Sequence record: PP627281.1
Length of the DNA: 57,280 nt
Origin: Escherichia phage KS_W4
Strand: one strand, 5' to 3'
In this document: positions 1 to 57,280 of the stretch, piece by piece
How positions within the stretch are numbered: position 1 is the stretch's first letter
Layout of the letters: the number at the start of each line of letters is the position of its first letter
Program-made: the position numbers and the translations under genes
Notes under the pieces: model-generated
What the model saw: only the letters and a program-made list of their open reading frames with translations
Databases searched by the model: none
What the model was told of the DNA's origin: nothing

Positions 1-12
1 AGGGGAGCTTCC

Positions 13-570
13 ATGAACGGGGCAAGTCAAGAGCAATATGATCGTGACTGGACGAACTATATCCAGTATGCAAATAGCTTGTCCGCTGACGAGATGGCAA
101 TACGTGACAAAGTTGTTGCTGAGTATATGTTCGACTACAATTGGACTAACGCTTGCATGAGATGCGGGTTCAATGCTATGTTTGCACAGGAGCTTGGCCA
201 ACGCTTTGCCACGGACTGTTACGTTCGATGGAAGCTCAAGGAGATTGAAAGATCCCGTGTTCAACGTACTTCTGAGCAAGCTAACATTGAAGCAGACCTA
301 GAGCGTCAGCATATCATTGAAGCATTAAAACGTGAAGCTCATTATACAGGACCGGGATCTTCTCAAGCTGCTAGAGTAGCCGCATTGGGCAAGCTTGCAC
401 AAATTTATGATTTGGATGCTCCCAAGAAGGCTAAAATTGATGTTACTAACAGAGGCGGCGTAATGATAGTCCCTGCTGTAGCAAATATTGACGAATGGGA
501 AAAAACTGCATCCGAGTCTCAACAACGACTAGTTAAAGAGACTGAAGATGGAGCTAAACCGACAACCTGA
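13..570 (+). CDS. putative terminase small subunit
   Basis: 185-aa ORF with RBS-like AGGGGAG upstream; directly precedes and overlaps the large terminase gene. Positional call only, no motif verified. Confidence 0.4.
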   Translation: MNGASQEQYDRDWTNYIQYANSLSADEMAIRDKVVAEYMFDYNWTNACMRCGFNAMFAQELGQRFATDCYVRWKLKEIERSRVQRTSEQANIEADLERQHIIEALKREAHYTGPGSSQAARVAALGKLAQIYDLDAPKKAKIDVTNRGGVMIVPAVANIDEWEKTASESQQRLVKETEDGAKPTT

Positions 571-2107
571 TAACATGCCGCGAGTAGTCTGGAAGCCACA
601 TCCAGGTTCACAGACACTCGCTCTATCCTGTCCTGCTGATATCATTTTATACCACGGTACTCGCGGTCCTGGAAAGACGGACTGCCAGCTTATGCGTTTC
701 CGTAAGAATGTTGGCGTAGGGTACGGTAAATTCTGGAAGGGTATTATATTCGATCGTGAATATAAAAACCTTGATGACCTTGTAACCAAATCACAGCGTT
801 GGTTCCCTGAATTTAAAGATGGTGCTAAATTCCTTAGCTCGAAGTCTGATTATAAATGGGTTTGGCCCACTGGGGAAGAATTGCTGTTCCGTGTTGCTTG
901 CAAAGAAAAGGATTATTGGTCTTATCATGGTCACGAATACCCGTTTATCGGATGGAACGAATTAACAAAGTATCCGGACGGGCGTTTGTTTGAAGCAATG
1001 ATGTCCTGTAACCGTTCATCCTTCCTACCCGAAGATAATCCAATTATCAATCCGGACGGTACTGTCACATATTTACCAGACATTCCTCTGGAAGTATTTG
1101 CTACCAGTAACCCGTTTGGTGCGGGGCATAACTGGGTTAAGAAACGCTTCATTGATGCTGCACCGATGGGTAAGATACTCAGGAAAACTACGCGAGTGTT
1201 TAACCCGCGGACGCAGAAAGAGGAAGATGTGGTTACGACGCAATGCCATATCTTCGGATCTTATCGTGAGAACAAAAACCTGAGCCCGAAATATATTGCA
1301 GAGCTTATGTCCATCACAGACCCGAACAAACGAGCTGCATGGTTAGGCGGTAGCTGGGATATCACCTCCGGCGGTATGTTCGATGATCTGTGGCGTAGCA
1401 CTGTTCATAAAATACGCCCATTCCCAATCCCATCAAGCTGGAAGATTACACGTTCTTTCGACTGGGGTTCTTCAAAACCATTCTCTGTTGGCTGGTGGGC
1501 TATTAGTGACGGTTCGGATGTTGTACGTGAGGACGGTACTACATTCTCTACTGTACGCGGTGACTTGTTCCGTATTAACGAATGGTACGGCACTAACGGT
1601 AAAACAAACGAAGGCCTACATTTGCTGGACTCAGAGATTGCAAGCGGTATACTGGAGCGGGAATTGGCCTGGGGTATACACGACCGTGTAGTTCCTGGAC
1701 CTGCGGATAATTCTATTTGGGATCTGGAGAACAATAACTCCACCGCTGCAACAATGGCGAAGAAAATCCGTCTCAACGGCAAGCTGTATAACGGCATCCA
1801 TTGGAAGAGAAGTGATAAATCTGCTGGGTCGCGTAAACGCGGATGGCAGAAAATGCGTGAGTTTCTTAAAGCCGCGTTGCGGGAAGATACAAACGGTAAA
1901 CCTTTGCCGGGACCACGTGAAAATCCAGCAATGTATGTTTTCGATAATTGCAATTATTTCTTTGAACTTGTTCCAAGTCTTCCTCGTGATGAAGTAGATC
2001 AGGACGACGTTGATACGGAATGTGAAGACCATATGGGCGATGAAGTACGTTATATGGTTCTGGATCAAGCTGTTTATACAGGTGTCGGTAAAACTATCGG
2101 TATTTAA
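548..2107 (+). CDS. terminase large subunit
   Basis: 519-aa ORF; N-terminal Walker A-like GTRGPGKTD; size and position upstream of portal gene. Alternative ATG at 575. Confidence 0.8.
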   Translation: MELNRQPDNMPRVVWKPHPGSQTLALSCPADIILYHGTRGPGKTDCQLMRFRKNVGVGYGKFWKGIIFDREYKNLDDLVTKSQRWFPEFKDGAKFLSSKSDYKWVWPTGEELLFRVACKEKDYWSYHGHEYPFIGWNELTKYPDGRLFEAMMSCNRSSFLPEDNPIINPDGTVTYLPDIPLEVFATSNPFGAGHNWVKKRFIDAAPMGKILRKTTRVFNPRTQKEEDVVTTQCHIFGSYRENKNLSPKYIAELMSITDPNKRAAWLGGSWDITSGGMFDDLWRSTVHKIRPFPIPSSWKITRSFDWGSSKPFSVGWWAISDGSDVVREDGTTFSTVRGDLFRINEWYGTNGKTNEGLHLLDSEIASGILERELAWGIHDRVVPGPADNSIWDLENNNSTAATMAKKIRLNGKLYNGIHWKRSDKSAGSRKRGWQKMREFLKAALREDTNGKPLPGPRENPAMYVFDNCNYFFELVPSLPRDEVDQDDVDTECEDHMGDEVRYMVLDQAVYTGVGKTIGI

Positions 2108-2118
2108 CTGGAGGGTAT

Positions 2119-3615
2119 ATGGGTATTGATGCAACTCACCCGCTATATGACAAGTGGAAGGATGCATGGGTTAAGTGCAACGACTGCTATGAGGGTGAAG
2201 ATAAAATTAAGGAAGAAGGTGTTAAATATCTGCCACCTTTAGCTTCCATGCTTATTGATGGGATGAATAATCCTAATGATTTGGGCTTTCAACGTTGGCT
2301 CGCTTATCGTCTGCGTGCTAACTTCCCTGACGATTATTCAAGTGCTGTCACAAACAATTTAGGTCTGTTGCACCAGAAGCCTCCTACAATCCAGCTTCCC
2401 CCTGAAATGGAATACATGCGGGAGCTGTGTACTGCGGATGGTGAAGACATTATTGCTCTGCTACGTCGCATCAACGAAATGCAGTTAAAAAATGGACGTT
2501 TGGGTCTGCTGCTGGACTTGCCAAAAGGTGAGGATGTAAATAACAGACCGTATATTAGCGTTTATGATGCTTTATCCATTATCAACTGGGATGATGGTAA
2601 AGATGAATTAGGCAATATTAACTTGAACATGGTTGTTCTGGATGAAAGTGGGCCTGTACGTGTCAATCAGTTTGACTGGAAAGAAGAGAAGCGTTATCGC
2701 GTCCTGCAATTAGGTCCGATGGACACAGATGAAGTTGCAGGTGGGGCGGTCTACTCCCAGCATTTATTTATCAACAATACCAATTATGATGAAGGGCAAA
2801 TGATTGCTCCTTATTATAAAGGTAAGACGCTGGACGAAATACCTTTCCAGTTTGTTAATACAACAGATATTACCCCAGCACCGGAAGCGCCTCCATTGTT
2901 GGGGCTAGCTAACATCTGCTTAAGCATGTACCGAAGTGACGCTGATTACCGTCAAAGTCTGCATATGCAAGGTCAGGACACGTTAGTTGTTGTTGGTGGC
3001 TCGGGCGAGAATGGGGATAAAGCCCCTCAACGTATTGGTCCTGGTGCGGTGATTAACGTTGCTCTTGGGGGTGACGCTAAATATGTAGGCGTTAGCGGCG
3101 ATGGTTTGTCCGAGCAACGCCTTGCATTGGCAGCGGATAAGCAGGAAGCTCAGATTAAAGCTGGGCAGATGGTAAACAACACCAAGAGCACGCAGGAATC
3201 AGGCGAAGCTATGAAAACGCGTATTGCTGCGCGTACCGCTAGCCTGATTCGAATTGCATATACTGGTGCGGCAGGTTTGGAAAACTTGCTGAAGGTCTGC
3301 GCTAAATGGATGGGCGCTGATCCAGAGAAAGTTGTGGTTAAGCCTAATCTTGAATTTACCAAGAGCATGTTTAACGGTCAGGATTTTGTTCAAATTATTA
3401 CTGCACGCAACCTTAAGGCTCCGATCAGCTTGCAGTCTATTCATGGCTGGCTTGTTGATCAGGGCTTAACCACACTCAGCTTTGAAGAAGAAATGGCAAT
3501 TCTTGAAGAAGAGCTTAAGAAGTGGCCTCTGCCCGATGATGCTAAAGCTGATTTAAACGCAGAGCAGCAAGTAAACAAAGATCCTAAGGAAGACGACGCT
3601 TCCGATAAAGAATAG
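2119..3615 (+). CDS. portal protein (putative)
   Basis: 498-aa ORF immediately after TerL with GGAGGG RBS; size and order typical of portal; no motif verified. Confidence 0.6.
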   Translation: MGIDATHPLYDKWKDAWVKCNDCYEGEDKIKEEGVKYLPPLASMLIDGMNNPNDLGFQRWLAYRLRANFPDDYSSAVTNNLGLLHQKPPTIQLPPEMEYMRELCTADGEDIIALLRRINEMQLKNGRLGLLLDLPKGEDVNNRPYISVYDALSIINWDDGKDELGNINLNMVVLDESGPVRVNQFDWKEEKRYRVLQLGPMDTDEVAGGAVYSQHLFINNTNYDEGQMIAPYYKGKTLDEIPFQFVNTTDITPAPEAPPLLGLANICLSMYRSDADYRQSLHMQGQDTLVVVGGSGENGDKAPQRIGPGAVINVALGGDAKYVGVSGDGLSEQRLALAADKQEAQIKAGQMVNNTKSTQESGEAMKTRIAARTASLIRIAYTGAAGLENLLKVCAKWMGADPEKVVVKPNLEFTKSMFNGQDFVQIITARNLKAPISLQSIHGWLVDQGLTTLSFEEEMAILEEELKKWPLPDDAKADLNAEQQVNKDPKEDDASDKE

Positions 3616-3710
3616 TTGCAACTTCCAAATTGATTGGTTTATATTAACGAACACGGGGTTGGGACGGCTCAGCCCCAAAAACGTCACACGGGTGACAACG
3701 GAGATAAGAA

Positions 3711-4583
3711 ATGAAAGAGAGTTCTGTAGCTATTAGTGTTGGTTTTGCTCTGATTAATCCACGCGCTCGCGGTGAAGGTGATGTGGAACTGGAATACGAA
3801 TATGCATCTGCGGAAGAGATCCCGGCAGAGTTTGCTGCCCTTTACGCAGAGCAGGGTGGTAAATACGTTCTTGCAAAAGTTAAAGGTGTAGCACCTGCTG
3901 ATAGCGTTCGTCGTCTGGAAAGTGCATTAGCAAAAGAACGTAACGATCATCGTCAGGTGAAGCAACAGATTAGCGCACTTGGACGTCCGGTTGAAGAAGT
4001 TCTTGCGGACCTTGATCGTATCCCTCAACTGGAAGCTGCCGCTAACGGTAAAGGTACTCCGGAAGACATCGAAAAGATGGTTAAAGCCCGTCTTGCGCCG
4101 CTTGAGCGCCAATTGCAAACTGTTATCACCGAGCGTGACACGGTTAAGCAGGAAATTGAAGGCTACCGCACTCGCGAAACTAAAGCGAAGATTAAAGATG
4201 CAGTTATTGCCGCTGCTTCTGGTGCCAAACTGCGTCCGTCTGCTATTGAAGATGCCGTAACTTATGCGCAGTTGCAAATGACTGTCGACGAGAACGGTAA
4301 TGTGGTTACGAAAGATGGGGCTGGTGTAACTCCTTACCTGACTCCGGCTGACTGGCTGAACGAAATCCTTCCGAAACGTCCGCACTGGGTTGAAGGATCT
4401 GCTGGTGGTGGTGCATCTGGTCAGGGCGCTGGTGGCCATCACGGTGAAGATCCATACAGCCACGACGGTTGGAACATCTCTAAGCAGATGAACCTCTGGA
4501 AAACTAACCAATCTTTAGCTAAACGTTTAGCTGAAAAGAATGGCGTAGACCCGCTGAAGCCTGTACGTCCTGCTAAGAAATAA
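3711..4583 (+). CDS. scaffolding-like protein
   Basis: 290-aa charged, coiled-coil-like protein between portal and major capsid genes; Gly-rich C-terminal region. Confidence 0.45.
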   Translation: MKESSVAISVGFALINPRARGEGDVELEYEYASAEEIPAEFAALYAEQGGKYVLAKVKGVAPADSVRRLESALAKERNDHRQVKQQISALGRPVEEVLADLDRIPQLEAAANGKGTPEDIEKMVKARLAPLERQLQTVITERDTVKQEIEGYRTRETKAKIKDAVIAAASGAKLRPSAIEDAVTYAQLQMTVDENGNVVTKDGAGVTPYLTPADWLNEILPKRPHWVEGSAGGGASGQGAGGHHGEDPYSHDGWNISKQMNLWKTNQSLAKRLAEKNGVDPLKPVRPAKK

Positions 4584-4705
4584 GTTGACATCCCGACGTC
4601 CCTGATGTTAAGTTTCAACACATCAGGGACACGGGTTCCTAAACAGCCTTCCACGGGGAAAGGCTACCAACAGTAAACAAATCAATCCTTTTCCTGGAGA
4701 CAAGT

Positions 4706-5767
4706 ATGTCTAAATCTAAAATTATTCTACCATTTGGTCGTGGTGAAACTGACCTGACTCGTTTGAAGGATGTCATTGTCCCTGAGATCTTCACTGGTTA
4801 TGTGCAGACGCAGACCGCTGAACTTTCTGCCCTGATCCAATCCGGTGCGGTTGTAATGGACGAGCGTTTATCTGCTAACCTTGCTGGTGCAGGTTTGACT
4901 TTTAACGAGCCGTTCTATAATGACCTGAAAGACGAAGACGAAGATATTGCGATCGATAAAGGTGCTCCGTCCAAACCGTCAAACATCACTACCGGATCTG
5001 AAGTTCAGGTTCGTATGAGTCGCTCAAAATCCTGGGGTTCTGCGGATCTGGTATCTGCTTTGATTGGTAACGACCCAATGACCGCTATCGGTAATCGCGT
5101 GTCTGCGTGGTGGGTTCGCCGTCTGCAAGCTGCATACATTGCAACCTGGAAAGGTGTATTTGCTAATGCCAAGAAATCCCATTCGGACGATCTGACGTTC
5201 GATATTTCCGGTTCTTCATTTGTAAACAACCAGACCAACTTTACCGCGTCTAACTTCATCAACGCAACTGCAACGATGGGTGATGCTGCTCGTGGTCTGA
5301 CCATGATTATGGTACACTCTACCGTTCGTAATCGTATGCGTCAGCTGAACCTGATCGACTTCATTCCGGATGCTCGCGGTGAAACTCAGTTCGAGTATTA
5401 TCAGGGTTTGCGTATTATTGAAGACGACTCCATGCCGCACAATCCGTCTACTGGTATCTTTGAAAGCTGGCTGTTCGGCCCGGGCGCGACTGCAATGGGT
5501 GCTGGTTCACCAAAAGTTCCGACCGCTGTGGTTCGTGACGAAGCTGCTAACAATGGCGCTGGTGAAGAAGTTCTTCACAACCGTGTTGAATGGATTCTGC
5601 ATCCGGTCGGTCATGCTTGGGCCGCTGCCCAAACTGCTAAAGGTGGTCCGTCTAACGCTGCTACCACTAACAACCTGGCCCATGAAGATTCCTGGCGTCG
5701 TGCGTTCCCTGAGCGCAAGCAGCTTAAAGTCGCACGCCTGATCACTCGTGAGTATCAGGGTTCCTAA
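4706..5767 (+). CDS. major capsid protein (putative)
   Basis: 353-aa ORF with RBS (CTGGAGA), followed by a strong rho-independent terminator; position after scaffold. Confidence 0.6.
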   Translation: MSKSKIILPFGRGETDLTRLKDVIVPEIFTGYVQTQTAELSALIQSGAVVMDERLSANLAGAGLTFNEPFYNDLKDEDEDIAIDKGAPSKPSNITTGSEVQVRMSRSKSWGSADLVSALIGNDPMTAIGNRVSAWWVRRLQAAYIATWKGVFANAKKSHSDDLTFDISGSSFVNNQTNFTASNFINATATMGDAARGLTMIMVHSTVRNRMRQLNLIDFIPDARGETQFEYYQGLRIIEDDSMPHNPSTGIFESWLFGPGATAMGAGSPKVPTAVVRDEAANNGAGEEVLHNRVEWILHPVGHAWAAAQTAKGGPSNAATTNNLAHEDSWRRAFPERKQLKVARLITREYQGS

Positions 5768-5798
5768 GGCTTCACTCAACGCCGCGCTGTAGTATTTT

Positions 5799-5825
5799 GG
5801 GGACATTTATGTCCCCTCTTTTTTA
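5799..5825 (+). terminator. rho-independent terminator after capsid gene
   Basis: GGGGAC-ATTTAT-GTCCCC stem-loop followed by TCTTTTTT. Confidence 0.7.
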
Positions 5826-5836
5826 GGAGAACAACC

Positions 5837-6160
5837 ATGCGTTATCAACGTTATGAACGACATGACTTGATGGAAAAATCGTTGCAGGTGGAGCCAATTT
5901 CGATTACTCTCGATCCTGCTAAGATTGACACCACAACTTCAGAAGTAAAGACGGTTACTGTTAAAATAAACTTTGTCCCAGGCGGAACTACAAACAAAGC
6001 GTATAGCGCGTCAGTTGACGGTTCCTCTGCTACAATTAAAGACAACGGGGACGGTACAATTACCGTGACCACAACCGCAAGCAGTGGTACTTCAAACTTG
6101 ACAGTAACGTCCAAGGCAAAGGATAGTGTTACTGGTACATGTGTTATTAATGTGACCTAA
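5837..6160 (+). CDS. Ig-like (Big_2-type) domain protein, possible capsid decoration
   Basis: 107-aa ORF with GGAG RBS; Thr/Ser/Gly/Val-rich beta-strand pattern typical of bacterial Ig-like domains; sits right after capsid gene. Confidence 0.5.
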   Translation: MRYQRYERHDLMEKSLQVEPISITLDPAKIDTTTSEVKTVTVKINFVPGGTTNKAYSASVDGSSATIKDNGDGTITVTTTASSGTSNLTVTSKAKDSVTGTCVINVT

Positions 6161-6177
6161 AAAATAAGGATTAAACA

Positions 6178-6831
6178 ATGAAGACATTAATTGAAGCATT
6201 GTTAGAACTTGATCCGGATAACCCGAATCATTGGACTAGCGACGGTCTACCTAAAGTTGACGCTCTGCGTTTCGCTACTGCTAACCCGTCTTTAACCCGC
6301 GACGATATTACAACTGCTGCTCCGCTGTTCACCCGCGATAACCGCGTGCTGGAAGAGCCAGAGCCAGTGGAACCTGTTAAATCTGCTGATCCAGTTTTAC
6401 ATGAAGCTGTCAAACAGGAGAAAGCTCATGAAGAACAAAAGAAAGTTGCGGTTGCAACGATGCAAATCGAAGTTAAGATTAGCGAAGCACTGCGTGCTCT
6501 TCTGGAGCCGGAAAAAATCGGTGACACTTCCAGCCTAAGCGATGAAGAGCTAAAAGCGAAGCGTGAAAAGCTTAGCGATGTGGTTAAAGAGATTGCCCAC
6601 ACTAAGCACGCGCTGGAGCTTGCTATTGCCGACGTTCAAGCGGATCTGGATAAGATTATCGTTGAGCAGGAAAGTCGTCGTCCTAAGTCCGGTCTTACTG
6701 CAACTCAGATGTATCTTGAAGCGCAGAAAAAACGTAAACCGGAAGACATGCTTTCTGACCATCGCTTCCAGAACCCTATTGACGATCCGGTCGCCCGTAT
6801 GGTTGCACGTAATATGATGCGTCGAGGTTAA
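6178..6831 (+). CDS. hypothetical protein (acidic, coiled-coil)
   Basis: 217-aa ORF with AAGGA RBS in head module. Confidence 0.5.
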   Translation: MKTLIEALLELDPDNPNHWTSDGLPKVDALRFATANPSLTRDDITTAAPLFTRDNRVLEEPEPVEPVKSADPVLHEAVKQEKAHEEQKKVAVATMQIEVKISEALRALLEPEKIGDTSSLSDEELKAKREKLSDVVKEIAHTKHALELAIADVQADLDKIIVEQESRRPKSGLTATQMYLEAQKKRKPEDMLSDHRFQNPIDDPVARMVARNMMRRG

Positions 6832-6833
6832 TC

Positions 6834-6989
6834 ATGGAAATGAGCCATAGACAATATGTGTTGTGGCTCCTCCGACGTAATAGAAAACGGCGTCAAGAAG
6901 ACGCCGTTTCTGTTCCTGAAGAAGAGCTCCCGCCACTTATCCCTACAACCATCGCAATGAGGAAGAAAGATGGAGATTCCACTGATAGT
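6834..6989 (+). CDS. small basic hypothetical protein
   Basis: 52-aa Arg/Lys-rich ORF (MEMSHRQYVLWLLRRNRKRR...) read by hand; below the ORF-track cutoff; overlaps the start of the next gene; contains a 10-bp-stem hairpin. Confidence 0.2.
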
Positions 6990-7476
6990 TGAAGATGGTA
7001 CTGGTGTACCGGATGCCAATAGCTACATCACCATTGAACAAGCTCGAACTTATGCAGCAATGCGAGGTATTGTTCTTCCAAGTGATGATGAAGATTTAAA
7101 GACAAAGATCTTCGACGCTATGGATTTTGTGGAAGGATACGGTCAACGGTTTAAGGGTTACAAAATGGACCCACAGCAACCGCTAAATTGGCCACGCTAC
7201 GGGGTGTTTGTGGATGGGTTCGAGCTACCCCAAAGCCCTTTGCCAAAGGCGCTTATAAACGCGGTTTGCCAGCTTACAGCGGACTCTGCATCTGGCGGTC
7301 CTCTTAACGGTAAAACTACAGCATATGCAGTCAAAAGAACTAAAGTAGAAGGTCTTGAGATTGAATATGCAACTGGTAGCACAGCACAGTCAGGTCCAGC
7401 AAAAACATATGATAAAGCTATGACGTTTTTATCACCTTTGCTGGGTTATCAAATGGGTAACAGATTAATACGGTGA
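6970..7476 (+). CDS. head-tail connector/adaptor (putative)
   Basis: 168-aa ORF with GAGGAAGAAAG RBS between head and tail genes; positional call. Confidence 0.4.
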   Translation: MEIPLIVEDGTGVPDANSYITIEQARTYAAMRGIVLPSDDEDLKTKIFDAMDFVEGYGQRFKGYKMDPQQPLNWPRYGVFVDGFELPQSPLPKALINAVCQLTADSASGGPLNGKTTAYAVKRTKVEGLEIEYATGSTAQSGPAKTYDKAMTFLSPLLGYQMGNRLIR

Positions 7477-7479
7477 TTT

Positions 7480-7860
7480 ATGAGCTTTCCTTATGAGCAG
7501 TTAGTTGAAGCTGCAAAGCAAATGATCAACGACGCTGGCGTGAACTGTACCCTTGTGGTCATGGAAAAAGGAGAAGGTCAAGATGAGTGGGACGATCCTA
7601 GTGTTGAAAAACGCTACCCATTTATCGGAGCTTTTCTTTCTCCGAAGGAAAAAATGATCGGTGGGAGCCTTGTTGCTACTGGCGAATTGAAAGTCTTAAC
7701 CTATCCAATGACTCCACCATTGACACGAGATAAAGCAATGACTGCACGCATTGAGCGTATGTCTCCTGATGGTGAGTTGGAAGTATGGACAATTAACGAG
7801 TTCGTTGATACAAGACCTGCTAATGTTTCTGTTCTTTATACTTTCAAGGTGACGCGATAA
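7480..7860 (+). CDS. head-tail joining protein (putative)
   Basis: 126-aa ORF translationally coupled to upstream gene; positional. Confidence 0.4.
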   Translation: MSFPYEQLVEAAKQMINDAGVNCTLVVMEKGEGQDEWDDPSVEKRYPFIGAFLSPKEKMIGGSLVATGELKVLTYPMTPPLTRDKAMTARIERMSPDGELEVWTINEFVDTRPANVSVLYTFKVTR

Positions 7861-8267
7861 TGGGATTCGGGGCGGATATACGGCGTGCAAGTCAAAAGGT
7901 GCTTGTCCAGACTGGGGAGCAAGCCAAAAAGGTTGTTGTCAAGTTCACGGAGAATGTAATTCAGGATACTCCTGTTAAGACCGGACGTACAAAAGGCGGT
8001 TGGCGTTCATCCATTGGTGCACCATATGCGACGGAAACTATCCGCCTCGATCCTACTGGAGAGTTAGCTAAAGCGGAAGCTAGGGTTATCGTAAGACAGT
8101 TGCCGGATGATAAAGACTGGACTTTCTACTTTAGCAACTTAACCCCGTATGCTCCGAAACTTGAATATCTTGGTTGGTCGCAGCAAGCGCCAAATGGCAT
8201 GGTGCGTATTAACGTAGCGAAGCTTCCAATGTTGATACGCCAAGCTATTGTAGAAGGAAAACTATAA
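7860..8267 (+). CDS. neck/head closure protein (putative)
   Basis: 135-aa ORF, start overlaps upstream stop; positional. Confidence 0.4.
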   Translation: MGFGADIRRASQKVLVQTGEQAKKVVVKFTENVIQDTPVKTGRTKGGWRSSIGAPYATETIRLDPTGELAKAEARVIVRQLPDDKDWTFYFSNLTPYAPKLEYLGWSQQAPNGMVRINVAKLPMLIRQAIVEGKL

Positions 8268-8716
8268 TGCTGGGATACGATTTTATTAATGACGCATTTA
8301 ATAAGATGCTACGCGAAGCGGTTGGACCGGATATAGGTATAGCGTGGAAGAACAAGAAGTTTACACCTAAAGCGAATCAGATGTGGTTAAAAGCAATCAA
8401 TGCACCTGCATCCACATACGCGGCAACGCTAGGTGACAACGGTCTGAATGAAATTCCAGGATTCTATCAAGTCACAGTGTACAGTCCGTTAAACACTGGA
8501 ACGTCTAAACAGAATCAAATCTTGGATTCCATTCGGAAAAAGTTTAAACTGGGCTTGCGTATCCCGTGCCCGGATGACCACACGATACGAATTGTCAGCT
8601 TAGACTTTTCGCAGGGTGGACAAACTTCGCTGAATGATTTTACCAGAGGCGGGGTTGAAGACAACTGGGACGTTAACTTTATTACAATCTATTGGTCGGC
8701 TCGTGAGCCGAGGTAA
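8267..8716 (+). CDS. tail completion protein (putative)
   Basis: 149-aa ORF, start overlaps upstream stop; precedes major tail gene. Confidence 0.4.
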   Translation: MLGYDFINDAFNKMLREAVGPDIGIAWKNKKFTPKANQMWLKAINAPASTYAATLGDNGLNEIPGFYQVTVYSPLNTGTSKQNQILDSIRKKFKLGLRIPCPDDHTIRIVSLDFSQGGQTSLNDFTRGGVEDNWDVNFITIYWSAREPR

Positions 8717-8730
8717 GAGAGGATCTAAAT

Positions 8731-9654
8731 ATGGCTACAGGTTCACGTTATTCGTGTTATTACGTCAAAGAAGATGTGAGCAACACAACTCCAGCAAGCG
8801 CGAAGTTTACCCCGTTTCGTGTAACGAGTTCCGGTCTGGATATTAACATTGCGACGCTGGAGTCTGAAGAACTGCGTGATGACGCAGAAACCGCAGACTT
8901 CCGTCTTGGCGCTCGAAGCGTTGAAGGTACGGTAACGGGCGAAATGTCCTTCGGTACGTTTGACGACCTCATTGCGGCAGCGCTGCGCGGTGAATGGCAG
9001 GAGAACGTCCTTAAAGGTGGTATTGTTCGCCAGTCATTTACTTTTGTAGACTATAACGCAGATCTGCCATCAGGTAAATACACAATCTATCGCGGTTGTG
9101 AAGTTAACAGCATGACTTTCGCATTGTCAGCTGAAAACATGACCACAGTAGAGTTTGGTATTGTTGGTCGTTCCATGGAAATTGCTGAATCACTTCCTGC
9201 CGGTGCTTCCATTAAACCTCGTACAACTTCTTCACCGATGGACGGCTTCTCCGGTCGCTTGCTGGAAGGCGGTCAGGAAATTAGCGTTATTACGGAAATC
9301 GGTCTTACCGTTGAAAACGATATCTCCCCGCGCTTCGTTGTTGGCTCGAAGTTCTCCATTGAACCGTCTGCTGGTCGCCGTGCTGTAACTGGTACAGCTA
9401 ACGTTTACTTCCTGGATAACAAACTGCGTAAGAAGTATCTGGATGAAGTGGAAACTTCAATCAAGTTTGATCTGATTGACCCAAGCAATCCGCAACAAAA
9501 ATACACTGTGGAAATCCCTCGCGTGAAATTCACTGAGGCTCCGCGTCCTATTGACGGTGAAGGCGATATCATGCTTAATATGGGCTACCGCGGATTGCTG
9601 GACCCAACAACCGCAAGTTCCATCAAAATTACCCGCGTTTTAGCGGGAGCATAA
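8731..9654 (+). CDS. major tail (tube) protein
   Basis: 307-aa ORF with GAGAGGA RBS, immediately upstream of the chaperone/tape-measure genes. Confidence 0.55.
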   Translation: MATGSRYSCYYVKEDVSNTTPASAKFTPFRVTSSGLDINIATLESEELRDDAETADFRLGARSVEGTVTGEMSFGTFDDLIAAALRGEWQENVLKGGIVRQSFTFVDYNADLPSGKYTIYRGCEVNSMTFALSAENMTTVEFGIVGRSMEIAESLPAGASIKPRTTSSPMDGFSGRLLEGGQEISVITEIGLTVENDISPRFVVGSKFSIEPSAGRRAVTGTANVYFLDNKLRKKYLDEVETSIKFDLIDPSNPQQKYTVEIPRVKFTEAPRPIDGEGDIMLNMGYRGLLDPTTASSIKITRVLAGA

Positions 9655-9663
9655 GGATAAGAA

Positions 9664-10071
9664 ATGACCGACACCAAAAAAGCCAAAGTTGCAGTAGCTA
9701 AAAGCTTCCGTGATTTTAAAACTGTGAGCCGGGCAAATGATCCGGCTAACACTAAGCCTATGAATGTGGTTATTCCTGGTGTAGGCGACACTGGCGAAAA
9801 ACTCTACATTCGTAGCCGCTACTGCACAGAGTACCGTGACGCTGAACTGAAAGCGCAACGTCAACTGTTGGCACTTATGCAGGGTAAAGACGGTGAAGTA
9901 ACAGATGCTATGAAGGAAGACATCCTTACCCGTTCACTGTGTAACCTTGTAGCAGGTTGGACTTTTGACGAGCCACCGACTGTTGACAACGTGTTTGAGT
10001 TCTTAACGGAGAACCCAACTGTCCGAGAAGACCTTAACGTGTTTGCCGCTAAAGATAGTAATTTTTTCTAA
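9664..10071 (+). CDS. tail assembly chaperone (G-like)
   Basis: 135-aa ORF between major tail and tape measure genes; ends ...KDSNFF with slippery TTTTTTC at 10062-10068. Confidence 0.6.
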   Translation: MTDTKKAKVAVAKSFRDFKTVSRANDPANTKPMNVVIPGVGDTGEKLYIRSRYCTEYRDAELKAQRQLLALMQGKDGEVTDAMKEDILTRSLCNLVAGWTFDEPPTVDNVFEFLTENPTVREDLNVFAAKDSNFF

Positions 10072-10469
10072 AAGCGCGCAGACAGTTAATTGATAAGAAG
10101 ATCCTCCAATGGGAACTAAATAGTAAAGTCCCCGGCGGGGGATCTTCTTTATTATCGCAACTGCAAAAGGTTGAGGAACAGTCTGGTAAGACGCCACCTA
10201 AGCTTAAAGAATATCGGGAAAAGGAAATACCGCTTTGCTTCGAATATCTATCTACTTTATTTGATGATATCTACACTGGAGGAGATTTTAGTTATACAGA
10301 ATTGCACAGCTATCAAGTGACAATGGGCTTACATCTTCAACCGTACGAATGCGAAATACTGCGGCAGCTATGGCTTGAAAAGCGCGTGTCAGAAGCTGAA
10401 CAAAATGCTAAACTCATGGAAAGTCAAATGCAAAATCAAAATAAAGGTAGAAGAAAAAGGAGAAGATAA
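9664..10469 (+). CDS. tail assembly chaperone -1 frameshift fusion product (GT-like), predicted
   Basis: The -1 frame is open from 10062 to a stop at 10467-10469 that overlaps the tape-measure ATG (TAATG); U UUU UUC heptamer at the chaperone 3' end; 10-bp inverted repeat AAGAAGATCC/GGATCTTCTT at 10095-10149 downstream. Confidence 0.5.
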
Positions 10470-13400
10470 TGGCCGAAACCGCTTCGCTAGTAATCAGAGT
10501 TGACGCGAGAGGGATTAGTACCGCGGACTCTATGTTGCGGAACTTAGCGCGTACAGGTGACACAGCGGAGCGGTCTGCTCAACGTGTTACCTCCAGCTAT
10601 AAAACATTGTCTAACACATCTAACGAACTTGCAACTGTCACAAGTCGTTTAGATGCTGCAATTGTAGGAATGATTAGCGTCGACACCATTAACCGTGTTA
10701 TTTCGCTATCGGACTCATGGACTATCCTCACCAACAAACTTGAACTGGCTCGTACGGGTAATGAAACCGTTGCGGATGCGCAGCAACGCGTGTTTGATAT
10801 TGCCCAGCGGTCACGTACAAGCTTGGAAGCAACTGCAACTCTGTACTCCCGTCTCCAGCGTGCGATGAAGAATACTGGTATGACTGGTATGGAGCTTGGA
10901 CGTATCACGGAAACAATTAACAAAGCAATGATTGTTTCCGGTGCAACATCCCATGAAGCAAGTGCTGCCCTTATTCAGTTTTCGCAAGCAATGGCATCCG
11001 GTGTTCTGCGTGGGGATGAATTCCGCTCTGTTGCAGAACAAGCGCCGCGCTTAACTCAAATCATGTCCGATTCGTTAGGCGTTACTATTGGACAATTGCG
11101 TGAGCTGGCGTACAGCGGCAAGTTAACAGCCGATGTGGTTATCAAATCGTTGTCTGGTGCTGCGGATACAATTGATAAAGAATTTAGCCGCACTATGCCA
11201 ACGTTCAACCAGCAATGGACAGTTGCAACAAACAACCTGACTAAGTTTATGGGCGAATCCCAAAAGACTCAAGGTGCTGTTGCTGCATTGGGACAGACGT
11301 TTGTTGCATTATCCGAAAACTTAGGAACGGTTGTAACGGTTGGTTCAGCTTTAGCCACAGTGATTACCGCCCGTATCATCACGGCAATGTTGGCCAAGAC
11401 TAAAGCGTCTATAGCTGCTGCAAAAGCATCACGGATGGAAGCTGCACAAACGGCGGCAACTACTGCGGTGATGCAAAGCTCTATTGGCGTTACCGCACAG
11501 AAAGCGGCTGCGGATCGTGCTGCTTCGCTTGCATCGTTGCAGGTGGCACGCGGTGCATTAGCAGTTGCTAAAGGTACGGCAGCGGAAGCCGGCGCACGTC
11601 TTGCTCTTATTAACGCTACCCGTGCGCATTCTGCGGCAATTATGGCGGACGTACAAGCGCGGCAAGCGCTCAATGCTGCGCTCAATGCAACCGTACCAGC
11701 CGCAAGCCGAGCCGCTACAGCAATGAGCGTGCTGCGCGGTGCTATGGGGTTAATTGGTGGTCCTGTTGGTGTAGCAATGCTGGCAGCGGGTGCAATTTAC
11801 TCCTATAAAGCGTCGCTGGAAGCTGGTCGTGCGGAAAACAATCAGTTTGCAGATAGTGTTGATAGTGTACGCGAAAAACTAATGCAGATGACGGAAGCTC
11901 AGCTGGCAGCTAACGCTGTCAAAGCTCGCGCAATACTTCCTGAACTTGAAGAGCAAATGAAGCGGGAACAGACCGCTCTAAAATCTGCAACAGAAACGCA
12001 AAAGTTCTACGAAGCACAATTAAAACGTCGAGCTGCATCCGGTCGAGATACTGCTAGTGCGGAAAAGAACTTACAGATTGCTACGGATAACGTCAAGCTA
12101 GCTGCTGAACGCGCGGAAGACGCACAACGTCGATATAACAATGTGCTTGAAATGACAAGCCCCGCTATAGAGAAAATAATCCCTCTAGCACGTCAGCTTG
12201 CTGCGGATATGAAGGCTGTCCTTAGCATTAAATCCGGTCCGTTAATTGACGAAAAAGTATTGGATCGCTTTAAAGGTCAACTCGGGGACGTTAACCGTGA
12301 GATTGATGTTAACACGGTTAAGGGCGCTGGTAATGCTCGCCAAGCTGCAATCCTTAGTGGACTGTACCAGACGCTGGGCAAGGATGCGGATACATACGGA
12401 AGTCTTATTCGCAAAGTGGCTATGGGTCAGGACGTTAGCTCAGAGGCAACAAGCGAATCCGCTAAAGAGCTTGTTAAATACGCTCAAGATTTGGCCCAAG
12501 CTCTTGGCAAAAACTACGATCTTGAAGAAGCAGAGAGGAACCGGACTAAAGCTACAAAAGACGCTATTAAGGCAGATCAACAAAACGCTAAGGTTATTGA
12601 CGATTTACGAAACAAGCTTAACGAAGTAACCACAGGGGTTAAGGAAAACGCCAAAGCGAAAGCGCAAGCGGTGGCACTTAATAAGCTCAATGCGTCTGCA
12701 ACGGCTGCGGAAAAAGCAGAAGTTGTTAGTCTTGCTGCTGCAATTTACGATGCAGAAGAAGCTCAAAAGAAACTGGACGAGCGTAAGAAGAACCGTAAGT
12801 TTGCTCAGGGTCTGTTAGATGAAGGTATGACAGACTATGAAAAAATCGCGTACGAGCAAAATACAAAGATTGCAGAGCTTAATGCAAAACAACGAGCCGA
12901 TGATCTAGCTTACTATCAGCTTTACGAAGATGCTAAAACCCAAGTCCTGAAGAAAGCGAGCATGGAAAGGGAAAATCTGGATAAAGTTCTTATGAACCGA
13001 ATGATATCCTTTTCTCAGGAATCCTTAGGCATTATAATGGATGGACTGTCACAGGCTGTAAGCCAGCAGAACTTCTTTTATAAAGCTATGTTTGCAGCAC
13101 AGAAAGCAATGCAAATCCCGTCAATCCTTGCTAACACGGAAACGGCAGCATCCGCGGCGCTTGCATGGGGTACACAGCAAGGCGGTGCTACAATGGGCGC
13201 AACAATGGCAGCTATAGTGAAAACTATGGGCTATGCGTCAGCAGCTACTGTGGGTGGCTTAGCAATTGCTGGTATGGCTCACGACGGTATTGATAACGTT
13301 CCGCGTGAAGGTACATGGTTGCTGGATAAGGGTGAACGTGTACTTAATGCTCCGTCTAATGACAAGTTAAATCGCTTTCTGGATAGCCAAGCTTCACAAC

Positions 13401-13585
13401 AAGGTGGCGTGAATATGTCCGGTGGTGTTAGCATTGTTCAGTATATCACGGTGCAAGGAAATGGCGATGCAGCACTCACACAAGCCATGCAAAAAGCAGC
13501 CCGTGATGGCGCTGAGCAGGGATATAATAAAGTTCTTAATGACTTTGCATCCCGAGGAACAATTCGTAGAACTGCAATGGGGTAA
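10469..13585 (+). CDS. tail tape measure protein
   Basis: 1038-aa Ala-rich, largely helical ORF directly after the chaperone frameshift region. Confidence 0.8.
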   Translation: MAETASLVIRVDARGISTADSMLRNLARTGDTAERSAQRVTSSYKTLSNTSNELATVTSRLDAAIVGMISVDTINRVISLSDSWTILTNKLELARTGNETVADAQQRVFDIAQRSRTSLEATATLYSRLQRAMKNTGMTGMELGRITETINKAMIVSGATSHEASAALIQFSQAMASGVLRGDEFRSVAEQAPRLTQIMSDSLGVTIGQLRELAYSGKLTADVVIKSLSGAADTIDKEFSRTMPTFNQQWTVATNNLTKFMGESQKTQGAVAALGQTFVALSENLGTVVTVGSALATVITARIITAMLAKTKASIAAAKASRMEAAQTAATTAVMQSSIGVTAQKAAADRAASLASLQVARGALAVAKGTAAEAGARLALINATRAHSAAIMADVQARQALNAALNATVPAASRAATAMSVLRGAMGLIGGPVGVAMLAAGAIYSYKASLEAGRAENNQFADSVDSVREKLMQMTEAQLAANAVKARAILPELEEQMKREQTALKSATETQKFYEAQLKRRAASGRDTASAEKNLQIATDNVKLAAERAEDAQRRYNNVLEMTSPAIEKIIPLARQLAADMKAVLSIKSGPLIDEKVLDRFKGQLGDVNREIDVNTVKGAGNARQAAILSGLYQTLGKDADTYGSLIRKVAMGQDVSSEATSESAKELVKYAQDLAQALGKNYDLEEAERNRTKATKDAIKADQQNAKVIDDLRNKLNEVTTGVKENAKAKAQAVALNKLNASATAAEKAEVVSLAAAIYDAEEAQKKLDERKKNRKFAQGLLDEGMTDYEKIAYEQNTKIAELNAKQRADDLAYYQLYEDAKTQVLKKASMERENLDKVLMNRMISFSQESLGIIMDGLSQAVSQQNFFYKAMFAAQKAMQIPSILANTETAASAALAWGTQQGGATMGATMAAIVKTMGYASAATVGGLAIAGMAHDGIDNVPREGTWLLDKGERVLNAPSNDKLNRFLDSQASQQGGVNMSGGVSIVQYITVQGNGDAALTQAMQKAARDGAEQGYNKVLNDFASRGTIRRTAMG

Positions 13586-13588
13586 TAT

Positions 13589-14173
13589 ATGCTCACTTGG
13601 CCCGAAGAAATTAGACCTTCCGAGATGGAATGGTATCTTGTTTCAAACTCTGTTGAATTTACAAGCCCCTTTAATGGGGCTTCACAAACTGTGTCCTATC
13701 CTGGGTCACGATGGGAAGCAACATTAACGTTCAGCAATTTAAATGACTGGCAATCCAGAAAGCTTGAATCAACGTTAGCTAAGCTTGACGGTAAAGCTGG
13801 TCGTATTATGCTTCAGGATTTTGGTCGCTGGGGTCGTGCACCGATTGGATCACCTGTGGTTAATGGCGCAAACAATACAGGGACAACTTTATCAACCAAA
13901 GGTTGGACTCCTAACAGAAAGGTTCTATGGGAAGGGGATTACATCGCAGTAAATAATGAATTAAAATTAATAACCGAAGATGCTTGGAGCGATTCTTCTG
14001 GTAACGTGATTTTAAATATTGCCCCAATGCTGAGGACTATTCCACCAAACGGGGCTAAAATCGAAACTCAAAAACCACAAGGGGCTTTCCGTTTAGCAGA
14101 AAACACTAACGGGGTTAAGCGTCAACCAGCTTTTAATAATTCATTCACTTTAAAATTCTCGGAGGCGTTCTAA
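13589..14173 (+). CDS. minor/distal tail protein
   Basis: 194-aa ORF immediately after tape measure; lambda-like order. Confidence 0.5.
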   Translation: MLTWPEEIRPSEMEWYLVSNSVEFTSPFNGASQTVSYPGSRWEATLTFSNLNDWQSRKLESTLAKLDGKAGRIMLQDFGRWGRAPIGSPVVNGANNTGTTLSTKGWTPNRKVLWEGDYIAVNNELKLITEDAWSDSSGNVILNIAPMLRTIPPNGAKIETQKPQGAFRLAENTNGVKRQPAFNNSFTLKFSEAF

Positions 14174-14757
14174 TGCTATTCAGTCCTTTCAGCGATACGC
14201 TTCTTAATGCAATGGAGCAGCCAAACGTTAGTTTGGTCCTTGCTGCGGAAATCGACTTTCCTTCTGGTGTAACGCGTGTACATACTGGGACAGGTGTTGT
14301 TGTTATTAACGGTCAAACGTTCCTGGGCGTTGGTACGCTTGGAGACGTAGGATCTGTAACAGAAGAAAACAGCACAAGCTCAAGCACAATGTCCATGGCA
14401 TTAAGCGGTCTGGATATGAGTCTTGTTGGAGAGACGTTAAACGAAGAAGTTATCGGGCGCAATGTTGTTTGCTATATTGCAGTGATGAACGATCAAGGTA
14501 ACGTCATTGCTGCTAATATTTTGTTTGAAGGTTTCATTACAGACACCGCATTACAAGCAGGTCAACAGAATGCATTGAGTTATGTTATTTCCAACGTGTT
14601 TGAGCGTTGGTCACAAGGTTTACCGGATCGCTATACGGATGAAAGTCAACAGCGTTTATATCCGGGCGACCGTTTCTTTAGATATATTGCACAAATGGCT
14701 GAACGTTCAATCTTCTGGGGGAGTAAAAAAGATGCGCCAGGGTTCTCCTATGAGTAA
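14173..14757 (+). CDS. minor tail protein
   Basis: 194-aa ORF with TAATG coupling to upstream gene. Confidence 0.5.
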   Translation: MLFSPFSDTLLNAMEQPNVSLVLAAEIDFPSGVTRVHTGTGVVVINGQTFLGVGTLGDVGSVTEENSTSSSTMSMALSGLDMSLVGETLNEEVIGRNVVCYIAVMNDQGNVIAANILFEGFITDTALQAGQQNALSYVISNVFERWSQGLPDRYTDESQQRLYPGDRFFRYIAQMAERSIFWGSKKDAPGFSYE

Positions 14758-15166
14758 GTTGCCAGGCTGGCAGACACGTTTATTAACCACAGTAAAGGAG
14801 TTGTCATCGACTCCTTTTTCTTGGGGTGAAAATGATTGCTGTACCTTTGCTGCTAAATGTGTTGATGCTCAATACGGTACAAATATCTACGAACAAGTCG
14901 CTGGAAAATATAGTACAGAGCTTGGAAGTAAAAAGTTCACTATTGAAAGAGTTGGAACCGCTTACCTTCCATTGTTATTGGATACTTACCTCAGCGAACG
15001 CGTTGACAAGAACTATGCGCAAAGAGGCGATGTGGTTACATTTGAGGGAGCATTGGGCTTAACTGCTGGCATATTATGGACTGGATATGTATGGGCTATG
15101 GGTCCGAACGGTGTGGAAACATTCCCGCTTAATAAGATCAAAATTACGGATATTTGGAGGGTCTAA
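14732..15166 (+). CDS. tail assembly protein (gpK-like, cysteine peptidase-type motif)
   Basis: GGGGGAG RBS before ATG at 14732; contains GENDCCTFAAKC motif; sits before the tip protein gene. Confidence 0.45.
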   Translation: MRQGSPMSKLPGWQTRLLTTVKELSSTPFSWGENDCCTFAAKCVDAQYGTNIYEQVAGKYSTELGSKKFTIERVGTAYLPLLLDTYLSERVDKNYAQRGDVVTFEGALGLTAGILWTGYVWAMGPNGVETFPLNKIKITDIWRV

Positions 15167-18100
15167 TGCCACCAGCAATAATTGGAGCAGCGATAGCTTT
15201 AGGTGCGTCGGCTGCTGCTGCGGCTAGTATTATTTCGGCTACTACCGCTCTCGTTATCGGTATTGCTGCAACCGCGGCAGGTGCTCTTTTGACTAAGACA
15301 CCAAATATGAACTTTGATGCTTACAAGGGGCAGCAAGAGCGTAAACAGGTTCTGCGTGCGGCTACAGCGTCACGTTCTGTTGTATATGGCACGACCGTAG
15401 CGTCCGGACTATTAGCATTTGCGGAGGAAGAAGCTGGAGATCAAGATGAAGGTGAATGGATGCATCTTGTTGTTGTTCTTGCTAGTCATAAATTGGAAGG
15501 TATTGAAACGATTTGGTTGGGTGATGACGGAATTGATTGGTTTGGTGAAAACGCTACTTGGGAGTTTCATAACGACCGTCAGACTGTTGACCCATTCATG
15601 TTAAGACATTGTCCTTCCTGGAAGGAGGATATGATTGGCAAGGGTATTGCATGGCTACGTTTAAGCTTAAAGTTTGATGCTGAAAAATTCCCATCTGGTT
15701 TGCCAAACGTCAAGGTGTTGAAAAAGGGACGTAGAGTCTATGACCCACGTTCCGGTCAAACTGTCTTTAGCGATAACGCTGCTCTTGTTATTCTTGATTA
15801 TTTCCGCACGTATTTAAAGCGCAAGGACGAGAATATTAACTGGGACCAATTCAAGGAAGCTGCTAACATCTGCGATGAGTTTGTTACTAACGCAGATAAC
15901 ACTACGGAAAGACGCTACCGCATTAACGGTGAGTTTGAAGTGGATGAAGCACCTGCCAAAATCCTTGATGCTATGCTTGAAGCTTGCGGTGGGGAACTAA
16001 CCTATATTGGCGGCAAGCATGGTCTGTTAGTTGGCGCTTATTATGGTCCTGCTACCATGACTTTGGACGAAAGCTGCATTGCTGGGGATATTAAAATTAT
16101 CCCTGAAACATCTTATAAAGAGCGCACCAATACCATTACAGGTACATTCGTTGACCCGAAGCAAACATACGCTGAAGCAGATTTTCCTCCAGTTGTGGTT
16201 AAGGAATGGGTGGAAAAAGATGGCGGCGAAATAACGCAGGACATGGATTTCCGCTTTGTTACAAGTGAATATCAAGCTCAACGTCTTGCTAATATTATTT
16301 TACGTCGTAAGCGTGTTGGTCGAACAATTGAAGTGCCGTGTAACATGAAGGGGTATAAATTCCGCCCGGGCATGTATGTCAACGTGACAATTTCAAATAT
16401 TGGAATGAAAAATGTTGAGATGCGCGTTACTAAATGGTCATTCGATCCTAAAGGTGGAATTAATCTTGTCCTTCGTCAAGACTTCCTGGAAATGTGGGAC
16501 GATGCTATTGGTAAACCAATGGAGCGTCCGGATCTGGTAGACCTTCCGTCTGGTGCTATTGCTCAACCGCAAAACCTTCAGTATCAGGTATTGCAGATCA
16601 GCGATGTTGTGCAAGGTGTTTTAACATGGAGCAATATTGGACAGGTAGCGTATAACCGCGTAGCCGTGCGACAGGGAGGTACAACGGTTTGGACTGCACA
16701 AGTCCCTGGCCAAAACGTTCGCGTTACTGGGTTGCTGCGTGGCGCGTATACAGCGCATGTTCAAGCGGTAGCTTATAGCGGGACAATATCACCGGAAGCG
16801 TATCTTGAATTTAATATTCAAGCGCCGCCTCCGCCAACGTCTATTGAAGTGCAACAGGGTTACTTTGCTATAAGTCTAATCCCTAAATCCGCAGATATTG
16901 CAAACGTTAGCACGCAGTATGATTTTTGGACCTCTGGTGAAACAAGATTGTCTTCCGTGTCTACGGATATTGTGGAACGCGAAGCAACTCGTAAAGGTAT
17001 GGGTACAACATGGACTTCAGAAGGTTTGAAGAATGACCACACTTATTACTGGTATGTTCGCACTATCAACGCTTTTGGATCGTCTGCATTTGTAGAGGTT
17101 GCTGCATTGTGCTTCACAACAGCTACAGACTTAATGCCACAGATTGATTCTGAGTTCAAGAAGACGGAGACTTATAAAGAGCTTACTGCTGAAATTACAG
17201 GTGTTAAAGACGGTGTTACCCAACTCAGCCAAACTGTAGTAGATACAGAAAAGCGTTTAAGCCAAAGTGTTAGCAACATTCAGCAGAGCGTTATTACTTT
17301 GGACGGTGTTGTTCAGGATCAAGGTGTTACTATCAATGAACAAGGACAACTTATTGATGCACAGGGCCGATTGATTGATACGCAAGGTAAAACTATTCAG
17401 CAAGTTAGCGCGACTGTACAGGAGACAAGTAAAGCAGTCGTAGATCTGGAAGGTAATGTTAACGCGCAATGGGGCGCTAAGGTACAGGTTGACAGTAAAG
17501 GGCAAAAATACGTCGCTGGTATCCAGTTAGGTATGGAAGGGTCCGGTGGAGCTGTCCAGTCTTACTTCATGGTGAGCGCTAACAACTTTGCTATCTATAA
17601 CCCGACAAACAGCGTAGCAGAACTGGCATTTGCTGTTAAGAACGGTCAAGTGTTCATGAAGGCTGCGTTTATTGAAAATGGTACTATCGACAGCGCCAAA
17701 ATTTCAAACCAGATTCAGTCAACTAACTACGCTAACAATAGCGCGGGTTGGATGATTAACAAGAACGGTAGCGCTCAGTTTAACAACGTAACGATAAGAG
17801 GTACTGTATACGCTAGCAACGGGTCTTTTACTGGTACAGTGAACGCAACAAGCGGTAAATTCAAGGGTACTGTGGAAGCCACCAGTTTTGTGGGTGATGT
17901 TGCGAATATGTGTGTCATTGCTGAGTCTGCAATACCAAACACACAAACTACAAGTTCAAGAACCTGGACAAAAACTTTCAAAGACTCATCCGGTTCAACA
18001 TTATCTAAAGACTTTGTGTTGTTATTAAGTTATAGTTTAACTGCATATACATCAAAGCAGTCAAGTCGTATAATTGTGACTGCTAACATAGGTGGAACAT

Positions 18101-18288
18101 CAATAACAAGGAGGATTGAGCGAGCTGCCAATGGACCTGCCATGGATGTAACCGTACCTTTAGCAGTGAAAGGAAAGACAGCGTCGAGCGTGACAATAAC
18201 CGTTAAGGAGGAGTATACGAACGTCTATGGGAGCTACTTGCGCCCGTCTGTAATATTAATGACTCGCGGAACTGGTAGTTGGTCGTAA
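15166..18288 (+). CDS. tail tip / host specificity protein (J-like)
   Basis: about 1040 aa; GGAGGG RBS and TAATG coupling; hydrophobic Ala-rich N-terminus, large beta-rich body; followed by terminator. Confidence 0.65.
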   Translation: MPPAIIGAAIALGASAAAAASIISATTALVIGIAATAAGALLTKTPNMNFDAYKGQQERKQVLRAATASRSVVYGTTVASGLLAFAEEEAGDQDEGEWMHLVVVLASHKLEGIETIWLGDDGIDWFGENATWEFHNDRQTVDPFMLRHCPSWKEDMIGKGIAWLRLSLKFDAEKFPSGLPNVKVLKKGRRVYDPRSGQTVFSDNAALVILDYFRTYLKRKDENINWDQFKEAANICDEFVTNADNTTERRYRINGEFEVDEAPAKILDAMLEACGGELTYIGGKHGLLVGAYYGPATMTLDESCIAGDIKIIPETSYKERTNTITGTFVDPKQTYAEADFPPVVVKEWVEKDGGEITQDMDFRFVTSEYQAQRLANIILRRKRVGRTIEVPCNMKGYKFRPGMYVNVTISNIGMKNVEMRVTKWSFDPKGGINLVLRQDFLEMWDDAIGKPMERPDLVDLPSGAIAQPQNLQYQVLQISDVVQGVLTWSNIGQVAYNRVAVRQGGTTVWTAQVPGQNVRVTGLLRGAYTAHVQAVAYSGTISPEAYLEFNIQAPPPPTSIEVQQGYFAISLIPKSADIANVSTQYDFWTSGETRLSSVSTDIVEREATRKGMGTTWTSEGLKNDHTYYWYVRTINAFGSSAFVEVAALCFTTATDLMPQIDSEFKKTETYKELTAEITGVKDGVTQLSQTVVDTEKRLSQSVSNIQQSVITLDGVVQDQGVTINEQGQLIDAQGRLIDTQGKTIQQVSATVQETSKAVVDLEGNVNAQWGAKVQVDSKGQKYVAGIQLGMEGSGGAVQSYFMVSANNFAIYNPTNSVAELAFAVKNGQVFMKAAFIENGTIDSAKISNQIQSTNYANNSAGWMINKNGSAQFNNVTIRGTVYASNGSFTGTVNATSGKFKGTVEATSFVGDVANMCVIAESAIPNTQTTSSRTWTKTFKDSSGSTLSKDFVLLLSYSLTAYTSKQSSRIIVTANIGGTSITRRIERAANGPAMDVTVPLAVKGKTASSVTITVKEEYTNVYGSYLRPSVILMTRGTGSWS

Positions 18289-18295
18289 TAAATAA

Positions 18296-18324
18296 TTAAC
18301 CCCTCAAACGAGGGGTTAATTTTC
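18296..18324. terminator. bidirectional rho-independent terminator
   Basis: TTAACCCCTC-AAAC-GAGGGGTTAA followed by TTTTC; lies between the + tip gene and the - lipoprotein gene. Confidence 0.7.
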
Positions 18325-18556
18325 AATAATCAATTACACAGTTTGAAGGTGAACCAATTCTTCGGTATTCATGATCAATCTCATGGCACCATTGTCCAGT
18401 CATTGGAAGCTTTTCGGTATCATAAATTAAAGAACCGTTACCATCACGGTCTAACGGTTTTGGAATAACGCCGGAATTAGGTTTACCCGTATTTAGACCG
18501 TTACCACATGCAGTGAGGGATAAAGTTAATGCCAGCATAATTAAAGCGCGTTTCAT
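18323..18556 (-). CDS. Cor-like lipoprotein (putative superinfection exclusion)
   Basis: 77-aa ORF with signal peptide and lipobox LTAC-G; opposite strand inside the tail module, as in T1/phi80-type cor genes. Confidence 0.5.
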   Translation of the reverse strand: MKRALIMLALTLSLTACGNGLNTGKPNSGVIPKPLDRDGNGSLIYDTEKLPMTGQWCHEIDHEYRRIGSPSNCVIDY

Positions 18557-18638
18557 TGGGACTCCTTTGTGTTGTTGTCAAGGTTCAATTCTAATATACT
18601 TGTTGTGTTGAGTAAGTCAAATAAATGTGGGAGATATT

Positions 18639-19799
18639 ATGGCAACTCGTTTACGTGGTACTTTAGTTGATGGTTTAAATAAACCAATTGTCAACGCTAC
18701 AGTTGCGCTTTTAGCAAAAGGGAATAGCTTATTGGTATTGTCCGGCAGTGAAGCTATCTTTAAAACAAGCGCAACCGGAACATATGATATTACAGTCCAA
18801 ACAGGCTATTACAAGGTTATTATCGGTCCGCAAGGTAGCGAGCCTTATAAAGCTGGTGAAATTGCTATTTACGCGGACAGTAAAGAAGGTACGCTGAATA
18901 ACTATTTAACTTCCTGGGCACCGGAAGAGTTAACTCCGGAAGTTATTGCACAGGTTAAAGATTTAGTTTCACAAGCTGAGACAGCTAAGAATGCTTCAGC
19001 TTCGTCAGCTACTAAATCCGAGCAGGAACGAGTTAAAGCAGAAGCTGCTGCTAAAAAGGCGGAAGATACTGCTAACGGTATGAAAGATTCTATTGGTCTA
19101 GCTAACAGACCTCGTCATATTGAAGATATCACTGGAAATCCTGCAAGCTTCCTTGGGTTTATACGCATTCTAAGAGCCACTACCGTAGGATATCCGTCTA
19201 TTGCCAGCGCAGATAACACTTTAGCTGGTTTTATTTCCCCAATGGATGGAACGCCAGGCTATATTGGTTTATTTGTTGGCGATGTGACTGGAACAGTTTA
19301 TAGTTACCGATGGGTACAAACGAAGGGTGCTTCATGGTGGAAAAGTGCTCTTTACAGTCAAATTGATAGATATATTCAGCTGGCTAGCGGTGAGACTCAG
19401 ATGAAGAGCGGTAATGCTAATTACCATCTATACATTAACGATCTGCAAGGATGGGGAGCCTATGATAATATTAATAAGCGGTTTATACCCCTGCCAGTTG
19501 CCAAAGGCGGTACAGGGGCGCTCACAGACGCGGATGCTCGTACAAACTTACGCCTCGGTGCTAATGATACACCGCAGTTCAGAAACCTTAATCTTGTTAA
19601 CGTAGCAGACACAGCTCAAGCCCCTTCCGGTATTGTGAGCGGTTATTTAAATAATAGTTCTGGAGTTCAAAGATGTCGCTACCGCATATATTCTGAGATA
19701 CGCGGAGATAACAAAGCGTGGTTAACCTTACACCTTCAATCAGACACAGCAACAAATAAATATGCTGGTTTAAGTGTGGATGGTAAATTTCATTGGTAA
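18639..19799 (+). CDS. tail fibre protein
   Basis: RBS GGGAGAT before ATG at 18639 (ORF track starts at GTG 18627); contains WGAYD...IPLP...GGTGA...TNL motif also found in the next ORF. Confidence 0.55.
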   Translation: MATRLRGTLVDGLNKPIVNATVALLAKGNSLLVLSGSEAIFKTSATGTYDITVQTGYYKVIIGPQGSEPYKAGEIAIYADSKEGTLNNYLTSWAPEELTPEVIAQVKDLVSQAETAKNASASSATKSEQERVKAEAAAKKAEDTANGMKDSIGLANRPRHIEDITGNPASFLGFIRILRATTVGYPSIASADNTLAGFISPMDGTPGYIGLFVGDVTGTVYSYRWVQTKGASWWKSALYSQIDRYIQLASGETQMKSGNANYHLYINDLQGWGAYDNINKRFIPLPVAKGGTGALTDADARTNLRLGANDTPQFRNLNLVNVADTAQAPSGIVSGYLNNSSGVQRCRYRIYSEIRGDNKAWLTLHLQSDTATNKYAGLSVDGKFHW

Positions 19800-21333
19800 C
19801 GCTATAAGTCTATCAGATGTACAAACGTCCAAAGTAAACCTACAGGTAAATAGATTCCTGCAAGCTACAGGCGAAACTGATGTGGTTAACCATGCAGGGA
19901 CAGCTCAAATTTTTATCACTGATAATAAAAATTGGGGGGCTTACGATAAAGAATTAAAGCGTCATATCCCTTTGCCCATTTCACAGGGTGGGACTGGAGC
20001 GGTTACTATTGGTGACGCTAAGACAAATTTACAAATACCTTCTGTTGGTGCTGGAGACTGGTTGGAGATTGCTGCTCCTTCTGGCGTTGAAGCGGGGAAA
20101 TATTATCCAATTGTAATCAAAGCTCAATATGCCTCTTTATATGCTTCTGGTTTCTTTATAGATATACAAACTAGAAGCTCTAGAGGTTCAGATCCTATGA
20201 ACTGTTGTACATTTAACGGATTCATACGAACAGGTGGTTGGTCGGATAGGAAAGACGCTGGCTATGGATACTATAACCGATATGGTTCTAATGAGCTTGC
20301 TTTAAAATGCATATTGGTATCCGCTAAGAATGCTGAAGACAATATAGCTGTATATGTAGAAGGTAGAGCATTCCCAGTGAAAATGCGCATACCTCAATTT
20401 TGCACAGCTACGGCAGTCGCTTCAGCTTCTACATATGGTGAAGTGACATTTGCTTGGGGTACATCCAATCCTGCTACAGATTCAGTTGGGGTAAATACCC
20501 TATTTGATTTCTCTTTAAATAGAGTTGGTTTTTATCAAGCATCTACTGAAGGAAACTATTATATTGGTAACGGCCAACGTATAGTTCTTTCTAATGGGAT
20601 GTCCGTAGGGGATGAATTAACCTTAACCACACCTAAGATTACTTTCAGTGGCACAGTAGCAGCGGGTAACGGTTTTATTGCGGATGGGACGTCTGTATCC
20701 AATGCTACTTTTTATAGTCGTTATCGTGTCGGTGATACTGTTTACGGTGCGGAGTTCCGGGCTAGTGAGAATGCAGCCCAAGTTATTGTCGGAGACCCAG
20801 CAGGAACTAATCATCAATTCTTCAACTTTAATCTTAATGGTACATTTAGCGCGCCAAACGGTTTATTAAGCTCCACTGGTGTTGATTGGACGTTACGTCG
20901 GGACGCTACCGATTCAACTACCATGTTCCCACACCAGAAGGTTAGCTGGCTTAATGCTGGCTGTGAACCTATGGGCGATGGAAGGGTTCATTACTGTTGG
21001 ATTATGGGAGTGATACCGCCTACGCCTGGCACTATCGAACGACCCGTGAATGTGATGTATGTCGGCTTCCACCAGTTTAAAATCACGATCGCTCCAAACT
21101 CCATTAGTCAGTCTGATCTTGATCGTATGCACGTTTACGTCAGCGATGGTACAGACTTTGCAGGTGATTTTATTAATAAGTTTCTTGGTATGCAACCTGA
21201 GCAACCTGTAGAAGCTCGCGAGCACATTAGCCCGTGGCCGCCAATGATTGATCAGGAAGTGTTACAGCCAAAGACCGCTCAAACGGCCCCTCAGAAACCG
21301 GAGCAGAAGGTGAAACCAAATGACGAAGAATGA
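19780..21333 (+). CDS. tail fibre protein 2 / receptor-binding candidate
   Basis: about 517 aa; starts (GTG 19774 or ATG 19780) in a different frame overlapping the upstream fibre stop; N-terminus repeats the WGAYD...GGTGA...TNL motif. Confidence 0.5.
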   Translation: MVNFIGNAISLSDVQTSKVNLQVNRFLQATGETDVVNHAGTAQIFITDNKNWGAYDKELKRHIPLPISQGGTGAVTIGDAKTNLQIPSVGAGDWLEIAAPSGVEAGKYYPIVIKAQYASLYASGFFIDIQTRSSRGSDPMNCCTFNGFIRTGGWSDRKDAGYGYYNRYGSNELALKCILVSAKNAEDNIAVYVEGRAFPVKMRIPQFCTATAVASASTYGEVTFAWGTSNPATDSVGVNTLFDFSLNRVGFYQASTEGNYYIGNGQRIVLSNGMSVGDELTLTTPKITFSGTVAAGNGFIADGTSVSNATFYSRYRVGDTVYGAEFRASENAAQVIVGDPAGTNHQFFNFNLNGTFSAPNGLLSSTGVDWTLRRDATDSTTMFPHQKVSWLNAGCEPMGDGRVHYCWIMGVIPPTPGTIERPVNVMYVGFHQFKITIAPNSISQSDLDRMHVYVSDGTDFAGDFINKFLGMQPEQPVEAREHISPWPPMIDQEVLQPKTAQTAPQKPEQKVKPNDEE

Positions 21334-21604
21334 AGGTATTGATAAAGTTGTTGAAGGGCTTTCTATTCGCGCTCATGTTATAGCAGATGAAGGTCATGAT
21401 CAACTTACTATTATGAAATCCGCATTCAGCGATTTCAAGTCGCTTGGAAACTTAAGCGGGTTAATGACTGTGATGTCGACCGGAAAATTAACCCAGCAGC
21501 AAATCAGTCTAGCGCAACGTATTGCTGTTAAAGTTATTGCGGTACTTGGGATGATTGAAGCCGAAAAGCCCAGTTCCAAGCAGGATAACGAAAGCGACCT
21601 TTAA
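21320..21604 (+). CDS. hypothetical protein (possible fibre assembly factor)
   Basis: 94-aa ORF overlapping the end of the fibre gene; RBS AAGGTGAAA. Confidence 0.4.
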   Translation: MTKNEGIDKVVEGLSIRAHVIADEGHDQLTIMKSAFSDFKSLGNLSGLMTVMSTGKLTQQQISLAQRIAVKVIAVLGMIEAEKPSSKQDNESDL

Positions 21605-21615
21605 GGAGGTCTACT

Positions 21616-21819
21616 ATGTGTGGTAATACTAACCGTTGCTGTTTAGGCAGTCCTGCAACACAAGCAGGTATACTTCAGGGGCAATTGGCTCAAGCAGCGT
21701 GTAATTGCAAGACGTTTCAACCAGTAGCGCCAACTCCGTTGTTTGTGAATGCTTTTGCACCGCCTGTTTTCAATACTTTTGGCGTATACCCATACGGTGC
21801 TTTCTTTCGTATATTCTAA
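21616..21819 (+). CDS. hypothetical Cys-rich small protein
   Basis: 67-aa ORF with GGAGG RBS; last gene of the + block. Confidence 0.45.
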   Translation: MCGNTNRCCLGSPATQAGILQGQLAQAACNCKTFQPVAPTPLFVNAFAPPVFNTFGVYPYGAFFRIF

Positions 21820-21826
21820 GAAGAGA

Positions 21827-21850
21827 AAAGGGGCAAACGCCCCTTTCTTT
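21827..21850. terminator. bidirectional terminator between convergent blocks
   Basis: AAAGGGGC-AAAC-GCCCCTTTC hairpin between the end of the + block (21819) and the end of the - block (21849). Confidence 0.65.
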
Positions 21851-22127
21851 AACGCTTATGAAAAGCTGACAGGATTGCAAGTGTTACAGCACCCAATCCG
21901 ACGACGGTAGCATAAGTGAGTTGATGTTGAACTTTAACAAAACCGTAATAGGTGCTAGGGATCTCCACAATCCCAAACGCCATAGCAAAGCTGGTTCCAA
22001 GCAGTGCGACAGCAAGGGCGCGTAATAACGCCCTGCTCATTGCTGTGAAACCTTTCTCGTTACTGTCTCCGGTCATTATAACCACAATAATAAGAAACAG
22101 AGCAACAATTACTAGCAAGTATCCCAT
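21849..22127 (-). CDS. hypothetical membrane protein
   Basis: 92-aa hydrophobic ORF (ATG 22127; track begins at TTG 22130). Confidence 0.4.
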   Translation of the reverse strand: MGYLLVIVALFLIIVVIMTGDSNEKGFTAMSRALLRALAVALLGTSFAMAFGIVEIPSTYYGFVKVQHQLTYATVVGLGAVTLAILSAFHKR

Positions 22128-22333
22128 CAACGTCTTCTCCTGTACATGTATTGATCATAAGTAGTCGCAATAATAGTGACTGGCCAGCAAACAAGTATGC
22201 ATAGAAGACTCACAATTTTCTCCCAACGTTTCTTATGAGCTAGCGCATAATCATAATTATTCCAACAAAAGAAATAAGTCATTGCTGCAATCACAGCACC
22301 AATAATGAAATAAATAACTACATATTCATTCAT
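22127..22333 (-). CDS. hypothetical membrane protein
   Basis: 68 aa from ATG 22333 with GGGAG RBS; two hydrophobic segments; C-terminal RRRR. Confidence 0.4.
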   Translation of the reverse strand: MNEYVVIYFIIGAVIAAMTYFFCWNNYDYALAHKKRWEKIVSLLCILVCWPVTIIATTYDQYMYRRRR

Positions 22334-22515
22334 TAAGTAAACTCCCATTCTAAAGTATTACGATAGCTTGATGGTACATAACGCCCAGGACGAGGATCAA
22401 AACTTTTAACGGAAAATTCCAAAGTTCCTGCGCTATATAGTTGTACTTTTTGCCCGTCCCACGGTCCGCCAATTAGCTTAAAAGTCTGTCTGTAACCTTT
22501 TGCTGCTCTAGCCAT
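22333..22515 (-). CDS. hypothetical protein
   Basis: 60 aa from ATG 22515 with AAGGAG RBS; preceded by a terminator-like hairpin ACCCGCG-CGAA-CGCGGGT. Confidence 0.4.
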   Translation of the reverse strand: MARAAKGYRQTFKLIGGPWDGQKVQLYSAGTLEFSVKSFDPRPGRYVPSSYRNTLEWEFT

Positions 22516-22558
22516 ATTCACTCCTTAAAATACCCGCGCGAACGCGGGTATTATTTTA

Positions 22559-22765
22559 TTACGCTTCCGGTGATTCCGGAGTTGGCTCATCTGGAACAAC
22601 AATAACGTCGGCTAAAACTTTCAACGCTTCTTGCTGCTCAGCGGTCATATTATTCCAGTAATAGACGTGAATGTAAACTACTGGTTTATCCCCATGTTGC
22701 CACGGTTCGCGACTTACTACATCCACACCTAAATCACTTGCTACGCTCTTTTCTTTACCAGCCAT
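22559..22765 (-). CDS. hypothetical acidic protein
   Basis: 68-aa ORF with AAAGGGG RBS. Confidence 0.45.
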   Translation of the reverse strand: MAGKEKSVASDLGVDVVSREPWQHGDKPVVYIHVYYWNNMTAEQQEALKVLADVIVVPDEPTPESPEA

Positions 22766-22797
22766 GCTAATATACCCCTTTAAGGTTTTACACGCAG

Positions 22798-23091
22798 CTA
22801 GCCCCCAAAAGTACCCCTATGATCAAGGGTTCTAATGCGCTGCTCCAGCCAACGTGCGTTCTTTTCAAAATGTTTATTGGTACGAGCTGCTTTGCACGCA
22901 TCAATAATACCTAACTCACATCCAAGCTGCGTTTGTCCCATCACGTAAGAATGAGTTAACATGCTGGATACAAGGTCTTCACATTGTAACTTAATAGGAT
23001 GGTCTTGGCATAGTTTCTTTGCTGCATCTTTTAAATCCACAGCTTGGACACCAGGCGCTATCAGCAAAGTTACGAGTAATAAACGTTTCAT
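22798..23091 (-). CDS. hypothetical secreted/periplasmic protein
   Basis: 97-aa ORF with N-terminal signal peptide (MKRLLLVTLLIAPGVQA) and several Cys. Confidence 0.45.
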   Translation of the reverse strand: MKRLLLVTLLIAPGVQAVDLKDAAKKLCQDHPIKLQCEDLVSSMLTHSYVMGQTQLGCELGIIDACKAARTNKHFEKNARWLEQRIRTLDHRGTFGG

Positions 23092-23375
23092 TATGCTTTC
23101 CCTTTACGACATAAGGCTTGAAGTTCAAGAAGCGCATCAATGTCTTCCTGTGGAGTTACACCAACGTGAATTGGATATTTAGCGCGACATTCGTAGCCAA
23201 CGTCAACAGTGTGGTTAATGTAGCCGTAAACACATCCACCAATAACAGTGAAGATAAGCGCAACAATCATTGTAAGGTATTTACCTTGTTTGCGTTCTTC
23301 ATTTTGTTTATTAAGCTGACGGTTAAGTTCCACCGCGTCAATTTTACCTTTATTGTAATCGTCTACTAAGCTCAT
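23091..23375 (-). CDS. hypothetical membrane protein
   Basis: 94 aa from ATG 23375 with GAGGAG RBS; one hydrophobic segment; sits just after the polymerase terminator. Confidence 0.45.
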   Translation of the reverse strand: MSLVDDYNKGKIDAVELNRQLNKQNEERKQGKYLTMIVALIFTVIGGCVYGYINHTVDVGYECRAKYPIHVGVTPQEDIDALLELQALCRKGKA

Positions 23376-23400
23376 TTTGCATCTCCTCTTGTTGTATGCA

Positions 23401-23429
23401 TATATTAAAACAGACCCGCGAAGGGTCTG
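23401..23429 (-). terminator. rho-independent terminator after DNA polymerase gene
   Basis: On the minus strand: CAGACCC-TTCGC-GGGTCTG followed by TTTTAATAT. Confidence 0.6.
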
Positions 23430-23439
23430 CAAGTAGAAT

Positions 23440-25425
23440 TTAGGCATATCCCATGTCTTCGAGATACTTCTCTGCTTTAGCTATATAAGCATCATAATCT
23501 ATGTCGTCCGGTATTTTATCCGGTAGCGTCATGATTGGGACACCTCCCGCGCTACCAGCTACACGGTTGCCCGAGTTAGCATAGATTATTTCGGGAGTTT
23601 CTTCATTGGTGCTTAAATACCAGCGTACAACCTTACCCAAAAATTCGCCATTCCATACCGCGCCACCTTTCACCGCACGTAGGATAATGAATTTTCTAAT
23701 ATCGTTGCAATTGCGTATAGTACGAGAAACAGGCGTACCGTGGGCCAAACATTCACATACAGCTTCCATAATAATTTCACCAGTACAGTTCTTTTGAAGC
23801 CCTGTTTTCGCGAACCAGCCTTTACGTTTAATTTCAACATTTCCTTCCTCATCAGGTTCTTTTACTGCAACATAGTTATTGACGTTAGCACTGTACAGCT
23901 TGTCATAGTAGTTGGATTCCATTTCAAAGCCTGTCACAGACTCCCACCACTTGATCATGTCATCAACGAAGTCCTGCATGTGGTCAGGATACTTAACCAC
24001 AATACCATCCGTGTTAGCTGAAATTACTTTAACACCGTTCAGCTCAAACGCTTCAATGAGCATTAACAGCGATAGCTGTCCGGTGATAGTTACCTGTATC
24101 AATAATTGCGGCGCGTACAATACAGACCACATTGAACCCAATTTACCGAACGATCCGTTGATTACGATCTTCAGCGTATTGGCTGTGTTCTTGTCCCCTG
24201 AGTGCTTGGCCGCAATACGACGGTCTACAATGCTTTTATAAACACGAAGAAACGCTGGTCCCAACTGCTCAGGGTATAAGCCCTGATTAAGAATAATTGA
24301 AGGGTAATAGGACGTTACGTCAATGTCCCGCTTCTTAATACCTGGCTCTTTACCGTGACCAGCACACTCTTCGGAGCTATGCAAACCGCCAATACCCATA
24401 CGGTAGACACCGTCCGCAATCTTGATCTCAAGACCTGTTAACGCTGGAGGCAAGCTAACGCCACCGTTATCGCTAACAACAAAACGGCAGTCCCGAACAA
24501 TATCCAAAACACTATTCATCAGAGGTGTTTGAAAACGAATAAAGTCCGGTATGTTATATGCATACTTAGTTCCAGGATAAACTTGGGGACGCTGGGGGCG
24601 CACACCAGTTAACGCTTGAATTTCGTGTTTAATTACGTCTTCGGCAATCTGCGCATCAGAACGTGAACGCAGATCCACACCGTATTCTTGCGACATAATT
24701 TCACGAAGGTGCAAAGGCTCTTGCAATGCAATAAAACATTCTTCCGTCTGTACAAGGTCGTTAATACAGTACCAGCGTACAATTAACATCTGGTCCTGCG
24801 TCAACATTGTATTTGGCTTAAATGGTAAATCCTGCATACGGCGAGTATGTACACGTCCGCCATATTGTTTCAAACCACCAGATCCAGGCAGAACTTCCAT
24901 AATATCAATGTGGTTAACGTTCTGCATACGCTTAAGGCGGTAACTCTTCAACACATCGGAAGGACGCCAATCTTCCACGATTATCTTATCGGTTGCGTCT
25001 TTAAGCTGCGCATTAGAACAGCCGTTAAGCGCAAGCGTAGCAATGGGCATATCGTACCCGTTACCGTTAAAGCTTACGATAAGGAAGTTTGTCATTACCC
25101 AGTTAAGTAACAAGCAATTTAAACTACAACCGTGATACATTTCGAAGTAGACAACTTTCTTAGTTCGCACTCCGCGAAATGCAATTAAGAAATAGTTTGG
25201 ATAACATTCAATATCGTACACAAGCGGTTCGCGGTTAATCCATGCTTGAATAAGTTCGTCCTGCGTATACAGGTTGTATTGGAAGTTCCGCGCTTCTTCA
25301 AGGTTAGGCAGATAATCCGGGCGCTCCCAAGTGCGCTCCGGCGGTAAACGTTTAACCTTTTCTTTCTTTGCTTTTGGCTCAGGCGGTAAGTCCTGCCAAA
25401 AGAAACCAATAGCATCTGTCCGCAT
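23440..25425 (-). CDS. DNA polymerase, family B
   Basis: 661 aa from ATG 25425; exonuclease motifs YDIECY and FNGNGYD; polymerase motifs DVTSYYPSII (A), KIVINGSFGK (B), NTDG (C). Confidence 0.8.
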   Translation of the reverse strand: MRTDAIGFFWQDLPPEPKAKKEKVKRLPPERTWERPDYLPNLEEARNFQYNLYTQDELIQAWINREPLVYDIECYPNYFLIAFRGVRTKKVVYFEMYHGCSLNCLLLNWVMTNFLIVSFNGNGYDMPIATLALNGCSNAQLKDATDKIIVEDWRPSDVLKSYRLKRMQNVNHIDIMEVLPGSGGLKQYGGRVHTRRMQDLPFKPNTMLTQDQMLIVRWYCINDLVQTEECFIALQEPLHLREIMSQEYGVDLRSRSDAQIAEDVIKHEIQALTGVRPQRPQVYPGTKYAYNIPDFIRFQTPLMNSVLDIVRDCRFVVSDNGGVSLPPALTGLEIKIADGVYRMGIGGLHSSEECAGHGKEPGIKKRDIDVTSYYPSIILNQGLYPEQLGPAFLRVYKSIVDRRIAAKHSGDKNTANTLKIVINGSFGKLGSMWSVLYAPQLLIQVTITGQLSLLMLIEAFELNGVKVISANTDGIVVKYPDHMQDFVDDMIKWWESVTGFEMESNYYDKLYSANVNNYVAVKEPDEEGNVEIKRKGWFAKTGLQKNCTGEIIMEAVCECLAHGTPVSRTIRNCNDIRKFIILRAVKGGAVWNGEFLGKVVRWYLSTNEETPEIIYANSGNRVAGSAGGVPIMTLPDKIPDDIDYDAYIAKAEKYLEDMGYA

Positions 25426-26378
25426 TAGACACGTTCTCCAATTAATACACCGCGAAGATTTTCCCCAAAGAATGCGCAAGGTTGCGGATACAAACTAAAG
25501 TCCGCAGTCTTAACCACATTTTCAAGCAATAGCAGGATATCAATATTGTACACTCCCGTAATTGTCCGGTCCTGCAATACGAAGCTTGCACCTTCTGCAT
25601 CGTCGTAATGAGTACGGGCTAGACCGTTTTCAATATATACGCGAGGACGGTCTTCTGCAAACGGTTTAATTTTATGCAAGCCCTCAAATAGACCTGGATC
25701 AACAGGATGCGCATTGCATTGAACATTTAAAATACGACGTATATCTGGCCACTCCGCATCAATAAGCTGTGTCCGCAACCAGCGACCTTCCGGATAATGA
25801 AACGTCACATTGTTCTTGCTAACCTGAATATGTGTAGGGTTAGCTTTAATGCGCAATATTTCTTTGATAGCAACAGACGGTATTATGCAGTCTATAGGGA
25901 ACTGATTGCCAAACCAGTATTCCGCAATAGTCACGTTATTTGTAGCAAACAGGCTACCGTTATTAATCAGGATACCGCAAGCCCACGGACGGGAAGCATC
26001 GGAGCCTACAAACGGAGCAACGGACTTCACACCATGTACGAAGCGAGCACCGTCTATTTCATACAGATCCCCTTCAGGGGATACATGCGGAGTTTCTTTA
26101 TCGATGCAGCGTATAGCAACACGAAACGGGCCTGACTTGATATTCAGCTTACCGTTAGCCATCATTGTTAGCTGCACTGTTTCATCACAGTTTGAAATAG
26201 CTTTAATCATTGGACCAGCTTCAGGCTTGCAATCAATATCCAGCTCAATGGGGCTGCCCAGTGCAATAACACCGTTAAAGCCTTGTACCTGCCCGTCACG
26301 AATAAGAAAACTGGTAAGCCCTTCTACCAGTTCCTTTTTAGCGACGGAGCCTTGAACAAATTTAAGAGCGTCTAACAT
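25425..26378 (-). CDS. sliding clamp-like protein (beta-clamp fold, putative)
   Basis: 317 aa; three-part repeat architecture and sequence pattern reminiscent of DnaN-type clamps; translationally coupled to the polymerase gene. By-eye inference only. Confidence 0.4.
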   Translation of the reverse strand: MLDALKFVQGSVAKKELVEGLTSFLIRDGQVQGFNGVIALGSPIELDIDCKPEAGPMIKAISNCDETVQLTMMANGKLNIKSGPFRVAIRCIDKETPHVSPEGDLYEIDGARFVHGVKSVAPFVGSDASRPWACGILINNGSLFATNNVTIAEYWFGNQFPIDCIIPSVAIKEILRIKANPTHIQVSKNNVTFHYPEGRWLRTQLIDAEWPDIRRILNVQCNAHPVDPGLFEGLHKIKPFAEDRPRVYIENGLARTHYDDAEGASFVLQDRTITGVYNIDILLLLENVVKTADFSLYPQPCAFFGENLRGVLIGERV

Positions 26379-26605
26379 TAGCGATCCTCGATTGCTCTAA
26401 TTGTGGTTAAATCTAATTCACAGGTTGGAGGGTATCCATAAAGTCCCATTTGTTTTCCTTGTGCATTAAACCATGTGCCTGACGGATCCTGCCACTGCTT
26501 AGGTGTCTTGTGGAGAAATACTACTCTGTTTTCACCGTAATAATTAATTCTTACGCCTGTGTGAGTATATTTACGTTTACCTTTTGGTCTTCTTAAGTTA
26601 GCCAT
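26378..26605 (-). CDS. hypothetical protein
   Basis: 75-aa ORF coupled between the DpdA and clamp-like genes. Confidence 0.4.
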   Translation of the reverse strand: MANLRRPKGKRKYTHTGVRINYYGENRVVFLHKTPKQWQDPSGTWFNAQGKQMGLYGYPPTCELDLTTIRAIEDR

Positions 26606-27525
26606 CAGAACAACTCCATTACACGATCACGGAATGTGCCGTCATGGGTGGCGTTAATGTTTGCAGCAATTACACCATACGCCCATAAGTTGAAAGCAGC
26701 ACGTGATTCATAGATTGTTGACAAACGTTCGTAAGTGAAACCGTTTTGCTCAAGGTATTTAAGGACAGCGTCTTGTTCAATTTCAGTTAATGTTGAAACA
26801 TGCTTACCAAAATGATGGCGGTCCGGTGACTTATCTGATACGCGCATTGGTCCCCACGGAGGAGTAACTACACTTCCAAACGCTGCCGCTTGAATCCAGG
26901 AGGATGAGTCACAGCTATACCACGGGTAACGTTCCATAATGGTAGTGGACGTAATACCAAATGCATGAAGCTTAATCTTAGGACGACCGCTACCATCGCA
27001 AATATATTTGTCCCACATACGATCAAGCCAAGTTTTAAGTGTGTCCGTTGAACGCCCTACCATGCCACCAATCGTGATATATTCGTAGTTCTTCATGTAA
27101 TATTCAAGATAGCGGAAGTCTTCACCGAAGTGAAAGCAGGGTAACGGTTTGGCGCCTCGTGCTTCCATTTCAAGCTGGTTACGGTATGTCTGCAACGGAT
27201 CACCGATGCCATCGAGCACCGACGCCATTACTGCACCATCTTCTACGCGAAGGATGTCTTTGTTGCGCTTAATGTATTCGCAGTATTCAACAATATCAAT
27301 GTGAGCACCCAAAGAGTGCGCGGAGAATGCACCGGAGTCGAGAAACACTTTAGCCCCGTCCGCACGCATTTGATCAACATACTTCTGACGCCCAACGTAG
27401 TGGTACGATTCCAAAATATGGGGCAGGTTGCGAGTGATATTTTTCTCATGCTCGGATAGCTTTTCGTAACGCTGCTGTCCAGGCATATATCCGTTCGTGT
27501 AAACTGCTGCCATAAAAACGTTCAT
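26605..27525 (-). CDS. dpdA: DpdA-like DNA-guanine transglycosylase (TGT family)
   Basis: 306 aa; GGAGGA RBS; FLDSGAF motif and TGT-like length; adjacent to the preQ0 synthesis genes. Confidence 0.65.
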   Translation of the reverse strand: MNVFMAAVYTNGYMPGQQRYEKLSEHEKNITRNLPHILESYHYVGRQKYVDQMRADGAKVFLDSGAFSAHSLGAHIDIVEYCEYIKRNKDILRVEDGAVMASVLDGIGDPLQTYRNQLEMEARGAKPLPCFHFGEDFRYLEYYMKNYEYITIGGMVGRSTDTLKTWLDRMWDKYICDGSGRPKIKLHAFGITSTTIMERYPWYSCDSSSWIQAAAFGSVVTPPWGPMRVSDKSPDRHHFGKHVSTLTEIEQDAVLKYLEQNGFTYERLSTIYESRAAFNLWAYGVIAANINATHDGTFRDRVMELF

Positions 27526-27728
27526 TTTTGGAACGGTCCTCCAAACTGATCAATTAGTTCTAAAGTACGCCACGCTTCATTAAATGCTTCGTCCGCGCGA
27601 TGTTTAGCGTCAATAAGCTGCTGCTTTAAGACATCTGTAGGCGCATCATTCTGTATTGCAGAACAAGCATCCGCAGTACCTGCTTTAAGCTGGTAGAATG
27701 CTGTCTCTAAGATTAGTTGTCTTGACAT
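27522..27728 (-). CDS. hypothetical protein
   Basis: 68 aa from ATG 27728 with GGAGGA RBS, just after a terminator. Confidence 0.4.
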   Translation of the reverse strand: MSRQLILETAFYQLKAGTADACSAIQNDAPTDVLKQQLIDAKHRADEAFNEAWRTLELIDQFGGPFQK

Positions 27729-27742
27729 ATTTCCTCCAATGA

Positions 27743-27780
27743 CTAAAAAGCCCATACCAGTATTATGACCGATATGGGCT
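27743..27780 (-). terminator. putative terminator after folE
   Basis: AGCCCATA ... TATGGGCT stem (16-nt loop) followed on the minus strand by CTTTTTAG. Confidence 0.45.
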
Positions 27781-27799
27781 TGATCTGTAAAGCTATCTA

Positions 27800-28408
27800 T
27801 TATTTACAAGCTTCAAGGAACTCCCGGCGCCATTCTTTACCAATATTGCTACCATGCTCCAGTTCTGTAGCGCCCCGGAACGCTTTGGTAATAGTAGAGC
27901 TGCCACATACCTGCTTAACCCCGCGCGATTCCATGCACATATGCTTAGCATCGATATAAACACATACAGCTTTCGGATTTAGGTGCTCCTGGATAGCGTC
28001 TGCAATCTGGTTAGTTAGACGCTCTTGCACTTGCAAGCGACGGCTAAAAGCATCAACCACGCGAGACAGTTTACTGAGCCCCACAATGCGACCGTTAGGA
28101 ACATACCCCACGACAGCGCGACCGATAATAGGGGCCATATGGTGTTCACAATGACTGTAAACAGGAATATCACGAACAATAACCATTTCATTAGTATCTT
28201 CCGCCCCGTCCTCAAAGGTCTTAAACAGACCAGCAATATCTACATCGTAACCGCCGAACCATGTAGCATAAGCTTTTGCTACACGCTCCGGAGTTTCCTC
28301 CAGCCCTGGGCGCAGAACCGCGCTAACTTCAATTTGAGATAGTAAAGTACGCACAGCGTTAGCAATACGGAATTGAACACCTTCACTATTAATACTATAT
28401 TTAGACAT
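27800..28408 (-). CDS. folE: GTP cyclohydrolase I
   Basis: about 202 aa from ATG 28408 (AAGGAAA RBS); conserved CEHHMAPI segment typical of FolE. Confidence 0.75.
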   Translation of the reverse strand: MSKYSINSEGVQFRIANAVRTLLSQIEVSAVLRPGLEETPERVAKAYATWFGGYDVDIAGLFKTFEDGAEDTNEMVIVRDIPVYSHCEHHMAPIIGRAVVGYVPNGRIVGLSKLSRVVDAFSRRLQVQERLTNQIADAIQEHLNPKAVCVYIDAKHMCMESRGVKQVCGSSTITKAFRGATELEHGSNIGKEWRREFLEACK

Positions 28409-28442
28409 GGTTTGCAGTTTCCTTGTTGTTAATGTGGTCATA

Positions 28443-28979
28443 TTACAGGCTATAGTTTACGTGACATTTCGAAGTTTCTTCGATGGTGCATTCTACAAGT
28501 TGAACACCATGTTCGTCAAGCAGTTGCGGCCCAATTACTTCAACCATGTACGCAGCCAGATTTTCAGCAGTAGGATTGAACGGTAAAGACACCAGTGAAT
28601 CGTTAAAAGCTTTAAGATCTTCATCCCCTTCACCGAAAGTAGGCCAACCGCGTTCAGATTGAGTATCCGTTTCAATACAACATTGCAGTCCGTTGATCAA
28701 CATATCCTTTTCCCAATGTAGAAACTTATGATCCCAGTTATCTTCTAGCCACTGGCAGAGCGTAGTTTTAACCACACTAAAGTCAATCACGCGCCCAACG
28801 CTGTCCAGACCGTCCTCAATCAGCTTTCCTCGTGTCACTACTTTTCCGCATCCATGCTTCGGAGCAACCTTAAAGTGAAACTTATAGTTGTGACCGTGGA
28901 GGTGGCGACATTTGCTTTCGTGACCTACAACACGATGTCCGGCGCAAATTTCATGTGAACGAATTACTGTATAGCTCAT
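28443..28979 (-). CDS. queD: 6-carboxy-5,6,7,8-tetrahydropterin synthase
   Basis: 178 aa; CxxxHGH-type signature (CAGHRVVGHESKCRHLHGHNY). Confidence 0.7.
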   Translation of the reverse strand: MSYTVIRSHEICAGHRVVGHESKCRHLHGHNYKFHFKVAPKHGCGKVVTRGKLIEDGLDSVGRVIDFSVVKTTLCQWLEDNWDHKFLHWEKDMLINGLQCCIETDTQSERGWPTFGEGDEDLKAFNDSLVSLPFNPTAENLAAYMVEVIGPQLLDEHGVQLVECTIEETSKCHVNYSL

Positions 28980-29566
28980 TTTAATACCTCTTTAGACTGT
29001 TCAATTTCTAATGCACGCTGTGCGGATGCAATAATATCTTTCAAGTCTTCTACCAGACTTTTATGACCGCGTTCGCCCGGCTGCAACGCCTTTTTAATTA
29101 AATGTTGTAAAGCTGGGTTAGTTGTTTTCCAAGCTTCCAAGACATCATACACGTCCACGATGCATTTTACAACATTGCCGTTTTGATCTTTACCATAAAT
29201 AATTTTCTGATATTTATTCATGGGAATTTTAGATGGTTCATATTTGGTAAAAACTGCACCATTAAATGTATTACTTATGCTTATTCCAGAAGAAGGTTGA
29301 TGGTACACTCCGGAGCGAGTGTTTTCGCTGGCTTGTTTGACGTAATCATCCGCAACGATATATCGCCAGGCTATAATATCTTGAACTTTATAAGGGCTAT
29401 TTTCATCCATAGCTGAACGCCCTTCTATAGCCCAATCCCATCCATGTAATAGATTCTTAACGTGTGTGCCGTTGCGCAAACGAACTTCAAACTTTTCATT
29501 GCGAAGAAAGATTGGCATTCCTTTCCCATCGTGCTGGTGCCAAATTTTATTAAGATTATCTTTCAT
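28976..29566 (-). CDS. hypothetical protein within the 7-deazaguanine cluster
   Basis: about 196 aa from ATG 29566 (track starts at TTG 29605); no motif recognised. Confidence 0.45.
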   Translation of the reverse strand: MKDNLNKIWHQHDGKGMPIFLRNEKFEVRLRNGTHVKNLLHGWDWAIEGRSAMDENSPYKVQDIIAWRYIVADDYVKQASENTRSGVYHQPSSGISISNTFNGAVFTKYEPSKIPMNKYQKIIYGKDQNGNVVKCIVDVYDVLEAWKTTNPALQHLIKKALQPGERGHKSLVEDLKDIIASAQRALEIEQSKEVLK

Positions 29567-29567
29567 T

Positions 29568-30047
29568 TTACGCTCTCGCTGTACGTGATTGAACTTCGTA
29601 AACAATCCAAAGGATAGCGGATGCTGTGAACTTACTTAAGCTCATTGCTACCATTGATCCCGGATTAACAATACCTATAATACTTAAGAACACAATGGAG
29701 TCAATCGGTACAGCTACCAAAGAGCTAATAAATACACGTTGATGAAACGGCTTCTTAGTAATCGTGTATACCGCATAGTCCGCAAACTCGCTAAGAGCAA
29801 AGGATGCAACGGATGCAACTACAACAGCAGGATCCCCAAATACCCAGCTAAGGATGCAACCAACAATCATTGCAGGGATAACGCCTTTACCAGCGTTACG
29901 CTGTGCGTAGTCACGCAACACAAAGATAATACCTACAAAGAAAGCCATCATGGGGACTACGCCAAGAGGCGTGTTAAGCATCGGAAGGTAGGAAAAGCCA
30001 AGGTTTACGAATGTAATTGCAGCCAGATAAGCAACGATAAATTTCAT
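29568..30047 (-). CDS. YhhQ/DUF165-like membrane protein (putative queuosine-precursor transporter)
   Basis: about 159 aa from ATG 30047 (GGAGAA RBS); six hydrophobic segments; pattern resembles YhhQ-family transporters. Confidence 0.45.
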   Translation of the reverse strand: MKFIVAYLAAITFVNLGFSYLPMLNTPLGVVPMMAFFVGIIFVLRDYAQRNAGKGVIPAMIVGCILSWVFGDPAVVVASVASFALSEFADYAVYTITKKPFHQRVFISSLVAVPIDSIVFLSIIGIVNPGSMVAMSLSKFTASAILWIVYEVQSRTARA

Positions 30048-30167
30048 ACTTTTGTTCTCCAGTTTTAACAGCGTTATTCGCTGGTTGTTGGGTTTAAAAG
30101 CTTTAGTAGTATAGTTGGGTCCCCGCACCCTAAACAATGCGCTAGCGGTGCGGTTTTCGCGGTAAGA

Positions 30168-30875
30168 TCAAGCTTTGCTAATAAATTCGCTGTACCCTTT
30201 AGCACGCAGTTTGCACGCAGGACATTCACCGCAACCATATCCCCAGTCATGCAGAGTGCGACGGACGCCGTTATAACACGTATGGGACTGCTCAATTACT
30301 GTGGTTAAGAAACCAACCTTATCCGCCAGCTCAAACGTTTCAGCTTTATTTAAACGCATAAGCGGAGTAACAAAATGGATATCTGTTTCATATCCAACGT
30401 TTAATGTAGCTTCAAGCAGGTCTACAAACTGCTGGCGGCAATCCGGATAACCGCTATAGTCTGTTTCACAAACGCCTGTAACCACATATCGGGCTCCAAC
30501 CTTCTGCGCGTAGGCGTGAGCGGTAGTCAGAAAAAGCGCATTACGGTTTGGCACAAAGCTTGCCGGAAGGTTGTTGTGCTGTTCGTGATGTTCGTTAACA
30601 TCACCTTCGTTCCCGATTAAAGCACTATTGCCAATCTGTTTTAAAGCAGGTAATTCAAAGACAACAAATGGGACATCGTGCTCTTTACAAATTTGATTAG
30701 CACAAGCCAGCTCAATGTTATGACGTTGACCGTATGCAAAACCAATAGCGTAGACCTTATCATAGTTATTAAGGGCAAGACCCAAACAGGTCACGCTGTC
30801 CTGGCCGCCAGACAGGACGACAACGGCGGAGTTATGATTTTTTACAGGGAATACCAGTTTATCTAATTTATTCAT
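30168..30875 (-). CDS. queC: 7-cyano-7-deazaguanine synthase
   Basis: about 235 aa from ATG 30875; PP-loop SGGQDS motif; C-terminal Cys cluster (CGECPAC). Confidence 0.8.
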   Translation of the reverse strand: MNKLDKLVFPVKNHNSAVVVLSGGQDSVTCLGLALNNYDKVYAIGFAYGQRHNIELACANQICKEHDVPFVVFELPALKQIGNSALIGNEGDVNEHHEQHNNLPASFVPNRNALFLTTAHAYAQKVGARYVVTGVCETDYSGYPDCRQQFVDLLEATLNVGYETDIHFVTPLMRLNKAETFELADKVGFLTTVIEQSHTCYNGVRRTLHDWGYGCGECPACKLRAKGYSEFISKA

Positions 30876-30876
30876 T

Positions 30877-31065
30877 TTAGAACCCTTTAAGGCTAATATT
30901 AAGATTAACGACCACTTGTTCAACTACATCATCAGATGTCATCTGACGCTTATGAATTTCAAGCTCCGAATGTATGTTCTTGGATGCAGCACGACAGATA
31001 GCGTCATTCAGCTCGTCTTGTAAACGTTGCATCTTCTGCATAAGAATTACAGTTTCTTCATTCAT
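30877..31065 (-). CDS. hypothetical small protein
   Basis: 62-aa ORF; appears paralogous to the next upstream 70-aa ORF. Confidence 0.35.
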   Translation of the reverse strand: MNEETVILMQKMQRLQDELNDAICRAASKNIHSELEIHKRQMTSDDVVEQVVVNLNISLKGF

Positions 31066-31270
31066 CTTCTACACCTTTAATATCACAAGGGTTGATTGTT
31101 ACGTTTGACATCACAATCGGATGATTGCGTGCTCCGATTGTACTAACGTGGTTAATATCTAATTCAACATGCACACCCTGCATAGTAGCGTGAGCAATTG
31201 CAGAATTAAGTTTTTCTACCAGCTCAGTGATCATTTCCTGATGCTGTTTCGCTTCTTCCAAAGTGATCAT
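31058..31270 (-). CDS. hypothetical small protein
   Basis: 70-aa ORF in the que cluster. Confidence 0.35.
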   Translation of the reverse strand: MITLEEAKQHQEMITELVEKLNSAIAHATMQGVHVELDINHVSTIGARNHPIVMSNVTINPCDIKGVEDE

Positions 31271-31525
31271 TTAAACCTCCGTTAATGTTTGAGTCCAGTC
31301 TAAGCCTTCAAGGTCTACATCAGCTATTTCATCGTACTCGTAAGCTCCCGGATCTGCTGGCAGCCATCTATCAAATCGATGGCTGAGTTCTGGAGGAATT
31401 GCTTCATACCCCCAAACCTTCCCATCCTTGTCGGCTGCCAGATAATCAACTCGACTTGGAACGGTTAAAGTGACACCACAAAAATTAACATCTTTAGTAT
31501 GCACAACCTGACTTAATACACGCAT
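31271..31525 (-). CDS. hypothetical protein (VDLEGxDW family)
   Basis: 84 aa; C-terminal ADVDLEGLDWTQTLTEV shared with the ORF at 52069-52374. Confidence 0.45.
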   Translation of the reverse strand: MRVLSQVVHTKDVNFCGVTLTVPSRVDYLAADKDGKVWGYEAIPPELSHRFDRWLPADPGAYEYDEIADVDLEGLDWTQTLTEV

Positions 31526-32232
31526 TATTCCACCCCGATATATTTGTGAACCTGAAGCTGCAACGTGTACCCGTGTTTCATACAGCTTTTGACAACCGCT
31601 TGGATGTTACTGTGGTTAAGATCTTCATCCTGCTCGTCCATTGGCTGTAAATATATCTTACCCTTGAACCCCTTCGGAGGTCTAGCGATAAATGGCGTAG
31701 CTTGATGATCTAATGCCTGAAGCGGTAAACCGTCTTCCACGTTTACACAGCACGCTTTAAGCACATATTTAAATGCGTTTGCTCGGTACAGCACAGTAGG
31801 ATGAATTTTTGAAGTCTTAGGACTGCATACAATGACAGGCAGCTGGGAAAAGTTCTTAGGTAAAGGCATAGACCCATTCGTTTCAATTTGTACAAGATAC
31901 CCGCGCGATAAGAGTTGTTCGACAAACGGGTTAATTTGCTGACGGAACGGTTCACCCCCAGTAATAACCACAAGTGAGGTGCTATTGCCTGATTCCAGCT
32001 TACGGCTTTCGATTAAACGCATGATATCAACAATGTGATAAAGAGAACGACCTACAGTATAGTCAGTATCACAGCCCGGACATTGCAGGTTACACCCAGC
32101 AAGTCGCACAAATACAGCAGGTTGGCCGCAGAATGGCCCTTCACCCTGAATGGTAGAGAATACCGAATGCACGTCTAAATACATATCGTTTTCTTTAGAA
32201 CGAGACTCGGGAGCTTGTTGATTAATATTCAT
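31525..32232 (-). CDS. queE: 7-carboxy-7-deazaguanine synthase (radical SAM)
   Basis: 235 aa; CNLQCPGC (Cx3Cx2C-type) cluster; GGEP motif; RBS AGAGGA. Confidence 0.75.
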   Translation of the reverse strand: MNINQQAPESRSKENDMYLDVHSVFSTIQGEGPFCGQPAVFVRLAGCNLQCPGCDTDYTVGRSLYHIVDIMRLIESRKLESGNSTSLVVITGGEPFRQQINPFVEQLLSRGYLVQIETNGSMPLPKNFSQLPVIVCSPKTSKIHPTVLYRANAFKYVLKACCVNVEDGLPLQALDHQATPFIARPPKGFKGKIYLQPMDEQDEDLNHSNIQAVVKSCMKHGYTLQLQVHKYIGVE

Positions 32233-32246
32233 CTTAAATCCTCTAG

Positions 32247-32276
32247 TGAAAAAGAAAGCGCCTCATTGGGCGCTTT
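32247..32276 (-). terminator. rho-independent terminator
   Basis: AAAGCGCC-CAATGA-GGCGCTTT followed by CTTTTTC on the minus strand. Confidence 0.65.
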
Positions 32277-32301
32277 CATTATAACGTGATATGTTTTGAT
32301 A

Positions 32302-33114
32302 TTACAAGCCGTTCAGGGCTTCCGGTACTGGTACAGGTACGCGACCAGTCACACCATTAAATTTCTTCCAGCGTGCATACTGGGTTTTAACGGTATCTTC
32401 GTTCAGCCCATGGCGACCGGCCAGATTCAGAACATAAGAGATCGGAGCAGGTTGGCCCAGCGTAGCGCTAATCTGGTCCATCAGAGCCCAAGCACGACCG
32501 CAGGAAGTTTCCGGTTGCGGACGGCGAACACCGTTCTGTTCCGGCATACGATTAGCTTCTTTTTCTTTCTCGCGGAGTTCTTTAGCGCGTGCTTTTTCCG
32601 CTTCTTTTTCTGCCTGTTTTGCAGCACGGATCTTGTCTTTGAAGCCTTTAATAGTAGCTTCCAGACCATCCACCAGACCCTGGGCAGAAGTTACAGCACC
32701 GGACAGGTCTTCACCTTTAGACTTCTTAACGACAGCTTTCAGCTCTTTCAGAGCTTCTTTAATGGTCTTCAGGTTTGCAGATCCCTGAGTTTCTGCTTCC
32801 GTGATCTGTTCAACAGTGCTTTCGTCGGTGACGGTAGCCAAAGAGTTTTTCAGGATTTCAGCAGCGTTAGCAATCGCATTAAATTTGTTTTCCGCTTCAG
32901 TGCGGATTTCAGCTTGTTTCTTTTCAGCGGCAGCTTTTTTCTCTGCTTCTTTTTTCTCTTTTGCTACGCGTGCAGCTTCAGCAGCAGCGGCTTTCTTAGC
33001 TTCTGCATCATTCACAGTAGCTTCTTTCTTTGCAGGTTTAGCAGATTTTGCAGCGGCAGCAGCGGCAGCAGCGGCAGCGGCTTTTTTATCTTCAATGTTG
33101 CTCATTCTCTTCAC
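32302..33114 (-). CDS. Ala/Lys/Glu-rich protein with conserved C-terminal domain
   Basis: 270 aa; poly-Ala tract encoded by GCN repeats at 33050-33082; C-terminal about 45 aa shared with the ORF at 48588-49202. Confidence 0.5.
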   Translation of the reverse strand: MKRMSNIEDKKAAAAAAAAAAAKSAKPAKKEATVNDAEAKKAAAAEAARVAKEKKEAEKKAAAEKKQAEIRTEAENKFNAIANAAEILKNSLATVTDESTVEQITEAETQGSANLKTIKEALKELKAVVKKSKGEDLSGAVTSAQGLVDGLEATIKGFKDKIRAAKQAEKEAEKARAKELREKEKEANRMPEQNGVRRPQPETSCGRAWALMDQISATLGQPAPISYVLNLAGRHGLNEDTVKTQYARWKKFNGVTGRVPVPVPEALNGL

Positions 33115-33232
33115 TCCGAATTGTTATGGGTTCGTTTGTTACCAACGGGGTTAAATGTACCAAAGGATTTTGTGACACGCAACCCCTTATCTGAATATTT
33201 TTAAAAATATTTTTGATCAAGCTTAGAACTTA

Positions 33233-33727
33233 CTAACTCTTTGCCCCTCTGCCCGGTGTCCATGCGGCTTGCAATGCGGGTTGCTCACAAACGACCCTGG
33301 CACCGGAAATAATACCACCCTCCCGTTCAGCATCGTATTTGACACGGGCAGGTTTCCAAAGTCCTTCATCCATTGACGGAACGTATTGCCCAATTTGAGG
33401 TGAGCAAAAGCCTTGGATATCGTATTCCACACAGAATTCGGCTTGTGCGCTGATTTGGGCGTGATCCAGGATTGTTTCTGGAAGTTGCGTAAAGTAATCA
33501 AACAAAATGCGCTCAACGATTTCCCGTTCATAAGGTGCAGCTCCTAAGTTTTCTGTCAAGTTAATATAAAGCATTTGAAGATCAACATCTTCAAGATCAT
33601 GTAAATCGTCTACTGGTGTCACCAGTGTTGACTCAGGGCAACAAATAATTCCAAGTTGGTGTAGTGTCAGCCAATTGGGATGCTTTGCCAAGAGTTCAAA
33701 TTTATCTGTATCAATCAGGACGTACAT
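33233..33727 (-). CDS. hypothetical protein
   Basis: 164-aa acidic ORF. Confidence 0.4.
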   Translation of the reverse strand: MYVLIDTDKFELLAKHPNWLTLHQLGIICCPESTLVTPVDDLHDLEDVDLQMLYINLTENLGAAPYEREIVERILFDYFTQLPETILDHAQISAQAEFCVEYDIQGFCSPQIGQYVPSMDEGLWKPARVKYDAEREGGIISGARVVCEQPALQAAWTPGRGAKS

Positions 33728-33740
33728 TGCAATCCCCTAT

Positions 33741-33771
33741 AAATAAGTAATGCCCCAATAGTAGGGGCATT
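33741..33771 (-). terminator. putative terminator after helicase gene
   Basis: AATGCCCC-TACTATT-GGGGCATT followed by ACTTATTTAT on the minus strand. Confidence 0.4.
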
Positions 33772-33786
33772 AGATGTTGAAGTCAA

Positions 33787-35769
33787 TTAGAACGGAACGT
33801 AATCTGGATCATCTACTTGTACAGGATTAACCACATTGTTCACTGTTATACCTTGCGTATTCTGCGAAACAATATCATCCCAGCTCACATCATCGTTATA
33901 GCTCGGACCTTCGGTTGTTCCATCTTGCCCGTATACTTTAACTTGAATAGCTTCGTCGTCCTGTGGAGCTTCAAACTTACCGAAACACGTACCATCATAA
34001 TCATAGTTCAATATCTCAGGCCATTTCTTATTGGTATGAACTTTGATGTATTTCGGTGTTTTAAGCATTGCAGCAACATCAAGAGCTTCTTCAATAGTTT
34101 GTGGTAAAGGAAGATGCGTCCTTTTCTTCCACCATGCAACCGCTTTACGACCTGCCCAGTCACCATGAAGCAGAGCTACCCATTCGCTGAATATTTTACT
34201 ACCGCAATAATAAGTCACCTTCATTGTTGGTGGTTTAGAGCTGTCATTGCGTTTAGTGTGCTTCGCATAAGTAACATGCGTAACTTTAAAGTCTTCAACT
34301 ACAGGAATGTCCTGCTTGATCAATGCTTCGGTACTTGCTGCCTTTTTAAGTTTCGTTTGGAACTTAAACTCATGACCGCAAAATCCTTCTTTAACATAAT
34401 CCGTTCCACGTAGTCTAAATCCCTTCAAATATAATTGTTGAACTTGTTCCTGTGTAACGCTGTCCATAGGAATTGGTGCAAAGCCACCACAATAGCGAGC
34501 AGATGCATGATTATACGACCCGCACACATCGCATTCTTTAACCGGAGCAGTACCAGCACCTTTTTCGCCCGGGCGCTTGGGTTTAACAGGGTCGTTAATA
34601 GGGCCCAAACGACGCGTATTACCGCTGAAATCCAGTACAAGGCAGTTCTGCTTAGGGCTTGCTGCAATAGCTTGCAAGCGGCCTTCCTGCGTGGAAAGAT
34701 CAAAGCCCTCCGCATATACCGGACGCGTACCGCGACCCAACATCTGAACCCATAGCACCGCCGAGGCAGTTGGGCGAAGCATGATAATCAGATCAAGCAT
34801 TGGATGGTCGAAACCTGTGGTTAAGACGTTGTTATTTGTCAGCGCTCGAAACTCTCCACGCTTGAACTTTTCAATAATCTCGTCACGCTCTTTTGCATCG
34901 AGCTTTGAGTGAATACATCCGCAACTAATACCCATATCGTTCAGCATATCGCACGCATCTTTAGCGTGTTCAATACCAGAACAAAATATAAGCCAACTTT
35001 GACGGTCTTCACCACATTCAATGGCTTCCTCAAGTGCTCGGAGTGTTGCGTCGTCGCGGTTCACCGCACTTTGCAGCTCACTCTGGATAAACTCACCGCC
35101 GCGTTTCCCTACCCCGTTGAGGTCCAGTTCCATCTTTGTACGCTTTGGCACAACCGGAAGTAAATAACCTTGCTCCAGGAACCAGTTAAAGGCTTCAGGG
35201 GTAGTTGCATCAAACGTTACTTTATCAAATAAAGCATCATCGTCTTCGTTTTCCTTAACAATTGAGCCGTAACCCAGTCGGTAAGGTGTAGCGGTAAGAC
35301 CGATGATTTTTAAATACGGGTTAACTTCACGCAATGCTGCAAAGAACTTCTTATACATTGTTGCATCACGCGGACTAATAAGGTGCGCTTCATCCACAAA
35401 GATTAGATCAACCTTGCCAAACTTTTTAGGATGCTTAGCAACAGATGCAATCCCCGCAAATGTGATAAGATTATAAACTTCTTTACGCTTCAAACCTGCG
35501 CTGTAAATACCTGCTGGCGCTTCCGGCCAGACTTTCATTAATTTATCATAGTTTTGTGCAATTAACTCTTTGACGTGAGTTAACATCATTACGCGCTGGT
35601 TTGGATACCATTTATAAAGCAGATCGAGGAACCCAGCGATAACGAGCGATTTTCCTGTCCCTGTTGGTAACAGGATCAAAGGGTTCCCCGCGTTACCCTT
35701 TTCAGCATCAAAATAGCGGAATACGCTATAAACTGCTTCCTGTTGATAATCGCGGAGCTGCATAATCAA
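33787..35769 (-). CDS. SF2 DNA helicase (DEAH-type)
   Basis: 660 aa; Walker A LPTGTGKS; Walker B/DEAH in LIFVDEAHLI; C-terminal Cys-rich segment. Confidence 0.75.
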   Translation of the reverse strand: MIMQLRDYQQEAVYSVFRYFDAEKGNAGNPLILLPTGTGKSLVIAGFLDLLYKWYPNQRVMMLTHVKELIAQNYDKLMKVWPEAPAGIYSAGLKRKEVYNLITFAGIASVAKHPKKFGKVDLIFVDEAHLISPRDATMYKKFFAALREVNPYLKIIGLTATPYRLGYGSIVKENEDDDALFDKVTFDATTPEAFNWFLEQGYLLPVVPKRTKMELDLNGVGKRGGEFIQSELQSAVNRDDATLRALEEAIECGEDRQSWLIFCSGIEHAKDACDMLNDMGISCGCIHSKLDAKERDEIIEKFKRGEFRALTNNNVLTTGFDHPMLDLIIMLRPTASAVLWVQMLGRGTRPVYAEGFDLSTQEGRLQAIAASPKQNCLVLDFSGNTRRLGPINDPVKPKRPGEKGAGTAPVKECDVCGSYNHASARYCGGFAPIPMDSVTQEQVQQLYLKGFRLRGTDYVKEGFCGHEFKFQTKLKKAASTEALIKQDIPVVEDFKVTHVTYAKHTKRNDSSKPPTMKVTYYCGSKIFSEWVALLHGDWAGRKAVAWWKKRTHLPLPQTIEEALDVAAMLKTPKYIKVHTNKKWPEILNYDYDGTCFGKFEAPQDDEAIQVKVYGQDGTTEGPSYNDDVSWDDIVSQNTQGITVNNVVNPVQVDDPDYVPF

Positions 35770-36674
35770 TCTTTCCCGTAATAGTTAGCTACTTGATAGT
35801 TTTGACAACCAACTTTTTGACCCTGAGTATCTACTGCAACGGAATGGAAATTGCAATACCATGTTCCATCATCTTTTGGCTCAAGAAATTGACATGTGCG
35901 ACAGTTTACCTCCGGCATAGTTTTACGCCAGCACAATGAGGAATGGTCGCACCATTTGCATTCGAAGAAGGTAGAGTCTTTGAATGCACGGTCAGGAATA
36001 TCCGTAGCAATAGCAATCTGCACACCACGATCAATATACATGTCCGCAGTGACCGGATCAAACGGAATAATTTCTGCGTAAACTTCATCATCGTTCTTGT
36101 TTACCGCAAGATATAACGCTGCGCCAAGTCCAAGCTTGCGCATGTACACGTTCATCTGTACATAGTGCTCAGGTTTAGCTTCTTTGACACCTTTAGCTTT
36201 CAGCTTCTTGAACGACTTATCGTTGTGAGTCTTCATTTCAGTAAGCACGGGCATTCCAGGCTGAACGTCCGGACAACCTATAACCACACCATCGCAGGAA
36301 CCGCCAAAGTGTCCGCCAGCTTCGCTGATACGGAACTGGTGTCCGTTTTCATCCTGCTGGTACACCTGCATACCTGCCGCAAGAAGCATAGCAATGAAAC
36401 GCGCTTCTTCCAGATGCCCGCGGTTAAATAAGCGGAGCTGGCGTCCATCAAACTCTTTACGCGTAGCCCAGCGATACCCGTAGAACAGCTTGCGAGCACA
36501 TTGTTGTCCAATAAGGGAAGCACCTAAGTGACTGCGGTTGCCGCTTTCGGGGCGATATGCGTCTTCAATTGTGGGAATGACTACGCCAAGATACTTACGG
36601 TAAGTCCCACCCTGATCTTTTTGCACACCGTCATTGATTGCTTGAAGTGTTTTTTCTGCAATATAAATAGCCAT
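35766..36674 (-). CDS. PD-(D/E)xK-type exonuclease (putative recombination nuclease)
   Basis: 302 aa; D...E.K-like arrangement (GSCDGVV, LTEMKTH) and C-terminal Cys cluster. Confidence 0.45.
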   Translation of the reverse strand: MAIYIAEKTLQAINDGVQKDQGGTYRKYLGVVIPTIEDAYRPESGNRSHLGASLIGQQCARKLFYGYRWATRKEFDGRQLRLFNRGHLEEARFIAMLLAAGMQVYQQDENGHQFRISEAGGHFGGSCDGVVIGCPDVQPGMPVLTEMKTHNDKSFKKLKAKGVKEAKPEHYVQMNVYMRKLGLGAALYLAVNKNDDEVYAEIIPFDPVTADMYIDRGVQIAIATDIPDRAFKDSTFFECKWCDHSSLCWRKTMPEVNCRTCQFLEPKDDGTWYCNFHSVAVDTQGQKVGCQNYQVANYYGKD

Positions 36675-36685
36675 TGGAGTACCTT

Positions 36686-36713
36686 AGAAAAATAAGCCGT
36701 CTTTCGACGGCTT
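36686..36713 (-). terminator. rho-independent terminator
   Basis: AAGCCGTC-GAAA-GACGGCTT followed by ATTTTTCT on the minus strand. Confidence 0.6.
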
Positions 36714-36739
36714 AGGGACACTACAGAGGGAGGATTAAC

Positions 36740-37609
36740 TTACTGCTGCCACGGCGGGACGGCTGCTTGTGCCGGATGCGGTTCAGCTTGCTGCTGTGGC
36801 TGCGCTTGCTGCTGCGGTGCCGCTGCCTGACCCGGCTGCGCTAACTGCTGCGCCCACGGTTGCTGAGCTGCTTCCGGTGCTACTGGCTGTTGTACCGGAG
36901 CTTGCTGAACTGGCTGCTGTGGCGCTGCGTTTTGAGCAGGGTTATCCCACGGCTGCGGTGCGGCATTCTGCCACGGTTGAGCTGCTGCGCCCTGCTGCGG
37001 TGCTGGTTGCTGAACAGTCTGCTGTTGCTGTACCGGAGCTTGCTGCTGTACAGGTGCTTGCTGTTGCTGAGCAAACGGGTTAGCTGCTGGCTGCTGCGGT
37101 GCTGCGCCCGGGAATGCTGGCTGCTGTGCTGGCGCACCTGCACCGAACGGGTTAGCTACTGCTGGAGCGCCCATTGATGGAGCCTCTGCTGCTTTTTCTG
37201 CATACTTAACCGGATCGTTAATGTTAGCGTAACCGTTAGGCTCGTTGCTGTCTTCATAACCTTCCTGAGAACGAACTTTCAGACGCAGGTTCAGCGGAAT
37301 GTTATGCAGTTGAGCAGGAGTATCCCAGCGAATTACACCAACTGCATGAGACAGAGCGCCCAGTTGCTCGTAAGCGATACGCACAGTATCTTCGTTGTCA
37401 TTGATGACGTTATAACGAGCAAAGATTTTACGCCCTTTAGCAAAACCGTCAATGATGCTAAACGTTACCTGGATCGCCATACCGCCATTTTTGGTCGGTT
37501 TAAATTCAGATGCTTCAATTACTGCTTTATACCAACCTTTCGGCAATGCGCCGTAAGAAGGTGCTTGATAGCTGCTCGCGTCAAAGTGGAAATTAGTTGG
37601 CATAGTCAT
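36740..37609 (-). CDS. ssDNA-binding/annealing-associated protein with Q/P/A-rich tail (putative)
   Basis: 289 aa; globular N-terminal about 150 aa followed by a low-complexity Gln/Pro/Ala-rich C-terminus; beside a Sak4-like ATPase. Confidence 0.35.
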   Translation of the reverse strand: MTMPTNFHFDASSYQAPSYGALPKGWYKAVIEASEFKPTKNGGMAIQVTFSIIDGFAKGRKIFARYNVINDNEDTVRIAYEQLGALSHAVGVIRWDTPAQLHNIPLNLRLKVRSQEGYEDSNEPNGYANINDPVKYAEKAAEAPSMGAPAVANPFGAGAPAQQPAFPGAAPQQPAANPFAQQQQAPVQQQAPVQQQQTVQQPAPQQGAAAQPWQNAAPQPWDNPAQNAAPQQPVQQAPVQQPVAPEAAQQPWAQQLAQPGQAAAPQQQAQPQQQAEPHPAQAAVPPWQQ

Positions 37610-38337
37610 TAGTTGATACCTTTCATTTTGTTGATAACAGAACCTAAGTGTGGGACTTCAACCGCATCTAAACGTCCCGAACGATCCTTAGCGATTGTAT
37701 TAAAGTCCGGTTGAGTTTGCAAGTAACGATATGAGTTACCTTGCTGATCCTTATTTACATTCAGACGAAACACTTCGTCGAAGAAGTAAGGGAGCATTTG
37801 CCCCAATTTGGACCCAGGCATAGATGGAGCATACGCGGTAACACCGGAGACTTCATCTTTGTCTTTGCCCATTTTAGCAGACATATAAACATGTTTGCCA
37901 GGAATATCGCGAAATTTACGGATCAGATCTTGCATCTTTTCAAGCAAAGTACCATAAGCTTGACGAGGATCTTTTGTTCCTTTTTTCGCATTGTTTAAAC
38001 ATTGTTCAGCAATTTCGCTCAAGCTGTCAAGCGCAATAGAATCGAAATACTGCTGGTTAGCTGGAGTTACGCACCACTGATAAGCAGCTTCAACGTCCTC
38101 CAGACATTTAACTTCGATAACAGGAATGTCATAAACGATCGGCAATCCCATGTTACCATAAACGCGATTAAGGTTTTCCGCTGCAATAGATAACAGACCG
38201 GACTCTGCGCTGATCAAAATTGGTTTAGGTAGTGTGGCTACAAGGCTGGTTTTACCCATACCAGCTTCACCGTAAACCAGAATTTTAACGCCTGTGTCTT
38301 GCACTACTTGTGAAGACATTTTAATTTCAATGGCCAT
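37609..38337 (-). CDS. RecA-like ATPase (Sak4-like, putative)
   Basis: 242 aa; Walker A GEAGMGKTS near N-terminus; small size typical of phage Sak4-type ATPases. Confidence 0.5.
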   Translation of the reverse strand: MAIEIKMSSQVVQDTGVKILVYGEAGMGKTSLVATLPKPILISAESGLLSIAAENLNRVYGNMGLPIVYDIPVIEVKCLEDVEAAYQWCVTPANQQYFDSIALDSLSEIAEQCLNNAKKGTKDPRQAYGTLLEKMQDLIRKFRDIPGKHVYMSAKMGKDKDEVSGVTAYAPSMPGSKLGQMLPYFFDEVFRLNVNKDQQGNSYRYLQTQPDFNTIAKDRSGRLDAVEVPHLGSVINKMKGIN

Positions 38338-38402
38338 TTAACGCCTCTCTTTTAAGTTCGTGCTCATTGTAACGTAATATACTTTGAACCCTCAATTACT
38401 TT

Positions 38403-39329
38403 TTAATCTAAAGCCTGATCAGTTTCATCGCGGAAATGCATAAAGTTAGCAAAACGCGGTTTATCTTTAACGCCATGAGGAAAGTGTTTATATGAAATAG
38501 TCCGACCTTTAATCTTGTCAGGGTTATTCCAATAATAAATCTTATCCTCTTGCGTTAATTTACCAGGACTAACGTTGATTGTATTGCCCGTCTTAACGTC
38601 TTTACAAACAAGCGTCCCGATCATACCATTAGGAACTTTATTTTCCTGATGTGAAGATCGTGTAGTCCTTCCCAGCTCGTTAACGGTAGCTTCATTAAGA
38701 TTAGTTTCACCCTCAATAATATCGAGGACAATAGCGTCTTCCTGAATAAAGCGTTTAATACGAAGATATCCACCTTCGCGAACTGTACCGCGCCCATGCT
38801 TATAAGGCTTTTCAGGATCGCGGATAATAATACCTTCATAACCCATATCAAGCCAAATGTTTTCCCAGTAGAGCAGCTCTTGCAAAGACTTAACCACATA
38901 CATTGGCACAACTTGCAGGTCGAGCAATTCGCCTTTAGCGTGCTGTGTGGTTATAAAATCTTTCATCATGTTGTAGCGTGCTTCATAGCCCAGGTCTGCA
39001 ACACTTTCAGCGCACAGATCAAAGATGTGCCATTTCAGGAACGGTTCACCTTCAATTGTGTTTACCGCACTGGTTGTTTTACGGCACAGGTCTGGATCTG
39101 TTTCTACACCTGCTGCGAGTTCACCGTCATAGCCCATGTATTGAGGACCGCTGAAAATCGCGCTTGTATGGCGGTTTTTAAACAGCTTTAAGCTGCGCCC
39201 TACTATCTGCCCGTCCGGATTTAAACCGCGCACACCGTCGATTTTAGGCAGTATGCAGCACGGAAACTTAATCTTTTCTTCAACAGCGTCAGTCGCTAAA
39301 TGTGGTTTGAATGCCATTGTTAACCTCAT
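38403..39329 (-). CDS. ATP-dependent DNA ligase
   Basis: about 305 aa; nucleotidyltransferase motif I KIDGVR (KxDG); alternative ATG at 39317. Confidence 0.7.
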   Translation of the reverse strand: MRLTMAFKPHLATDAVEEKIKFPCCILPKIDGVRGLNPDGQIVGRSLKLFKNRHTSAIFSGPQYMGYDGELAAGVETDPDLCRKTTSAVNTIEGEPFLKWHIFDLCAESVADLGYEARYNMMKDFITTQHAKGELLDLQVVPMYVVKSLQELLYWENIWLDMGYEGIIIRDPEKPYKHGRGTVREGGYLRIKRFIQEDAIVLDIIEGETNLNEATVNELGRTTRSSHQENKVPNGMIGTLVCKDVKTGNTINVSPGKLTQEDKIYYWNNPDKIKGRTISYKHFPHGVKDKPRFANFMHFRDETDQALD

Positions 39330-39949
39330 TCATAATAATCATGTTGATGGGAACTGCTGCGTATACCGCAACGTTCTAAAAGTATTGCAGCTTTTTGAGC
39401 TTTCTCTTTCATACGAGTATTACGGCGTAAATGTCCGCTACCCTTTTTAGGTCTGTTTTCCTTTTTCTTTGCTTCGGAAATAAGCTCTTTGCATTCCTGC
39501 AAACGGATCTTGCTTCTTTCCAATCGCATAGCAGAACGCGCACGTTCATCACAAAATCTTTGAGCTTTGCTACGCTGGTCCTGATTACTTGTATGACCTT
39601 TAACGTGGCGAAACTCAATAGTAAGGTTATATTTACGAAGTTGATCGTTCAACCATTTGAAAGCTGTACCTTCCTGTTCGCTTTTCCAGCTTGCCTCTTT
39701 ATACACTTTAATAGCTGTTGAACAATCTGTTTGCACAATTAAATGATCACCCGATTGAATTAAATTAGCTTTCAATCCTTCCCAAATGACATTACAAATT
39801 GCCATCGTTTCAGCGGCATTGTTATCCGGAGCACCTCGTAATGGGCCACCATTAGCATTATTTCCACGGTTACAGACTACCCATCCACCATATCCCGCGG
39901 CTTTTGTATTTGGGCAAAAACTTGCATCAGAAATAATTGTTACTCTCAT
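39326..39949 (-). CDS. RNase H-like protein
   Basis: 207 aa; acidic residue pattern (IISDAS ... AETMAI ... QTDCS ... KGHTSN) resembling RNase HI; basic C-terminal tail. Confidence 0.5.
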   Translation of the reverse strand: MRVTIISDASFCPNTKAAGYGGWVVCNRGNNANGGPLRGAPDNNAAETMAICNVIWEGLKANLIQSGDHLIVQTDCSTAIKVYKEASWKSEQEGTAFKWLNDQLRKYNLTIEFRHVKGHTSNQDQRSKAQRFCDERARSAMRLERSKIRLQECKELISEAKKKENRPKKGSGHLRRNTRMKEKAQKAAILLERCGIRSSSHQHDYYE

Positions 39950-39960
39950 TGTTTTTCCTT

Positions 39961-39988
39961 AATAAAAAAGGGGTCGAAAGACCCCCTT
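39961..39988 (-). terminator. rho-independent terminator
   Basis: AAGGGGGTC-TTTC-GACCCCTT followed by TTTTTTATT on the minus strand. Confidence 0.7.
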
Positions 39989-39993
39989 GTAAG

Positions 39994-40224
39994 TTATGCA
40001 GGAATAGATTCTTCCGGTTCTTCAGGGATCACGATTTCAATCTCTTCTTCATTTTGGAAGGTTAGACGGAAACCATCTCCTGGGCGCCCGAAAGCAAAGG
40101 TAAGGGCTATCGTATTATCCTGCTCGTAATGACAGATACTTTCTACTTTCATTTCGTTACCGTAAAAGTCACGGTAAATCATTCCAGGAAGTGCATCTGT
40201 TGCCTTGATCTTTCTTACAGCCAT
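39994..40224 (-). CDS. hypothetical protein
   Basis: 76-aa ORF with GGGGGAA RBS. Confidence 0.45.
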   Translation of the reverse strand: MAVRKIKATDALPGMIYRDFYGNEMKVESICHYEQDNTIALTFAFGRPGDGFRLTFQNEEEIEIVIPEEPEESIPA

Positions 40225-40235
40225 TATTCCCCCGT

Positions 40236-41138
40236 TTACAGTTTGTCTTTGAACTCTTCGATATATTGCTCGATCGGATACTGCTTGCGCTTGAAACGAT
40301 CAAACAAGATTTTAGCAGATTCTACGTCTTCGTCGCTCTCTTTACTTGCGCCCGGTGCCATAAAATCACGCCATGTAAAACCGTTCAGATTATGCATCTT
40401 AGCGATGTGTTTATTGTAACGACTTTCCCAGTCCACACGCGGACCTTCCATCTTGCGTAAACCGCGCCCAAGCACCTGTACATATAAATCTTTCTGACGT
40501 TGTACAGCTTCGCCATTATAAGGTCCGGTTTTAAACTCAACAACACTACCGTTAAGATCTGCACCATCCGCAAAGTTGTGTAGCATAGTTTCAATAACGT
40601 CATTCAATGTTGGAACCGTCACTTTACCCTGGGCAATACCTGCCAAATAACCGACATTTTCTTCACCGTACAACTCGATCAGTTCTTTCTTGGTCGCTTC
40701 TGCTTCTTTATTTGCAGACAGAGCTAACATCTGTTGTTCGAACATGTGTTCCTGTTCCAGGAAGTGGGCATAGCGTTCTTCGTCCACTTTGCACACAATC
40801 CATTTATATTCAACATCCTTGCTGAAGTCCGGATACTGATCCACTTCTACTACTTCCGTAGTAAAGAACTTGCCGTTATATTGAATAACAACAGTATCGT
40901 TGCACACAATCCATTTATATTCAACATCCTTGCTGAAGTCCGGATACTGATCCACTTCTACTACTTCCGTAGTAAAGAACTTGCCGTTATATTGAATAAC
41001 AACAGTATCGCCCGGTTGTAATTCGTCGCTTTCCAGGGCACGGTAGGTATAAAGACGACCACCTGCTTCAAACTTAACTTTGACAGTTACAACACCTTTT
41101 AACAGGGCATGATAAGCTTTCTGAAATTCTTTACGCAT
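40236..41138 (-). CDS. hypothetical protein with internal 37-aa tandem duplication
   Basis: 300 aa; AGAGGAAA RBS; contains two adjacent copies of DTVVIQYNGKFFTTEVVEVDQYPDFSKDVEYKWIVC. Confidence 0.5.
   Translation of the reverse strand: MRKEFQKAYHALLKGVVTVKVKFEAGGRLYTYRALESDELQPGDTVVIQYNGKFFTTEVVEVDQYPDFSKDVEYKWIVCNDTVVIQYNGKFFTTEVVEVDQYPDFSKDVEYKWIVCKVDEERYAHFLEQEHMFEQQMLALSANKEAEATKKELIELYGEENVGYLAGIAQGKVTVPTLNDVIETMLHNFADGADLNGSVVEFKTGPYNGEAVQRQKDLYVQVLGRGLRKMEGPRVDWESRYNKHIAKMHNLNGFTWRDFMAPGASKESDEDVESAKILFDRFKRKQYPIEQYIEEFKDKL
40789..41010. repeat. perfect 111-bp tandem direct repeat (2 copies) inside CDS
   Basis: Copies at 40789-40899 and 40900-41010 are identical by eye; period 111 bp (37 codons), in frame. 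Confidence 0.85.
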
Positions 41139-41179
41139 TTTAGTTTCCTCTTGGGCGGATTGACCGCCCGTTAATGTGG

Positions 41180-41590
41180 TTAAGCTTTATTTGGAACGAT
41201 TTCCAGTGACGCAGATCCAACTTTAGATTCAACGCACTGGTTGAAGACTGCGGCTTGCTCCGCTGTAAGTTTACGCCAAGCCGCAACTTTCAATACAGGT
41301 TTATTTTCCACAAGCTGATCAACGTTAACACCAACTTTAATCAGATCGCCCAGGATTCCGTTAAGACTTGGAAGATCAATTTTACGATCAATCTTGTGGG
41401 TCATTTTCATAACCCCGCCAGTAATCTCAACTTTATTAGTCCCTTCAGACGGCGCTGGGAAATAGGACTTAATAATCTTATCACGGAGTGCTCGCTCACG
41501 AGCTTGCAGCTTCTGCAATTCCGCTTTAGTTTTATACCACTCAATTACATCTGCTTCTGTTGCTTGTACTGCTTTATCTGCGTCGAACAT
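41180..41590 (-). CDS. hypothetical protein
   Basis: about 136 aa from ATG 41590 with AGAGGA RBS. Confidence 0.4.
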   Translation of the reverse strand: MFDADKAVQATEADVIEWYKTKAELQKLQARERALRDKIIKSYFPAPSEGTNKVEITGGVMKMTHKIDRKIDLPSLNGILGDLIKVGVNVDQLVENKPVLKVAAWRKLTAEQAAVFNQCVESKVGSASLEIVPNKA

Positions 41591-41653
41591 TTTTCTGTCC
41601 TCTGTTGTGTTTCGATGTATGTATAGTAACACATCCATGTGCTTAAGCAAGAC

Positions 41654-42244
41654 TTATTTTTTATCTAAATGACGTGAAGTCATGATCGGATGCGTAGCAG
41701 CTTCTTCCTCTGCTGTAACCACATTGGCAGATGTACCAGTGGACCCAAAGCCATTGGCACCGCGCTCAGTAGTTTTGAGCTCGTCTACTTCTACCAGTTG
41801 CACGCAAGGCACCTTAATAAGCATAGCTTGCGCGACACGGCTACCGTGCTCAACAATGAAGCCTTCTTCATTATCAATGGTAAGCTTAATCTTAACTTCC
41901 CCAGTGTAATCGCTGTCAATAACGCCCACGCAGTTAGCTAGTCGCACGTCATTTTTAAATCCGTGCCCGCTGCGGGAATAGATCATAAGCGCGTAGCCTT
42001 CAGGGATATCAAATGCTAATCCTGTGCGAATAACTTCACTTTCTCTGAAGTACACCTGATTATACCCATCCGCACGTAGATCCGCGTGCAGGTCAAAGCA
42101 AGCTGCCCCGGCAGTAGCGAACGCTGGTAGAATTGCGGTGTCTGTTAAGCGCTTCACACCGACCGGAATTGTGCTTAATGATGCGGCAAATTTTTCAACA
42201 TCAATTGCAAAAGAATTTTTTGTGATATTTAATACGTCAGTCAT
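41654..42244 (-). CDS. dut: dUTP diphosphatase
   Basis: 196 aa; dUTPase motifs AGAACFDL, SRSG, GVIDSDYTGE, RGANGFGSTG. Confidence 0.8.
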   Translation of the reverse strand: MTDVLNITKNSFAIDVEKFAASLSTIPVGVKRLTDTAILPAFATAGAACFDLHADLRADGYNQVYFRESEVIRTGLAFDIPEGYALMIYSRSGHGFKNDVRLANCVGVIDSDYTGEVKIKLTIDNEEGFIVEHGSRVAQAMLIKVPCVQLVEVDELKTTERGANGFGSTGTSANVVTAEEEAATHPIMTSRHLDKK

Positions 42245-42253
42245 AATTTCACC

Positions 42254-42721
42254 TTATTGAATTGAACCGCGATCAATTAACCATTGTTTCGCGTGCGCTT
42301 TAAAAATAATGCGATAGTCGTCAAGACTAATCTCCGCGCGGATGGAATCTTTAACTTCGTACCACTGCCACTCACCATTGCTAAAGACAACTGGATTGAG
42401 TGGTAGAACAACCTTCCATCCTTTACGTTCTATTTTATACATCAGAACTGGATATCTGCCAAGCTCTTTAGCGGATTGAACAGTCTGCTTCCACCATGTG
42501 TTCACCTGTGGCGTAGCATGGTTTTTTACTTCAACCGCATGGTGGCATGTATTGCTAATATCGCAACCACCGACCGCACTTTGATTCTGGTTACGCTGAG
42601 CAATAGGTTTCTCCGGTAACTGCATCCCCAGCTCTGCGTAGATTTCGGCATAAATTGCATTAAAGAAATCGCATACTTCCCGCTCACCGCGTTGACCTTT
42701 AGCGCGAATATTTACTGCCAT
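42254..42721 (-). CDS. Holliday junction resolvase-like nuclease (Hjc-type, putative)
   Basis: about 155 aa from ATG 42721 (GGAGA RBS); KGQRGEREV ... D ... EVK arrangement reminiscent of Hjc-type PD-(D/E)xK resolvases. Confidence 0.4.
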   Translation of the reverse strand: MAVNIRAKGQRGEREVCDFFNAIYAEIYAELGMQLPEKPIAQRNQNQSAVGGCDISNTCHHAVEVKNHATPQVNTWWKQTVQSAKELGRYPVLMYKIERKGWKVVLPLNPVVFSNGEWQWYEVKDSIRAEISLDDYRIIFKAHAKQWLIDRGSIQ

Positions 42722-42792
42722 GTTTGTCTCCATAACTTTAATGTAAAACACTTCATAAAGAATTTTATATTGAAGTTCTGTTGATCTCAAGG

Positions 42793-42826
42793 AACAAAAA
42801 AGCCCAGGCATAAGGATTCCTGGGCT
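42793..42826 (-). terminator. rho-independent terminator
   Basis: AGCCCAGG-(loop)-CCTGGGCT followed by TTTTTTG on the minus strand. Confidence 0.6.
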
Positions 42827-43138
42827 CTCTTGATTGTCGGATAGCTTACTTTGACTGCCGTCTTCGTCTATCCTGGCCTACTTGTACAGCCTCGCCAAAG
42901 GCTGGTGACGGTTTGGTACATCTGGCGCCGTCGAGTTAAACATCGTTCACGTCGTTCAGTAAGTTGCGGGTTTATCCTGTCCGCTCCAGGAAGCCCAGCG
43001 AAAGTAGTTGCTGTAAGGAGGTACAGCTACCGCTTTCAAGGGCTTGAGTTAAGCATCGTTCACTAAGTTAATGTTGTTAAATTGTTAAACCTCGTTAACT
43101 GTGGTTATCTTAAAGGATGCAGTCTTGAATGGCAAGCT

Positions 43139-43456
43139 TCAATTTTGCGCGGTTCCCTTTGCCGCTTTTGGTGCTAAAGTACCATCATTTAACATCAACT
43201 CAAAACCTGTTACTTGATCGGTTGGAACAATAGGGTAATTCATGATAGCCATGTGGATACAACACCCTCCATCACATTCGTCGATGTATTCACTACCCCA
43301 ATAGTATAAATGACCATCTCTTCGAATATCCATTGCTGTAGGGAAATCTACAAGAATTCTTTTGATTTCTTTTCGTCCTTCTTTATGCAGATTAGTTTCA
43401 ATACGGATAAGCTCCGCATAAATTGCTTCACAAATAGTGTTTACAATTCCCATCAT
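43139..43456 (-). CDS. hypothetical protein
   Basis: 105-aa ORF; Cys-rich segment CDGGCC. Confidence 0.4.
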   Translation of the reverse strand: MMGIVNTICEAIYAELIRIETNLHKEGRKEIKRILVDFPTAMDIRRDGHLYYWGSEYIDECDGGCCIHMAIMNYPIVPTDQVTGFELMLNDGTLAPKAAKGTAQN

Positions 43457-43650
43457 TTACCCCTTAAGTTTTGAATCATTCTATCACAGGCAGCTTTTAC
43501 AGAAGAGTTCTGCCACTCTTCCTCAATTTGTGAAGGTTCTTCAGGCGAATAAGCAGCACTAATCAAGCACTGATTATAACCTTCAATATAAGCTTGCTTT
43601 GCGGTATCTATTATTGCTTGTAAAGCAACATTAAATAATTGTTGATCCAT
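43453..43650 (-). CDS. hypothetical protein
   Basis: about 65 aa from ATG 43650 with GAGGTG RBS. Confidence 0.35.
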   Translation of the reverse strand: MDQQLFNVALQAIIDTAKQAYIEGYNQCLISAAYSPEEPSQIEEEWQNSSVKAACDRMIQNLRGK

Positions 43651-43833
43651 CTCACACCTCACAGAATGTACATAAACCAGAAATAACCAGCTACGAAAAT
43701 AGCACCCGCGAATAATTTTAAAAGCTCGAACATTGTTCCCTCCGTTAACTTTATGATGTAAGTATAGCAGGACTTGCGATGTATGCAACAACTTTAGACT
43801 TGAAATGCATCTATAAAATAGCACGATTTGCCT

Positions 43834-43862
43834 TTACATCTGATCAGTCTAACTGTACTATT
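43834..43862 (+). promoter_or_regulatory. putative sigma70-type promoter (TTTACA-N17-TACTAT)
   Basis: Hexamers with 17-bp spacing about 30 bp upstream of the ATG at 43892. Confidence 0.35.
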
Positions 43863-43891
43863 AACTCATAAGCAAAACGGAGGATTACAAA

Positions 43892-44116
43892 ATGGTCATG
43901 CTGAATAAAGTATATAGCACAATGGGCGCGGATTATAAAGTTGTACGTCACCCGCGTACTGGCAAATTTGAAGCATATATCCGTCCAATGGGTGAAGGTT
44001 GGATGTATTACGGTACTTATGACGACGCTGAGCAAGCTTATGAAGAAGCGGAAAGTGCAGCGGAAGCATCCGAAATTATGGCAAGGTACGACGTCGATGA
44101 TTACTATCTCAACTAA
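43892..44116 (+). CDS. hypothetical acidic protein (orphan plus-strand gene)
   Basis: 74-aa ORF with strong RBS (ACGGAGGA); own promoter-like element upstream and terminator downstream; opposite orientation to all neighbours. Confidence 0.5.
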   Translation: MVMLNKVYSTMGADYKVVRHPRTGKFEAYIRPMGEGWMYYGTYDDAEQAYEEAESAAEASEIMARYDVDDYYLN

Positions 44117-44118
44117 CA

Positions 44119-44148
44119 ATAAAGGGCCGAAAGGCCCTTTATTTATTT
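44119..44148. terminator. bidirectional rho-independent terminator
   Basis: AAAGGGCC-GAAA-GGCCCTTT followed by ATTTATTTG. Confidence 0.7.
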
Positions 44149-46479
44149 GCTTAAGTCTTTGAAAACACTCTCAATTGACTCGTCTATATACCATCCCAAC
44201 CCCCTGAAATTACGCTTCAATGCATCCTCACGCGTAACCGGAACAAGCGCGCCCATGTCTACAAGTTGTTTGATAGTCAGGTCTGTCGCAGTACCTGCCC
44301 CCATCCTGTGATTCTTGAATGCTGCTAACCCGTAGGTTCTGCGTGTGATAGTTGCCTTCGGAATAATACCGTCAACTCGCAGCTCCTTACGATCACATGC
44401 AATTTTACCGCCAAGATAATCTTTGCAGACCTGGCAAATAGCCTTCACGCGCGTTTCATCATCACCGCCAATAGTACCTTTTTCCCATGCGTTGATCATG
44501 ATGTCTTGCCCATGCGTGACAAAATCTACCGCCCATTGCATGTGATTGGGCTGAACGACAGGATTGATCCAGTTTTCCCCCACTGCTAACAGGGAAGCAA
44601 GACGCAGAGCTTTAAGGTGCGCACGGTTCCACGGCTGACGGATAGCTTCGTCTTTTGTTGCGTTAATGTGTTCATCGCACAACAAGTTAAACTCCCGCTC
44701 GATCCTTGCAGCTTCAGGGCTTAACTGGACGGTAACGGTCTGGAACTTTGCCATTGTCACTAACGTGTGGTTAACAAGATGGCACACCATGTCCTTTAAT
44801 TGCTGTGGCATTGTAATTTCAGGATTCTCGTTTGCAGGAACACGATCCCCTTCATATTGCACAATGTGGAAACGGGACAAGAAACCGTCTTCCATCATTT
44901 CACGTGTTAACGCTTCAAAGAATGTGTCCGGTGTTGTTTCGCCCAAAATGCTGAACGCTACCCCTTCCATCGTTTTGGTATTATTAGCCTTATCAGAATA
45001 TCCGATACCGCCAACAACATCCATCGCACCAGATTTTTGATACACATCTGTAATAGTTTGCTTCAAGGTGTAGTTCGCAGTGCCTGGCTGAGCTGTCGCC
45101 ATACCTTTAATGGTTTTACCAAACTCACCGTTAATATTCACAAACGAAGTATGATCCGCAAAACTTTTACGCAAGGCAGGACCGGAAGCATAGTTAGTCA
45201 TGTCTACAAATTCATGCACTTGCGGCAATTGCTCGCCTACCTGCTTACAAATATAGCTGGGCCCAGCGTGAAGCATTTCTTTACCCACACCTGATCGGGC
45301 AATGAGCACAAAGTAACCGTTCAGCCCTGTGTTGGTGATAGTATTCCATACCTTACCGCATACACCTGACAAGAATGCTAACGATGCAGTGATTGCAATT
45401 TCTTTCACCGGACGCTGCGATGCTTTGTAGATATACTTCGCAAGCTCACCAGCAAGTCCCGGCGGCCATTCAATAGCTGTTGCATCAATGGACGTGCTTT
45501 CTGCAACTACTATTTCACCGGACGGGCTGACTGTGGTTACAGGCATTTCCGTTACCTGCTGCATTGCACTGTGTGCGGCTTGCATACGGGCAGCGTAATC
45601 CCGCGCCAGTGCCGCTACGTTTTCCTGGGCAATGCGTTCACGCTCCATACGACCGCGGCACATGCGCAAACAACGGTCAATATGAACATTGTTCTTATTA
45701 GCCTTCTCACGTTTGCCCAGTGCGCTGTAACGGAACAGACGACGACATTGCTCATTACTTTCTGTGTAGAATGCATACATAGAAATAAGAGCAAGATCTG
45801 CTTCAGACTGGGAAGGGAATCCCATTTCAACCCATTCGCCATTGAATAGGCGTGCATACTTATCCCCGTTGTCCGCTTCAAGTGCGCGCTGGTGAATAGT
45901 TGCATCGTCTTCTACCGGATCTTTTTCTACCAGTTCAATTTCATATGTCTTGCGCTGAAGATCAATTTCATTCACAAGCATAGTAAGGTAATGATCACGT
46001 TCTGCAACTGGTTTGTTATAGACAGGATTACCCGTGCAGATAATAAAACGCTCCTGACTATAAACCTCGACACCATCACGTCGACGTCCTTTGCCGATGT
46101 TTCCTCTTAACCACAGGTGGACGCCCAAGCCTGAGCGACTTACTTCGGTGTAAGTATCGAACGCGGTCATGATCTGTTCAAAGCGGCGCAACTGTTCCGG
46201 CGTCGTGTGCTTCTTGGGATCAGGTTCATTGGTTGCGTTCTTCACATCCAGGTCGATGCAGGTGAACGGGTCTTGCGCAGTAAGCACGAAGCCGATGTAA
46301 GGTTTATTGAAATGAGCGGCGCAACCTTTGGCAGCTTCAAACGTCATTAGCATATCCGGATCGGTAACGTCCGCAGCCATCAAACGTCCAATATCGTTAT
46401 CCCATACAAGCGGCTTTTTATCAGCATCGGCGATCGCCCATTGTGGGAAAGCTTTAATTTCAGCGGGAAACAGTTCCAT
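44143..46479 (-). CDS. primase-polymerase (AEP-type) / helicase replication protein
   Basis: 778 aa; N-terminal AEP-like motifs (CIDLDVKN; SRSGLGVHLW); central P-loop-like ARSGVGKE; large size typical of primase-helicase fusions. Confidence 0.55.
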   Translation of the reverse strand: MELFPAEIKAFPQWAIADADKKPLVWDNDIGRLMAADVTDPDMLMTFEAAKGCAAHFNKPYIGFVLTAQDPFTCIDLDVKNATNEPDPKKHTTPEQLRRFEQIMTAFDTYTEVSRSGLGVHLWLRGNIGKGRRRDGVEVYSQERFIICTGNPVYNKPVAERDHYLTMLVNEIDLQRKTYEIELVEKDPVEDDATIHQRALEADNGDKYARLFNGEWVEMGFPSQSEADLALISMYAFYTESNEQCRRLFRYSALGKREKANKNNVHIDRCLRMCRGRMERERIAQENVAALARDYAARMQAAHSAMQQVTEMPVTTVSPSGEIVVAESTSIDATAIEWPPGLAGELAKYIYKASQRPVKEIAITASLAFLSGVCGKVWNTITNTGLNGYFVLIARSGVGKEMLHAGPSYICKQVGEQLPQVHEFVDMTNYASGPALRKSFADHTSFVNINGEFGKTIKGMATAQPGTANYTLKQTITDVYQKSGAMDVVGGIGYSDKANNTKTMEGVAFSILGETTPDTFFEALTREMMEDGFLSRFHIVQYEGDRVPANENPEITMPQQLKDMVCHLVNHTLVTMAKFQTVTVQLSPEAARIEREFNLLCDEHINATKDEAIRQPWNRAHLKALRLASLLAVGENWINPVVQPNHMQWAVDFVTHGQDIMINAWEKGTIGGDDETRVKAICQVCKDYLGGKIACDRKELRVDGIIPKATITRRTYGLAAFKNHRMGAGTATDLTIKQLVDMGALVPVTREDALKRNFRGLGWYIDESIESVFKDLSK

Positions 46480-46488
46480 TGCAAATCC

Positions 46489-46734
46489 TTACTTAGAAGC
46501 TAGTTTTAACATGGATATAATTGCCGCCTTAATAGTATCAACTGTGTCCTGGACTTCTTGCTTGGACGCAAATGTGTTAACATATTCCACGCTATCCAAA
46601 ACTTTAACGTATAAGCGATAGCCTTCACCTTCCACATGTTCAACAACATAACCGTTGATGTCTAAAGACTTGCCAAAATAGCAACATGAAGATTTTGAAT
46701 TAACCTGTTTCATGAAAGGATCAATTGTAGCCAT
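46489..46734 (-). CDS. hypothetical protein
   Basis: about 81 aa from ATG 46734 with GGAGGA RBS. Confidence 0.4.
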   Translation of the reverse strand: MATIDPFMKQVNSKSSCCYFGKSLDINGYVVEHVEGEGYRLYVKVLDSVEYVNTFASKQEVQDTVDTIKAAIISMLKLASK

Positions 46735-47008
46735 AAATCTGTTTCCTCCGCCATTCTTCATATGCTGAATTATTTGCATCATATACTTCGCAAGCGTCTT
46801 TCATGCTGTCATACAGTCCAAGGAACGTTCGCCTTGTTTCCCCGCTTGCATCTACCCATGTTAATCGGGCGAGCCATTTACCCGTTTTGTAATCGAAAGT
46901 AACGCCCTCACGCCCGCTCACATTCTCCCGAGGCACTCGCGGTTTCCGGCGTGCAAGCCCGCGCCCTTTGAAGTTGCTCCCCGGCACCGTGCGACACTTA
47001 CGACCCAT
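46721..47008 (-). CDS. AP2-like DNA-binding domain protein (putative)
   Basis: about 95 aa from ATG 47008 (AGGAG RBS); basic N-terminus; GVTFDYKTGKWLARL...LGLYDS..A...Y pattern resembling AP2 domains. Confidence 0.4.
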   Translation of the reverse strand: MGRKCRTVPGSNFKGRGLARRKPRVPRENVSGREGVTFDYKTGKWLARLTWVDASGETRRTFLGLYDSMKDACEVYDANNSAYEEWRRKQIYGYN

Positions 47009-47198
47009 AAACCGCTCCTGCATACTGCTTTAAGACAGGCTCTGCAACTTCGCGCACGTAAACGTACACGTTAGCAATTTTAACTTCGCCCGGCAGCTTA
47101 CCGCGTAGCGAACACAACTTGCGACGGCTAAGACCGAAGCGCTTCTCAATTTCTGATGTGGTTATGTATTTAAGATCAAATTCTTTTTGATGGTTCAT
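46998..47198 (-). CDS. putative HTH DNA-binding protein
   Basis: 66-aa ORF with GGAGG RBS; ITTSEIEKRFGLSRRKL resembles a helix-turn-helix; first gene downstream of the repeat-rich non-coding region. Confidence 0.45.
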   Translation of the reverse strand: MNHQKEFDLKYITTSEIEKRFGLSRRKLCSLRGKLPGEVKIANVYVYVREVAEPVLKQYAGAVYGS

Positions 47199-47357
47199 AC
47201 CTACCTCCTAACAGCACTATACACAATCCATAGTAATGCAGCCACAATTATTCCACATGAAGTTATGATGTGAGAGGATTGTTAATATATAACCACATGT
47301 GATGGAAAGTTTTGGGTAGGAATAGTTGGTGCTCCACAGTTTGCGCAATGTGACCGA

Positions 47358-47394
47358 AAGTTTTGTGAGTTTTGCAAAGTTTTGCGAAGTTTTG
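47358..47394. repeat. tandem iteron-like repeats (RAGTTTTG x4, about 10-bp period)
   Basis: Copies begin at 47358, 47367, 47377 and 47387; additional copies at 47307 and about 47445; inverted copy CAAAACT near 47796. Confidence 0.7.
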
Positions 47395-47585
47395 TGGTGC
47401 CACTGTTGCTAAAAACTTTAATAAAAACAATAAGTTGGTGCAGTAAGTTTTTGCGTTTTGGGGTAAAACGCATTTTTTACCCTAACACCCAAATCCCGAC
47501 TGTTAGTAAAAAACGTATATAAATCAATAGCATAGATACTAAATGAATAGTGAATGGAATGGGTAGAAATCCAAATGATGGAAGT

Positions 47586-47600
47586 GGAATAAATTATTCC
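47586..47600. repeat. palindromic operator-like site GGAATAA-A-TTATTCC
   Basis: 15-bp near-perfect palindrome; surrounded by several TGGAAT(A) repeats between 47550 and 47630. Confidence 0.55.
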
Positions 47601-47866
47601 TACTTGATAGAATAATGGAATCGGTACTCCAGAGCGCAAAAACCTAAAACTTTCAGTCAACAGACTAAAAACGGATAGAAACTAAAAGTTAATAAGTAAT
47701 ACCATAAATATATATAAAATAAGGATTTATTAGTAATGTATATAGTACCTATTGGTATTATTTGAATGTTTTTGGGTCATTGTTAAAAAGTCCCAAAACT
47801 CACAAAAAGTGAAAGAATACAAATCGTGACAGGATTGTTAATGGAATATGGTGTATGGATATACAG

Positions 47867-47913
47867 TATTATTCCAGATTCCGGAATAATTGGAATAATG
47901 GAATAAATTATTG
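47867..47913. repeat. second cluster of GGAATAAT/ATTATTCC palindromic sites
   Basis: ATTATTCC (47868-47875) and GGAATAAT (47883-47890) are inverted; followed by GGAATAATGGAATAAATTATTG. Confidence 0.55.
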
Positions 47914-48026
47914 AACTATTGTGATCGGAAGGTATATCAAGCTATAATGCGCTTAATCGCGGGATATTGGAGGAGGACTTTATTGCGCGGTTAACCGGAC
48001 CAGTAGGAGGGCTGGCCCGGAGTAGT

Positions 48027-48353
48027 TTAAAGCTGTACAGGTATGAAGTGGGCTAGCGTATCGTCGGACATAATACCCGACAGTTTTTCGCTTACCCAGT
48101 CGGACCAAATGCTATCCGGTTCCTGGCGATGCACAAACCAGATTTCGGATGTGCCTTCTTTGCGCATCGGTTGCACTTCTGCAAGGAACTTGTCCTGCAT
48201 AAGACGGGTGAAGCATACGCTGGTCATTGGAACCGGCTTTTCGTCTTTATTGTAATAAGGGATTAATATTTTATTTCCGAAGTCGGCAACTTCATAAACT
48301 GTTCCTTTTCGCAAGCCTTGGATGTCAGTGTAAGAGCGAATGAACTTTTTCAT
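48027..48353 (-). CDS. hypothetical protein
   Basis: 108-aa ORF. Confidence 0.4.
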   Translation of the reverse strand: MKKFIRSYTDIQGLRKGTVYEVADFGNKILIPYYNKDEKPVPMTSVCFTRLMQDKFLAEVQPMRKEGTSEIWFVHRQEPDSIWSDWVSEKLSGIMSDDTLAHFIPVQL

Positions 48354-48355
48354 AT

Positions 48356-48532
48356 TTATTTCCTTACGAACACAGAGCCGACGAATAACGTTGATTGAGT
48401 AGCAGCTTGCTCGATTAATTCTCCAACAAGCTGGGACTGGTTTAGAGGTTTAAGGCCTTCTTTGGCGCGTGCTTCATTTACACGACGTTGAAGGTCTTTT
48501 AAGTATTGAGTTGCAAAGCTATCTAATTGCAT
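48356..48532 (-). CDS. hypothetical small protein
   Basis: 58-aa ORF (MQLDSFATQYLKDLQRR...) found by manual translation; stop lies 3 nt before the downstream gene start; below the ORF-track cutoff. Confidence 0.35.
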   Translation of the reverse strand: MQLDSFATQYLKDLQRRVNEARAKEGLKPLNQSQLVGELIEQAATQSTLFVGSVFVRK

Positions 48533-48587
48533 TTTCTTATCCTTAGGGCTCCCGCAGAAGCCCGTTAGTGAACAGTGTGGTTATAGA

Positions 48588-49202
48588 TTATGCGTCCAGT
48601 CCGTTGTATTTGCGCCAGGCGTAGAACTGAATGGCTACCGTTGTCCCGTTGTAAGAAGGCATTGCAGCTTTCATCTCTTTCAGCTCCGGCGTGCGGCCCA
48701 GTTCGGCCAAAAGTTTGTCGCCCATTGCCCACACTTCGGCAGTTTTTCCTTTCAGGGGCTTGCGAGCGCCATTTTTGAAATCACAGCGAGCAGCTTTTAC
48801 ATCCTGTTTTGGCGCGGCAGCTTTTGGCTCTTCAATTTTGATTTCAGAAACCTGCGTGGCAGCTTTTGCGTGTTTCATATCTTTCTCTTCCTCCTGCTCC
48901 AGAGCTTCGAGGCAGCTTTTGACGATTTCCGGATTTACCATCGGGCGCAGTACCGAGGCGCTAGCAGCTGGCGCGGCGGTCGGTGCCGGGACTTTCTGCT
49001 CCGGCTTTTGAGCTTTTTCGTGCTCGCGCAGCACCTGAAGGACTTCCTTTTCAACAATGTAAAAACCAATATCGTCCTGATGGATTAACTGTTCATGTGC
49101 GTCGCGTGCAACCTGACCCCAGCGAGTTTTCAGAGCGCGGCGTGCATTCGTTTTCATGGTGTAGCGCATTTTGTCCTGTTCGCGGTGAGTTACTTTAGAC
49201 AT
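48588..49202 (-). CDS. hypothetical protein, paralog of the 32302-33114 product (shared C-terminal domain)
   Basis: about 204 aa from ATG 49202 (AAAGGAG RBS); C-terminus VWAMGDKLLAELG...TVAIQFYAWRKYNG aligns with the C-terminus of the A/K-rich protein. Confidence 0.5.
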   Translation of the reverse strand: MSKVTHREQDKMRYTMKTNARRALKTRWGQVARDAHEQLIHQDDIGFYIVEKEVLQVLREHEKAQKPEQKVPAPTAAPAASASVLRPMVNPEIVKSCLEALEQEEEKDMKHAKAATQVSEIKIEEPKAAAPKQDVKAARCDFKNGARKPLKGKTAEVWAMGDKLLAELGRTPELKEMKAAMPSYNGTTVAIQFYAWRKYNGLDA

Positions 49203-49232
49203 GGTATAGCTCCTTTCGTTAAAGTTAGTTTG

Positions 49233-49262
49233 CTTATTATTGCCCACCGTGATAGTAGGCAA
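49233..49262 (-). promoter_or_regulatory. putative minus-strand promoter (TTGCCT ... GGGCAATAATAAG)
   Basis: Minus-strand TTGCCTA-N14-GGGCAATAATAAG just upstream of the gene starting at 49202; same motif repeated at 49553-49585. Confidence 0.35.
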
Positions 49263-49275
49263 TGTATAAGAAAAC

Positions 49276-49524
49276 TTACTGGACGATAGCAACGAAATCC
49301 GCGTTTGCGATGTCCATGCTTGCGAAAGCAACGATGCTATAGTCTGTGTCGTTTTCGGCGTTAAACGCTTTGAGGAACTGCTGTACCGCTGCTTTATGGT
49401 TAAGCGTTACGTCGATAGCATAGTCCCAGCTATAGACTTTGCGCTTGCCAAAACCTTTAACTGCAATGCGTGCGCCTTTGGTGTTAGTTGGTGCCAAAAA
49501 TTTAGTGATGATAGAAGTAGCCAT
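49276..49524 (-). CDS. hypothetical protein
   Basis: 82-aa ORF with GAGGA RBS downstream of a promoter-like motif. Confidence 0.45.
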   Translation of the reverse strand: MATSIITKFLAPTNTKGARIAVKGFGKRKVYSWDYAIDVTLNHKAAVQQFLKAFNAENDTDYSIVAFASMDIANADFVAIVQ

Positions 49525-49552
49525 GATGTAATCCTCGTTTTGTTTAAGTTGA

Positions 49553-49585
49553 CTTATTATTGCCCAGTCAGATCAACTAGGCAAG
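49553..49585 (-). promoter_or_regulatory. putative minus-strand promoter (TTGCCT-N17-AATAAT)
   Basis: Minus-strand TTGCCTAGTTGATCTGACTGGGCAATAATAAG upstream of the gene starting at 49524. Confidence 0.4.
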
Positions 49586-49591
49586 ATATAA

Positions 49592-49755
49592 ATCAACTAT
49601 TTTCGCTCACATAATCCAGTGCAGCTTCGAGGAAATAAAATTCTTCCTGCTTATATAAGCTGATTGCCCACTCCAGCTGAGCGCGAGTAAGGTGGCGGTA
49701 TTTGTTGTCGATGCTATAGCTGCGACCGAAGTAAATGATATTGAAGTAGTTGAAC
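49592..49755 (-). CDS. hypothetical small protein
   Basis: 53-aa ORF (MFNYFNIIYFGRSYSIDNKYRHL...) with GGAGG RBS, found by manual translation; first gene of the minus early block. Confidence 0.35.
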
Positions 49756-50073
49756 ATAACGCGCCTCCAAGTGTGGTTAAGAAGTAGTACCGTGTTGCTA
49801 TGGGTACATAATAGCGATGCATTGTGATATTGAATAGGCCAAACGTGCTATTTTGATCTTGTTTTGCATCTAGTGAAAATTATGCTTGCCCTGCATGTTT
49901 AGCACTAATGGCCTAACTAACATCACACGATCTTGTCTACGCGCGTGCATACATACATATAAGGAGCGCCGGACCGGATCGGACCGACCAGGGACACACA
50001 ACCGTCCCTATCTGCCCTGTAAACTGGTCCACGGACCGGTCCAAAATATTTTTATAAAAGATGCAAAAAGGTG

Positions 50074-50102
50074 TAGACATATGATCAATCTAACCCTACT
50101 AT
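50074..50102 (+). promoter_or_regulatory. putative sigma70-type rightward promoter (TAGACA-N17-TACTAT)
   Basis: Hexamers with 17-bp spacing about 50 bp upstream of the first plus-strand early gene (50152). Confidence 0.4.
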
Positions 50103-50151
50103 ATACACATACCGCAAGGGTACTACAAATTAACTTAAAGGGGTTTACATC

Positions 50152-50355
50152 ATGTCTATTCGTAACGTTATCTGTGTAATGGTTGCAAACAATAATTTTG
50201 GTTTCGTAGAAGGTGCAGAGTATAAAATGGATCTTAAGACTCGTTGCATTATTAAAGGTGAAGAGGAATGGCGTGCAGTGGTAGAAGATCGCGGCGATAT
50301 CTACATCTATAGTTCTGATACAATGAAAACTATTGCCGTCTTCGAATTTAACTAA
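50152..50355 (+). CDS. hypothetical early protein
   Basis: 67-aa ORF with AAAGGGG RBS. Confidence 0.45.
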   Translation: MSIRNVICVMVANNNFGFVEGAEYKMDLKTRCIIKGEEEWRAVVEDRGDIYIYSSDTMKTIAVFEFN

Positions 50356-50423
50356 GCTAACTTATACAATGGGCATTAGTACAGTGCCCATTAATAAGCT
50401 AACTAATTATAACGAGGTGTATT

Positions 50424-50609
50424 ATGTCTACGAACACTGTGAAGTCTGTAAATAATAGCAACAGAACATTTAAAGTTATGTACTATGGCGAATATATCGG
50501 AGACGTTACAGCTCCCAGCCGCATCGCTGCGGAAGACTTCGTCCGCGCAGAGATGCAACTTGGAATTGCCGATTTTGCAGCCATTATCGAACTGGTAGAG
50601 GTGTACTAA
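50424..50609 (+). CDS. hypothetical early protein
   Basis: 61-aa ORF with GAGGTG RBS. Confidence 0.45.
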   Translation: MSTNTVKSVNNSNRTFKVMYYGEYIGDVTAPSRIAAEDFVRAEMQLGIADFAAIIELVEVY

Positions 50610-50610
50610 T

Positions 50611-50754
50611 ATGTCACGTAAATACACGCTTACACGCGCACAGCACGCGCTATTATTGCAGGTTATGCGCATGGAGTACGAAGAGACTACATGGGCGCAG
50701 GCCATGCAGACAGGGCGCGAGTTCTACGCGCAACTAATAGCACAAAATGCCTAG
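50611..50754 (+). CDS. hypothetical small protein
   Basis: 47-aa ORF coupled to the upstream stop (TAATATG); manual translation. Confidence 0.3.
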   Translation: MSRKYTLTRAQHALLLQVMRMEYEETTWAQAMQTGREFYAQLIAQNA

Positions 50755-51052
50755 ACAACATGATCGGTCTGGTGGATACTACACACATCAACCAAACAAC
50801 GGGGTAAACAAAATGCGTAGTTTCAAATGTGTAAGCGTAAACGATAATGCTAAGGCTAGTGCAAAGGGTCTGTTCACAGTAGGTAATGTGTATGACTTCA
50901 ACATGGAAAGTTATATACACATGACCCTCACGGGCGTAATGTTCGGCGACGTTGGTGCGGTGCGCTGCGAATTAAACAAGTACACGGAAAAGGAATATGC
51001 TCTTATCAGCCGCTACACGGGCGAGCCGTTAGCTGTGTTCCATGCAGCTTAA
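50747..51052 (+). CDS. hypothetical protein
   Basis: 101-aa ORF; alternative ATG at 50813. Confidence 0.35.
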   Translation: MPRQHDRSGGYYTHQPNNGVNKMRSFKCVSVNDNAKASAKGLFTVGNVYDFNMESYIHMTLTGVMFGDVGAVRCELNKYTEKEYALISRYTGEPLAVFHAA

Positions 51053-51485
51053 GCTATAACGCACACAGCGCCACGCTAGCGAGCTAATGCACAAAGGCAA
51101 TGGTAATGCATTAGCTCGGGCGAAACAGGCGCACAGCGTCGCGCACAGCTCACACAGCTCACACAGACCCACGCAGGCCCAGCCGCGCGACCCCACCCAT
51201 CCTTTTCCAGGTACTTGGAGCGCCGGGGCGTGCCCGTCCATCCTGATAGTAAGTGCTTGTCTAAATCTCACCCATCACATAGCCTATCCACCTACATCCA
51301 TGACCCCACCTACCTTCTTTTTGAATATATTGCGCTCATCCTTTCTAAATATATGGATTTTGGTAGTAAATTCTGAGTCGTCAACGTATAATTCGTCTTG
51401 TAGCTGCTCCATAGCTACCATCTTTAAGCGGATGCAACCAATTTCTATCAATTCTTACCAGTTTTACAGCATCAAGGAGGTATTT

Positions 51486-51713
51486 ATGTGCGACTCCAGT
51501 GCAAGCGCTACACCCAGCACCTCCAGCAATGTGGTTACAGAGGTAAATGCAATGCGATTAGGTCCATATCGCGGCTATTATGGTCGTGCTGCATGGAATG
51601 ACGCTACTCAACGTTTTGAAGGCTGGATTATCTGCCCGGAACGTGTTAAATTTCACTCCGTAAAGAGAAAAATATCGTTCTTAATTTTCAAAAATGTGTC
51701 ACTAAATATGTAG
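51486..51713 (+). CDS. hypothetical protein
   Basis: 75 aa from ATG 51486 with strong RBS AAGGAGG; the longer tracked ORF (51087-) runs through a non-coding-looking region and was trimmed. Confidence 0.45.
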   Translation: MCDSSASATPSTSSNVVTEVNAMRLGPYRGYYGRAAWNDATQRFEGWIICPERVKFHSVKRKISFLIFKNVSLNM

Positions 51714-51726
51714 AGGAGCAAGAAGA

Positions 51727-52017
51727 ATGCGTGTAGAAGAGATTGTTGAAGGTAAAGAGTATCGTCTGCTGACTGACATTGGTGGTGTTGGGTATACTCC
51801 GGATGATGCAGCTTGTTTTAACGTCCTTCCGCAAGGTGCTATCGTGACAGTTAACAAGGTCGTTACCGATTTATACAGCGTTCATGACGGCAGATGGCCA
51901 CATGCAGTTATTGTCACCTTCGGTAAAGATGGATATGTGGATCTTGACGGCGAAGATGACGCTTACGAAGTTGCTTATACAGGTCTTGTAAGCCCCAATT
52001 TCCTGGAAGAAGTATAA
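51727..52017 (+). CDS. hypothetical protein
   Basis: 96-aa ORF with GAGGAG RBS; followed by a GGGCTC-TACG-GAGCCC hairpin. Confidence 0.45.
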   Translation: MRVEEIVEGKEYRLLTDIGGVGYTPDDAACFNVLPQGAIVTVNKVVTDLYSVHDGRWPHAVIVTFGKDGYVDLDGEDDAYEVAYTGLVSPNFLEEV

Positions 52018-52068
52018 TTATCAATCTATAATGGGCTCTACGGAGCCCTTAATTATCTGGAGATTGTT

Positions 52069-52374
52069 ATGCTGTATTTAGGAATGGATTTAAATCGAGA
52101 AAAACCGGATATCCCTGCGGTCGATTCTAAAACTGCAATCAAAGTCCTGTTTTTCGATCAGGAAATCCCTGTAGAGCCGGACGCTACTCACATAGCGGTA
52201 GATGCTAATGGTGTTGTTCATTGCTACTGGGCAAAACCTATCAGGTATAAACGCGGTAACGAATGGCTTATGGGTCATGGTAATATACGTGTTCGCTACT
52301 GCGGCGAAGTTGACCTTGAAGGTATGGACTGGCGCGATACGTTGAAGGAGATTACTACATATGTCCACAGCTGA
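52069..52374 (+). CDS. hypothetical protein (VDLEGxDW family)
   Basis: 101 aa; C-terminal GEVDLEGMDWRDTLKEI matches the ORF at 31271-31525. Confidence 0.5.
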   Translation: MLYLGMDLNREKPDIPAVDSKTAIKVLFFDQEIPVEPDATHIAVDANGVVHCYWAKPIRYKRGNEWLMGHGNIRVRYCGEVDLEGMDWRDTLKEITTYVHS

Positions 52375-52450
52375 AGTTACCACATTCATAATAGCTTTTG
52401 CGGTTGCTTTATTTCTTCTAGCTAAGTTAGATTTATTTATTGGGTAACTT

Positions 52451-52675
52451 ATGCGACTACTTATGGTTCTTGGTGTTATGATTGCCGCTTTCGTTGTATT
52501 TGCAATTGTGGACTCCAAAGAAATGGAGCGGCAAAACTGCCAGCGTACTGGTAACAGCCGGGAGGATATTATTTGGCAATATATTTACGATGCAAAAGGT
52601 AATGTTATGTCAATGTATCCTCAGGTTATTACTGAGTATGAATATAAATGTGATGACCGTAACAGGTGGAGATAA
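52451..52675 (+). CDS. hypothetical membrane-anchored protein
   Basis: 74 aa; N-terminal hydrophobic helix. Confidence 0.4.
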   Translation: MRLLMVLGVMIAAFVVFAIVDSKEMERQNCQRTGNSREDIIWQYIYDAKGNVMSMYPQVITEYEYKCDDRNRWR

Positions 52676-52677
52676 TA

Positions 52678-53157
52678 ATGGAAGTTACTGAAGCTGCTAA
52701 ACGCATGGTGAAATTCTATGTTGGTTCTGATTCACCTTTAATTCGCGCTTTTGGTCAGGAGCTTTATGTTTTCCAGGGTAATCGAGAGGAGGCTGAAGAG
52801 GTCGCTCAGAAGATTCTTGATTTACAAGAAAAAGCTAAACGGGCGGATGCCCTGGAAGCTGAATGGCGAGCTCAGGAAGAACGTGCCGAAAATGCTGAAA
52901 CTAACCTTGTCGACATGCGTGCTGCTGAACACGCTTTATCCGATTCTTATATTCGTTTGCGTCAAATTGTTGGTGCAATGAATCCGCCGGGTGTGACCAG
53001 CGAAGAGGTGTGGGCGCATACCGAGAAGAAGGCTCAAGAGTTGCGTGATCGCTGCGAAGCTCTGGAAGCTGTAGCAAAGGACTTCCTGCGTCGTAATAAA
53101 TATGGTCCTTTGTTCTATCGTGATTTGTATAATCGTTTTAAGGAGATTGTGGAATGA
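52678..53157 (+). CDS. hypothetical protein
   Basis: 159 aa from ATG 52678 (AGGTGGAG RBS); acidic and helical. Confidence 0.45.
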   Translation: MEVTEAAKRMVKFYVGSDSPLIRAFGQELYVFQGNREEAEEVAQKILDLQEKAKRADALEAEWRAQEERAENAETNLVDMRAAEHALSDSYIRLRQIVGAMNPPGVTSEEVWAHTEKKAQELRDRCEALEAVAKDFLRRNKYGPLFYRDLYNRFKEIVE

Positions 53158-53423
53158 TTACTGCTCAAGAAGCTCGTGAATTGAGTGATAAGCTGGATAT
53201 TAGCGAAGATATTGAATTTATCAGTGATAGCATTCGCGTAGCTGCTACAAAGGGGTACAATAAAGTATCACTTGTAACTAAATACGGGGCTGTTGGCAAT
53301 CCTGACACTCAAGACCCAACCACTATGAAGATTGCTAAATGGTTAGCAGATTCAGGTTTTACTGTCCTATACTATCCTTCAATGGACCAACGTGATAATG
53401 AGCGTACTGAGGTAGCATGGTGA
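53154..53423 (+). CDS. hypothetical protein
   Basis: 89-aa ORF with AAGGAG RBS. Confidence 0.45.
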   Translation: MITAQEARELSDKLDISEDIEFISDSIRVAATKGYNKVSLVTKYGAVGNPDTQDPTTMKIAKWLADSGFTVLYYPSMDQRDNERTEVAW

Positions 53424-53490
53424 TTGAAGAAAATATCAAGTATTGGAAAGGTTTTATTGACGAAATGCTCAAACCATTGGAGAAGAAATA

Positions 53491-53883
53491 ATGCTATTAG
53501 TCGTCACCGGAGGGCGTAATTTTAAACATGTAGAGTATATTTATGCTCAACTGGATAAGTTGCATACGCAAAGAAGGATAACCACACTTCGCCACGGTGA
53601 CGCTGACGGTGTTGACCGGATTTGCGCACATTGGGCAGAGCGCAACGGTATTAAGACAGAAGCGTTCCCTGCCCCGTGGGACAATCTTTCCTTACCAAAT
53701 ACCAAGATACGGTATAACGCCAAGGGTGCTTATAATGCACAAGCTGGTGCTTACCGCAATCAATTAATGCTGGATACTGATCCTAAACCAGATCACGCTA
53801 TTGTGTTTCCTGGCGGAGCTGGTACTATGGACATGTACAGACGGATTAAAGCATCCGGTATTCCTTACACATTAGCGGAGTAA
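53491..53883 (+). CDS. SLOG/LOG-like Rossmann-fold protein (putative)
   Basis: 130 aa; VVTGGR, GDADGVD and VFPGGAGTMDM motifs resemble the LOG/SLOG superfamily. Confidence 0.35.
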   Translation: MLLVVTGGRNFKHVEYIYAQLDKLHTQRRITTLRHGDADGVDRICAHWAERNGIKTEAFPAPWDNLSLPNTKIRYNAKGAYNAQAGAYRNQLMLDTDPKPDHAIVFPGGAGTMDMYRRIKASGIPYTLAE

Positions 53884-53886
53884 ATA

Positions 53887-54357
53887 ATGGCTGACGTTAA
53901 AACTATTGTTGATGCAATGGACGAATCCAAAGACTGCCAACTGAAGAAGTCGTTTGAAGTAAAACAGGTTACAGAGACTCAGTTAATAGCAAGATTCGCA
54001 CGTCATTGCGGCTTGGGGCGCGGGAAAGACTGGAACGGGCTTATTGTTATGCCTACATCACAGATCCTTGTCTATGTCCGTAATGTTGTAGAAGATGTTC
54101 TGCGTCTTCAGGTTGAAATCGGTGATGTAGAAATTAACATGACCGCGAGCTCTACTATTGTGGTTAAATGGCAGTCGGGCGAGACACTTCGTTTGGAAGC
54201 GTGTCATTGTGCTAAGAGCTTGCACCACCTGCGCGGTTGTCACTACCAGTTTGTTGGCTTTGTGCATCTACAAGGGTTAAGCGGGCGTACGGCGATGGTA
54301 GCGCGTTTGCTGCTGCGTCCTTATAATAACGAGCCGGAAGTCATATACGAGGCATAA
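53887..54357 (+). CDS. hypothetical protein
   Basis: 156-aa ORF with GGAG RBS. Confidence 0.4.
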   Translation: MADVKTIVDAMDESKDCQLKKSFEVKQVTETQLIARFARHCGLGRGKDWNGLIVMPTSQILVYVRNVVEDVLRLQVEIGDVEINMTASSTIVVKWQSGETLRLEACHCAKSLHHLRGCHYQFVGFVHLQGLSGRTAMVARLLLRPYNNEPEVIYEA

Positions 54358-54358
54358 G

Positions 54359-54781
54359 ATGATTAAACATGTCAAACAGCCAACTTTAAATACATGCGTT
54401 TCTGCGTGTTTGGCAATGATCCTTAATAGACCTGTAGAAGAAGTAATTGCGGAATTTCATGATCGATATTACAACAACTGGGAAATAACAATTTCCGAAT
54501 ATTTAGTACAAAACAATGTTGACCACATCTGTTCTGTAGGCGGTGGGCGTGAGACTATATACATGGGTGGTTTGTTTTTGTGCACTGTCCCAAGTCTCAA
54601 TGTTCCTGGAGCACTGCATCAGGTTGTGATCGATACAACTAATCACAAGTTTATTGTACATGACCCAATTAAAGGTTGGGAAGGTAAAAAGTTCTACGTT
54701 GGCCCGGATCAAGATCCTGAACAGCCAGGAGCATTTATCATTCATACTTGGGTTAAAGACGTTGAGATTGTGCTTAATTAA
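54359..54781 (+). CDS. C39-like papain-fold cysteine peptidase (putative)
   Basis: 140 aa; QPTLNTCVSACLAMIL (Gln/Cys pair) and later LHQVVID (His) resemble the C39 peptidase catalytic arrangement. Confidence 0.4.
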   Translation: MIKHVKQPTLNTCVSACLAMILNRPVEEVIAEFHDRYYNNWEITISEYLVQNNVDHICSVGGGRETIYMGGLFLCTVPSLNVPGALHQVVIDTTNHKFIVHDPIKGWEGKKFYVGPDQDPEQPGAFIIHTWVKDVEIVLN

Positions 54782-54843
54782 AAACCTTGCTATCAGATAA
54801 CCCTTCATTGTATTGTGTACCCATCGAATAAGAGGGGTACACA

Positions 54844-55029
54844 ATGACCAAACTATACGCCGGATTGTTTTTATTTGCGACGTTAATGTTCGCTGGGCTT
54901 TATACCTATACAGTAGTCGAACAACCTTCCACGGTTATCCGAATCTTTGCAAGTACAGGGCTTTGTATCTGTCTTATTCTATTTGTTTTATGCATTGTTA
55001 TTATCCAAGACCAAAGGAAAATTAAATGA
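54844..55029 (+). CDS. small membrane protein (2 TM)
   Basis: 61 aa with two hydrophobic helices; RBS AGAGGGG. Confidence 0.4.
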   Translation: MTKLYAGLFLFATLMFAGLYTYTVVEQPSTVIRIFASTGLCICLILFVLCIVIIQDQRKIK

Positions 55030-55490
55030 CCACAATTGCGTTTGATGGAAAAGTATTAGCTGCGGACCGTGGAGTTATGCGCGGGGAAGCTGTGACTGCT
55101 TATAAGAAAGTTCATAGCGTAAATGGACATCGTGGACGGTTTTTACTGGGATTGTGCGGCCTTACAGCATTTACCGATCAGGTGTTGCGTTATTTTAATA
55201 GCGCGGAACCTGTTAAGTTCCCTGATATTAAACTTTACAGCAAAGATGACGATTACGGGCAAACTTGCGGTCTTGCGGTTACTCCGGAAGGTACTTGCCA
55301 TTTTATTTATAATGATGGTACTTTGAGCGAACCCATGCTGGATGGATGGGGATCTGAGGGTAGCGGTTGTGTGTTTGCTGCTGGCGCGTTAGCTGCTGGT
55401 GCAAGTGCGAGCGAAGCTATTGAGTTAGCAATTAAACACACCACATGCGCATTCCTGGGAGTTGATACAATATCATTTGAGGGTTTTTAA
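55026..55490 (+). CDS. HslV/proteasome-like Ntn-hydrolase (putative threonine peptidase)
   Basis: 154 aa beginning MTTIAFDGK (compare HslV MTTIVSV...); GLCGLTAF and GSEGSGCVFAAGALAAG segments align by eye with HslV GFAGGTADAF and GSGG regions. Confidence 0.4.
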   Translation: MTTIAFDGKVLAADRGVMRGEAVTAYKKVHSVNGHRGRFLLGLCGLTAFTDQVLRYFNSAEPVKFPDIKLYSKDDDYGQTCGLAVTPEGTCHFIYNDGTLSEPMLDGWGSEGSGCVFAAGALAAGASASEAIELAIKHTTCAFLGVDTISFEGF

Positions 55491-55751
55491 ATGACTACAT
55501 TCAGTCACCTGATCCCACCTGCTTATCACAGCAAGGTAGTTGACCACGGGACGCATGTTGTAATTGGTGGCGAAATCTTTATCACAGATAACGAGGAAAT
55601 CGCCATTGCAATTATTGACAGCACTCAGCATGACTTTATGGTTATCCTGCAACACGAACCCGATAACTTCACTTTTTACTCCAGCTACGGGGTCGATAAA
55701 GGTGGAAAAGGTCTTGTTAGCTGGTACATTAGCGAGTGGTTTGACGGGTAA
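55491..55751 (+). CDS. hypothetical protein
   Basis: 86-aa ORF with GAGGG RBS. Confidence 0.4.
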   Translation: MTTFSHLIPPAYHSKVVDHGTHVVIGGEIFITDNEEIAIAIIDSTQHDFMVILQHEPDNFTFYSSYGVDKGGKGLVSWYISEWFDG

Positions 55752-55833
55752 TCTCCTTAGATCAATTCTCCTTGCGCCGTATCAAGTTTCTCTGTTACCC
55801 TTCAGTGGTTCATGTCAAGCGGAGGAACTCGAT

Positions 55834-56271
55834 ATGGCGCTTCAACCTCGTGGTATTCGTAACAACAATCCAGGTAACATTCGCTGGGGTGATAATTGGC
55901 AGGGATTGGTCCCTGTTGATAAGCGGACCGACAAATCTTTTGCACAATTTACGCAACCGATCTACGGCATCCGCGCTCTGGCGAAAGTCCTGACCAACTA
56001 CACCAAACGTGAAGGCTTGCCCAATGTGGGTAAGAAAAACATCGACACTGTACGTGAAATTATCGCTCGCTGGGCCCCGCCTAACGAAAACGATACGGAA
56101 GCGTATATTCGTTCTGTTGCCAAAGCAATTGGTGTTGAACCTAACGATCCAATCAATGTCTTCGACAAGACGATAATGTCAGGTTTGGTAAAAGCAATCA
56201 TTCGTCATGAAAATGGCATGATGCCTTACACGGACGACGTAATCAACCGCGCTATTGCAATGGTAATTTAA
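55834..56271 (+). CDS. putative endolysin / cell-wall hydrolase (family not recognised)
   Basis: 145 aa from ATG 55834 (GGAGGA RBS); immediately upstream of the holin and spanins; motif GIRNNNPGNIRW; functional call is positional. Confidence 0.3.
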   Translation: MALQPRGIRNNNPGNIRWGDNWQGLVPVDKRTDKSFAQFTQPIYGIRALAKVLTNYTKREGLPNVGKKNIDTVREIIARWAPPNENDTEAYIRSVAKAIGVEPNDPINVFDKTIMSGLVKAIIRHENGMMPYTDDVINRAIAMVI

Positions 56272-56307
56272 CTGATGGGGCGTCAGCCCCTTTTTATTGG
56301 AGGGAAC

Positions 56308-56652
56308 ATGTTCAACTCATCAAACGAACATTGGGCAGTTCTAGCGGGGTTTGCTCTGATTTCCCTCATTGGGGGAGCTCTCGGTTACGTCATGCGTACA
56401 ATTGACGCTGGTAAGAAGGTACGGATAAGCATTGCATGTCTTGAAGGTTTATCCGCCGCGTTCTTCGGCGTTATAATGTACGCGATCTACAGGGAGTTTA
56501 ATATCAGCCTTTGGTTCGCTTTTGGCCTTGCTGGCCTATTCGCTTGGGCGGGTTCACGTGCTACGCTAAAAGCTCTAAAGTCGCTTCTAGCATCGCGGAC
56601 AGGGATCAAACTCGACTCAGAGGACTGCAAACATGAAAATGATTCTAAATAA
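56308..56652 (+). CDS. holin (class I-like, 3 TM)
   Basis: about 114 aa from ATG 56308 (GGAGGGA RBS); three hydrophobic segments and a charged C-terminus; directly precedes the spanins. Confidence 0.5.
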   Translation: MFNSSNEHWAVLAGFALISLIGGALGYVMRTIDAGKKVRISIACLEGLSAAFFGVIMYAIYREFNISLWFAFGLAGLFAWAGSRATLKALKSLLASRTGIKLDSEDCKHENDSK

Positions 56653-57109
56653 CTTCTTCAGCTTCATAAAAGCTAAGCCCCGTCTGTTTATCGAGTACCT
56701 GATGATCGGCGCGGTGGTGTTTTTATGCGGAGTGGCCGCTTACCTGTGGTCACAAAACGAGCTTAACAAATCAAATTTAAGCTTGGCTGAAGAACGTTTA
56801 ACCGTTGTGGAGAAGGACAATGCTAAGCTGAGCGAAGCTGTTGTATTTCTTGCTGCACAAAGGGAGAAAGATACGGACTCTTTCAAGAAACTAACTTCTG
56901 CAATTCAGGACGAACAACATAACCACAAGTTGCTTCAGGACAAGTTGCAGACACTGGAGAAAAGCAATGCTGACGTCAAAGCTTATCTTAACGAGCGTAT
57001 TCCTGATGATTTGCGCAGGTTGCTCGACGCAGACTCAACCTCCCCCAGCTCCACAGATAGTGAAGGTAAGACTACCCGCGCATCTACTGGTGGAATGTCG
57101 GGAAGTTGA
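56633..57109 (+). CDS. i-spanin (Rz-like)
   Basis: 158 aa; N-terminal TM helix followed by a coiled-coil periplasmic domain; overlaps the holin end and the o-spanin. Confidence 0.6.
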   Translation: MKMILNNFFSFIKAKPRLFIEYLMIGAVVFLCGVAAYLWSQNELNKSNLSLAEERLTVVEKDNAKLSEAVVFLAAQREKDTDSFKKLTSAIQDEQHNHKLLQDKLQTLEKSNADVKAYLNERIPDDLRRLLDADSTSPSSTDSEGKTTRASTGGMSGS

Positions 57110-57272
57110 GAAAATTCCTTTGGTTTACACAAGAGATATTATCCGACGTTTACAGGATACAGAAACTGCTCTGACTGAATGTAAGCTAAGGGTTAAGGAA
57201 ATCATACGCTATGAAGCTGAAAATGTTTCGCTTGATTTTGTAGGATCAAGCAATTATATTCAGCCTAAATAG
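56967..57272 (+). CDS. o-spanin (Rz1-like lipoprotein)
   Basis: 101 aa; signal peptide with lipobox ICAGC; Pro-rich segment TQTQPPPAPQ; starts inside the i-spanin gene in another frame and extends past it (overlapped architecture). Confidence 0.6.
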   Translation: MLTSKLILTSVFLMICAGCSTQTQPPPAPQIVKVRLPAHLLVECREVEKIPLVYTRDIIRRLQDTETALTECKLRVKEIIRYEAENVSLDFVGSSNYIQPK

Positions 57273-57280
57273 CAATAAGA

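What the first reader, a model, noticed from the sequence alone, without database searches (positions are those of the whole stretch)
10062..10469. Candidate programmed -1 ribosomal frameshift in the tail assembly chaperone
A perfect U UUU UUC slippery heptamer (10062-10068) lies at the 3' end of the chaperone gene. The -1 frame is open from there to a stop at 10467-10469 that overlaps the tape-measure ATG, matching the lambda G/GT arrangement. A 10-bp inverted repeat (AAGAAGATCC / GGATCTTCTT, 10095-10149) enclosing a GC-rich element lies downstream, although farther from the slip site than typical stimulatory structures.
Basis: partly seen in the sequence, partly recalled or inferred. Interest (0 to 1): 0.45.

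Follow-up and report, generated by a model that had tools for sequence, protein, structure and literature searches.

The report
Tail chaperone G/GT ribosomal frameshift site
This is the standard programmed -1 ribosomal frameshift that lets a long-tailed phage make a short and a long tail-assembly chaperone from one gene; the comparative evidence for it is strong, but the same site is already annotated in near-identical phages, so it is ordinary.

Summary
T_TTT_TTC (10062-10068) sits in the correct X_XXY_YYZ register at the end of the 135-codon chaperone ORF (9664-10071). The -1 frame is open from exactly 10062 to TAA 10467-10469, which overlaps the tape-measure ATG. The window is a Seuratvirus (98.5% identical to phage CSP1).

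The frameshift reading is strongly supported:
- The heptamer and the 0/-1 arrangement are kept in all 27 genomes examined, down to 24% protein identity.
- Substitutions switch codon phase at the heptamer.
- The 250 nt after the G stop has no start codon yet evolves as coding sequence.
- The -1 part hits Pfam Phage_TAC_18, and PHROG 569 spans both halves.

GenBank records of phages Seurat and SA80RD already annotate this ribosomal slippage, so it is already known. No fusion protein has been shown experimentally.

It has near-frozen synonymous sites. Sister lineages carry hairpins of different sequence at the same place. It begins 22 nt after the slip site, too far for a canonical stimulator, and its role is open.

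The parts
8731..9654 (+). Major tail tube protein gene (context: upstream neighbour of the chaperone gene)
   Evidence: 307-aa ORF; Pfam Phage_tube_2, E = 2e-43.
9664..10071 (+). G-type tail assembly (tape measure) chaperone ORF, 135 aa, zero frame
   Evidence: ORF. PHROG 313 'tail assembly chaperone' 3.2e-11 and PHROG 569 2.8e-26. Pfam Phage_TAC_4 is only 0.048 for this protein, but 8 of 13 homologues match at <=0.01. 33 of 39 variable sites fall at third codon positions.
10056..10061 (+). TAG TAA in the -1 frame, closing that frame immediately upstream of the heptamer
   Evidence: The -1 frame opens exactly at 10062; read directly from the sequence.
10062..10068 (+). Slippery heptamer T_TTT_TTC (U_UUU_UUC) in X_XXY_YYZ register
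   Evidence: Conserved as T_TTT_TTC, or T_TTT_TTA in the EC151 lineage, in all 27 genomes examined. U_UU.U_UU.C is among the efficient E. coli motifs (PMC4066793).
10069..10071 (+). Zero-frame stop TAA directly 3' of the heptamer (possible 'shifty stop')
   Evidence: The same arrangement occurs in Seuratvirus, Nonagvirus and Kpn2-P2-like phages but not in more distant relatives, where the stop lies 3-93 nt later.
10062..10469 (+). -1 frame 'T' extension (FFLKARRQ...RRKRRR, then stop). With G it gives a 268-aa GT fusion spanning 9664-10469.
   Evidence: Translation. Pfam Phage_TAC_18 1e-9, above the gathering score; 13 of 13 homologues match. PHROG 569 profile positions 129-256. In 10072-10322, 17 of 24 variable sites are at -1-frame third positions; 5 of 20 variable codons change the amino acid, against 18/19 and 15/19 in the other two frames.
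10091..10154 (+).
   Evidence: -28.2 kcal/mol, z = -4.8. z = -3.5 against synonymous-codon permutations, 0/300. Rank 32 of 11,442 windows. 94.6% of cells paired, and variable stem positions are mostly pair-preserving. Synonymous sites are almost frozen across 10062-10180.
10083..10087 (+). 5' strand of a possible outer helix (CAGUU) pairing with 10159-10163 (AACUG)
   Evidence: MFE fold. 3 of its 5 pairs show changes on both sides in STP-SP5 or yong3. This rests on few sequences and is weak.
10159..10163 (+). 3' strand of the possible outer helix
10458..10462 (+). Shine-Dalgarno AGGAG for the tape measure gene, inside the end of T
   Evidence: Sequence; annotated as a ribosome-binding site at the equivalent position in Seurat.
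10469..13585 (+). Tape measure protein gene; its ATG overlaps the T stop (TAATG)
   Evidence: 1038-aa ORF; Pfam TMP_3 1e-59.

Best explanation
A small fraction of ribosomes translating the chaperone gene slip back one nucleotide at U_UUU_UUC. This happens when the two tRNA-Phe occupy UUU (P site, 10063-65) and UUC (A site, 10066-68); they re-pair on UUU UUU (10062-67). The next codon read is CUA (10068-70), and translation continues in the -1 frame to 10469. The product is a 268-aa GT fusion (...DSNFF-LKARRQ...). All other ribosomes stop at UAA 10069-71 and release the 135-aa G protein.

By analogy with lambda, G and the G part of GT coat the tape measure protein, and the T part recruits the tail tube protein. 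The low frameshift rate fixes a high G:GT ratio.

What is shown here: the sequence anatomy, conservation of the heptamer and frame arrangement, coding selection in the -1 frame without a start codon, and family membership of the T part. What is inferred: that the shift is ribosomal, its efficiency, and the protein functions.

The 64-nt hairpin 22 nt downstream is a real, conserved RNA feature. I consider it a secondary modulator of unknown kind, not a canonical stimulator.
For: - Register and frames.
- tblastn with the fusion protein finds 89 phage records; every one of the 60 records listed has the match in two pieces, except Aeromonas phage AP1, where only the T part matches as one piece.
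- The heptamer is in the correct register, and the -1 frame is open from at or before it to the tape measure start, in 16 annotated genomes (Seuratvirus, Nonagvirus, Vidquintavirus, Craquatrovirus, Mesyanzhinovviridae, Acinetobacter and Providencia phages) and 11 metagenomic contigs. Meanwhile the distance from the heptamer to the G stop varies from 0 to 93 nt.
- Protein alignments show FF as the last conserved residues of G and the first of T. Conservation continues straight from the junction (R6, L9, I10, W17), upstream of any start codon used by gene callers.
- Among 15 collinear Seuratvirus genomes the substitution phase switches at the heptamer: 33/39 at frame-0 third positions before it, 24/34 at -1-frame third positions after it. 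The start-less stretch 10072-10322 shows 15/20 synonymous variable codons in the -1 frame, against 1/19 and 4/19 in the other frames.
- Families: Pfam Phage_TAC_18 on the T part, PHROG 569 spanning both halves, PHROG 313 on G.
- The same slippage is annotated in Seurat and SA80RD.
- U_UU.U_UU.C is frameshift-prone in E. coli and avoided in its genes (PMC4066793). TTTTTTC is depleted in this window.
- Lambda G:GT biology: PMC5009743.
Against: - There is no protein, ribosome-profiling or reporter evidence for this phage or its genus. The Seurat paper only names a 'tape measure chaperone'.
- No stimulatory structure starts at the usual 5-8 nt, and no Shine-Dalgarno-like sequence lies upstream (sequence). 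Efficiency therefore cannot be predicted.
- A one-U insertion by RNA polymerase on the T6 run would give the identical protein, so even mass spectrometry would not separate the two mechanisms.
- Most GenBank records of relatives annotate two separate ORFs instead.
Confidence: 0.88

Rival explanations
1. Transcriptional slippage. RNA polymerase occasionally adds one U on the T6 run (T7 in Nonagvirus-like phages). Normal translation of that minority mRNA would give the same ...NFFLKA... fusion.
For: The run is homopolymeric, T6 in the window and T7 in the 9g, Kpn2-P2 and EC151 lineages. The predicted protein is identical to the frameshift product (from the sequence). U7 and A7 runs are avoided in E. 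coli genes, partly for this reason (PMC4066793).
Against: From my own knowledge of the cases reviewed in PMC5009743, documented productive slippage sites in bacteria use runs of about 8-9 or more; six is short. The conserved feature is a heptamer in slippery register ending in C or A, and the run was never lengthened in 27 genomes. The downstream region carries an RNA-level constraint, which has no obvious role in polymerase slippage.
Confidence: 0.05
2. There is no recoding. T is an independent small protein started at an internal codon (TTG 10302 or ATG 10323 here), as most records annotate, and the heptamer is incidental.
For: Gene callers annotate a separate ORF equal to window 10323-10469 in CSP1C, WildeMaa, Greed and VogelGryff, and longer separate ORFs in 9g, Vid5, EC151 and others.
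Against: Those starts are not conserved in position. In the window no ATG/GTG/TTG exists in this frame between 10062 and 10302, yet 10072-10322 evolves under purifying selection in that frame. It also aligns as protein across all lineages right up to the FF junction. The Pfam Phage_TAC_18 match starts at residue 37 of the extension, upstream of the annotated start. The heptamer is invariant in register across 24-100% identity.
Confidence: 0.03
3. This concerns the hairpin only. The 10091-10154 stem-loop is not tied to frameshifting. It acts as a partial intrinsic terminator, an RNase III or stability element, or a barrier to Rho in the largely untranslated T region, tuning how much tape-measure mRNA follows the abundant tube and G message.
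For: The terminator scan flags GTCCCCGGCGGGGGAT followed by CTTCTTTATT at 10128-10153. The stem is about 24 bp long with internal loops. After the G stop, most ribosomes leave about 400 nt untranslated (inference). The distance to the slip site is non-canonical (PMC4066793).
Against: The U-rich tail is itself the 3' arm of the more stable long hairpin. The sister-lineage hairpins (9g, Kpn2-P2) have no U tract, so a terminator is not the conserved feature. More distant relatives have their hairpin 5-10 nt after the heptamer, which links a structure to the slip site across the family. No RNase III or Rho test is possible with these tools.
Confidence: 0.3

Closest known systems
Phage lambda G/GT tail assembly chaperone -1 frameshift (Levin 1993; Xu, Hendrix and Duda 2004, 2013, 2014, as summarised in PMC5009743)
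   Same: Two overlapping ORFs lie between the major tail gene and the tape measure gene. There is an X_XXY_YYZ heptamer near the end of the first ORF. The -1 extension ends at the tape measure start. Neither ORF resembles lambda's in sequence, which is typical for this class.
   Different: The heptamer is U_UUU_UUC, not G_GGA_AAG. The 0-frame stop follows the heptamer directly, and the -1 frame opens exactly at the heptamer, giving a 10-nt overlap. A large hairpin lies 22 nt downstream. Nothing has been shown at the protein level.
Annotated 'tape measure chaperone' slippage in Escherichia phage Seurat (KM236243, CPT_Seurat13/14) and vB_EcoS_SA80RD (OL960575)
   Same: An orthologous site: identical heptamer and flanks, 95.8% DNA identity and 99.6% protein identity. 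The joined CDS has slippage at the position equal to window 10065.
   Different: None of substance. Those are annotations, not experiments. The nearest relatives of the window (CSP1, CSP1C) do not carry the joined CDS.
Canonical bacterial -1 frameshift cassettes (dnaX, IS3/IS911) with a stimulator 5-8 nt downstream and/or an upstream Shine-Dalgarno sequence (PMC4066793)
   Same: A slippery heptamer of an efficient class, and a stable downstream RNA structure with reduced synonymous variation.
   Different: The structure begins 22 nt after the heptamer (31 nt for its invariant core). No upstream Shine-Dalgarno-like sequence is present.
Collision-stimulated -1 frameshifting (Smith et al. 2019, PMC6815119)
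   Same: In that work a stalled leading ribosome raised -1 shifting about 2-fold in a trailing ribosome sitting on a heptamer 9 codons behind. Here a leading ribosome whose A site is 9 codons past the heptamer would have its mRNA entrance at about 10100-10104, inside the invariant GC-rich core of the hairpin. This is my geometric inference.
   Different: This is purely a geometric coincidence so far. In this phage only ribosomes that have already shifted reach the hairpin, so any effect would be a weak positive feedback.

Membership tests
Lambda-type G/GT tail assembly chaperone frameshift | Two overlapping ORFs located between the major tail protein gene and the tape measure gene | tested here: met
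   Order is Phage_tube_2 (8731-9654), G (9664-10071), T (10062-10469), TMP_3 (10469-13585).
Lambda-type G/GT tail assembly chaperone frameshift | A slippery sequence in the overlap, in the register that allows both tRNAs to re-pair in the -1 frame | tested here: met
   T_TTT_TTC at 10062-10068, with G-frame codons AAT TTT TTC. The motif class is efficient in E. coli.
Lambda-type G/GT tail assembly chaperone frameshift | The downstream ORF is in the -1 frame, has no start of its own near the overlap, and is under coding selection | tested here: met
   No ATG/GTG/TTG between 10062 and 10302. 17/24 variable sites are at -1-frame third positions and 15/20 variable codons are synonymous.
Lambda-type G/GT tail assembly chaperone frameshift | The arrangement is conserved in relatives despite sequence divergence | tested here: met
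   27 genomes at 24-100% identity keep the heptamer, register and frame relation. 89 phage records match the fusion protein; every one of the 60 records listed has the match in two pieces, except Aeromonas phage AP1, where only the T part matches as one piece.
Lambda-type G/GT tail assembly chaperone frameshift | The proteins belong to tail assembly chaperone families | tested here: met
   T part: Pfam Phage_TAC_18 at 38.8 bits against a cut-off of 27, and 13/13 homologues match. G part: PHROG 313 at 3.2e-11. Pfam Phage_TAC_4 is below its cut-off for this protein, but 8/13 homologues match. A fold test failed: the single-sequence AlphaFold model had pLDDT 43.
Lambda-type G/GT tail assembly chaperone frameshift | A GT fusion protein is made at a low fixed ratio to G and is needed for tail assembly | not testable with these tools
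   This needs a Western blot or mass spectrometry and mutagenesis. No such data were found for Seuratvirus.
Canonical -1 frameshift cassette with a proximal 3' stimulator | A stable RNA structure starting about 5-8 nt after the heptamer | tested here: not met
   The hairpin base is at 10091, 22 nt after 10068, and the invariant core starts at 10100. Long-range helices starting at +8 to +11 appear only in some folding contexts, with pair probability 0.4-0.7.
Canonical -1 frameshift cassette with a 5' Shine-Dalgarno stimulator (dnaX type) | A Shine-Dalgarno-like sequence 6-17 nt upstream of the heptamer | tested here: not met
   10045-10061 reads GCCGCTAAAGATAGTAA, with no GGAGG-like element.
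Transcriptional slippage site | A homopolymer run long enough for efficient RNA polymerase slippage (about 8-9 or more in known bacterial cases; my own knowledge) | tested here: not met
   The run is T6 in the window and T6-T7 in relatives.
Intrinsic (Rho-independent) terminator | A GC-rich stem-loop directly followed by a U tract, conserved as such | tested here: inconclusive
   The pattern scan matches at 10128-10153. However, the region's match count is at shuffle level (8 against 6.4). The U-rich tail pairs within the larger hairpin. The 9g and Kpn2-P2 hairpins lack a U tract.
Rfam RNA families (known frameshift elements and others) | A match at or above the family gathering score | tested here: not met
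   Only sub-threshold hits to microRNA-precursor-like models, which reflect a long hairpin.

The most novel reading that the evidence does not exclude
The conserved hairpin is a distal frameshift modulator acting at a non-canonical distance. Its 5' arm sits about 29-39 nt after the heptamer in Seuratvirus, Nonagvirus and Kpn2-P2-like phages (EC151-like and Vid5 hairpins start slightly further downstream). One possible mechanism: it stalls a leading ribosome about 9 codons ahead, so that the next ribosome collides while sitting on U_UUU_UUC. Another: it forms the core of a larger domain whose closing helix reaches back to about +8 to +11. Either way it would set the G:GT ratio by a mechanism not described for phage tail chaperone genes.
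Probability: 0.2. Interest if true: 0.5.

Novelty: already known. Interest (0 to 1): 0.2.

Why it matters
For annotation: CSP1, CSP1C and most of the other Seuratvirus and Nonagvirus records opened here list G plus a short or mis-started second ORF. They should carry a joined 268-aa GT product, as Seurat and SA80RD do.

For biology: the frameshift itself adds nothing new beyond another well-conserved example that uses U_UUU_UUC with an adjacent stop. The only open point of wider interest is why a stable hairpin with frozen synonymous sites is kept 22-36 nt downstream in this group, when more distant relatives keep one at the canonical 5-10 nt.

Tried and rejected
- The search for homologous proteins with the 268-aa fusion returned no hit at E <= 0.001. 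No deep alignment could be built, and the structure tool would not accept locus-derived sequences.
- The single-sequence AlphaFold model of G was unusable (pLDDT 43), so no fold search was run.
- Profile searches of the G and T alignments against PDB sequences gave nothing meaningful; the 7ue2 designed-repeat hit has no passing stretch.
- NCBIfam gave nothing. Rfam gave nothing above threshold.
- The search for related loci with the 13-lineage T alignment failed for lack of a conserved stretch. A 4-lineage alignment worked.
- RNAalifold on an in-register alignment across lineages predicted no common structure. The hairpins share a location and a left-arm position, but their right arms are offset by a few nucleotides, so the cross-lineage evidence is 'recurrent hairpin', not column-wise covariation.
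- Within the EC151 and Kpn2-P2 lineages the covariation counts were not above shuffles, with too few sequences.
- A long-range closing helix starting 8-11 nt after the heptamer (CAGAC 10079-83 with GUCUG 10181-85) appeared in some folds but changed with the length folded. I do not rely on it.
- The synonymous-permutation control showed that ordinary coding segments also fold somewhat better than permuted ones (mean z -0.3 to -1.1). Only the strong cases (window, 9g, Vid5, JeffCo; z about -3 to -3.5) are clear outliers.
- The terminator reading of the small GC hairpin was considered and set aside as the conserved feature.

Full report
WHAT THE WINDOW IS. The region 8700-10700 is 98.5% identical to Cronobacter phage CSP1 and Escherichia phage CSP1C, and 92-98% identical to about 30 other Seuratvirus genomes (Queuovirinae), including Seurat and CAjan. 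Around the finding, the + strand carries four genes in order:
- a tail tube gene, 8731-9654 (Pfam Phage_tube_2, 2e-43);
- a 135-codon ORF, 9664-10071;
- a stretch with no called gene;
- a 1038-codon tape measure gene starting at 10469 (Pfam TMP_3, 1e-59).

CHECK OF THE OBSERVATION. The last codons of the 135-codon ORF are AAT TTT TTC TAA. TTTTTTC (10062-10068) is therefore in the X_XXY_YYZ register, and the stop follows directly. The -1 frame is open from 10062 to TAA 10467-10469, whose last A is the first base of the tape measure ATG. The only place where a ribosome can change from G into T is these 10 nucleotides. The +1 frame is closed. The inverted repeat AAGAAGATCC / GGATCTTCTT is at the stated coordinates. 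TTTTTTC is depleted in the window: 10 copies on both strands against 19.6 +/- 4.5 in shuffles. Only the copy at 10062 joins two open frames of at least 130 codons.

IS THE -1 FRAME TRANSLATED? Three independent lines say yes.

First, protein families. The -1 product hits Pfam PF23812 Phage_TAC_18 above its gathering score (38.8 bits against 27), and the match begins at residue 37 of the extension. PHROG 569, a 256-position profile, is matched by G on positions 11-126 and by the extension on positions 129-256, so that family already contains fused proteins. All 13 diverse T homologues hit Phage_TAC_18. Eight of 13 G homologues hit Phage_TAC_4.

Second, selection. In 15 collinear Seuratvirus genomes, 33 of 39 variable sites in G fall at third positions of frame 0. 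After the heptamer, 24 of 34 fall at third positions of the -1 frame. In 10072-10322 there is no ATG, GTG or TTG in that frame. Even so, only 5 of 20 variable codons there change the amino acid in the -1 frame, against 18 of 19 in frame 0 and 15 of 19 in the +1 frame.

Third, deep conservation. tblastn with the 268-aa fusion finds 89 phage records. In the 60 records listed, the match falls in two pieces, with one exception: Aeromonas phage AP1, where only the T part matches as a single piece. I examined 16 annotated genomes:
- Seuratvirus (including STP-SP5 and yong3) and Nonagvirus 9g;
- EC151, Kpn2-P2, Vid5 and PSTCR4;
- PMBT28 and Kokobel2;
- the Pseudomonas phages PaMx11 and ZQG1, and Acinetobacter phage JeffCo.
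I also examined 11 metagenomic viral contigs. Identity to the window ranged from 24% to 100%. In every case the G frame contains T_TTT_TTC (T_TTT_TTA in the EC151 lineage) in slippery register, and the -1 frame is open from at or before it to the tape measure start. The G stop lies anywhere from 0 to 93 nt after the heptamer. Protein alignments show FF as the last conserved residues of G. After FF the G tails are absent or unalignable. FF is also the first pair of residues in a T alignment that is conserved straight from the junction. The start codons that gene callers chose for a separate second ORF differ from genome to genome and lie downstream of conserved coding sequence.

MECHANISM. The best explanation is tandem -1 slippage of the two tRNA-Phe from UUU UUC to UUU UUU, with CUA read next. 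This yields G (135 aa) and GT (268 aa). U_UU.U_UU.C belongs to the efficient class H_HH.U_UU.Y in E. coli. It gives more than 0.1% shifting without a stimulator, is avoided in E. coli genes, and is used by IS elements (PMC4066793). In Seuratvirus, Nonagvirus and Kpn2-P2-like phages the 0-frame stop directly follows the heptamer. This may add a pause (the 'shifty stop' effect, from my own knowledge), but the stop is not universal in the family, so the heptamer is the ancestral signal. No Shine-Dalgarno-like sequence precedes the site. Function is inferred from lambda: G and GT bind the tape measure protein, T recruits the tube protein, and the ratio is about 30:1 (PMC5009743). Efficiency here is unknown.

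THE DOWNSTREAM REPEAT. The 10-bp inverted repeat is the middle of a longer structure. Arms of 23 nt are 78% complementary and fold as a 64-nt hairpin, 10091-10154: 17 + 4 + 3 pairs, -28.2 kcal/mol, z = -4.8. It ranks 32nd of 11,442 70-nt windows in the whole window, although it has the lowest G+C of the top loci. Against permutations that keep the protein and the codon set, z = -3.5, and 0 of 300 permutations fold as well.

Synonymous sites are almost frozen from the heptamer to about 10180. Among codons with the same amino acid, 9/10, 10/11 and 9/9 are identical to yong3 in this stretch, against 1-4 of about 8 further on. The pattern is similar for STP-SP5 and contig L007. Within the genus there are 5 variable sites in 129 nt, against 29 in 266 nt further downstream (Fisher p = 0.02).

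On 17 Seuratvirus sequences, 94.6% of pair cells are standard pairs, against 36-59% when partners are slid. Four pairs changed on both sides, and 0 of 500 shuffles reached this. The structure was derived from one of these sequences, so this control is lenient.

Sister lineages have a strong hairpin of different sequence, encoding different amino acids, at the same place. The left arm begins 29-36 nt after the heptamer in 9g, Kpn2-P2, EC151 and Vid5. Within lineages the changes are mostly pair-preserving (U-A to U-G). In contig L040, a shifted and extended right arm comes with amino-acid changes. An in-register alignment across lineages gives no common column-wise structure, so this is a recurrent hairpin, not strict covariation. 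The Pseudomonas, Acinetobacter and Providencia relatives instead show a hairpin 5-10 nt after the heptamer. All 13 lineages fold better than their synonymous permutations just after the slip site (mean z about -2.1). Control segments give mean z of -0.3 to -1.1.

WHAT THE HAIRPIN DOES is not settled.
- Canonical stimulator: unlikely. It starts 22 nt after the heptamer, and its invariant core starts 31 nt after, against the usual 5-8 nt (PMC4066793).
- Terminator: a terminator-like reading exists. However, the U-rich tail is the 3' arm of the larger stem, and the sister hairpins lack U tracts.
- Ribosome collision: one geometric point is worth recording. A stalled leading ribosome stimulates -1 shifting of a trailing ribosome best at 9 codons of A-site spacing (PMC6815119). 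A leading ribosome 9 codons past this heptamer would have its mRNA entrance at roughly 10100-10104, inside the invariant GAUCCUCC / GGGGGAUC core. This is inference only. In this phage only already-shifted ribosomes reach the hairpin, so the effect could be no more than a weak feedback.
- Other roles: an RNA-stability, RNase III or anti-Rho role in the mostly untranslated T region is at least as likely.

COMPARISON AND NOVELTY. This is a member of the lambda G/GT class by every feature that can be tested in sequence. The untested features are the fusion protein itself and its requirement for tail assembly. The identical site is already annotated as ribosomal slippage in Escherichia phage Seurat (KM236243, joined CDS, slippage at the position equal to window 10065) and in SA80RD. 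The papers on Seurat, Vid5 and EC151 do not discuss it. I therefore rate it as already known. There is a small addition of possible interest, the conserved distal hairpin. There is also a practical point: most related GenBank records lack the joined CDS.

RIVALS. Transcriptional slippage on T6/T7 would give the same protein and cannot be excluded from sequence, but the run is short and was never lengthened (about 5%). Independent initiation of T is contradicted by the start-less but selected coding stretch and by the conserved junction (about 3%). A sequencing error or pseudogene is excluded by the arrangement being the same in every genome examined.

DEAD ENDS. The large protein search returned nothing. 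The single-sequence structure model was too poor for a fold search. PDB, NCBIfam and Rfam gave nothing useful.

Noticed in passing
window 11501-11570: This is the most stable 70-nt RNA fold on the + strand of the whole window (-37.4 kcal/mol, G+C 41/70). It lies inside the tape measure gene.
   Followed up: no
window 36736-37155: A cluster of four of the 15 most stable 70-nt windows (starts 36736, 36811, 36901, 37086; G+C 43-50 of 70). No tRNA genes were found anywhere in the window, so this is something else.
   Followed up: partly
window 32935-32941 and 32950-32956: Two more TTTTTTC copies lie 15 nt apart on the + strand, inside a 304-codon open frame. They are in the TTT TTT C register (not the slippery one), with a 121-codon open frame in the register that would make them slippery.
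   Followed up: partly
window 14582-15166 versus 14173-14757: the ORF listing gives a 194-codon ORF starting at ATG 14582 that overlaps the preceding 194-codon minor tail ORF by 176 nt. The true start of the downstream, tail-tip-like gene is probably later.
   Followed up: no
L017 (Acinetobacter phage JeffCo) 1097-1199, and L013, L015, L016, L019: In distant relatives the G frame runs 39-93 nt past the heptamer and encodes Ser/Pro/Gln-rich, unalignable tails. G proteins of this family therefore differ in having or lacking a disordered C-terminal tail, while the slip site stays fixed.
   Followed up: partly
window 10103-10107 and 10137-10141: The invariant core of the hairpin pairs CCUCC (identical to the anti-Shine-Dalgarno core of 16S rRNA) with GGGGG (Shine-Dalgarno-like). 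Unfolding by a ribosome would expose a Shine-Dalgarno-like G run inside the T coding region. Its significance is unknown.
   Followed up: no
database behaviour: The large protein database returned no homologue of the GT fusion, although the phage collection holds 89 matching records. The absence of hits there is not evidence of rarity.
   Followed up: no

What the first reader, a model, noticed from the sequence alone, without database searches (positions are those of the whole stretch)
18296..18556. Cor-like lipoprotein gene embedded antisense in the tail module
A 77-aa lipoprotein (lipobox LTAC) is encoded on the opposite strand directly after the tail tip gene, sharing a bidirectional terminator. 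In T1/phi80-type phages a cor lipoprotein at this position blocks the outer-membrane receptor to exclude superinfection. This implies a specific receptor and an exclusion phenotype.
Basis: partly seen in the sequence, partly recalled or inferred. Interest (0 to 1): 0.4.

Follow-up and report, generated by a model that had tools for sequence, protein, structure and literature searches.

The report
LamB-type phage exclusion lipoprotein, not Cor
The small antisense gene after the tail-tip gene is a real, conserved lipoprotein gene of a Seurat-like E. coli phage; it is unrelated in sequence to Cor, but a 55%-identical relative has been shown to exclude phages that use the LamB porin, so it is an ordinary member of a recently described exclusion-protein family.

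Summary
Window 18323-18556 (-) encodes a 77-aa prelipoprotein (lipobox LTAC, Cys17). It has its own Shine-Dalgarno sequence and a sigma-70-like promoter. It converges on the J tail-tip gene across a strong shared hairpin (18294-18321). The gene is under strong purifying selection (dN/dS 0.06-0.09). It keeps this position in at least five phage lineages.

The "Cor-like" label is right only as a functional and positional analogy. Models that recognise T1 Cor and T5 Llp (NCBIfam NF047972, PHROG 1119) do not recognise this protein. Profile comparison aligns only the signal peptide. The protein belongs to PHROG 12984, a very small family.

That family includes mEp010 gp116 (Lpp010, 55% identical). 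Expressed from a plasmid, Lpp010 excludes the LamB-dependent phages mEp010, mEp044, mEp554 and lambda (PMC11893012). The window's J C-terminal domain is 95-97% identical to that of three BASEL Seuratvirus phages shown to need LamB. The one BASEL Seuratvirus that uses LptD lacks both that domain and the lipoprotein.

The best reading is an outer-membrane lipoprotein that inactivates LamB. How it does so is unknown, and structure predictions are low-confidence. This is a new member of a known kind, of modest interest.

The parts
18323..18556 (-). 77-aa prelipoprotein gene (PHROG 12984; same family as mEp010 gp116/Lpp010)
   Evidence: ORF listing. PHROG 12984 at E=2.4e-55 over the full length. 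55% identity to Lpp010, E=4e-32. dN/dS 0.06-0.09.
18506..18556 (-). Signal peptide (residues 1-16) plus the lipobox cysteine. Lipobox LTAC is at 18517..18506, Cys17 at 18508..18506, and the +2 residue is Gly (no Asp inner-membrane retention signal).
   Evidence: Read from the sequence. C17 is invariant in the 30-sequence alignment, and +2 is G/A/S/T throughout. Outer-membrane sorting is inferred from the established +2 rule; it was not tested.
18338..18388 (-). C-terminal conserved core between Cys57 and Cys73 (WC...RRIGSPSNC). Both cysteines are nearly invariant, so a disulfide is likely.
   Evidence: Alignment A1: C57 and C73 are at least 90% conserved. Invariant motifs are PNSGV and TE..G. 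The disulfide is an inference.
18562..18567 (-). Shine-Dalgarno AAGGAG, 5 nt before the ATG
   Evidence: Sequence. Annotated as an RBS in the Seurat record.
18593..18620 (-). Sigma-70-like promoter candidate TTGACT-16 nt-TATATT, belonging to the lipoprotein gene alone
   Evidence: Consensus scan, 10 of 12 matches. It is identical in the two Seuratvirus relatives compared; 9g differs in the -35 hexamer. AS5 and EP23 also have promoter-like hexamers upstream of their copies. Function was not tested.
18294..18321 (.). Hairpin terminator shared by the convergent J and lipoprotein genes
   Evidence: A GC-rich hairpin lies directly after the stop codon in every lineage examined.
15154..18288 (+). 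J-like tail-tip protein (1044 aa)
   Evidence: Pfam and PHROG hits.
17821..18285 (+). C-terminal ~155-aa domain of J, the presumed LamB-binding domain that travels with the lipoprotein gene
   Evidence: 95-97% identical to the same domain in the LamB-dependent phages GottfriedDienst, WildeMaa and SeppeHuegi. It is homologous in every J gene next to a lipoprotein homologue. It is absent from the J proteins of VogelGryff (LptD), T1 and lambda.

Best explanation
The gene encodes a small outer-membrane lipoprotein that makes the infected cell, and the debris it leaves after lysis, refractory to phages that use the maltoporin LamB.

Proposed sequence of events:
1. The gene is a self-contained unit with its own sigma-70-like promoter, Shine-Dalgarno sequence and terminator. 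It can therefore be read by host RNA polymerase independently of the late tail operon it sits in (inferred).
2. The precursor is exported, lipidated at Cys17, and sorted to the outer membrane because residue +2 is Gly (inferred from the +2 rule).
3. The roughly 60-residue mature part has a Gly/Pro-rich tether carrying the invariant PNSGV(I)P motif. It also has a short core with two cysteines. It acts on LamB so that tail-tip proteins can no longer use LamB productively.

What is shown: a 55%-identical homologue, expressed alone, blocks plating of four LamB-dependent phages, including lambda, whose J tip is unrelated.

What is inferred: that the window's protein does the same, that it contacts LamB directly, and at which step it acts (adsorption or DNA entry).

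The gene forms a two-part mobile module with the receptor-binding C-terminal domain of J, and this module has moved between unrelated phage groups. In a virulent phage such as this one, the likely benefit is the one proposed for T5 Llp and T1 Cor: sparing progeny from wasted adsorption to infected cells and lysis debris.
For: (1) Real gene: dN/dS 0.058-0.093, SD, promoter and terminator, and 43 phage records with homologues.

(2) Family: the window protein and mEp010 gp116 both match PHROG 12984, at 55% identity and E=4e-32. The tblastn match falls on locus tag mEp010_116.

(3) Function of the homologue: plasmid-expressed Lpp010 excluded mEp010, mEp044, mEp554 and lambda. mEp010, mEp013, mEp044 and mEp554 all require LamB (PMC11893012).

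(4) Receptor of this phage type: the BASEL Seuratvirus phages Bas21-24 need LamB, whereas Bas25 VogelGryff needs LptD (PMC8594841 S5 table). Bas21-24 all carry the lipoprotein at 87-100% identity. VogelGryff instead has a shorter J and an unrelated 321-aa antisense gene.

(5) Linkage:
- In every locus inspected, the homologue lies convergent and roughly 25-35 bp after J. These loci are Seuratvirus, Nonagvirus 9g, Dhillonvirus EP23, the Drexlerviridae phage AS5, the temperate mEpimmI phages, a Salmonella prophage-like contig and metagenomic contigs.
- All of these J proteins share one C-terminal domain family, which lambda, T1 and VogelGryff lack.
- 32 of the 33 phage records with a full-length match to the window's J C-terminal domain also carry the lipoprotein.

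(6) Lambda's J tip is unrelated to these tips yet lambda is excluded. This points to the shared receptor as the target rather than to a particular tail protein.
Against: - The window's protein has not been tested. Identity to the tested homologue is only 55%.
- The mEp study used spot assays only. Neither an adsorption block nor a LamB interaction has been demonstrated.
- mEp013 needs LamB, and its own lipoprotein has the same mature sequence as Lpp010 (they differ only at residue 2, in the signal peptide). It nevertheless escapes Lpp010. LamB is therefore not simply removed or fully masked.
- HK97 adsorbs to LamB and has a J tip 92% identical to that of 9g, but it has no copy or remnant of the gene. 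The pairing is therefore not obligatory.
- AlphaFold models are low-confidence (pLDDT 61.7 and 56.2), so no structural mechanism can be read off.
- LamB has no plug domain, so the only mechanism solved for this kind of protein (Llp acting through the FhuA plug, PMC9586334) cannot apply as such.
Confidence: 0.72

Rival explanations
1. It is a true Cor/Llp-family protein that blocks FhuA, as in T1, phi80 and T5.
For: Same size (77 aa against 75 for T1 Cor and 77 for T5 Llp). Same lipobox type. Same antisense position after the tail-tip region with a shared terminator. Two cysteines in the mature part.
Against: - NCBIfam NF047972 'phage exclusion lipoprotein Cor' scores T1 Cor at 55.8 bits (cut-off 31) and gives no hit for the window protein at E<=1.
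- PHROG 1119 takes T1 Cor (3e-30) and T5 Llp (1e-19) but not this protein.
- BLASTP and hhalign align only the 19-20 signal-peptide residues. The control comparison, Cor profile against Llp, aligns 50 columns at 94% probability.
- Relatives with near-identical loci depend on LamB, not FhuA.
Confidence: 0.03
2. It excludes superinfecting phages at a later step, by blocking DNA passage through the periplasm or inner membrane (as with TP-J34 Ltp or HK97 gp15), not by acting on LamB.
For: Only plating was measured for the homologue, so the blocked step is unknown. The escape of mEp013 despite its LamB dependence would fit a target on the phage side.
Against: - The gene is linked to the receptor-binding end of J, not to the tape-measure gene.
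- The excluded phages include lambda, whose tail tip is unrelated. LamB is the one infection requirement documented here as common to lambda and the excluded mEp phages.
- The absence of Asp at +2 predicts the outer membrane rather than the inner membrane (inference).
Confidence: 0.15
3. It is the outer-membrane spanin (Rz1-like lysis lipoprotein) or another lysis accessory.
For: It is a small outer-membrane lipoprotein. There is a weak PHROG hit to an Rz-like spanin family (E=0.0058), confined to residues 1-32, i.e. the signal peptide and the start of the mature tether.
Against: The window has a complete lysis cassette 38 kb away: endolysin ORF, holin at 56275-56652 (PHROG 785), i-spanin at 56633-57109 (PHROG 89), and an overlapping o-spanin lipoprotein at 56967-57272 (PHROG 456). 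The 77-aa gene is always next to J, never next to lysis genes.
Confidence: 0.02
4. It is a host-benefit moron of some other kind (for example serum resistance like Bor, or envelope modification) with no role in phage exclusion.
For: It has the autonomous promoter-gene-terminator layout typical of morons. It is also found in temperate phages and prophage-like contigs.
Against: It is kept under strong purifying selection in strictly virulent Seuratvirus, Nonagvirus, Dhillonvirus and Drexlerviridae phages, where a lysogen-benefit gene has no obvious use. The homologue has a demonstrated exclusion phenotype.
Confidence: 0.06

Closest known systems
Lpp010 (gp116, 'type-C lipoprotein') of temperate coliphage mEp010, mEpimmI group (PMC11893012, 2025)
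   Same: Same protein family: PHROG 12984, 55% identity over the whole mature part, with the same invariant motifs and the same two cysteines. Same position, convergent on J with a shared terminator. The J C-terminal domain belongs to the same family. The phages are LamB-dependent.
   Different: mEp010 is temperate and unrelated in the rest of its genome. The tether region differs (CAVDKEAALHNL against CGNGLNTGK). Only Lpp010 has been tested experimentally.
T5 Llp (PDB 8A60, 7QJF) and T1/phi80/N15 Cor (PHROG 1119, NCBIfam NF047972)
   Same: Small (about 60-residue mature) outer-membrane lipoproteins of siphoviruses, encoded next to the receptor-binding genes. T1 cor is antisense with a shared terminator. 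They inactivate the phage's own porin receptor. The proposed benefit is superinfection exclusion and protection of progeny from lysis debris.
   Different: No detectable sequence relationship beyond the signal peptide. The target is FhuA, a plugged TonB-dependent transporter. Llp works from the periplasm through the plug, and LamB has no plug. Llp has a solved, folded structure, whereas this family is predicted with low confidence and mostly as coil.
[quoted passage not shown]
   Same: The window's locus is the LamB allele of this system. It is a swappable unit after or at the end of J that sets the terminal receptor, and it carries a cognate exclusion factor.
   Different: In the FhuA, BtuB, YncD and LptD alleles, separate receptor-binding proteins follow J. 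Here the binding domain is the C-terminal extension of J itself, and the only extra gene is the lipoprotein.

Membership tests
Cor exclusion lipoprotein (NCBIfam NF047972; PHROG 1119, which also holds T5 Llp) | Match to the curated family model above its cut-off | tested here: not met
   There is no hit at E<=1 in NCBIfam and no PHROG 1119 hit. Positive controls: T1 Cor 55.8 bits; T1 Cor 3.3e-30 and T5 Llp 1.1e-19 in PHROG 1119.
Cor exclusion lipoprotein (NCBIfam NF047972; PHROG 1119, which also holds T5 Llp) | Homology of the mature domain (conserved C..A.Y...Y.V.VF...GYPF...C core) | tested here: not met
   hhalign of the 30-sequence family profile against the Cor profile and against Llp aligns 20 columns, all of them signal peptide. 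The control, Cor against Llp, aligns 50 columns at 94% probability.
Cor exclusion lipoprotein (NCBIfam NF047972; PHROG 1119, which also holds T5 Llp) | Llp-like fold | tested here: inconclusive
   AF2 models have pLDDT 61.7 and 56.2. Foldseek against the PDB gives no hit with E<1 and no Llp hit, but the model is too poor to exclude fold similarity.
Cor exclusion lipoprotein (NCBIfam NF047972; PHROG 1119, which also holds T5 Llp) | Excludes FhuA-dependent phages | not testable with these tools
   Indirect evidence only: relatives carrying this locus depend on LamB.
Lpp010 / type-C lipoprotein family (PHROG 12984) | Full-length sequence match to the family | tested here: met
   PHROG 12984 at E=2.4e-55, residues 1-77 against profile positions 1-77. 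Lpp010 matches the same PHROG at 1e-26. Pairwise identity is 55%, E=4e-32.
Lpp010 / type-C lipoprotein family (PHROG 12984) | Lipobox with cysteine and no Asp at +2 | tested here: met
   LTAC followed by G. C17 is invariant across the family.
Lpp010 / type-C lipoprotein family (PHROG 12984) | Encoded convergent on J, whose C-terminal domain is of the LamB-associated type | tested here: met
   The window's J tip is 95-97% identical to the tips of the LamB-dependent phages Bas21, Bas23 and Bas24.
Lpp010 / type-C lipoprotein family (PHROG 12984) | Excludes LamB-dependent phages when expressed alone | not testable with these tools
   Shown only for Lpp010.
Rz1-type outer-membrane spanin | Located in the lysis cassette, paired or overlapping with an i-spanin gene | tested here: not met
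   The spanin pair is at 56633-57272, next to the holin and endolysin. The 77-aa gene lies between J and the lateral tail-fibre gene.

The most novel reading that the evidence does not exclude
This family may inactivate a plugless trimeric porin (LamB) by a mechanism with no solved precedent. One possibility is that a largely unstructured, tethered peptide enters or reshapes the channel from the periplasmic side. Another is that the lipoprotein is surface-exposed. Either would have to block tail tips as unrelated as those of lambda J and the mEp/Seurat-type J, while a close variant (mEp013) escapes. If so, it would be a second, structurally independent solution to receptor jamming, alongside Llp-FhuA.
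Probability: 0.35. Interest if true: 0.6.

Novelty: new member of a known kind. Interest (0 to 1): 0.3.

Why it matters
- It corrects a tempting mis-annotation. 'Cor-like' would wrongly imply FhuA.
- It lets the receptor of this phage be predicted as LamB from sequence.
- It shows that the J-tip plus lipoprotein pair is a portable receptor-and-exclusion module shared by virulent and temperate coliphages. This is relevant when designing phage cocktails, because co-infecting LamB phages could be excluded, and when engineering host range.
- The mechanism on LamB is open and would be worth a structure.
- The gene, its lipoprotein nature and its moron layout were already annotated. The exclusion function was published for a homologue in 2025.

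Tried and rejected
- Cor/Llp homology: rejected.
- PDB sequence search with the protein: no match.
- PADLOC defence models: no match.
- Pfam: only a sub-threshold lipobox-type hit, LptM_cons at 15 bits against a cut-off of 27.3.
- Exhaustive profile search of 1.84 billion representatives: only three genuine representatives, plus two repetitive adhesin-like proteins (CshA/SdrD repeats, MORN-like). I regard these two as compositional noise.
- Two AlphaFold runs, on the full precursor and on the mature part: both low-confidence. The Foldseek result is therefore uninformative.
- Spanin hypothesis: rejected.
- Search for a remnant of the gene in HK97: none found.
- Perfect one-to-one linkage between the J-tip domain family and the lipoprotein: rejected. 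HK97, PD328, BHUENT2/9 and the Tlsvirus GS71 have related tips without it.

Full report
**What is there.** The window is a Seuratvirus-type (Queuovirinae) E. coli phage genome. Region 17000-20000 matches RCIP0359, slur01, Seurat, CAjan and the BASEL phages SeppeHuegi, WildeMaa and GottfriedDienst at 89-95% nucleotide identity.

The minus-strand ORF 18323..18556 encodes 77 aa: MKRALIMLALTLSLTACGNGLNTGKPNSGVIPKPLDRDGNGSLIYDTEKLPMTGQWCHEIDHEYRRIGSPSNCVIDY. Its lipobox LTAC places the lipidated Cys at residue 17.

The ORF lies between the J-like tail-tip gene (15154..18288, +) and the lateral tail-fibre gene (18627.., +). A 12-bp-stem hairpin at 18294-18321 separates the two convergent stop codons. 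The hairpin is far more stable than shuffled sequence on both strands. AAGGAG lies 5 nt before the ATG, and a TTGACT-16-TATATT site lies 40-60 nt upstream. The GenBank record of phage Seurat already calls this a 'putative lipoprotein' and an 'apparent moron' with a bidirectional terminator.

**Is it a real gene?** Yes. Pairwise dN/dS is 0.058 (window vs Seurat), 0.076 (vs 9g) and 0.093 (mEp010 vs MagusPhagus). tblastn finds it in 43 phage records. The word-indexed search finds 29 clusters, all unnamed. Invariant motifs are PNSGV, TE and G54. DTEKLPxTGQWC and RRIGSPSNC are nearly invariant, including two mature cysteines.

The family is very small. An exhaustive profile search of 1.84 billion representatives returned three genuine representatives plus two repetitive proteins that I treat as noise.

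**Is it Cor?** No.
- T1 cor was fetched as a control. It too lies antisense after the tail-tip/RBP genes and overlaps a terminator, so the positional analogy is valid.
- BLASTP between the two proteins aligns only residues 1-19.
- NCBIfam's Cor model scores T1 Cor at 55.8 bits and gives no hit for the window protein or its mEp010 homologue.
- PHROG 1119 ('Cor superinfection exclusion protein') takes both T1 Cor and T5 Llp. The window protein and mEp010 gp116 go to PHROG 12984 instead.
- Profile-profile comparison of the family against the Cor family or against Llp aligns 20 signal-peptide columns. The Cor-against-Llp control aligns 50 columns at 94% probability. The Llp sequence used was verified against PDB 8A60.
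- Structure prediction gave pLDDT 61.7 for the precursor and 56.2 for the mature part, mostly coil. Foldseek found nothing. Fold-level similarity is therefore undecided, not excluded.

**What it does.** The decisive lead is in the literature. In the temperate mEpimmI coliphages, the 'type-C lipoprotein' Lpp010 (mEp010 gp116), expressed from a plasmid, excluded mEp010, mEp044, mEp554 and lambda. mEp010, mEp013, mEp044 and mEp554 all require LamB (PMC11893012). The tblastn match in mEp010 falls exactly on locus tag mEp010_116. That protein is 55% identical to the window protein over the whole mature part.

Independently, the BASEL S5 table lists LamB as the terminal receptor of the Seuratvirus phages Bas21-24 and LptD for Bas25 VogelGryff (PMC8594841). 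Bas21-24 all carry the lipoprotein at 87-100% identity. VogelGryff has a J that is about 165 aa shorter, followed by an unrelated 321-aa antisense gene. So eight of eight experimentally typed phages with this lipoprotein are LamB-dependent.

**Linkage to the tail tip.** In every locus inspected the homologue lies convergent on J, about 25-35 bp from its stop codon. The loci are:
- Seuratvirus;
- Nonagvirus 9g;
- Dhillonvirus EP23;
- the Drexlerviridae phage AS5;
- the mEpimmI phages and MagusPhagus;
- a Salmonella contig;
- Dhillonvirus-like metagenomic contigs.

All these J proteins share a C-terminal domain of about 130-155 aa, running from GTVEATSF(V/I)GDVANM to (T/S)(R/H)G(T/S)GS(W/F). Lambda J, T1 J and VogelGryff J lack it. 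Of the 33 phage records with a full-length match to the window's version of this domain, 32 also have the lipoprotein.

The link is not obligatory. HK97 adsorbs to LamB (PMC6832061) and has a tip 92% identical to that of 9g, but it has no copy or remnant of the gene. The more distant tips of PD328 and the Tlsvirus GS71 are followed by different small secreted proteins.

**Mechanism.** What is shown: a family member alone is sufficient to exclude LamB-dependent phages with unrelated tail tips. This points to the receptor as the target.

What is inferred:
- outer-membrane location, because residue +2 is Gly and no family member has Asp there;
- a disulfide between C57 and C73;
- transcription from its own sigma-70-type promoter;
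- direct action on LamB.

What is open: how it acts. The only solved precedent is Llp, which binds a non-native conformation of the FhuA plug from the periplasm and folds extracellular loops inward (PMC9586334). LamB has no plug. Escape by mEp013 shows that LamB is altered rather than removed.

For a virulent phage the likely benefit is the one proposed for Cor and Llp: avoiding loss of progeny on infected cells and debris (PMC11990801).

**Rivals.**
- An o-spanin role is excluded, because the window has its own holin, i-spanin and o-spanin at 56275-57272.
- A post-adsorption block of DNA entry cannot be excluded, because only plating was measured for the homologue.
- A lysogen-benefit moron is unlikely, given strong conservation in virulent phages.

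**Verdict.** It is wrong in family (not Cor) and in the implied receptor (LamB, not FhuA). This is a new, untested member of a recently characterised family, and interest is modest.

Noticed in passing
window 18627-19799 and 19774-21333 (+): The lateral tail-fibre gene appears split into two overlapping ORFs in different frames (390 aa and 519 aa). They match consecutive parts of one PHROG profile: PHROG 6578 positions 205-486, then 490-827. SeppeHuegi has a single 1026-aa gene here. The split could be a frameshift, a sequencing error or a genuine split.
   Followed up: no
L013 3049-3357 (-) (Nonagvirus PD328) and L014 3010-3279 (-) (Tlsvirus vB_GS71, unannotated): Phages whose J tip belongs to the same domain family but which lack the lipoprotein carry a different small secreted protein, antisense right after J. 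Each has a signal peptide ending in AYA. PD328's protein has a Gly-rich linker, and each has two cysteines in its C-terminal half (near the end in PD328). These are candidate exclusion factors for other receptors. TolC is expected for Tlsvirus according to the BASEL paper.
   Followed up: partly
L012 2969-3175 (HK97, between J and stf): HK97 has a J C-terminal domain 92% identical to that of phage 9g and adsorbs to LamB. The 207-bp gap after J holds no lipoprotein gene or remnant. HK97 relies on a different exclusion protein, gp15, according to a reference cited in PMC6832061.
   Followed up: partly
L007 3828-4793 (-) (VogelGryff, LptD-dependent Seuratvirus): At the position of the lipoprotein gene this phage has a 321-aa antisense gene after a J that is about 165 aa shorter. 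This is presumably the separate LptD-binding protein of the BASEL 'RBP locus'.
   Followed up: no
window 56275-57272 (+): Lysis cassette: holin (PHROG 785), i-spanin (PHROG 89), and an o-spanin lipoprotein overlapping the i-spanin gene out of frame (lipobox CAGC, Pro-rich; PHROG 456). The spanins are not annotated as such in the Seurat GenBank record.
   Followed up: partly
window 22798-23091 (-): A 97-aa ORF with a classical cleavable signal peptide (MKRLLLVTLLIAPGVQA) and several cysteines. This is another small secreted protein of unknown role, in the leftward-transcribed (minus-strand) gene block just downstream of the tail-fibre genes.
   Followed up: no
L004/L005 (mEp013, mEp010), literature: mEp013 is LamB-dependent, and its lipoprotein differs from Lpp010 only at residue 2, in the signal peptide. 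It still escapes Lpp010 exclusion (PMC11893012). Its J is 1504 aa against 1707 aa for mEp010, and the last 160 aa are 63% identical. This is a natural escape variant that could be used to map the interaction.
   Followed up: no

What the first reader, a model, noticed from the sequence alone, without database searches (positions are those of the whole stretch)
18639..21333. Two consecutive tail-fibre ORFs share a conserved motif and overlap in different frames
The fibre ORF ending at 19799 carries ...WGAYDNINKRFIPLPVAKGGTGALTDADARTNL... near its C-terminus. The next ORF, starting at 19774/19780 in another frame, carries ...WGAYDKELKRHIPLPISQGGTGAVTIGDAKTNL... near its N-terminus. This could be a duplicated fibre module used for host-range switching, or a single fibre gene split by a frameshift (programmed or sequencing error).
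Basis: seen in the sequence. Interest (0 to 1): 0.4.

Follow-up and report, generated by a model that had tools for sequence, protein, structure and literature searches.

The report
Broken side tail-fibre gene remnant
The two overlapping "fibre ORFs" are the pieces of one lateral tail-fibre gene of a Seuratvirus-type coliphage, broken by a 17-base deletion and also cut short by a 2.2-kb deletion; this kind of fibre loss is already known from phage lambda PaPa and phage CSP1C.

Summary
ORF A (18639-19799) and ORF B (19774/19780-21333) overlap in different frames, and both carry a WGAYD...IPL...GGTG...TNL segment (40% identity over 95 aa, E 7e-17).

It is one gene, not two. The close relatives CSP1, SeppeHuegi and OddieOddie have a single fibre ORF of 1026-1028 aa that contains both motif copies. 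Compared with them, and with T5-like fibres, the window lacks 17 nt (AATTTTCAGATTAACGG) at 19784/19785, between imperfect direct repeats. Putting the 17 nt back gives one 903-codon ORF.

There is a second lesion. A 2237-bp deletion at a 13-nt repeat (GGTGTTGATTGGA, 20878-20890) removes:
- the last 271 fibre residues, including the Peptidase_S74 chaperone domain;
- two downstream genes.

It fuses the fibre remnant in frame to a downstream gene of unknown function (phrog_8329).

All 28 neighbouring genes are intact. Other, independent deletions of this locus occur in Seurat, CSP1C, GottfriedDienst, SHIN8 and a metagenome contig.

The motif is an ancient internal shaft repeat, present in 1 to 3 copies in natural fibres. 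It is not a recent duplication.

This is ordinary fibre decay, analogous to the lambda PaPa stf frameshift. Interest is low.

The parts
18639..19799 (+). ORF A (386 aa from the ATG): the N-terminal fragment of the lateral tail-fibre gene. It ends at a TAA created by the frameshift.
   Evidence: PF08400 phage_tail_N, aa 5-134 of the 390-aa form from GTG 18627 = aa 1-130 from the ATG; phrog_6578 profile positions 205-486; equals aa 1-384 of the 1028-aa OddieOddie gp20.
18639..18914 (+). Tail-attachment (collar) domain, aa 1-92. It is homologous to the N-terminal domain of lambda Stf.
   Evidence: E 8e-14 to PDB 9E7M chain Ta. PMC12617516: residues 1-94 of gpStf form the collar on the tail tip.
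19359..19643 (+). Copy 1 of the repeated shaft segment (ORF A aa 241-335). The core motif WGAYD...GGTG...TNL lies at 19452-19550.
19784..19787 (+). Lesion 1: junction of a 17-nt deletion (AATTTTCAGATTAACGG in CSP1). Placement is ambiguous by 2 nt because of a shared AA. The flanking imperfect direct repeats in the parent are GGTAATTTTCA and GGAAATTTCA. The deletion shifts the frame by +1.
19774..21333 (+). ORF B (519 aa from the GTG, 517 aa from ATG 19780): middle part of the fibre (aa 1-372) fused to the C-terminal part of a downstream gene.
   Evidence: phrog_6578 positions 490-827, then phrog_8329 positions 17-164; equals aa 388-756 of OddieOddie gp20 plus all of gp23.
19843..20097 (+). Copy 2 of the repeated shaft segment (ORF B aa 24-108). 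The core motif lies at 19933-20031.
20878..20890 (+). Lesion 2: junction of a 2237-bp deletion, at the 13-nt repeat GGTGTTGATTGGA, which encodes G-V-D-W on both sides.
   Evidence: the alignments to the CSP1/SeppeHuegi fibre and to the downstream gene overlap exactly here.
20891..21333 (+). Tail of ORF B, derived from residues 30-176 of the homologue of the 176-aa CSP1 protein of unknown function (phrog_8329). That protein is CSP1_007 in KY982929 and, by its length and position, CSP1_023 in the paper's numbering.

Best explanation
Region 18639-21333 is the decayed remnant of one lateral (side) tail-fibre gene of a Seuratvirus-like siphophage. The intact gene, as in CSP1, SeppeHuegi and OddieOddie, encodes about 1026 aa with this layout:
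- an N-terminal collar-binding domain like that of lambda Stf;
- a coiled-coil region;
- two copies of a roughly 165-aa shaft segment carrying the WGAYD...GGTG...TNL motif;
- a distal receptor-binding region;
- a C-terminal Peptidase_S74 intramolecular chaperone.

The window carries two deletions, each between short direct repeats, which is the signature of replication slippage or microhomology-mediated recombination.
1. A 17-nt deletion at 19784/19785 shifts the frame. Translation from the true start therefore stops at 19799 after 386 aa.
2. A 2237-bp deletion at 20878-20890 removes the distal 271 residues with the chaperone domain, plus two downstream genes. It fuses the rest in frame to a 176-aa protein of unknown function.

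What is shown: the two lesions, their junctions, and the intactness of all neighbouring genes.

What is inferred:
- The phage makes no functional side fibres. At most it makes a 386-aa stub that could still dock on the tail.
- It infects through its J-like tip protein alone.
- The loss arose, or was tolerated, because side fibres are dispensable on rough laboratory hosts, as shown experimentally for CSP1C, lambda PaPa and T5.

The shared motif is an internal repeat of the fibre shaft, not a sign of two genes.
For: - Single ORFs of 1026-1028 aa sit at the same position in CSP1, SeppeHuegi and OddieOddie. Both motif copies lie inside those ORFs.
- The 17-nt gap appears only in the window. It is absent from every Seuratvirus hit that aligns across the junction and from the T5-like fibres.
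- Re-inserting the 17 nt gives one 903-aa ORF.
- In the phrog_6578 profile, ORF A covers positions 205-486 and ORF B covers 490-827, which is contiguous.
- The second junction maps to a 13-nt repeat.
- The fibre C-terminus, the S74 domain and the 235-aa and 122-aa genes are absent from the whole window.
- All 28 flanking genes are full length at 96-100% aa identity to OddieOddie, so the damage is confined to this locus.
- Independent deletions of the same locus occur in Seurat (602-aa fusion, 15-nt overlap), CSP1C, GottfriedDienst, SHIN8 and metagenome contig L010.
- Experimental precedent from PMC13577005: the CSP1 1026-aa protein is the fibre seen by TEM. A spontaneous 4672-bp deletion between 14-bp direct repeats removes it. 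Adsorption and burst size on MG1655 are unchanged.
- The N-terminus is homologous to the lambda Stf collar domain.
Against: - No reads are available, so an assembly or consensus artefact at the 17-nt site cannot be excluded.
- The exact deletion alleles were not found in any other public assembly, so there is no independent confirmation.
- Loss of fibres on the virion and the phenotype are inferred from relatives, not measured for this phage.
- ORF B has an in-frame ATG at 19780, just upstream of the ORF A stop, so some coupled translation of ORF B cannot be excluded.
Confidence: 0.85

Rival explanations
1. Sequencing or assembly artefact: the phage actually has the 17 nt, and possibly the 2.2 kb, and the split is an error in the consensus.
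For: No reads are available. The allele is unique among public sequences. Short direct repeats can occasionally cause local misassembly.
Against: - A 17-nt loss outside any homopolymer is not a typical platform error.
- The other 28 genes checked are all intact.
- A second, independent lesion lies in the same gene. This fits relaxed selection on a gene that is already dead.
- Real deletions of this locus between short repeats are documented experimentally and occur in several deposited genomes.
Confidence: 0.1
2. Programmed +1 ribosomal frameshift: ribosomes slip from TTT (19788-19790) to TTC (19789-19791) and join ORF A to ORF B, giving a fibre of about 900 aa.
For: ORF B is in the +1 frame, and tRNA-Phe could re-pair on TTT_C inside the 26-nt overlap.
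Against: - The arrangement is not conserved. Every relative has a continuous ORF with 17 more bases.
- No stop codon or rare codon follows the slip site to stall the ribosome; the next codon is CAT.
- The product would still lack the distal domain and the S74 chaperone.
- The genome does have a canonical -1 site elsewhere, T_TTT_TTC at 10062-10068 in the tape-measure chaperone, which shows what a real one looks like here.
Confidence: 0.02
3. Two genuine fibre genes that form a branched or two-component fibre, like LtfA/LtfB of the T5-like phage DT57C, with the shared motif as a duplicated module.
For: Two-protein branched lateral fibres exist in T5-like phages (PMC4728585). ORF B has possible start codons at 19774 and 19780.
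Against: - The ORF boundary falls in sequence that is continuous coding sequence in all relatives.
- ORF B lacks both an attachment domain and the S74 chaperone that LtfA and LtfB each carry.
- The C-terminus of ORF B is a piece of an unrelated downstream gene.
Confidence: 0.03

Closest known systems
Lambda PaPa stf frameshift (Ur-lambda Stf split into orf-401 and orf-314; Hendrix & Duda 1992, cited in PMC8594841 and PMC12617516)
   Same: A side tail-fibre gene with a homologous N-terminal collar domain is split into two overlapping ORFs by a frameshifting deletion in a laboratory-type phage. The fibres are dispensable because the J tip protein mediates infection.
   Different: From my own recollection of Hendrix & Duda, the lambda lesion is a single-base deletion; the papers read here say only 'frameshift mutation'. 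Here the lesion is 17 nt. There is also a second, 2.2-kb deletion that removes the C-terminal third and two neighbouring genes. The distal part of the fibre is of the S74-chaperone type, not the T4 gp37/Tfa type.
CSP1C, a spontaneous clear-plaque deletion mutant of Seuratvirus CSP1 (PMC13577005)
   Same: - It is the same gene family; the window fibre DNA is 94% identical to CSP1.
- The deletion lies between short direct repeats.
- The downstream end falls in the same 176-aa gene.
- The same two intervening genes are lost.
   Different: CSP1C lost 4672 bp and keeps only 56 fibre codons. The window keeps about 755 codons but in two frames. The junction repeats differ (14-nt GTGCAACCGGAACA versus 13-nt GGTGTTGATTGGA). 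The phenotype of the window phage has not been tested.
Phage Seurat gp21 (602-aa 'tail fiber protein', KM236243)
   Same: It is an independent in-frame fusion of a truncated fibre to the C-terminus of the same downstream gene.
   Different: The breakpoints differ: fibre aa ~545 joined to ...FAGDF..., with a 15-nt overlap. Seurat has no frameshift, so it has a single ORF.
T5-type L-shaped tail fibre (pb1) and the HildyBeyeler lateral tail fibre
   Same: The fibre segment at window 19782-20880 is 86% identical at the DNA level to part of the HildyBeyeler LTF. That fibre carries the same motif three times and an S74 chaperone. T5 fibres are dispensable on rough strains.
   Different: The N-terminal attachment region and the virion context are different. 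The T5-like genes are intact.

Membership tests
Seuratvirus lateral tail fibre (phrog_6578; lambda-Stf-like N-terminus plus S74 chaperone C-terminus) | N-terminal phage_tail_N / Stf collar domain | tested here: met
   PF08400, E 1.5e-22. PDB 9E7M Stf N-terminal domain, E 8e-14.
Seuratvirus lateral tail fibre (phrog_6578; lambda-Stf-like N-terminus plus S74 chaperone C-terminus) | Conserved position: downstream of the J-like tip protein and the antisense lipoprotein gene | tested here: met
   Same gene order as in CSP1, SeppeHuegi, Seurat and OddieOddie.
Seuratvirus lateral tail fibre (phrog_6578; lambda-Stf-like N-terminus plus S74 chaperone C-terminus) | One uninterrupted ORF of about 1026 aa | tested here: not met
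   The gene is split at 19784/19785 by a 17-nt deletion. It is a remnant of a member, not a functional member.
Seuratvirus lateral tail fibre (phrog_6578; lambda-Stf-like N-terminus plus S74 chaperone C-terminus) | C-terminal Peptidase_S74 intramolecular chaperone | tested here: not met
   PF13884 is present in the CSP1 fibre at aa 907-963. It is absent from ORF B and from the whole window (tblastn).
Programmed ribosomal frameshift site | The two-frame arrangement is conserved in relatives | tested here: not met
   All relatives have a continuous ORF with 17 extra bases.
Programmed ribosomal frameshift site | Slippery sequence matching the required shift, with a stall or stimulatory element | tested here: not met
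   A +1 shift is needed. Only TTT_C is available and it is followed by a common CAT codon. There is no X_XXY_YYZ heptamer in the ORF A frame. Downstream RNA structure was not examined.
Branched two-protein lateral fibre (LtfA/LtfB type) | Each protein carries its own C-terminal S74 chaperone, and the second protein has a docking N-terminus | tested here: not met
   Neither ORF has an S74 domain. ORF B begins in mid-shaft sequence. The definition comes from PMC4728585.
Decayed side-fibre allele of laboratory-type phages (lambda PaPa stf, CSP1C) | Frameshift or deletion relative to intact orthologues, with short direct repeats at the junctions | tested here: met
Decayed side-fibre allele of laboratory-type phages (lambda PaPa stf, CSP1C) | Virions lack side fibres yet remain infectious on rough hosts | not testable with these tools
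   Shown for CSP1C and stated for lambda. It needs EM and plating for this phage.

The most novel reading that the evidence does not exclude
The fusion of the fibre to the phrog_8329 gene may not be junk. Independent in-frame fusions of a truncated fibre to the same downstream gene occur in the window and in Seurat. They could encode a shortened side fibre with a new distal domain, made in the window phage by low-level +1 slippage at TTT_C or by separate expression of ORF B. A milder version is that loss of the fibre and the two genes behind it is positively selected, because together they cause lysis suppression in CSP1. That would make this locus a microhomology-driven hot spot of 'domestication'.
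Probability: 0.05. Interest if true: 0.45.

Novelty: new member of a known kind. Interest (0 to 1): 0.15.

Why it matters
The main use is for annotation and for anyone working with this phage. The two ORFs should be annotated as one disrupted lateral tail-fibre gene, not as two fibre proteins.

By analogy with CSP1C, the phage is predicted to:
- lack side fibres;
- be restricted to hosts reachable through the J tip protein alone;
- form clear, fast-lysing plaques.

This matters for host-range prediction or therapeutic use, because an O-antigen-binding fibre would be missing.

With Seurat, CSP1C, GottfriedDienst, SHIN8 and contig L010, this adds one more case showing that this locus is repeatedly lost by deletion between short repeats.

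Tried and rejected
- I looked for the same alleles elsewhere and found none. The exact ORF A protein is not on record. The junction-1 and junction-2 strings are absent from IMG/VR, and the junction-1 string is absent from JGI metagenomes. There is therefore no independent confirmation, and no sign of a conserved arrangement.
- I considered a recent tandem duplication of a fibre module and rejected it. The two motif regions are only 54% identical in DNA, with no identical run longer than 6 nt (also 36). Both copies already exist inside intact single ORFs.
- I considered a programmed frameshift and rejected it: wrong direction, no conservation, no signal.
- I considered a branched LtfA/LtfB-type fibre and rejected it: no S74 domains, and the boundary falls inside conserved coding sequence.
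- I checked whether the missing C-terminus or the two missing genes had moved elsewhere in the 57-kb window. They had not.
- I did not run structure prediction, because the sequence comparisons already settled the question.

Full report
**Observation.** The ORF table shows ORF A at 18627/18639-19799 and ORF B at 19774/19780-21333 on the + strand. ORF B lies in the +1 frame relative to ORF A, and the two overlap over 19774-19799. Both quoted peptides are present, at ORF A aa 272-304 and ORF B aa 54-86. The similarity extends over 95 residues (40% identity, E 7e-17), so it is not chance. At the DNA level the copies are only 54% identical, with no identical run longer than 6 nt. This is an old repeat, not a recent duplication.

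**Context.** The window is essentially a whole genome of a Seuratvirus-like siphophage (Queuovirinae).
- Its first 25 kb align at 93-97% identity and 93-98% coverage to OddieOddie, SeppeHuegi, RCIP0359 and Seurat.
- It carries FolE, QueD, QueC and a radical-SAM gene, typical of the 7-deazaguanine pathway.
- Upstream of the finding lie a J-like tip protein (15154-18288; Phage_Tail_Tip, Ig_J domains) and an antisense 77-aa lipoprotein gene (18323-18556; phrog_12984). Relatives have the same order.

**One gene, not two.** At the same position CSP1, SeppeHuegi and OddieOddie carry a single ORF of 1026-1028 aa, annotated as lateral tail fibre.
- Its translation contains both motif copies, at aa 271 and 437.
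- The DNA alignment shows that the window lacks 17 nt (AATTTTCAGATTAACGG) between 19784 and 19785.
- The missing stretch, which encodes part of the sequence G-N-F-Q-I-N-G, is present in every Seuratvirus hit that aligns across the junction and in the T5-like fibres of HildyBeyeler, SP01 and the Kenya phages. The window state is therefore the derived one.
- In the parent the deleted stretch lies between the imperfect direct repeats GGTAATTTTCA and GGAAATTTCA. The window keeps a hybrid, GGTAAATTTCA.
- Re-inserting the 17 nt gives one open frame of 903 codons from 18639 to 21333.
- ORF A matches positions 205-486 of the tail-fibre profile phrog_6578 and ORF B matches positions 490-827, which is contiguous.

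**A second lesion.** Similarity to the CSP1/SeppeHuegi fibre stops at window 20890. Similarity to a gene 2.2 kb further downstream in those phages starts at 20878.
- The 13 shared bases are GGTGTTGATTGGA, which encode G-V-D-W on both sides.
- Relative to CSP1 and SeppeHuegi, 2237 bp are missing. These comprise fibre residues 756-1026, a 235-aa gene, a 122-aa gene, and the first 25 codons of a 176-aa gene (phrog_8329).
- The lost fibre part includes the Peptidase_S74 intramolecular chaperone (PF13884, aa 907-963 of the CSP1 fibre).
- None of the lost sequences occurs anywhere else in the window.
- ORF B is therefore a chimera: aa 1-372 are mid-fibre, and the rest is the tail of phrog_8329.

**Sequence quality.** All 19 genes upstream and 9 genes downstream are full length and 96-100% identical in protein to OddieOddie. 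Only gp20 (the fibre) is split, gp21 and gp22 are absent, and gp23 is fused. The damage is specific to the fibre locus, which argues against a generally poor assembly. Both junctions sit at short direct repeats, which is typical of replication slippage and not of sequencing error. Without reads, an artefact at the 17-nt site cannot be fully excluded.

**The same locus decays repeatedly.**
- Seurat's 602-aa "tail fiber protein" is another in-frame fusion of a truncated fibre to the same downstream gene, at different breakpoints with a 15-nt overlap.
- GottfriedDienst and SHIN8 keep only 193 and 202 N-terminal codons.
- A 58-kb metagenome contig has a 212-aa plus 600-aa split and a roughly 1.8-kb deletion with a 10-nt overlap.
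- CSP1C is a spontaneous clear-plaque mutant of CSP1 with a 4672-bp deletion between 14-bp direct repeats, running from the fibre gene into the same 176-aa gene.
- For CSP1 and CSP1C the paper reports four things. The 1026-aa protein forms the fibre seen by TEM. CSP1C lacks that fibre. Adsorption, latent period and burst size on MG1655 are unchanged. The fibre gene plus the two genes behind it are needed for lysis suppression (PMC13577005).
- The BASEL paper states that the lateral fibres of these small siphoviruses probably bind O-antigen. For T5-like phages it adds that this interaction is not essential on K-12 (PMC8594841).
- Instability of the T5-like ltf locus during passage on rough strains is also described (PMC4728585).

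**What the motif is.** It marks a repeated shaft segment of about 165 aa inside single-chain fibres.
- Natural fibres with an intact N-terminus and S74 domain exist with one copy. P0003 (863 aa) joins copy 1 and copy 2 within the repeat.
- Seuratvirus fibres have two copies, and the T5-like HildyBeyeler LTF has three.
- The segment after copy 2 (window 19782-20880) is 86-93% identical in DNA to T5-like fibres, so fibre modules are exchanged between genera near these repeats.
- This is the only sense in which the "module" idea holds. Nothing indicates a switching mechanism.

**Most likely consequence (inferred).** Translation from 18639 yields a 386-aa stub. It keeps the domain homologous to the lambda Stf collar domain (PDB 9E7M, E 8e-14) and a coiled-coil stretch, so it might still dock on the tail. 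ORF B lacks an attachment domain, the distal tip and the chaperone. Even a read-through product would be unlikely to fold into a functional trimeric fibre. The phage should infect through its J-like protein only and, like CSP1C, should give clear plaques.

**Rivals.**
- A programmed frameshift would have to be +1 (TTT to TTC at 19788-19791). It is not conserved and has no stall codon.
- The genome does contain a textbook -1 site, T_TTT_TTC at 10062-10068 at the end of the tape-measure chaperone ORF, followed by a 135-codon ORF without a start codon.
- A branched two-protein fibre is excluded by the missing S74 domains and by an ORF boundary that falls inside conserved coding sequence.

**Comparison and verdict.** The closest analogue is the lambda PaPa stf frameshift, which splits the Ur-lambda side-fibre gene into two ORFs. 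The closest relative with experimental data is CSP1C. This is a new allele of a known phenomenon in a known gene family. Interest is low. The value lies in correct annotation and in predicting the phenotype.

Noticed in passing
window 9664-10469 (+), slippery site 10062-10068: The tape-measure chaperone ORF (9664-10071) ends with T_TTT_TTC directly before its stop codon. A 135-codon ORF without a start codon (10062-10469) follows in the -1 frame, up to the tape-measure gene. This is a canonical G/GT-type programmed -1 frameshift, and the extension is not annotated in OddieOddie.
   Followed up: partly
window 27800-32232 (-): A cluster of 7-deazaguanine DNA-modification genes: GTP cyclohydrolase I (27800-28441), PTPS/QueD (28443-28979), QueC (30168-30923, 250 aa, with no extra amidotransferase domain detected) and a radical-SAM protein (31525-32232). 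This fits a Seuratvirus-type dPreQ0 modifier.
   Followed up: partly
window 18288-18323; locus L011 1766-2703: In the window the J-like gene is followed directly by the antisense lipoprotein gene. The related contig L011 has two extra genes (100 and 211 aa) between them, possibly a separate receptor-binding-protein locus. In the window phage, receptor specificity probably lies in the J C-terminus.
   Followed up: no
window 19782-20880; locus L008 3501-4598: The mid-fibre segment is 86% identical in DNA to the lateral tail fibre of the T5-like phage HildyBeyeler and 93% identical to Salmonella phage Kenya-K18. This indicates exchange of fibre modules between Queuovirinae and Markadamsvirinae.
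   Followed up: partly
locus L003 3240-5048 (phage Seurat gp21): The annotated 602-aa tail fibre of the genus type phage Seurat is itself a deletion product. A truncated fibre is fused in frame to the C-terminus of the downstream phrog_8329 gene. As a result, the profile phrog_4128 contains this chimeric end.
   Followed up: partly
locus L010 2908-5496 (ENA ERZ1755983 contig, 58,407 bp): Another independently decayed allele: a 212-aa N-terminal ORF overlaps a 600-aa ORF, and there is a roughly 1.8-kb deletion with a 10-nt overlap at the junction. The contig was seen in two samples.
   Followed up: partly
protein P0003 / locus L011 3001-5592: A natural 863-aa fibre with an intact N-terminus and S74 domain but only one motif copy. 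It looks like an in-frame recombinant between copy 1 and copy 2, so the roughly 165-aa shaft segment appears to be optional.
   Followed up: partly

What the first reader, a model, noticed from the sequence alone, without database searches (positions are those of the whole stretch)
21849..23375. Terminal cluster of six small membrane/secreted protein genes downstream of the polymerase terminator
After the terminator at 23401-23429, six short ORFs (60-97 aa) encode proteins with TM helices or a signal peptide and Cys residues. They form their own unit ending at the bidirectional terminator at 21827-21850. Genes like this at module boundaries are commonly accessory (exclusion, envelope modification, host takeover) and are poorly characterised.
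Basis: inference. Interest (0 to 1): 0.45.

Follow-up and report, generated by a model that had tools for sequence, protein, structure and literature searches.

The report
Accessory small-gene island after phage polymerase
Six real but uncharacterised small genes, four coding for membrane or periplasmic proteins and two for soluble ones, sit between the DNA polymerase gene and the tail-fibre genes of a Seurat-like E. coli phage; they are dispensable extras of unknown function, which is ordinary for phage genomes.

Summary
The window is the genome of Escherichia phage KS_W4, a Seuratvirus. The six minus-strand ORFs at 21849-23375 are real genes, equivalent to Seurat gp29-gp24. All have Shine-Dalgarno sites, are intact in more than 30 phages, and are under purifying selection (pN/pS 0.05-0.29).

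Only four are envelope proteins:
- A: one TM helix, with a conserved Cys pair in the periplasmic tail.
- B: signal peptide plus four conserved Cys.
- E: two TM helices.
- F: three TM helices.

C and D are soluble and have no Cys.

The flanking hairpin terminators are confirmed. A third conserved hairpin (22529-22552) splits the cluster into A-B-C and D-E-F.

The island is absent from the sister genus Nonagvirus. Parts are missing in natural isolates: C in yong3, E in STP-SP5, and E and F in VogelGryff. A published CRISPR deletion of the C homologue in phage CSP1 left plaque turbidity unchanged. The "accessory" label is therefore supported.

It is not the lysis cassette, which lies at about 55.8-57.3 kb and was validated in CSP1. 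It is also not one system: D and F occur alone in unrelated phages, and only A-B is a fixed pair.

No family, fold or literature match gives a function. My best guess, with low confidence, is that these proteins act on the infected cell's envelope, for example in superinfection exclusion.

The parts
23404..23432 (-). Intrinsic terminator hairpin after the DNA polymerase gene (stem-loop 23410-23430, then a T-run). It is embedded in a sigma-70-like TTGCAG-17 nt-TTTAAT arrangement that may act as a promoter for gene A.
   Evidence: The terminator scan found it. Fold energy is -13.6 kcal/mol, z -3.7. The hairpin and both hexamer-like flanks are kept in STP-SP5 and yong3, where protein A is only 43-51% identical; the stem changes are C-to-T, giving G-U wobbles. 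The promoter role is inference only.
23091..23375 (-). Gene A (94 aa). Bitopic inner-membrane protein: conserved basic N-terminal 34 aa (MSLVDDYNKGKI..ELNR), one TM helix (about 35-53), and a 40-aa C-terminal tail with an invariant Cys pair (C63, C89). Predicted topology is N-in, C-out.
   Evidence: ORF; equals Seurat gp29. Hydropathy peak 2.01. pN/pS 0.15. Homologues in STP-SP5 (about 50%) and yong3 (about 45%) keep the Cys pair and the N-terminal motif. Falls in phrog_26834, unknown function.
22798..23091 (-). Gene B (97 aa). Sec-type signal peptide (MKRLLLVTLLIAPGVQA|VD) followed by an 80-aa mature periplasmic protein with four conserved Cys (C-x8-C-x20-C-x7-C). Its start overlaps A's stop by 1 nt.
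   Evidence: ORF; equals Seurat gp28. The AXA-like cleavage motif and all four Cys are kept in STP-SP5 and yong3. pN/pS 0.29. Only three 90%-identity clusters turned up in 5.8 billion proteins. The AF2 model is poor (pLDDT 54, four helices) and has no PDB neighbour.
22559..22765 (-). Gene C (68 aa). Acidic soluble protein with no TM helix and no Cys. Variable: absent in yong3, and a 59-aa frameshift variant in CSP1.
   Evidence: CSP1_029 is the 59-aa homologue. Its CRISPR deletion left plaque turbidity unchanged (PMC13577005).
22529..22552 (.). Conserved GC-rich hairpin between C and D. On the minus strand it is followed by UAUUUU, and D's AAGGAG ribosome-binding site comes directly after. It could be an internal terminator, an attenuator or an RNA-end stabiliser.
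   Evidence: -15.8 kcal/mol, z -3.6. It is kept in STP-SP5, where one stem pair changes on both sides (G-C to U-G). It is annotated as a terminator in SA126VB. A sub-threshold Rfam hit (Leu_leader, 21.9 bits against a cut-off of 50) reflects only the hairpin.
22333..22515 (-). Gene D (60 aa). Soluble protein with a basic N-terminal tail and a compact five-stranded beta domain carrying an invariant GGP..G..L...T..G.Y..W motif. It belongs to a wide family of uncharacterised small phage proteins.
22127..22333 (-). Gene E (68 aa). Two-TM membrane protein with an Arg-rich C-terminus (YRRRR). Its start overlaps D's stop by 1 nt. Variable: absent in STP-SP5 and truncated to 41 aa in VogelGryff.
   Evidence: Found only in the 33 close E. 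coli-type Seuratvirus records by tblastn. A weak positional counterpart exists in yong3 (pairwise E 0.004).
21849..22127 (-). Gene F (92 aa). Three-TM membrane protein with a conserved loop YYGFVKxQHQLTYA. It is the most constrained gene of the six. Its start overlaps E's stop by 1 nt.
   Evidence: pN/pS 0.05. Three hydropathy peaks. Homologues at 50-58% identity occur in 9NA, Sasha/Sergei, eiAU and Bas82, always as the last gene of an operon. None were found in 185,579 bacterial species genomes. Absent in VogelGryff.
21826..21847 (.). Bidirectional intrinsic terminator shared by the leftward cluster and the rightward tail-fibre operon.
   Evidence: It folds on both strands (-14.6 and -15.5 kcal/mol, z about -3). 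Equivalent hairpins occur in STP-SP5 and yong3 and are annotated in Seurat and SA126VB.

Best explanation
This is a Seuratvirus-specific island of dispensable small genes. It was inserted where the leftward replication/DNA-modification operon meets the rightward tail-fibre operon. It reads as two translationally coupled groups, A-B-C and D-E-F, separated by a hairpin.

It is a mosaic rather than one machine. The only fixed pair is A plus B. D and F are independent families that also occur alone in unrelated phages. C and E come and go.

Four products are targeted to the cell envelope: A (bitopic, with a disulfide-capable tail in the periplasm), B (exported, two probable disulfides), E and F (polytopic inner-membrane proteins). 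C and D stay in the cytoplasm.

What is shown: gene reality, purifying selection, predicted localisation features, dispensability, phylogenetic distribution and the hairpins.

What is inferred: the genes are co-transcribed with, or just after, the early/middle replication genes, by read-through of the polymerase terminator or from a weak promoter embedded in it. Their products then change the infected cell's inner membrane and periplasm. I consider the most likely purpose to be protecting the infected cell from secondary infection or envelope damage (superinfection exclusion at the periplasm or inner membrane). Lysis is not the purpose, because a separate, validated cassette handles it.

My confidence is about 0.8 for 'accessory, non-essential, largely envelope-targeted, not the lysis cassette' and about 0.25-0.3 for exclusion specifically. 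The single confidence value of 0.4 is a compromise between the two.
For: - **Real genes under constraint:**
- **Localisation features:** TM helices and signal peptide. Cys are conserved only in the predicted periplasmic parts of A and B across 30-50% identical homologues.
- **Coupling:** 1-nt stop/start overlaps for A/B, D/E and E/F, with ribosome-binding sites upstream.
- **Island absent elsewhere:** missing at the same pol/tail-fibre junction in Nonagvirus PD328 and nearly so in PSTCR4.
- **Natural losses:** C, E and E+F are lost in plaque-forming isolates.
- **Experimental deletion:** deleting the C homologue gave no plaque-turbidity phenotype.
- **Separate lysis cassette:** endolysin, holin, i-spanin and o-spanin lie at about 55834-57272. 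The CSP1 homologues of the holin and endolysin lysed cells when expressed.
- **F is phage-only:** it occurs only in virulent siphophages of Enterobacterales and not in bacterial genomes.
- **Independence of D and F:** for D; for F.
Against: - There is no functional evidence for exclusion. Every family hit is 'unknown function', and none of the hits returned was an exclusion family.
- The phage already carries a Cor/Llp-type candidate exclusion lipoprotein at 18323-18556. That reduces the need for another, although T4 and T5 each use several.
- The timing of expression is unknown.
- The promoter inside the terminator matches the -35 consensus at only 3 of 6 positions, and the standard scan did not call it.
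- C and D are cytoplasmic and do not fit an envelope role.
- The mosaic distribution means a single shared function is unlikely.
Confidence: 0.4

Rival explanations
1. Lysis-timing module. A (one TM helix, periplasmic tail), B (periplasmic), C or D (small cytoplasmic proteins) and the holin-like E and F modulate the phage holin. The analogy is T4 lysis inhibition, where periplasmic RI and cytoplasmic RIII act on holin T.
For: - The set of compartments matches: cytoplasm, membrane and periplasm.
- E has a class II holin-like build, with two TM helices and an Arg-rich tail. F has a class I-like three-TM build.
- Related phage CSP1 shows lysis suppression encoded just across the bidirectional terminator, and one of those proteins binds the holin.
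Against: - CSP1C keeps all six genes intact yet lyses fast and makes clear plaques (abstract).
- Lysis suppression was rebuilt in BL21 from CSP1_020-022 plus holin and endolysin, without these genes.
- Deleting the C homologue did not change plaque turbidity.
- F's distribution (9NA, Sasha, eiAU) does not follow this holin family (Queuovirinae and Pseudomonas phages). VogelGryff keeps the holin without F.
- No holin or antiholin family was hit.
- The genes are not in the lysis cassette.
Confidence: 0.15
2. Host takeover or counter-defence. The small proteins each bind a host target, such as a division, secretion, protease or membrane-bound defence protein, to improve infection in natural hosts. 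Laboratory K-12 would then show no phenotype.
For: - The genes are dispensable on K-12 yet under strong purifying selection, especially F (pN/pS 0.05).
- F's conserved loop and TM2-TM3 residues are invariant across phages of E. coli, Salmonella, Edwardsiella and Hafnia, which fits a conserved host partner.
- D belongs to a broad family of small phage proteins found in early-gene arrays.
- D exists in several alleles, and the A-E block has been swapped by recombination (L011), as is common for arms-race genes.
Against: There is no similarity to any known anti-defence or takeover protein, and no PADLOC-related hits. dN/dS gives no sign of positive selection. The idea is untestable with these tools.
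Confidence: 0.25
3. Membrane anchoring or support of replication and DNA modification. The genes belong functionally to the polymerase/deazaguanine operon they follow.
For: They share the strand of the DNA polymerase, clamp and DpdA/Que genes and lie directly downstream. Read-through of the polymerase terminator is possible.
Against: - Nonagvirus has the same polymerase and a deazaguanine pathway but lacks the island.
- STP-SP5 has an extra gene between pol and the hairpin, while the hairpin stays with gene A.
- F occurs in 9NA-like phages and in eiAU, in gene neighbourhoods unlike this one (9NA-like phages have no recognisable deazaguanine locus according to PMC11990801).
- Parts of the island are lost in viable phages.
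Confidence: 0.05
4. The ORFs are chance open frames or decaying pseudogenes.
For: They are short, have no known domains, and some are lost in some relatives.
Against: All six have pN/pS well below 1. They stay intact at dS up to more than 1, have ribosome-binding sites, and show conserved Cys patterns and motifs.
Confidence: 0.01

Closest known systems
T4 superinfection-exclusion pair Imm (small inner-membrane protein) and Sp/Spackle (97-aa periplasmic protein with a signal peptide)
   Same: A lytic phage makes a small polytopic membrane protein together with a roughly 97-aa exported, disulfide-containing helical periplasmic protein. Both are non-essential in the laboratory. (The T4 properties are from general knowledge, not from a tool result here.)
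   Different: The PHROG scan of A-F returned no family annotated as an exclusion protein. B's model is too poor to compare, and no PDB chain matched it significantly. The T4 genes are not clustered behind the polymerase gene. No exclusion phenotype is known here.
T4 lysis-inhibition proteins RI (periplasmic), RIII (cytoplasmic) and holin T (one TM helix, periplasmic domain with a disulfide)
   Same: The same three compartments are covered by small proteins. A resembles a miniature T in topology: N-in, one TM helix, and a Cys pair outside.
   Different: There is no sequence relationship. The phage's real holin is a separate protein elsewhere, described as a three-TM class I holin. CSP1C carries intact A-F and is not lysis-inhibited.
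Holins of class I (three TM helices) and class II (two TM helices)
   Same: F and E have the size and number of TM helices of class I and class II holins. E has a positively charged C-terminal tail.
   Different: They are not next to an endolysin or spanin. They match no holin Pfam or PHROG family. F has only HKR as a tail. E and F are lost in viable phages that keep the true holin.
Phage morons and accessory islands at operon junctions, for example the Cor/Llp-type lipoprotein gene in the same genome at 18323-18556
   Same: Small genes bracketed by terminators sit at a convergent junction, are variably present among relatives and are absent from the sister genus.
   Different: B lacks a lipobox: it is cleaved after VQA and has no Cys at +1. 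The island has six genes in two coupled groups rather than a single moron with its own clear promoter.

Membership tests
Holin (class I / class II) | Small protein with two or three TM helices and a charged, hydrophilic C-terminal tail | tested here: inconclusive
   E has two TM helices and ends ...YRRRR. F has three TM helices but its tail is only HKR.
Holin (class I / class II) | Encoded in the lysis cassette next to the endolysin and spanins | tested here: not met
   The lysis cassette is at about 55834-57272, 33 kb away. The CSP1 homologues of that holin and endolysin are the functional ones.
Holin (class I / class II) | Sequence membership in a described holin family | tested here: not met
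   No Pfam, NCBIfam or annotated PHROG holin family was hit by E or F.
Holin (class I / class II) | Lethal, PMF-sensitive hole formation on expression | not testable with these tools
   This needs induction and energy-poison experiments.
T4 Sp (Spackle) / Imm superinfection exclusion | Sequence homology to the Sp or Imm families | tested here: not met
   PHROG scan: A, E and F hit only unknown-function families. B hit phrog_23744 (unknown function) and, weakly, phrog_1256 and phrog_21025 (E about 1e-3). None is an exclusion family.
T4 Sp (Spackle) / Imm superinfection exclusion | Sp-like architecture: cleavable signal peptide, small helical periplasmic domain with a disulfide | tested here: met
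   B has MKR-hydrophobic-VQA|VD, four conserved Cys and four predicted helices. This is a resemblance in architecture only.
T4 Sp (Spackle) / Imm superinfection exclusion | Structural similarity to solved Spackle | tested here: inconclusive
   The B model has pLDDT 54. Foldseek against the PDB gave no match with E<=0.001.
T4 Sp (Spackle) / Imm superinfection exclusion | Blocks DNA entry or tail lysozyme of a superinfecting phage | not testable with these tools
   This needs plating and DNA-injection assays.
Cor/Llp-type exclusion lipoprotein | Lipobox with Cys at +1 of the mature protein | tested here: not met
   The predicted cleavage site in B is VQA|VDL, and the first Cys is at residue 28. 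A true lipobox protein (LTAC) is encoded elsewhere, at 18323-18556.
CSP1 lysis-suppression set (CSP1_020-022) | Homology to, or requirement alongside, CSP1_020/021/022 | tested here: not met
   Those genes lie on the other strand beyond the terminator in CSP1 and are absent from this window. Suppression was reconstituted without A-F.
Rho-independent terminator | GC-rich hairpin followed by a U-run, located at a gene end and conserved in relatives | tested here: met
   Three hairpins at 23410-23430, 22529-22552 and 21826-21847. z -3 to -3.7. Conserved with wobble or two-sided changes. Termination efficiency was not measured.

The most novel reading that the evidence does not exclude
The invariant A-B pair, perhaps together with cytoplasmic D, could be a previously undescribed trans-envelope module. 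A's conserved cytoplasmic N-terminus would be linked to a disulfide-bonded periplasmic A-tail/B complex. The module would sense or block events in the periplasm of an infected cell, acting as a new exclusion or lysis-timing sensor. Separately, F would define a new, strongly constrained three-TM protein family shared by four genera of virulent enterobacterial siphophages and aimed at a conserved inner-membrane host target.
Probability: 0.15. Interest if true: 0.6.

Novelty: new member of a known kind. Interest (0 to 1): 0.3.

Why it matters
The result clarifies annotation for a common group of coliphages used in collections such as BASEL and in therapy screens.
- The six 'hypothetical proteins' behind the polymerase gene are genuine, selected and mostly envelope-targeted. 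They are dispensable and are not part of the lysis system.
- The work identifies which parts merit experiments. These are the invariant A-B pair, the very constrained F family that also occurs in 9NA-, Sasha- and eiAU-like phages, and the widespread D fold.
- It gives ready natural controls: VogelGryff lacks E and F, STP-SP5 lacks E, and yong3 lacks C.
- If any of these proteins proves to be an exclusion or anti-defence factor, it would add a new family to a short list. As it stands, this is a typical block of unknown accessory genes.

Tried and rejected
1. **Missing holin, antiholin or spanin genes.** Rejected. A complete cassette lies at the right end of the genome, was functionally tested in CSP1, and its holin family does not co-occur with F.
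2. **F as a functional partner of the convergent H94/G67 (and CSP1_021-023) module.** The two travel together in Seuratvirus, 9NA, eiAU and Bas82. But H94 is in 161 phage records against 53 for F, including Nonagvirus, which has no island, and T1-like phages. F also occurs without the module in L016-L018. No obligate link exists.
3. **Domain and family searches.** Pfam, NCBIfam, PADLOC and PHROGs gave only unknown-function PHROGs and sub-threshold noise. One IMG record names E 'ArgO' and CSP1C names F 'glutamate receptor'; both look like spurious automatic labels.
4. **PDB sequence search with B and D.** Nothing was found.
6. **Wider homologue hunts.** B, D and F in the 5.8-billion-protein set, F in IMG/VR and in bacterial genomes, and A in metagenomes returned only Seuratvirus-like or the already known relatives.
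7. **Rfam and tRNA scans of the region.** Nothing beyond the hairpin was found.
8. **Literature.** Nothing on these genes exists except the CSP1_029 deletion. The 9NA genomics paper is not held.
9. **An Ivy-like lysozyme-inhibitor loop in B (CQDHPIKLQC).** The loop is not conserved in yong3, so I dropped the idea.
Full report
**Identity of the window.** The 2-kb region matches 33 phage records at 91-98% identity, all Seuratvirus-type coliphages (Seurat, CAjan, slur01, BASEL Bas21-25, CSP1/CSP1C). Exact protein look-ups place D and F on a single NCBI contig of 57,280 bp, Escherichia phage KS_W4. There the six products are WZL04377-WZL04382, all named 'hypothetical protein'. The genome has the usual Queuovirinae layout. 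Packaging, head and tail genes run rightward. The polymerase, clamp and DpdA/Que genes run leftward. The two arms converge at about 21.8 kb.

**Checking the observation.** I call them A (23091-23375), B (22798-23091), C (22559-22765), D (22333-22515), E (22127-22333) and F (21849-22127). The stop/start pairs A/B, D/E and E/F overlap by one base.

Codon alignments against nine close relatives and three diverged ones (L011, STP-SP5, yong3) show intact frames. Summed pN/pS is 0.15 (A), 0.29 (B), 0.17 (C), 0.23 (D), 0.26 (E) and 0.05 (F). dN/dS stays at 0.03-0.38 even where dS is about 1. These are therefore real, selected genes.

Hydropathy analysis gives this picture:
- A has one TM helix (residues 35-53).
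- B has an MKR-hydrophobic-VQA|V signal peptide.
- E has two TM helices.
- F has three TM helices.
- C and D have no hydrophobic segment.

Cys residues are conserved only where a periplasmic location is predicted. These are C63 and C89 in the tail of A and the C-x8-C-x20-C-x7-C pattern in mature B. Both patterns are kept in homologues only 30-50% identical. C, D and F have no Cys.

**Hairpins and transcription.** The hairpin after the polymerase gene (23410-23430) and the bidirectional one after F (21826-21847) are confirmed. They are much more stable than shuffled sequence (z -3.0 to -3.7). A third hairpin at 22529-22552 lies between C and D, immediately before D's AAGGAG. It is equally stable, is conserved in STP-SP5 with a two-sided stem change, and was annotated as a terminator by others in SA126VB. 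The cluster is thus A-B-C | hairpin | D-E-F.

The pol-A hairpin is conserved almost base for base in STP-SP5 and yong3, including its flanks TTGCAG and TTTAAT spaced 17 nt apart. In STP-SP5 an extra gene has been inserted between pol and the hairpin, and the hairpin stayed with gene A. That layout suggests a terminator with a weak sigma-70-type promoter built around it. This is inference: the -35 element matches only 3 of 6 positions, and the standard scan did not call it.

**Comparative genomics.** A, B, D and F are present in every lineage that has the island. Identities to STP-SP5 are about 50%, 67%, 67% and 79%. Identities to yong3 are about 45%, 30%, 47% and 58%.
- C is missing in yong3.
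- E is missing in STP-SP5. In yong3 it has only a weak positional counterpart.
- In VogelGryff (Bas25), a plaque-forming K-12 phage, a different tail-fibre block replaces everything from the fibre genes through F and the distal half of E.
- In Nonagvirus PD328 the polymerase gene is followed directly by the convergent tail-fibre genes. In Providencia phage PSTCR4 a single 51-aa ORF follows it.

The island is therefore a genus-level insertion at an operon junction, and parts of it are dispensable.

Experimental support comes from Kim & Ryu 2025 (PMC13577005). CSP1_029, the 59-aa frameshift form of C, was deleted by CRISPR-Cas9 with no change in plaque turbidity.

The metagenomic relative L011 has a polymerase and an F that are 98% identical to the window's. 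Its A-E are only 68-88% identical, with high dS and low dN/dS. That pattern points to allelic replacement by recombination rather than positive selection. D alone exists in at least three C-terminal alleles among otherwise close phages.

**Not one system.** F has 50-58% identical homologues in Salmonella phages 9NA and Sasha/Sergei, Edwardsiella phage eiAU and E. coli phage Bas82. In each it is the last gene of an operon before a convergent terminator. No homologue was found in 185,579 bacterial species genomes.

D belongs to a family of about 36 representative small proteins with a basic N-terminal tail and an invariant GGP..G..L...T..G.Y..W core. These occur in varied contexts in Klebsiella, Erwinia and Vibrio phages. 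A and B occur only together and only in the Seuratvirus clade.

**Search for function.** Pfam, NCBIfam and PADLOC gave nothing above noise. PHROGs placed each protein in an 'unknown function' family. The only annotated PHROG hit was a weak one for B (phrog_1256, E 8e-4), which includes its signal peptide. PDB sequence searches were empty.

**Lysis is handled elsewhere.** The right end of the window encodes four lysis proteins in tandem:
- an endolysin at about 55834-56271;
- a multi-TM holin at 56308-56652;
- an i-spanin at 56633-57109;
- an overlapping lipobox o-spanin at 56967-57272.

In CSP1 the homologous holin and endolysin were used as the lytic pair. Lysis suppression was traced to CSP1_020-022, which lie on the other strand in the tail-fibre region. 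Suppression was reconstituted without A-F. CSP1C has intact A-F and lyses rapidly. The holin family is shared with Nonagvirus and Pseudomonas phages but not with the other F-bearing phages.

I also tested whether F is tied to the convergent H94/G67 module with which it often travels. H94 is in 161 records and F in 53, and each occurs without the other. No functional link can be claimed.

**Most likely mechanism.** The following points are shown:
- Four proteins are built for the inner membrane or periplasm, and two for the cytoplasm.
- The genes are tightly packed on the early/middle strand.
- They are bracketed and split by conserved hairpins.
- They are selected but dispensable in the laboratory.
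- They are confined to virulent phages.

From this I infer that they are made during the replication phase and alter the infected cell's envelope. Among the roles such proteins have in other lytic phages, exclusion or protection against secondary infection fits the periplasmic A-B pair and the polytopic E and F best. I put this at only 0.25-0.3. Counter-defence or host takeover (0.25) and lysis timing (0.15) remain open. A role in replication or modification is unlikely (0.05).

The phage also carries a separate Cor/Llp-like lipoprotein gene. Any exclusion role here would act at a different step.

**Verdict.** The 'accessory' reading is supported, and the specific function is unknown. This is an ordinary kind of feature, a junction island of small accessory genes, made up of uncharacterised families. 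Interest is modest. The A-B pair and the F family are the parts worth experimental follow-up.

Noticed in passing
window 55834-57272: A complete lysis cassette in tandem: endolysin (about 55834-56271), multi-TM holin (56308-56652), i-spanin (56633-57109) and an overlapping lipobox o-spanin (56967-57272, ...ICAGC). In the original Seurat record only the endolysin is named.
   Followed up: partly
window 18323-18556 (-): A 77-aa lipoprotein with a lipobox (LTAC) is encoded on the opposite strand between the J-like tail-tip gene and the lateral fibre gene. It is a Cor/Llp-style candidate exclusion moron with its own bidirectional terminator in Seurat.
   Followed up: no
window 18627-19799 and 19774-21333 (+): The lateral tail fibre is split into two overlapping ORFs of 390 and 519 aa. 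The last roughly 150 aa of the second ORF equal the C-terminus of CSP1_023. The window lacks CSP1_021 and CSP1_022, the genes needed for lysis suppression in CSP1, so this phage should make clear plaques like CSP1C.
   Followed up: partly
window 21320-21819 (+); L007, L008, L009, L020: The convergent genes H94 (21320-21604) and G67 (21616-21819), together with the CSP1_021-023 homologues, form a mosaic cassette. It is shared at 53-79% protein identity (lower for G67 and for the eiAU copies) with otherwise unrelated phages (9NA, Sasha, eiAU); H94 alone also occurs in Nonagvirus and T1-like phages. G67 has a Cys-rich N-terminus (MCGNTNRCC) and an aromatic C-terminus (FFRIF). CSP1_021 has a Gly-rich N-terminus and ends in GCC.
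   Followed up: partly
L020 33-212 versus window 22559-22765: The 59-aa CSP1_029 is the odd form. The 68-aa version in CSP1C matches the consensus of all other Seuratviruses. The 'mutation' reported in CSP1C therefore restores the family reading frame rather than disrupting it.
   Followed up: partly
L011 4650-6001: A metagenomic Seuratvirus has a polymerase and an F that are 98% identical to the window's, but its A-E are only 68-88% identical with high dS. This is a recombinational allele swap confined to the island. D alone shows at least three C-terminal alleles among close relatives.
   Followed up: partly
L018 5934-6210: The F homologue in one 9NA/Sasha-like viral contig is split by a frameshift into 51-aa and 78-aa pieces. 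This is either decay or an assembly error.
   Followed up: no
window 55026-55490 (+): An HslV-like peptidase gene lies just upstream of the lysis genes. In Klebsiella phage vB_Kpn2-P2 a D-family ORF lies shortly downstream of the equivalent HslV gene rather than after the polymerase gene.
   Followed up: no
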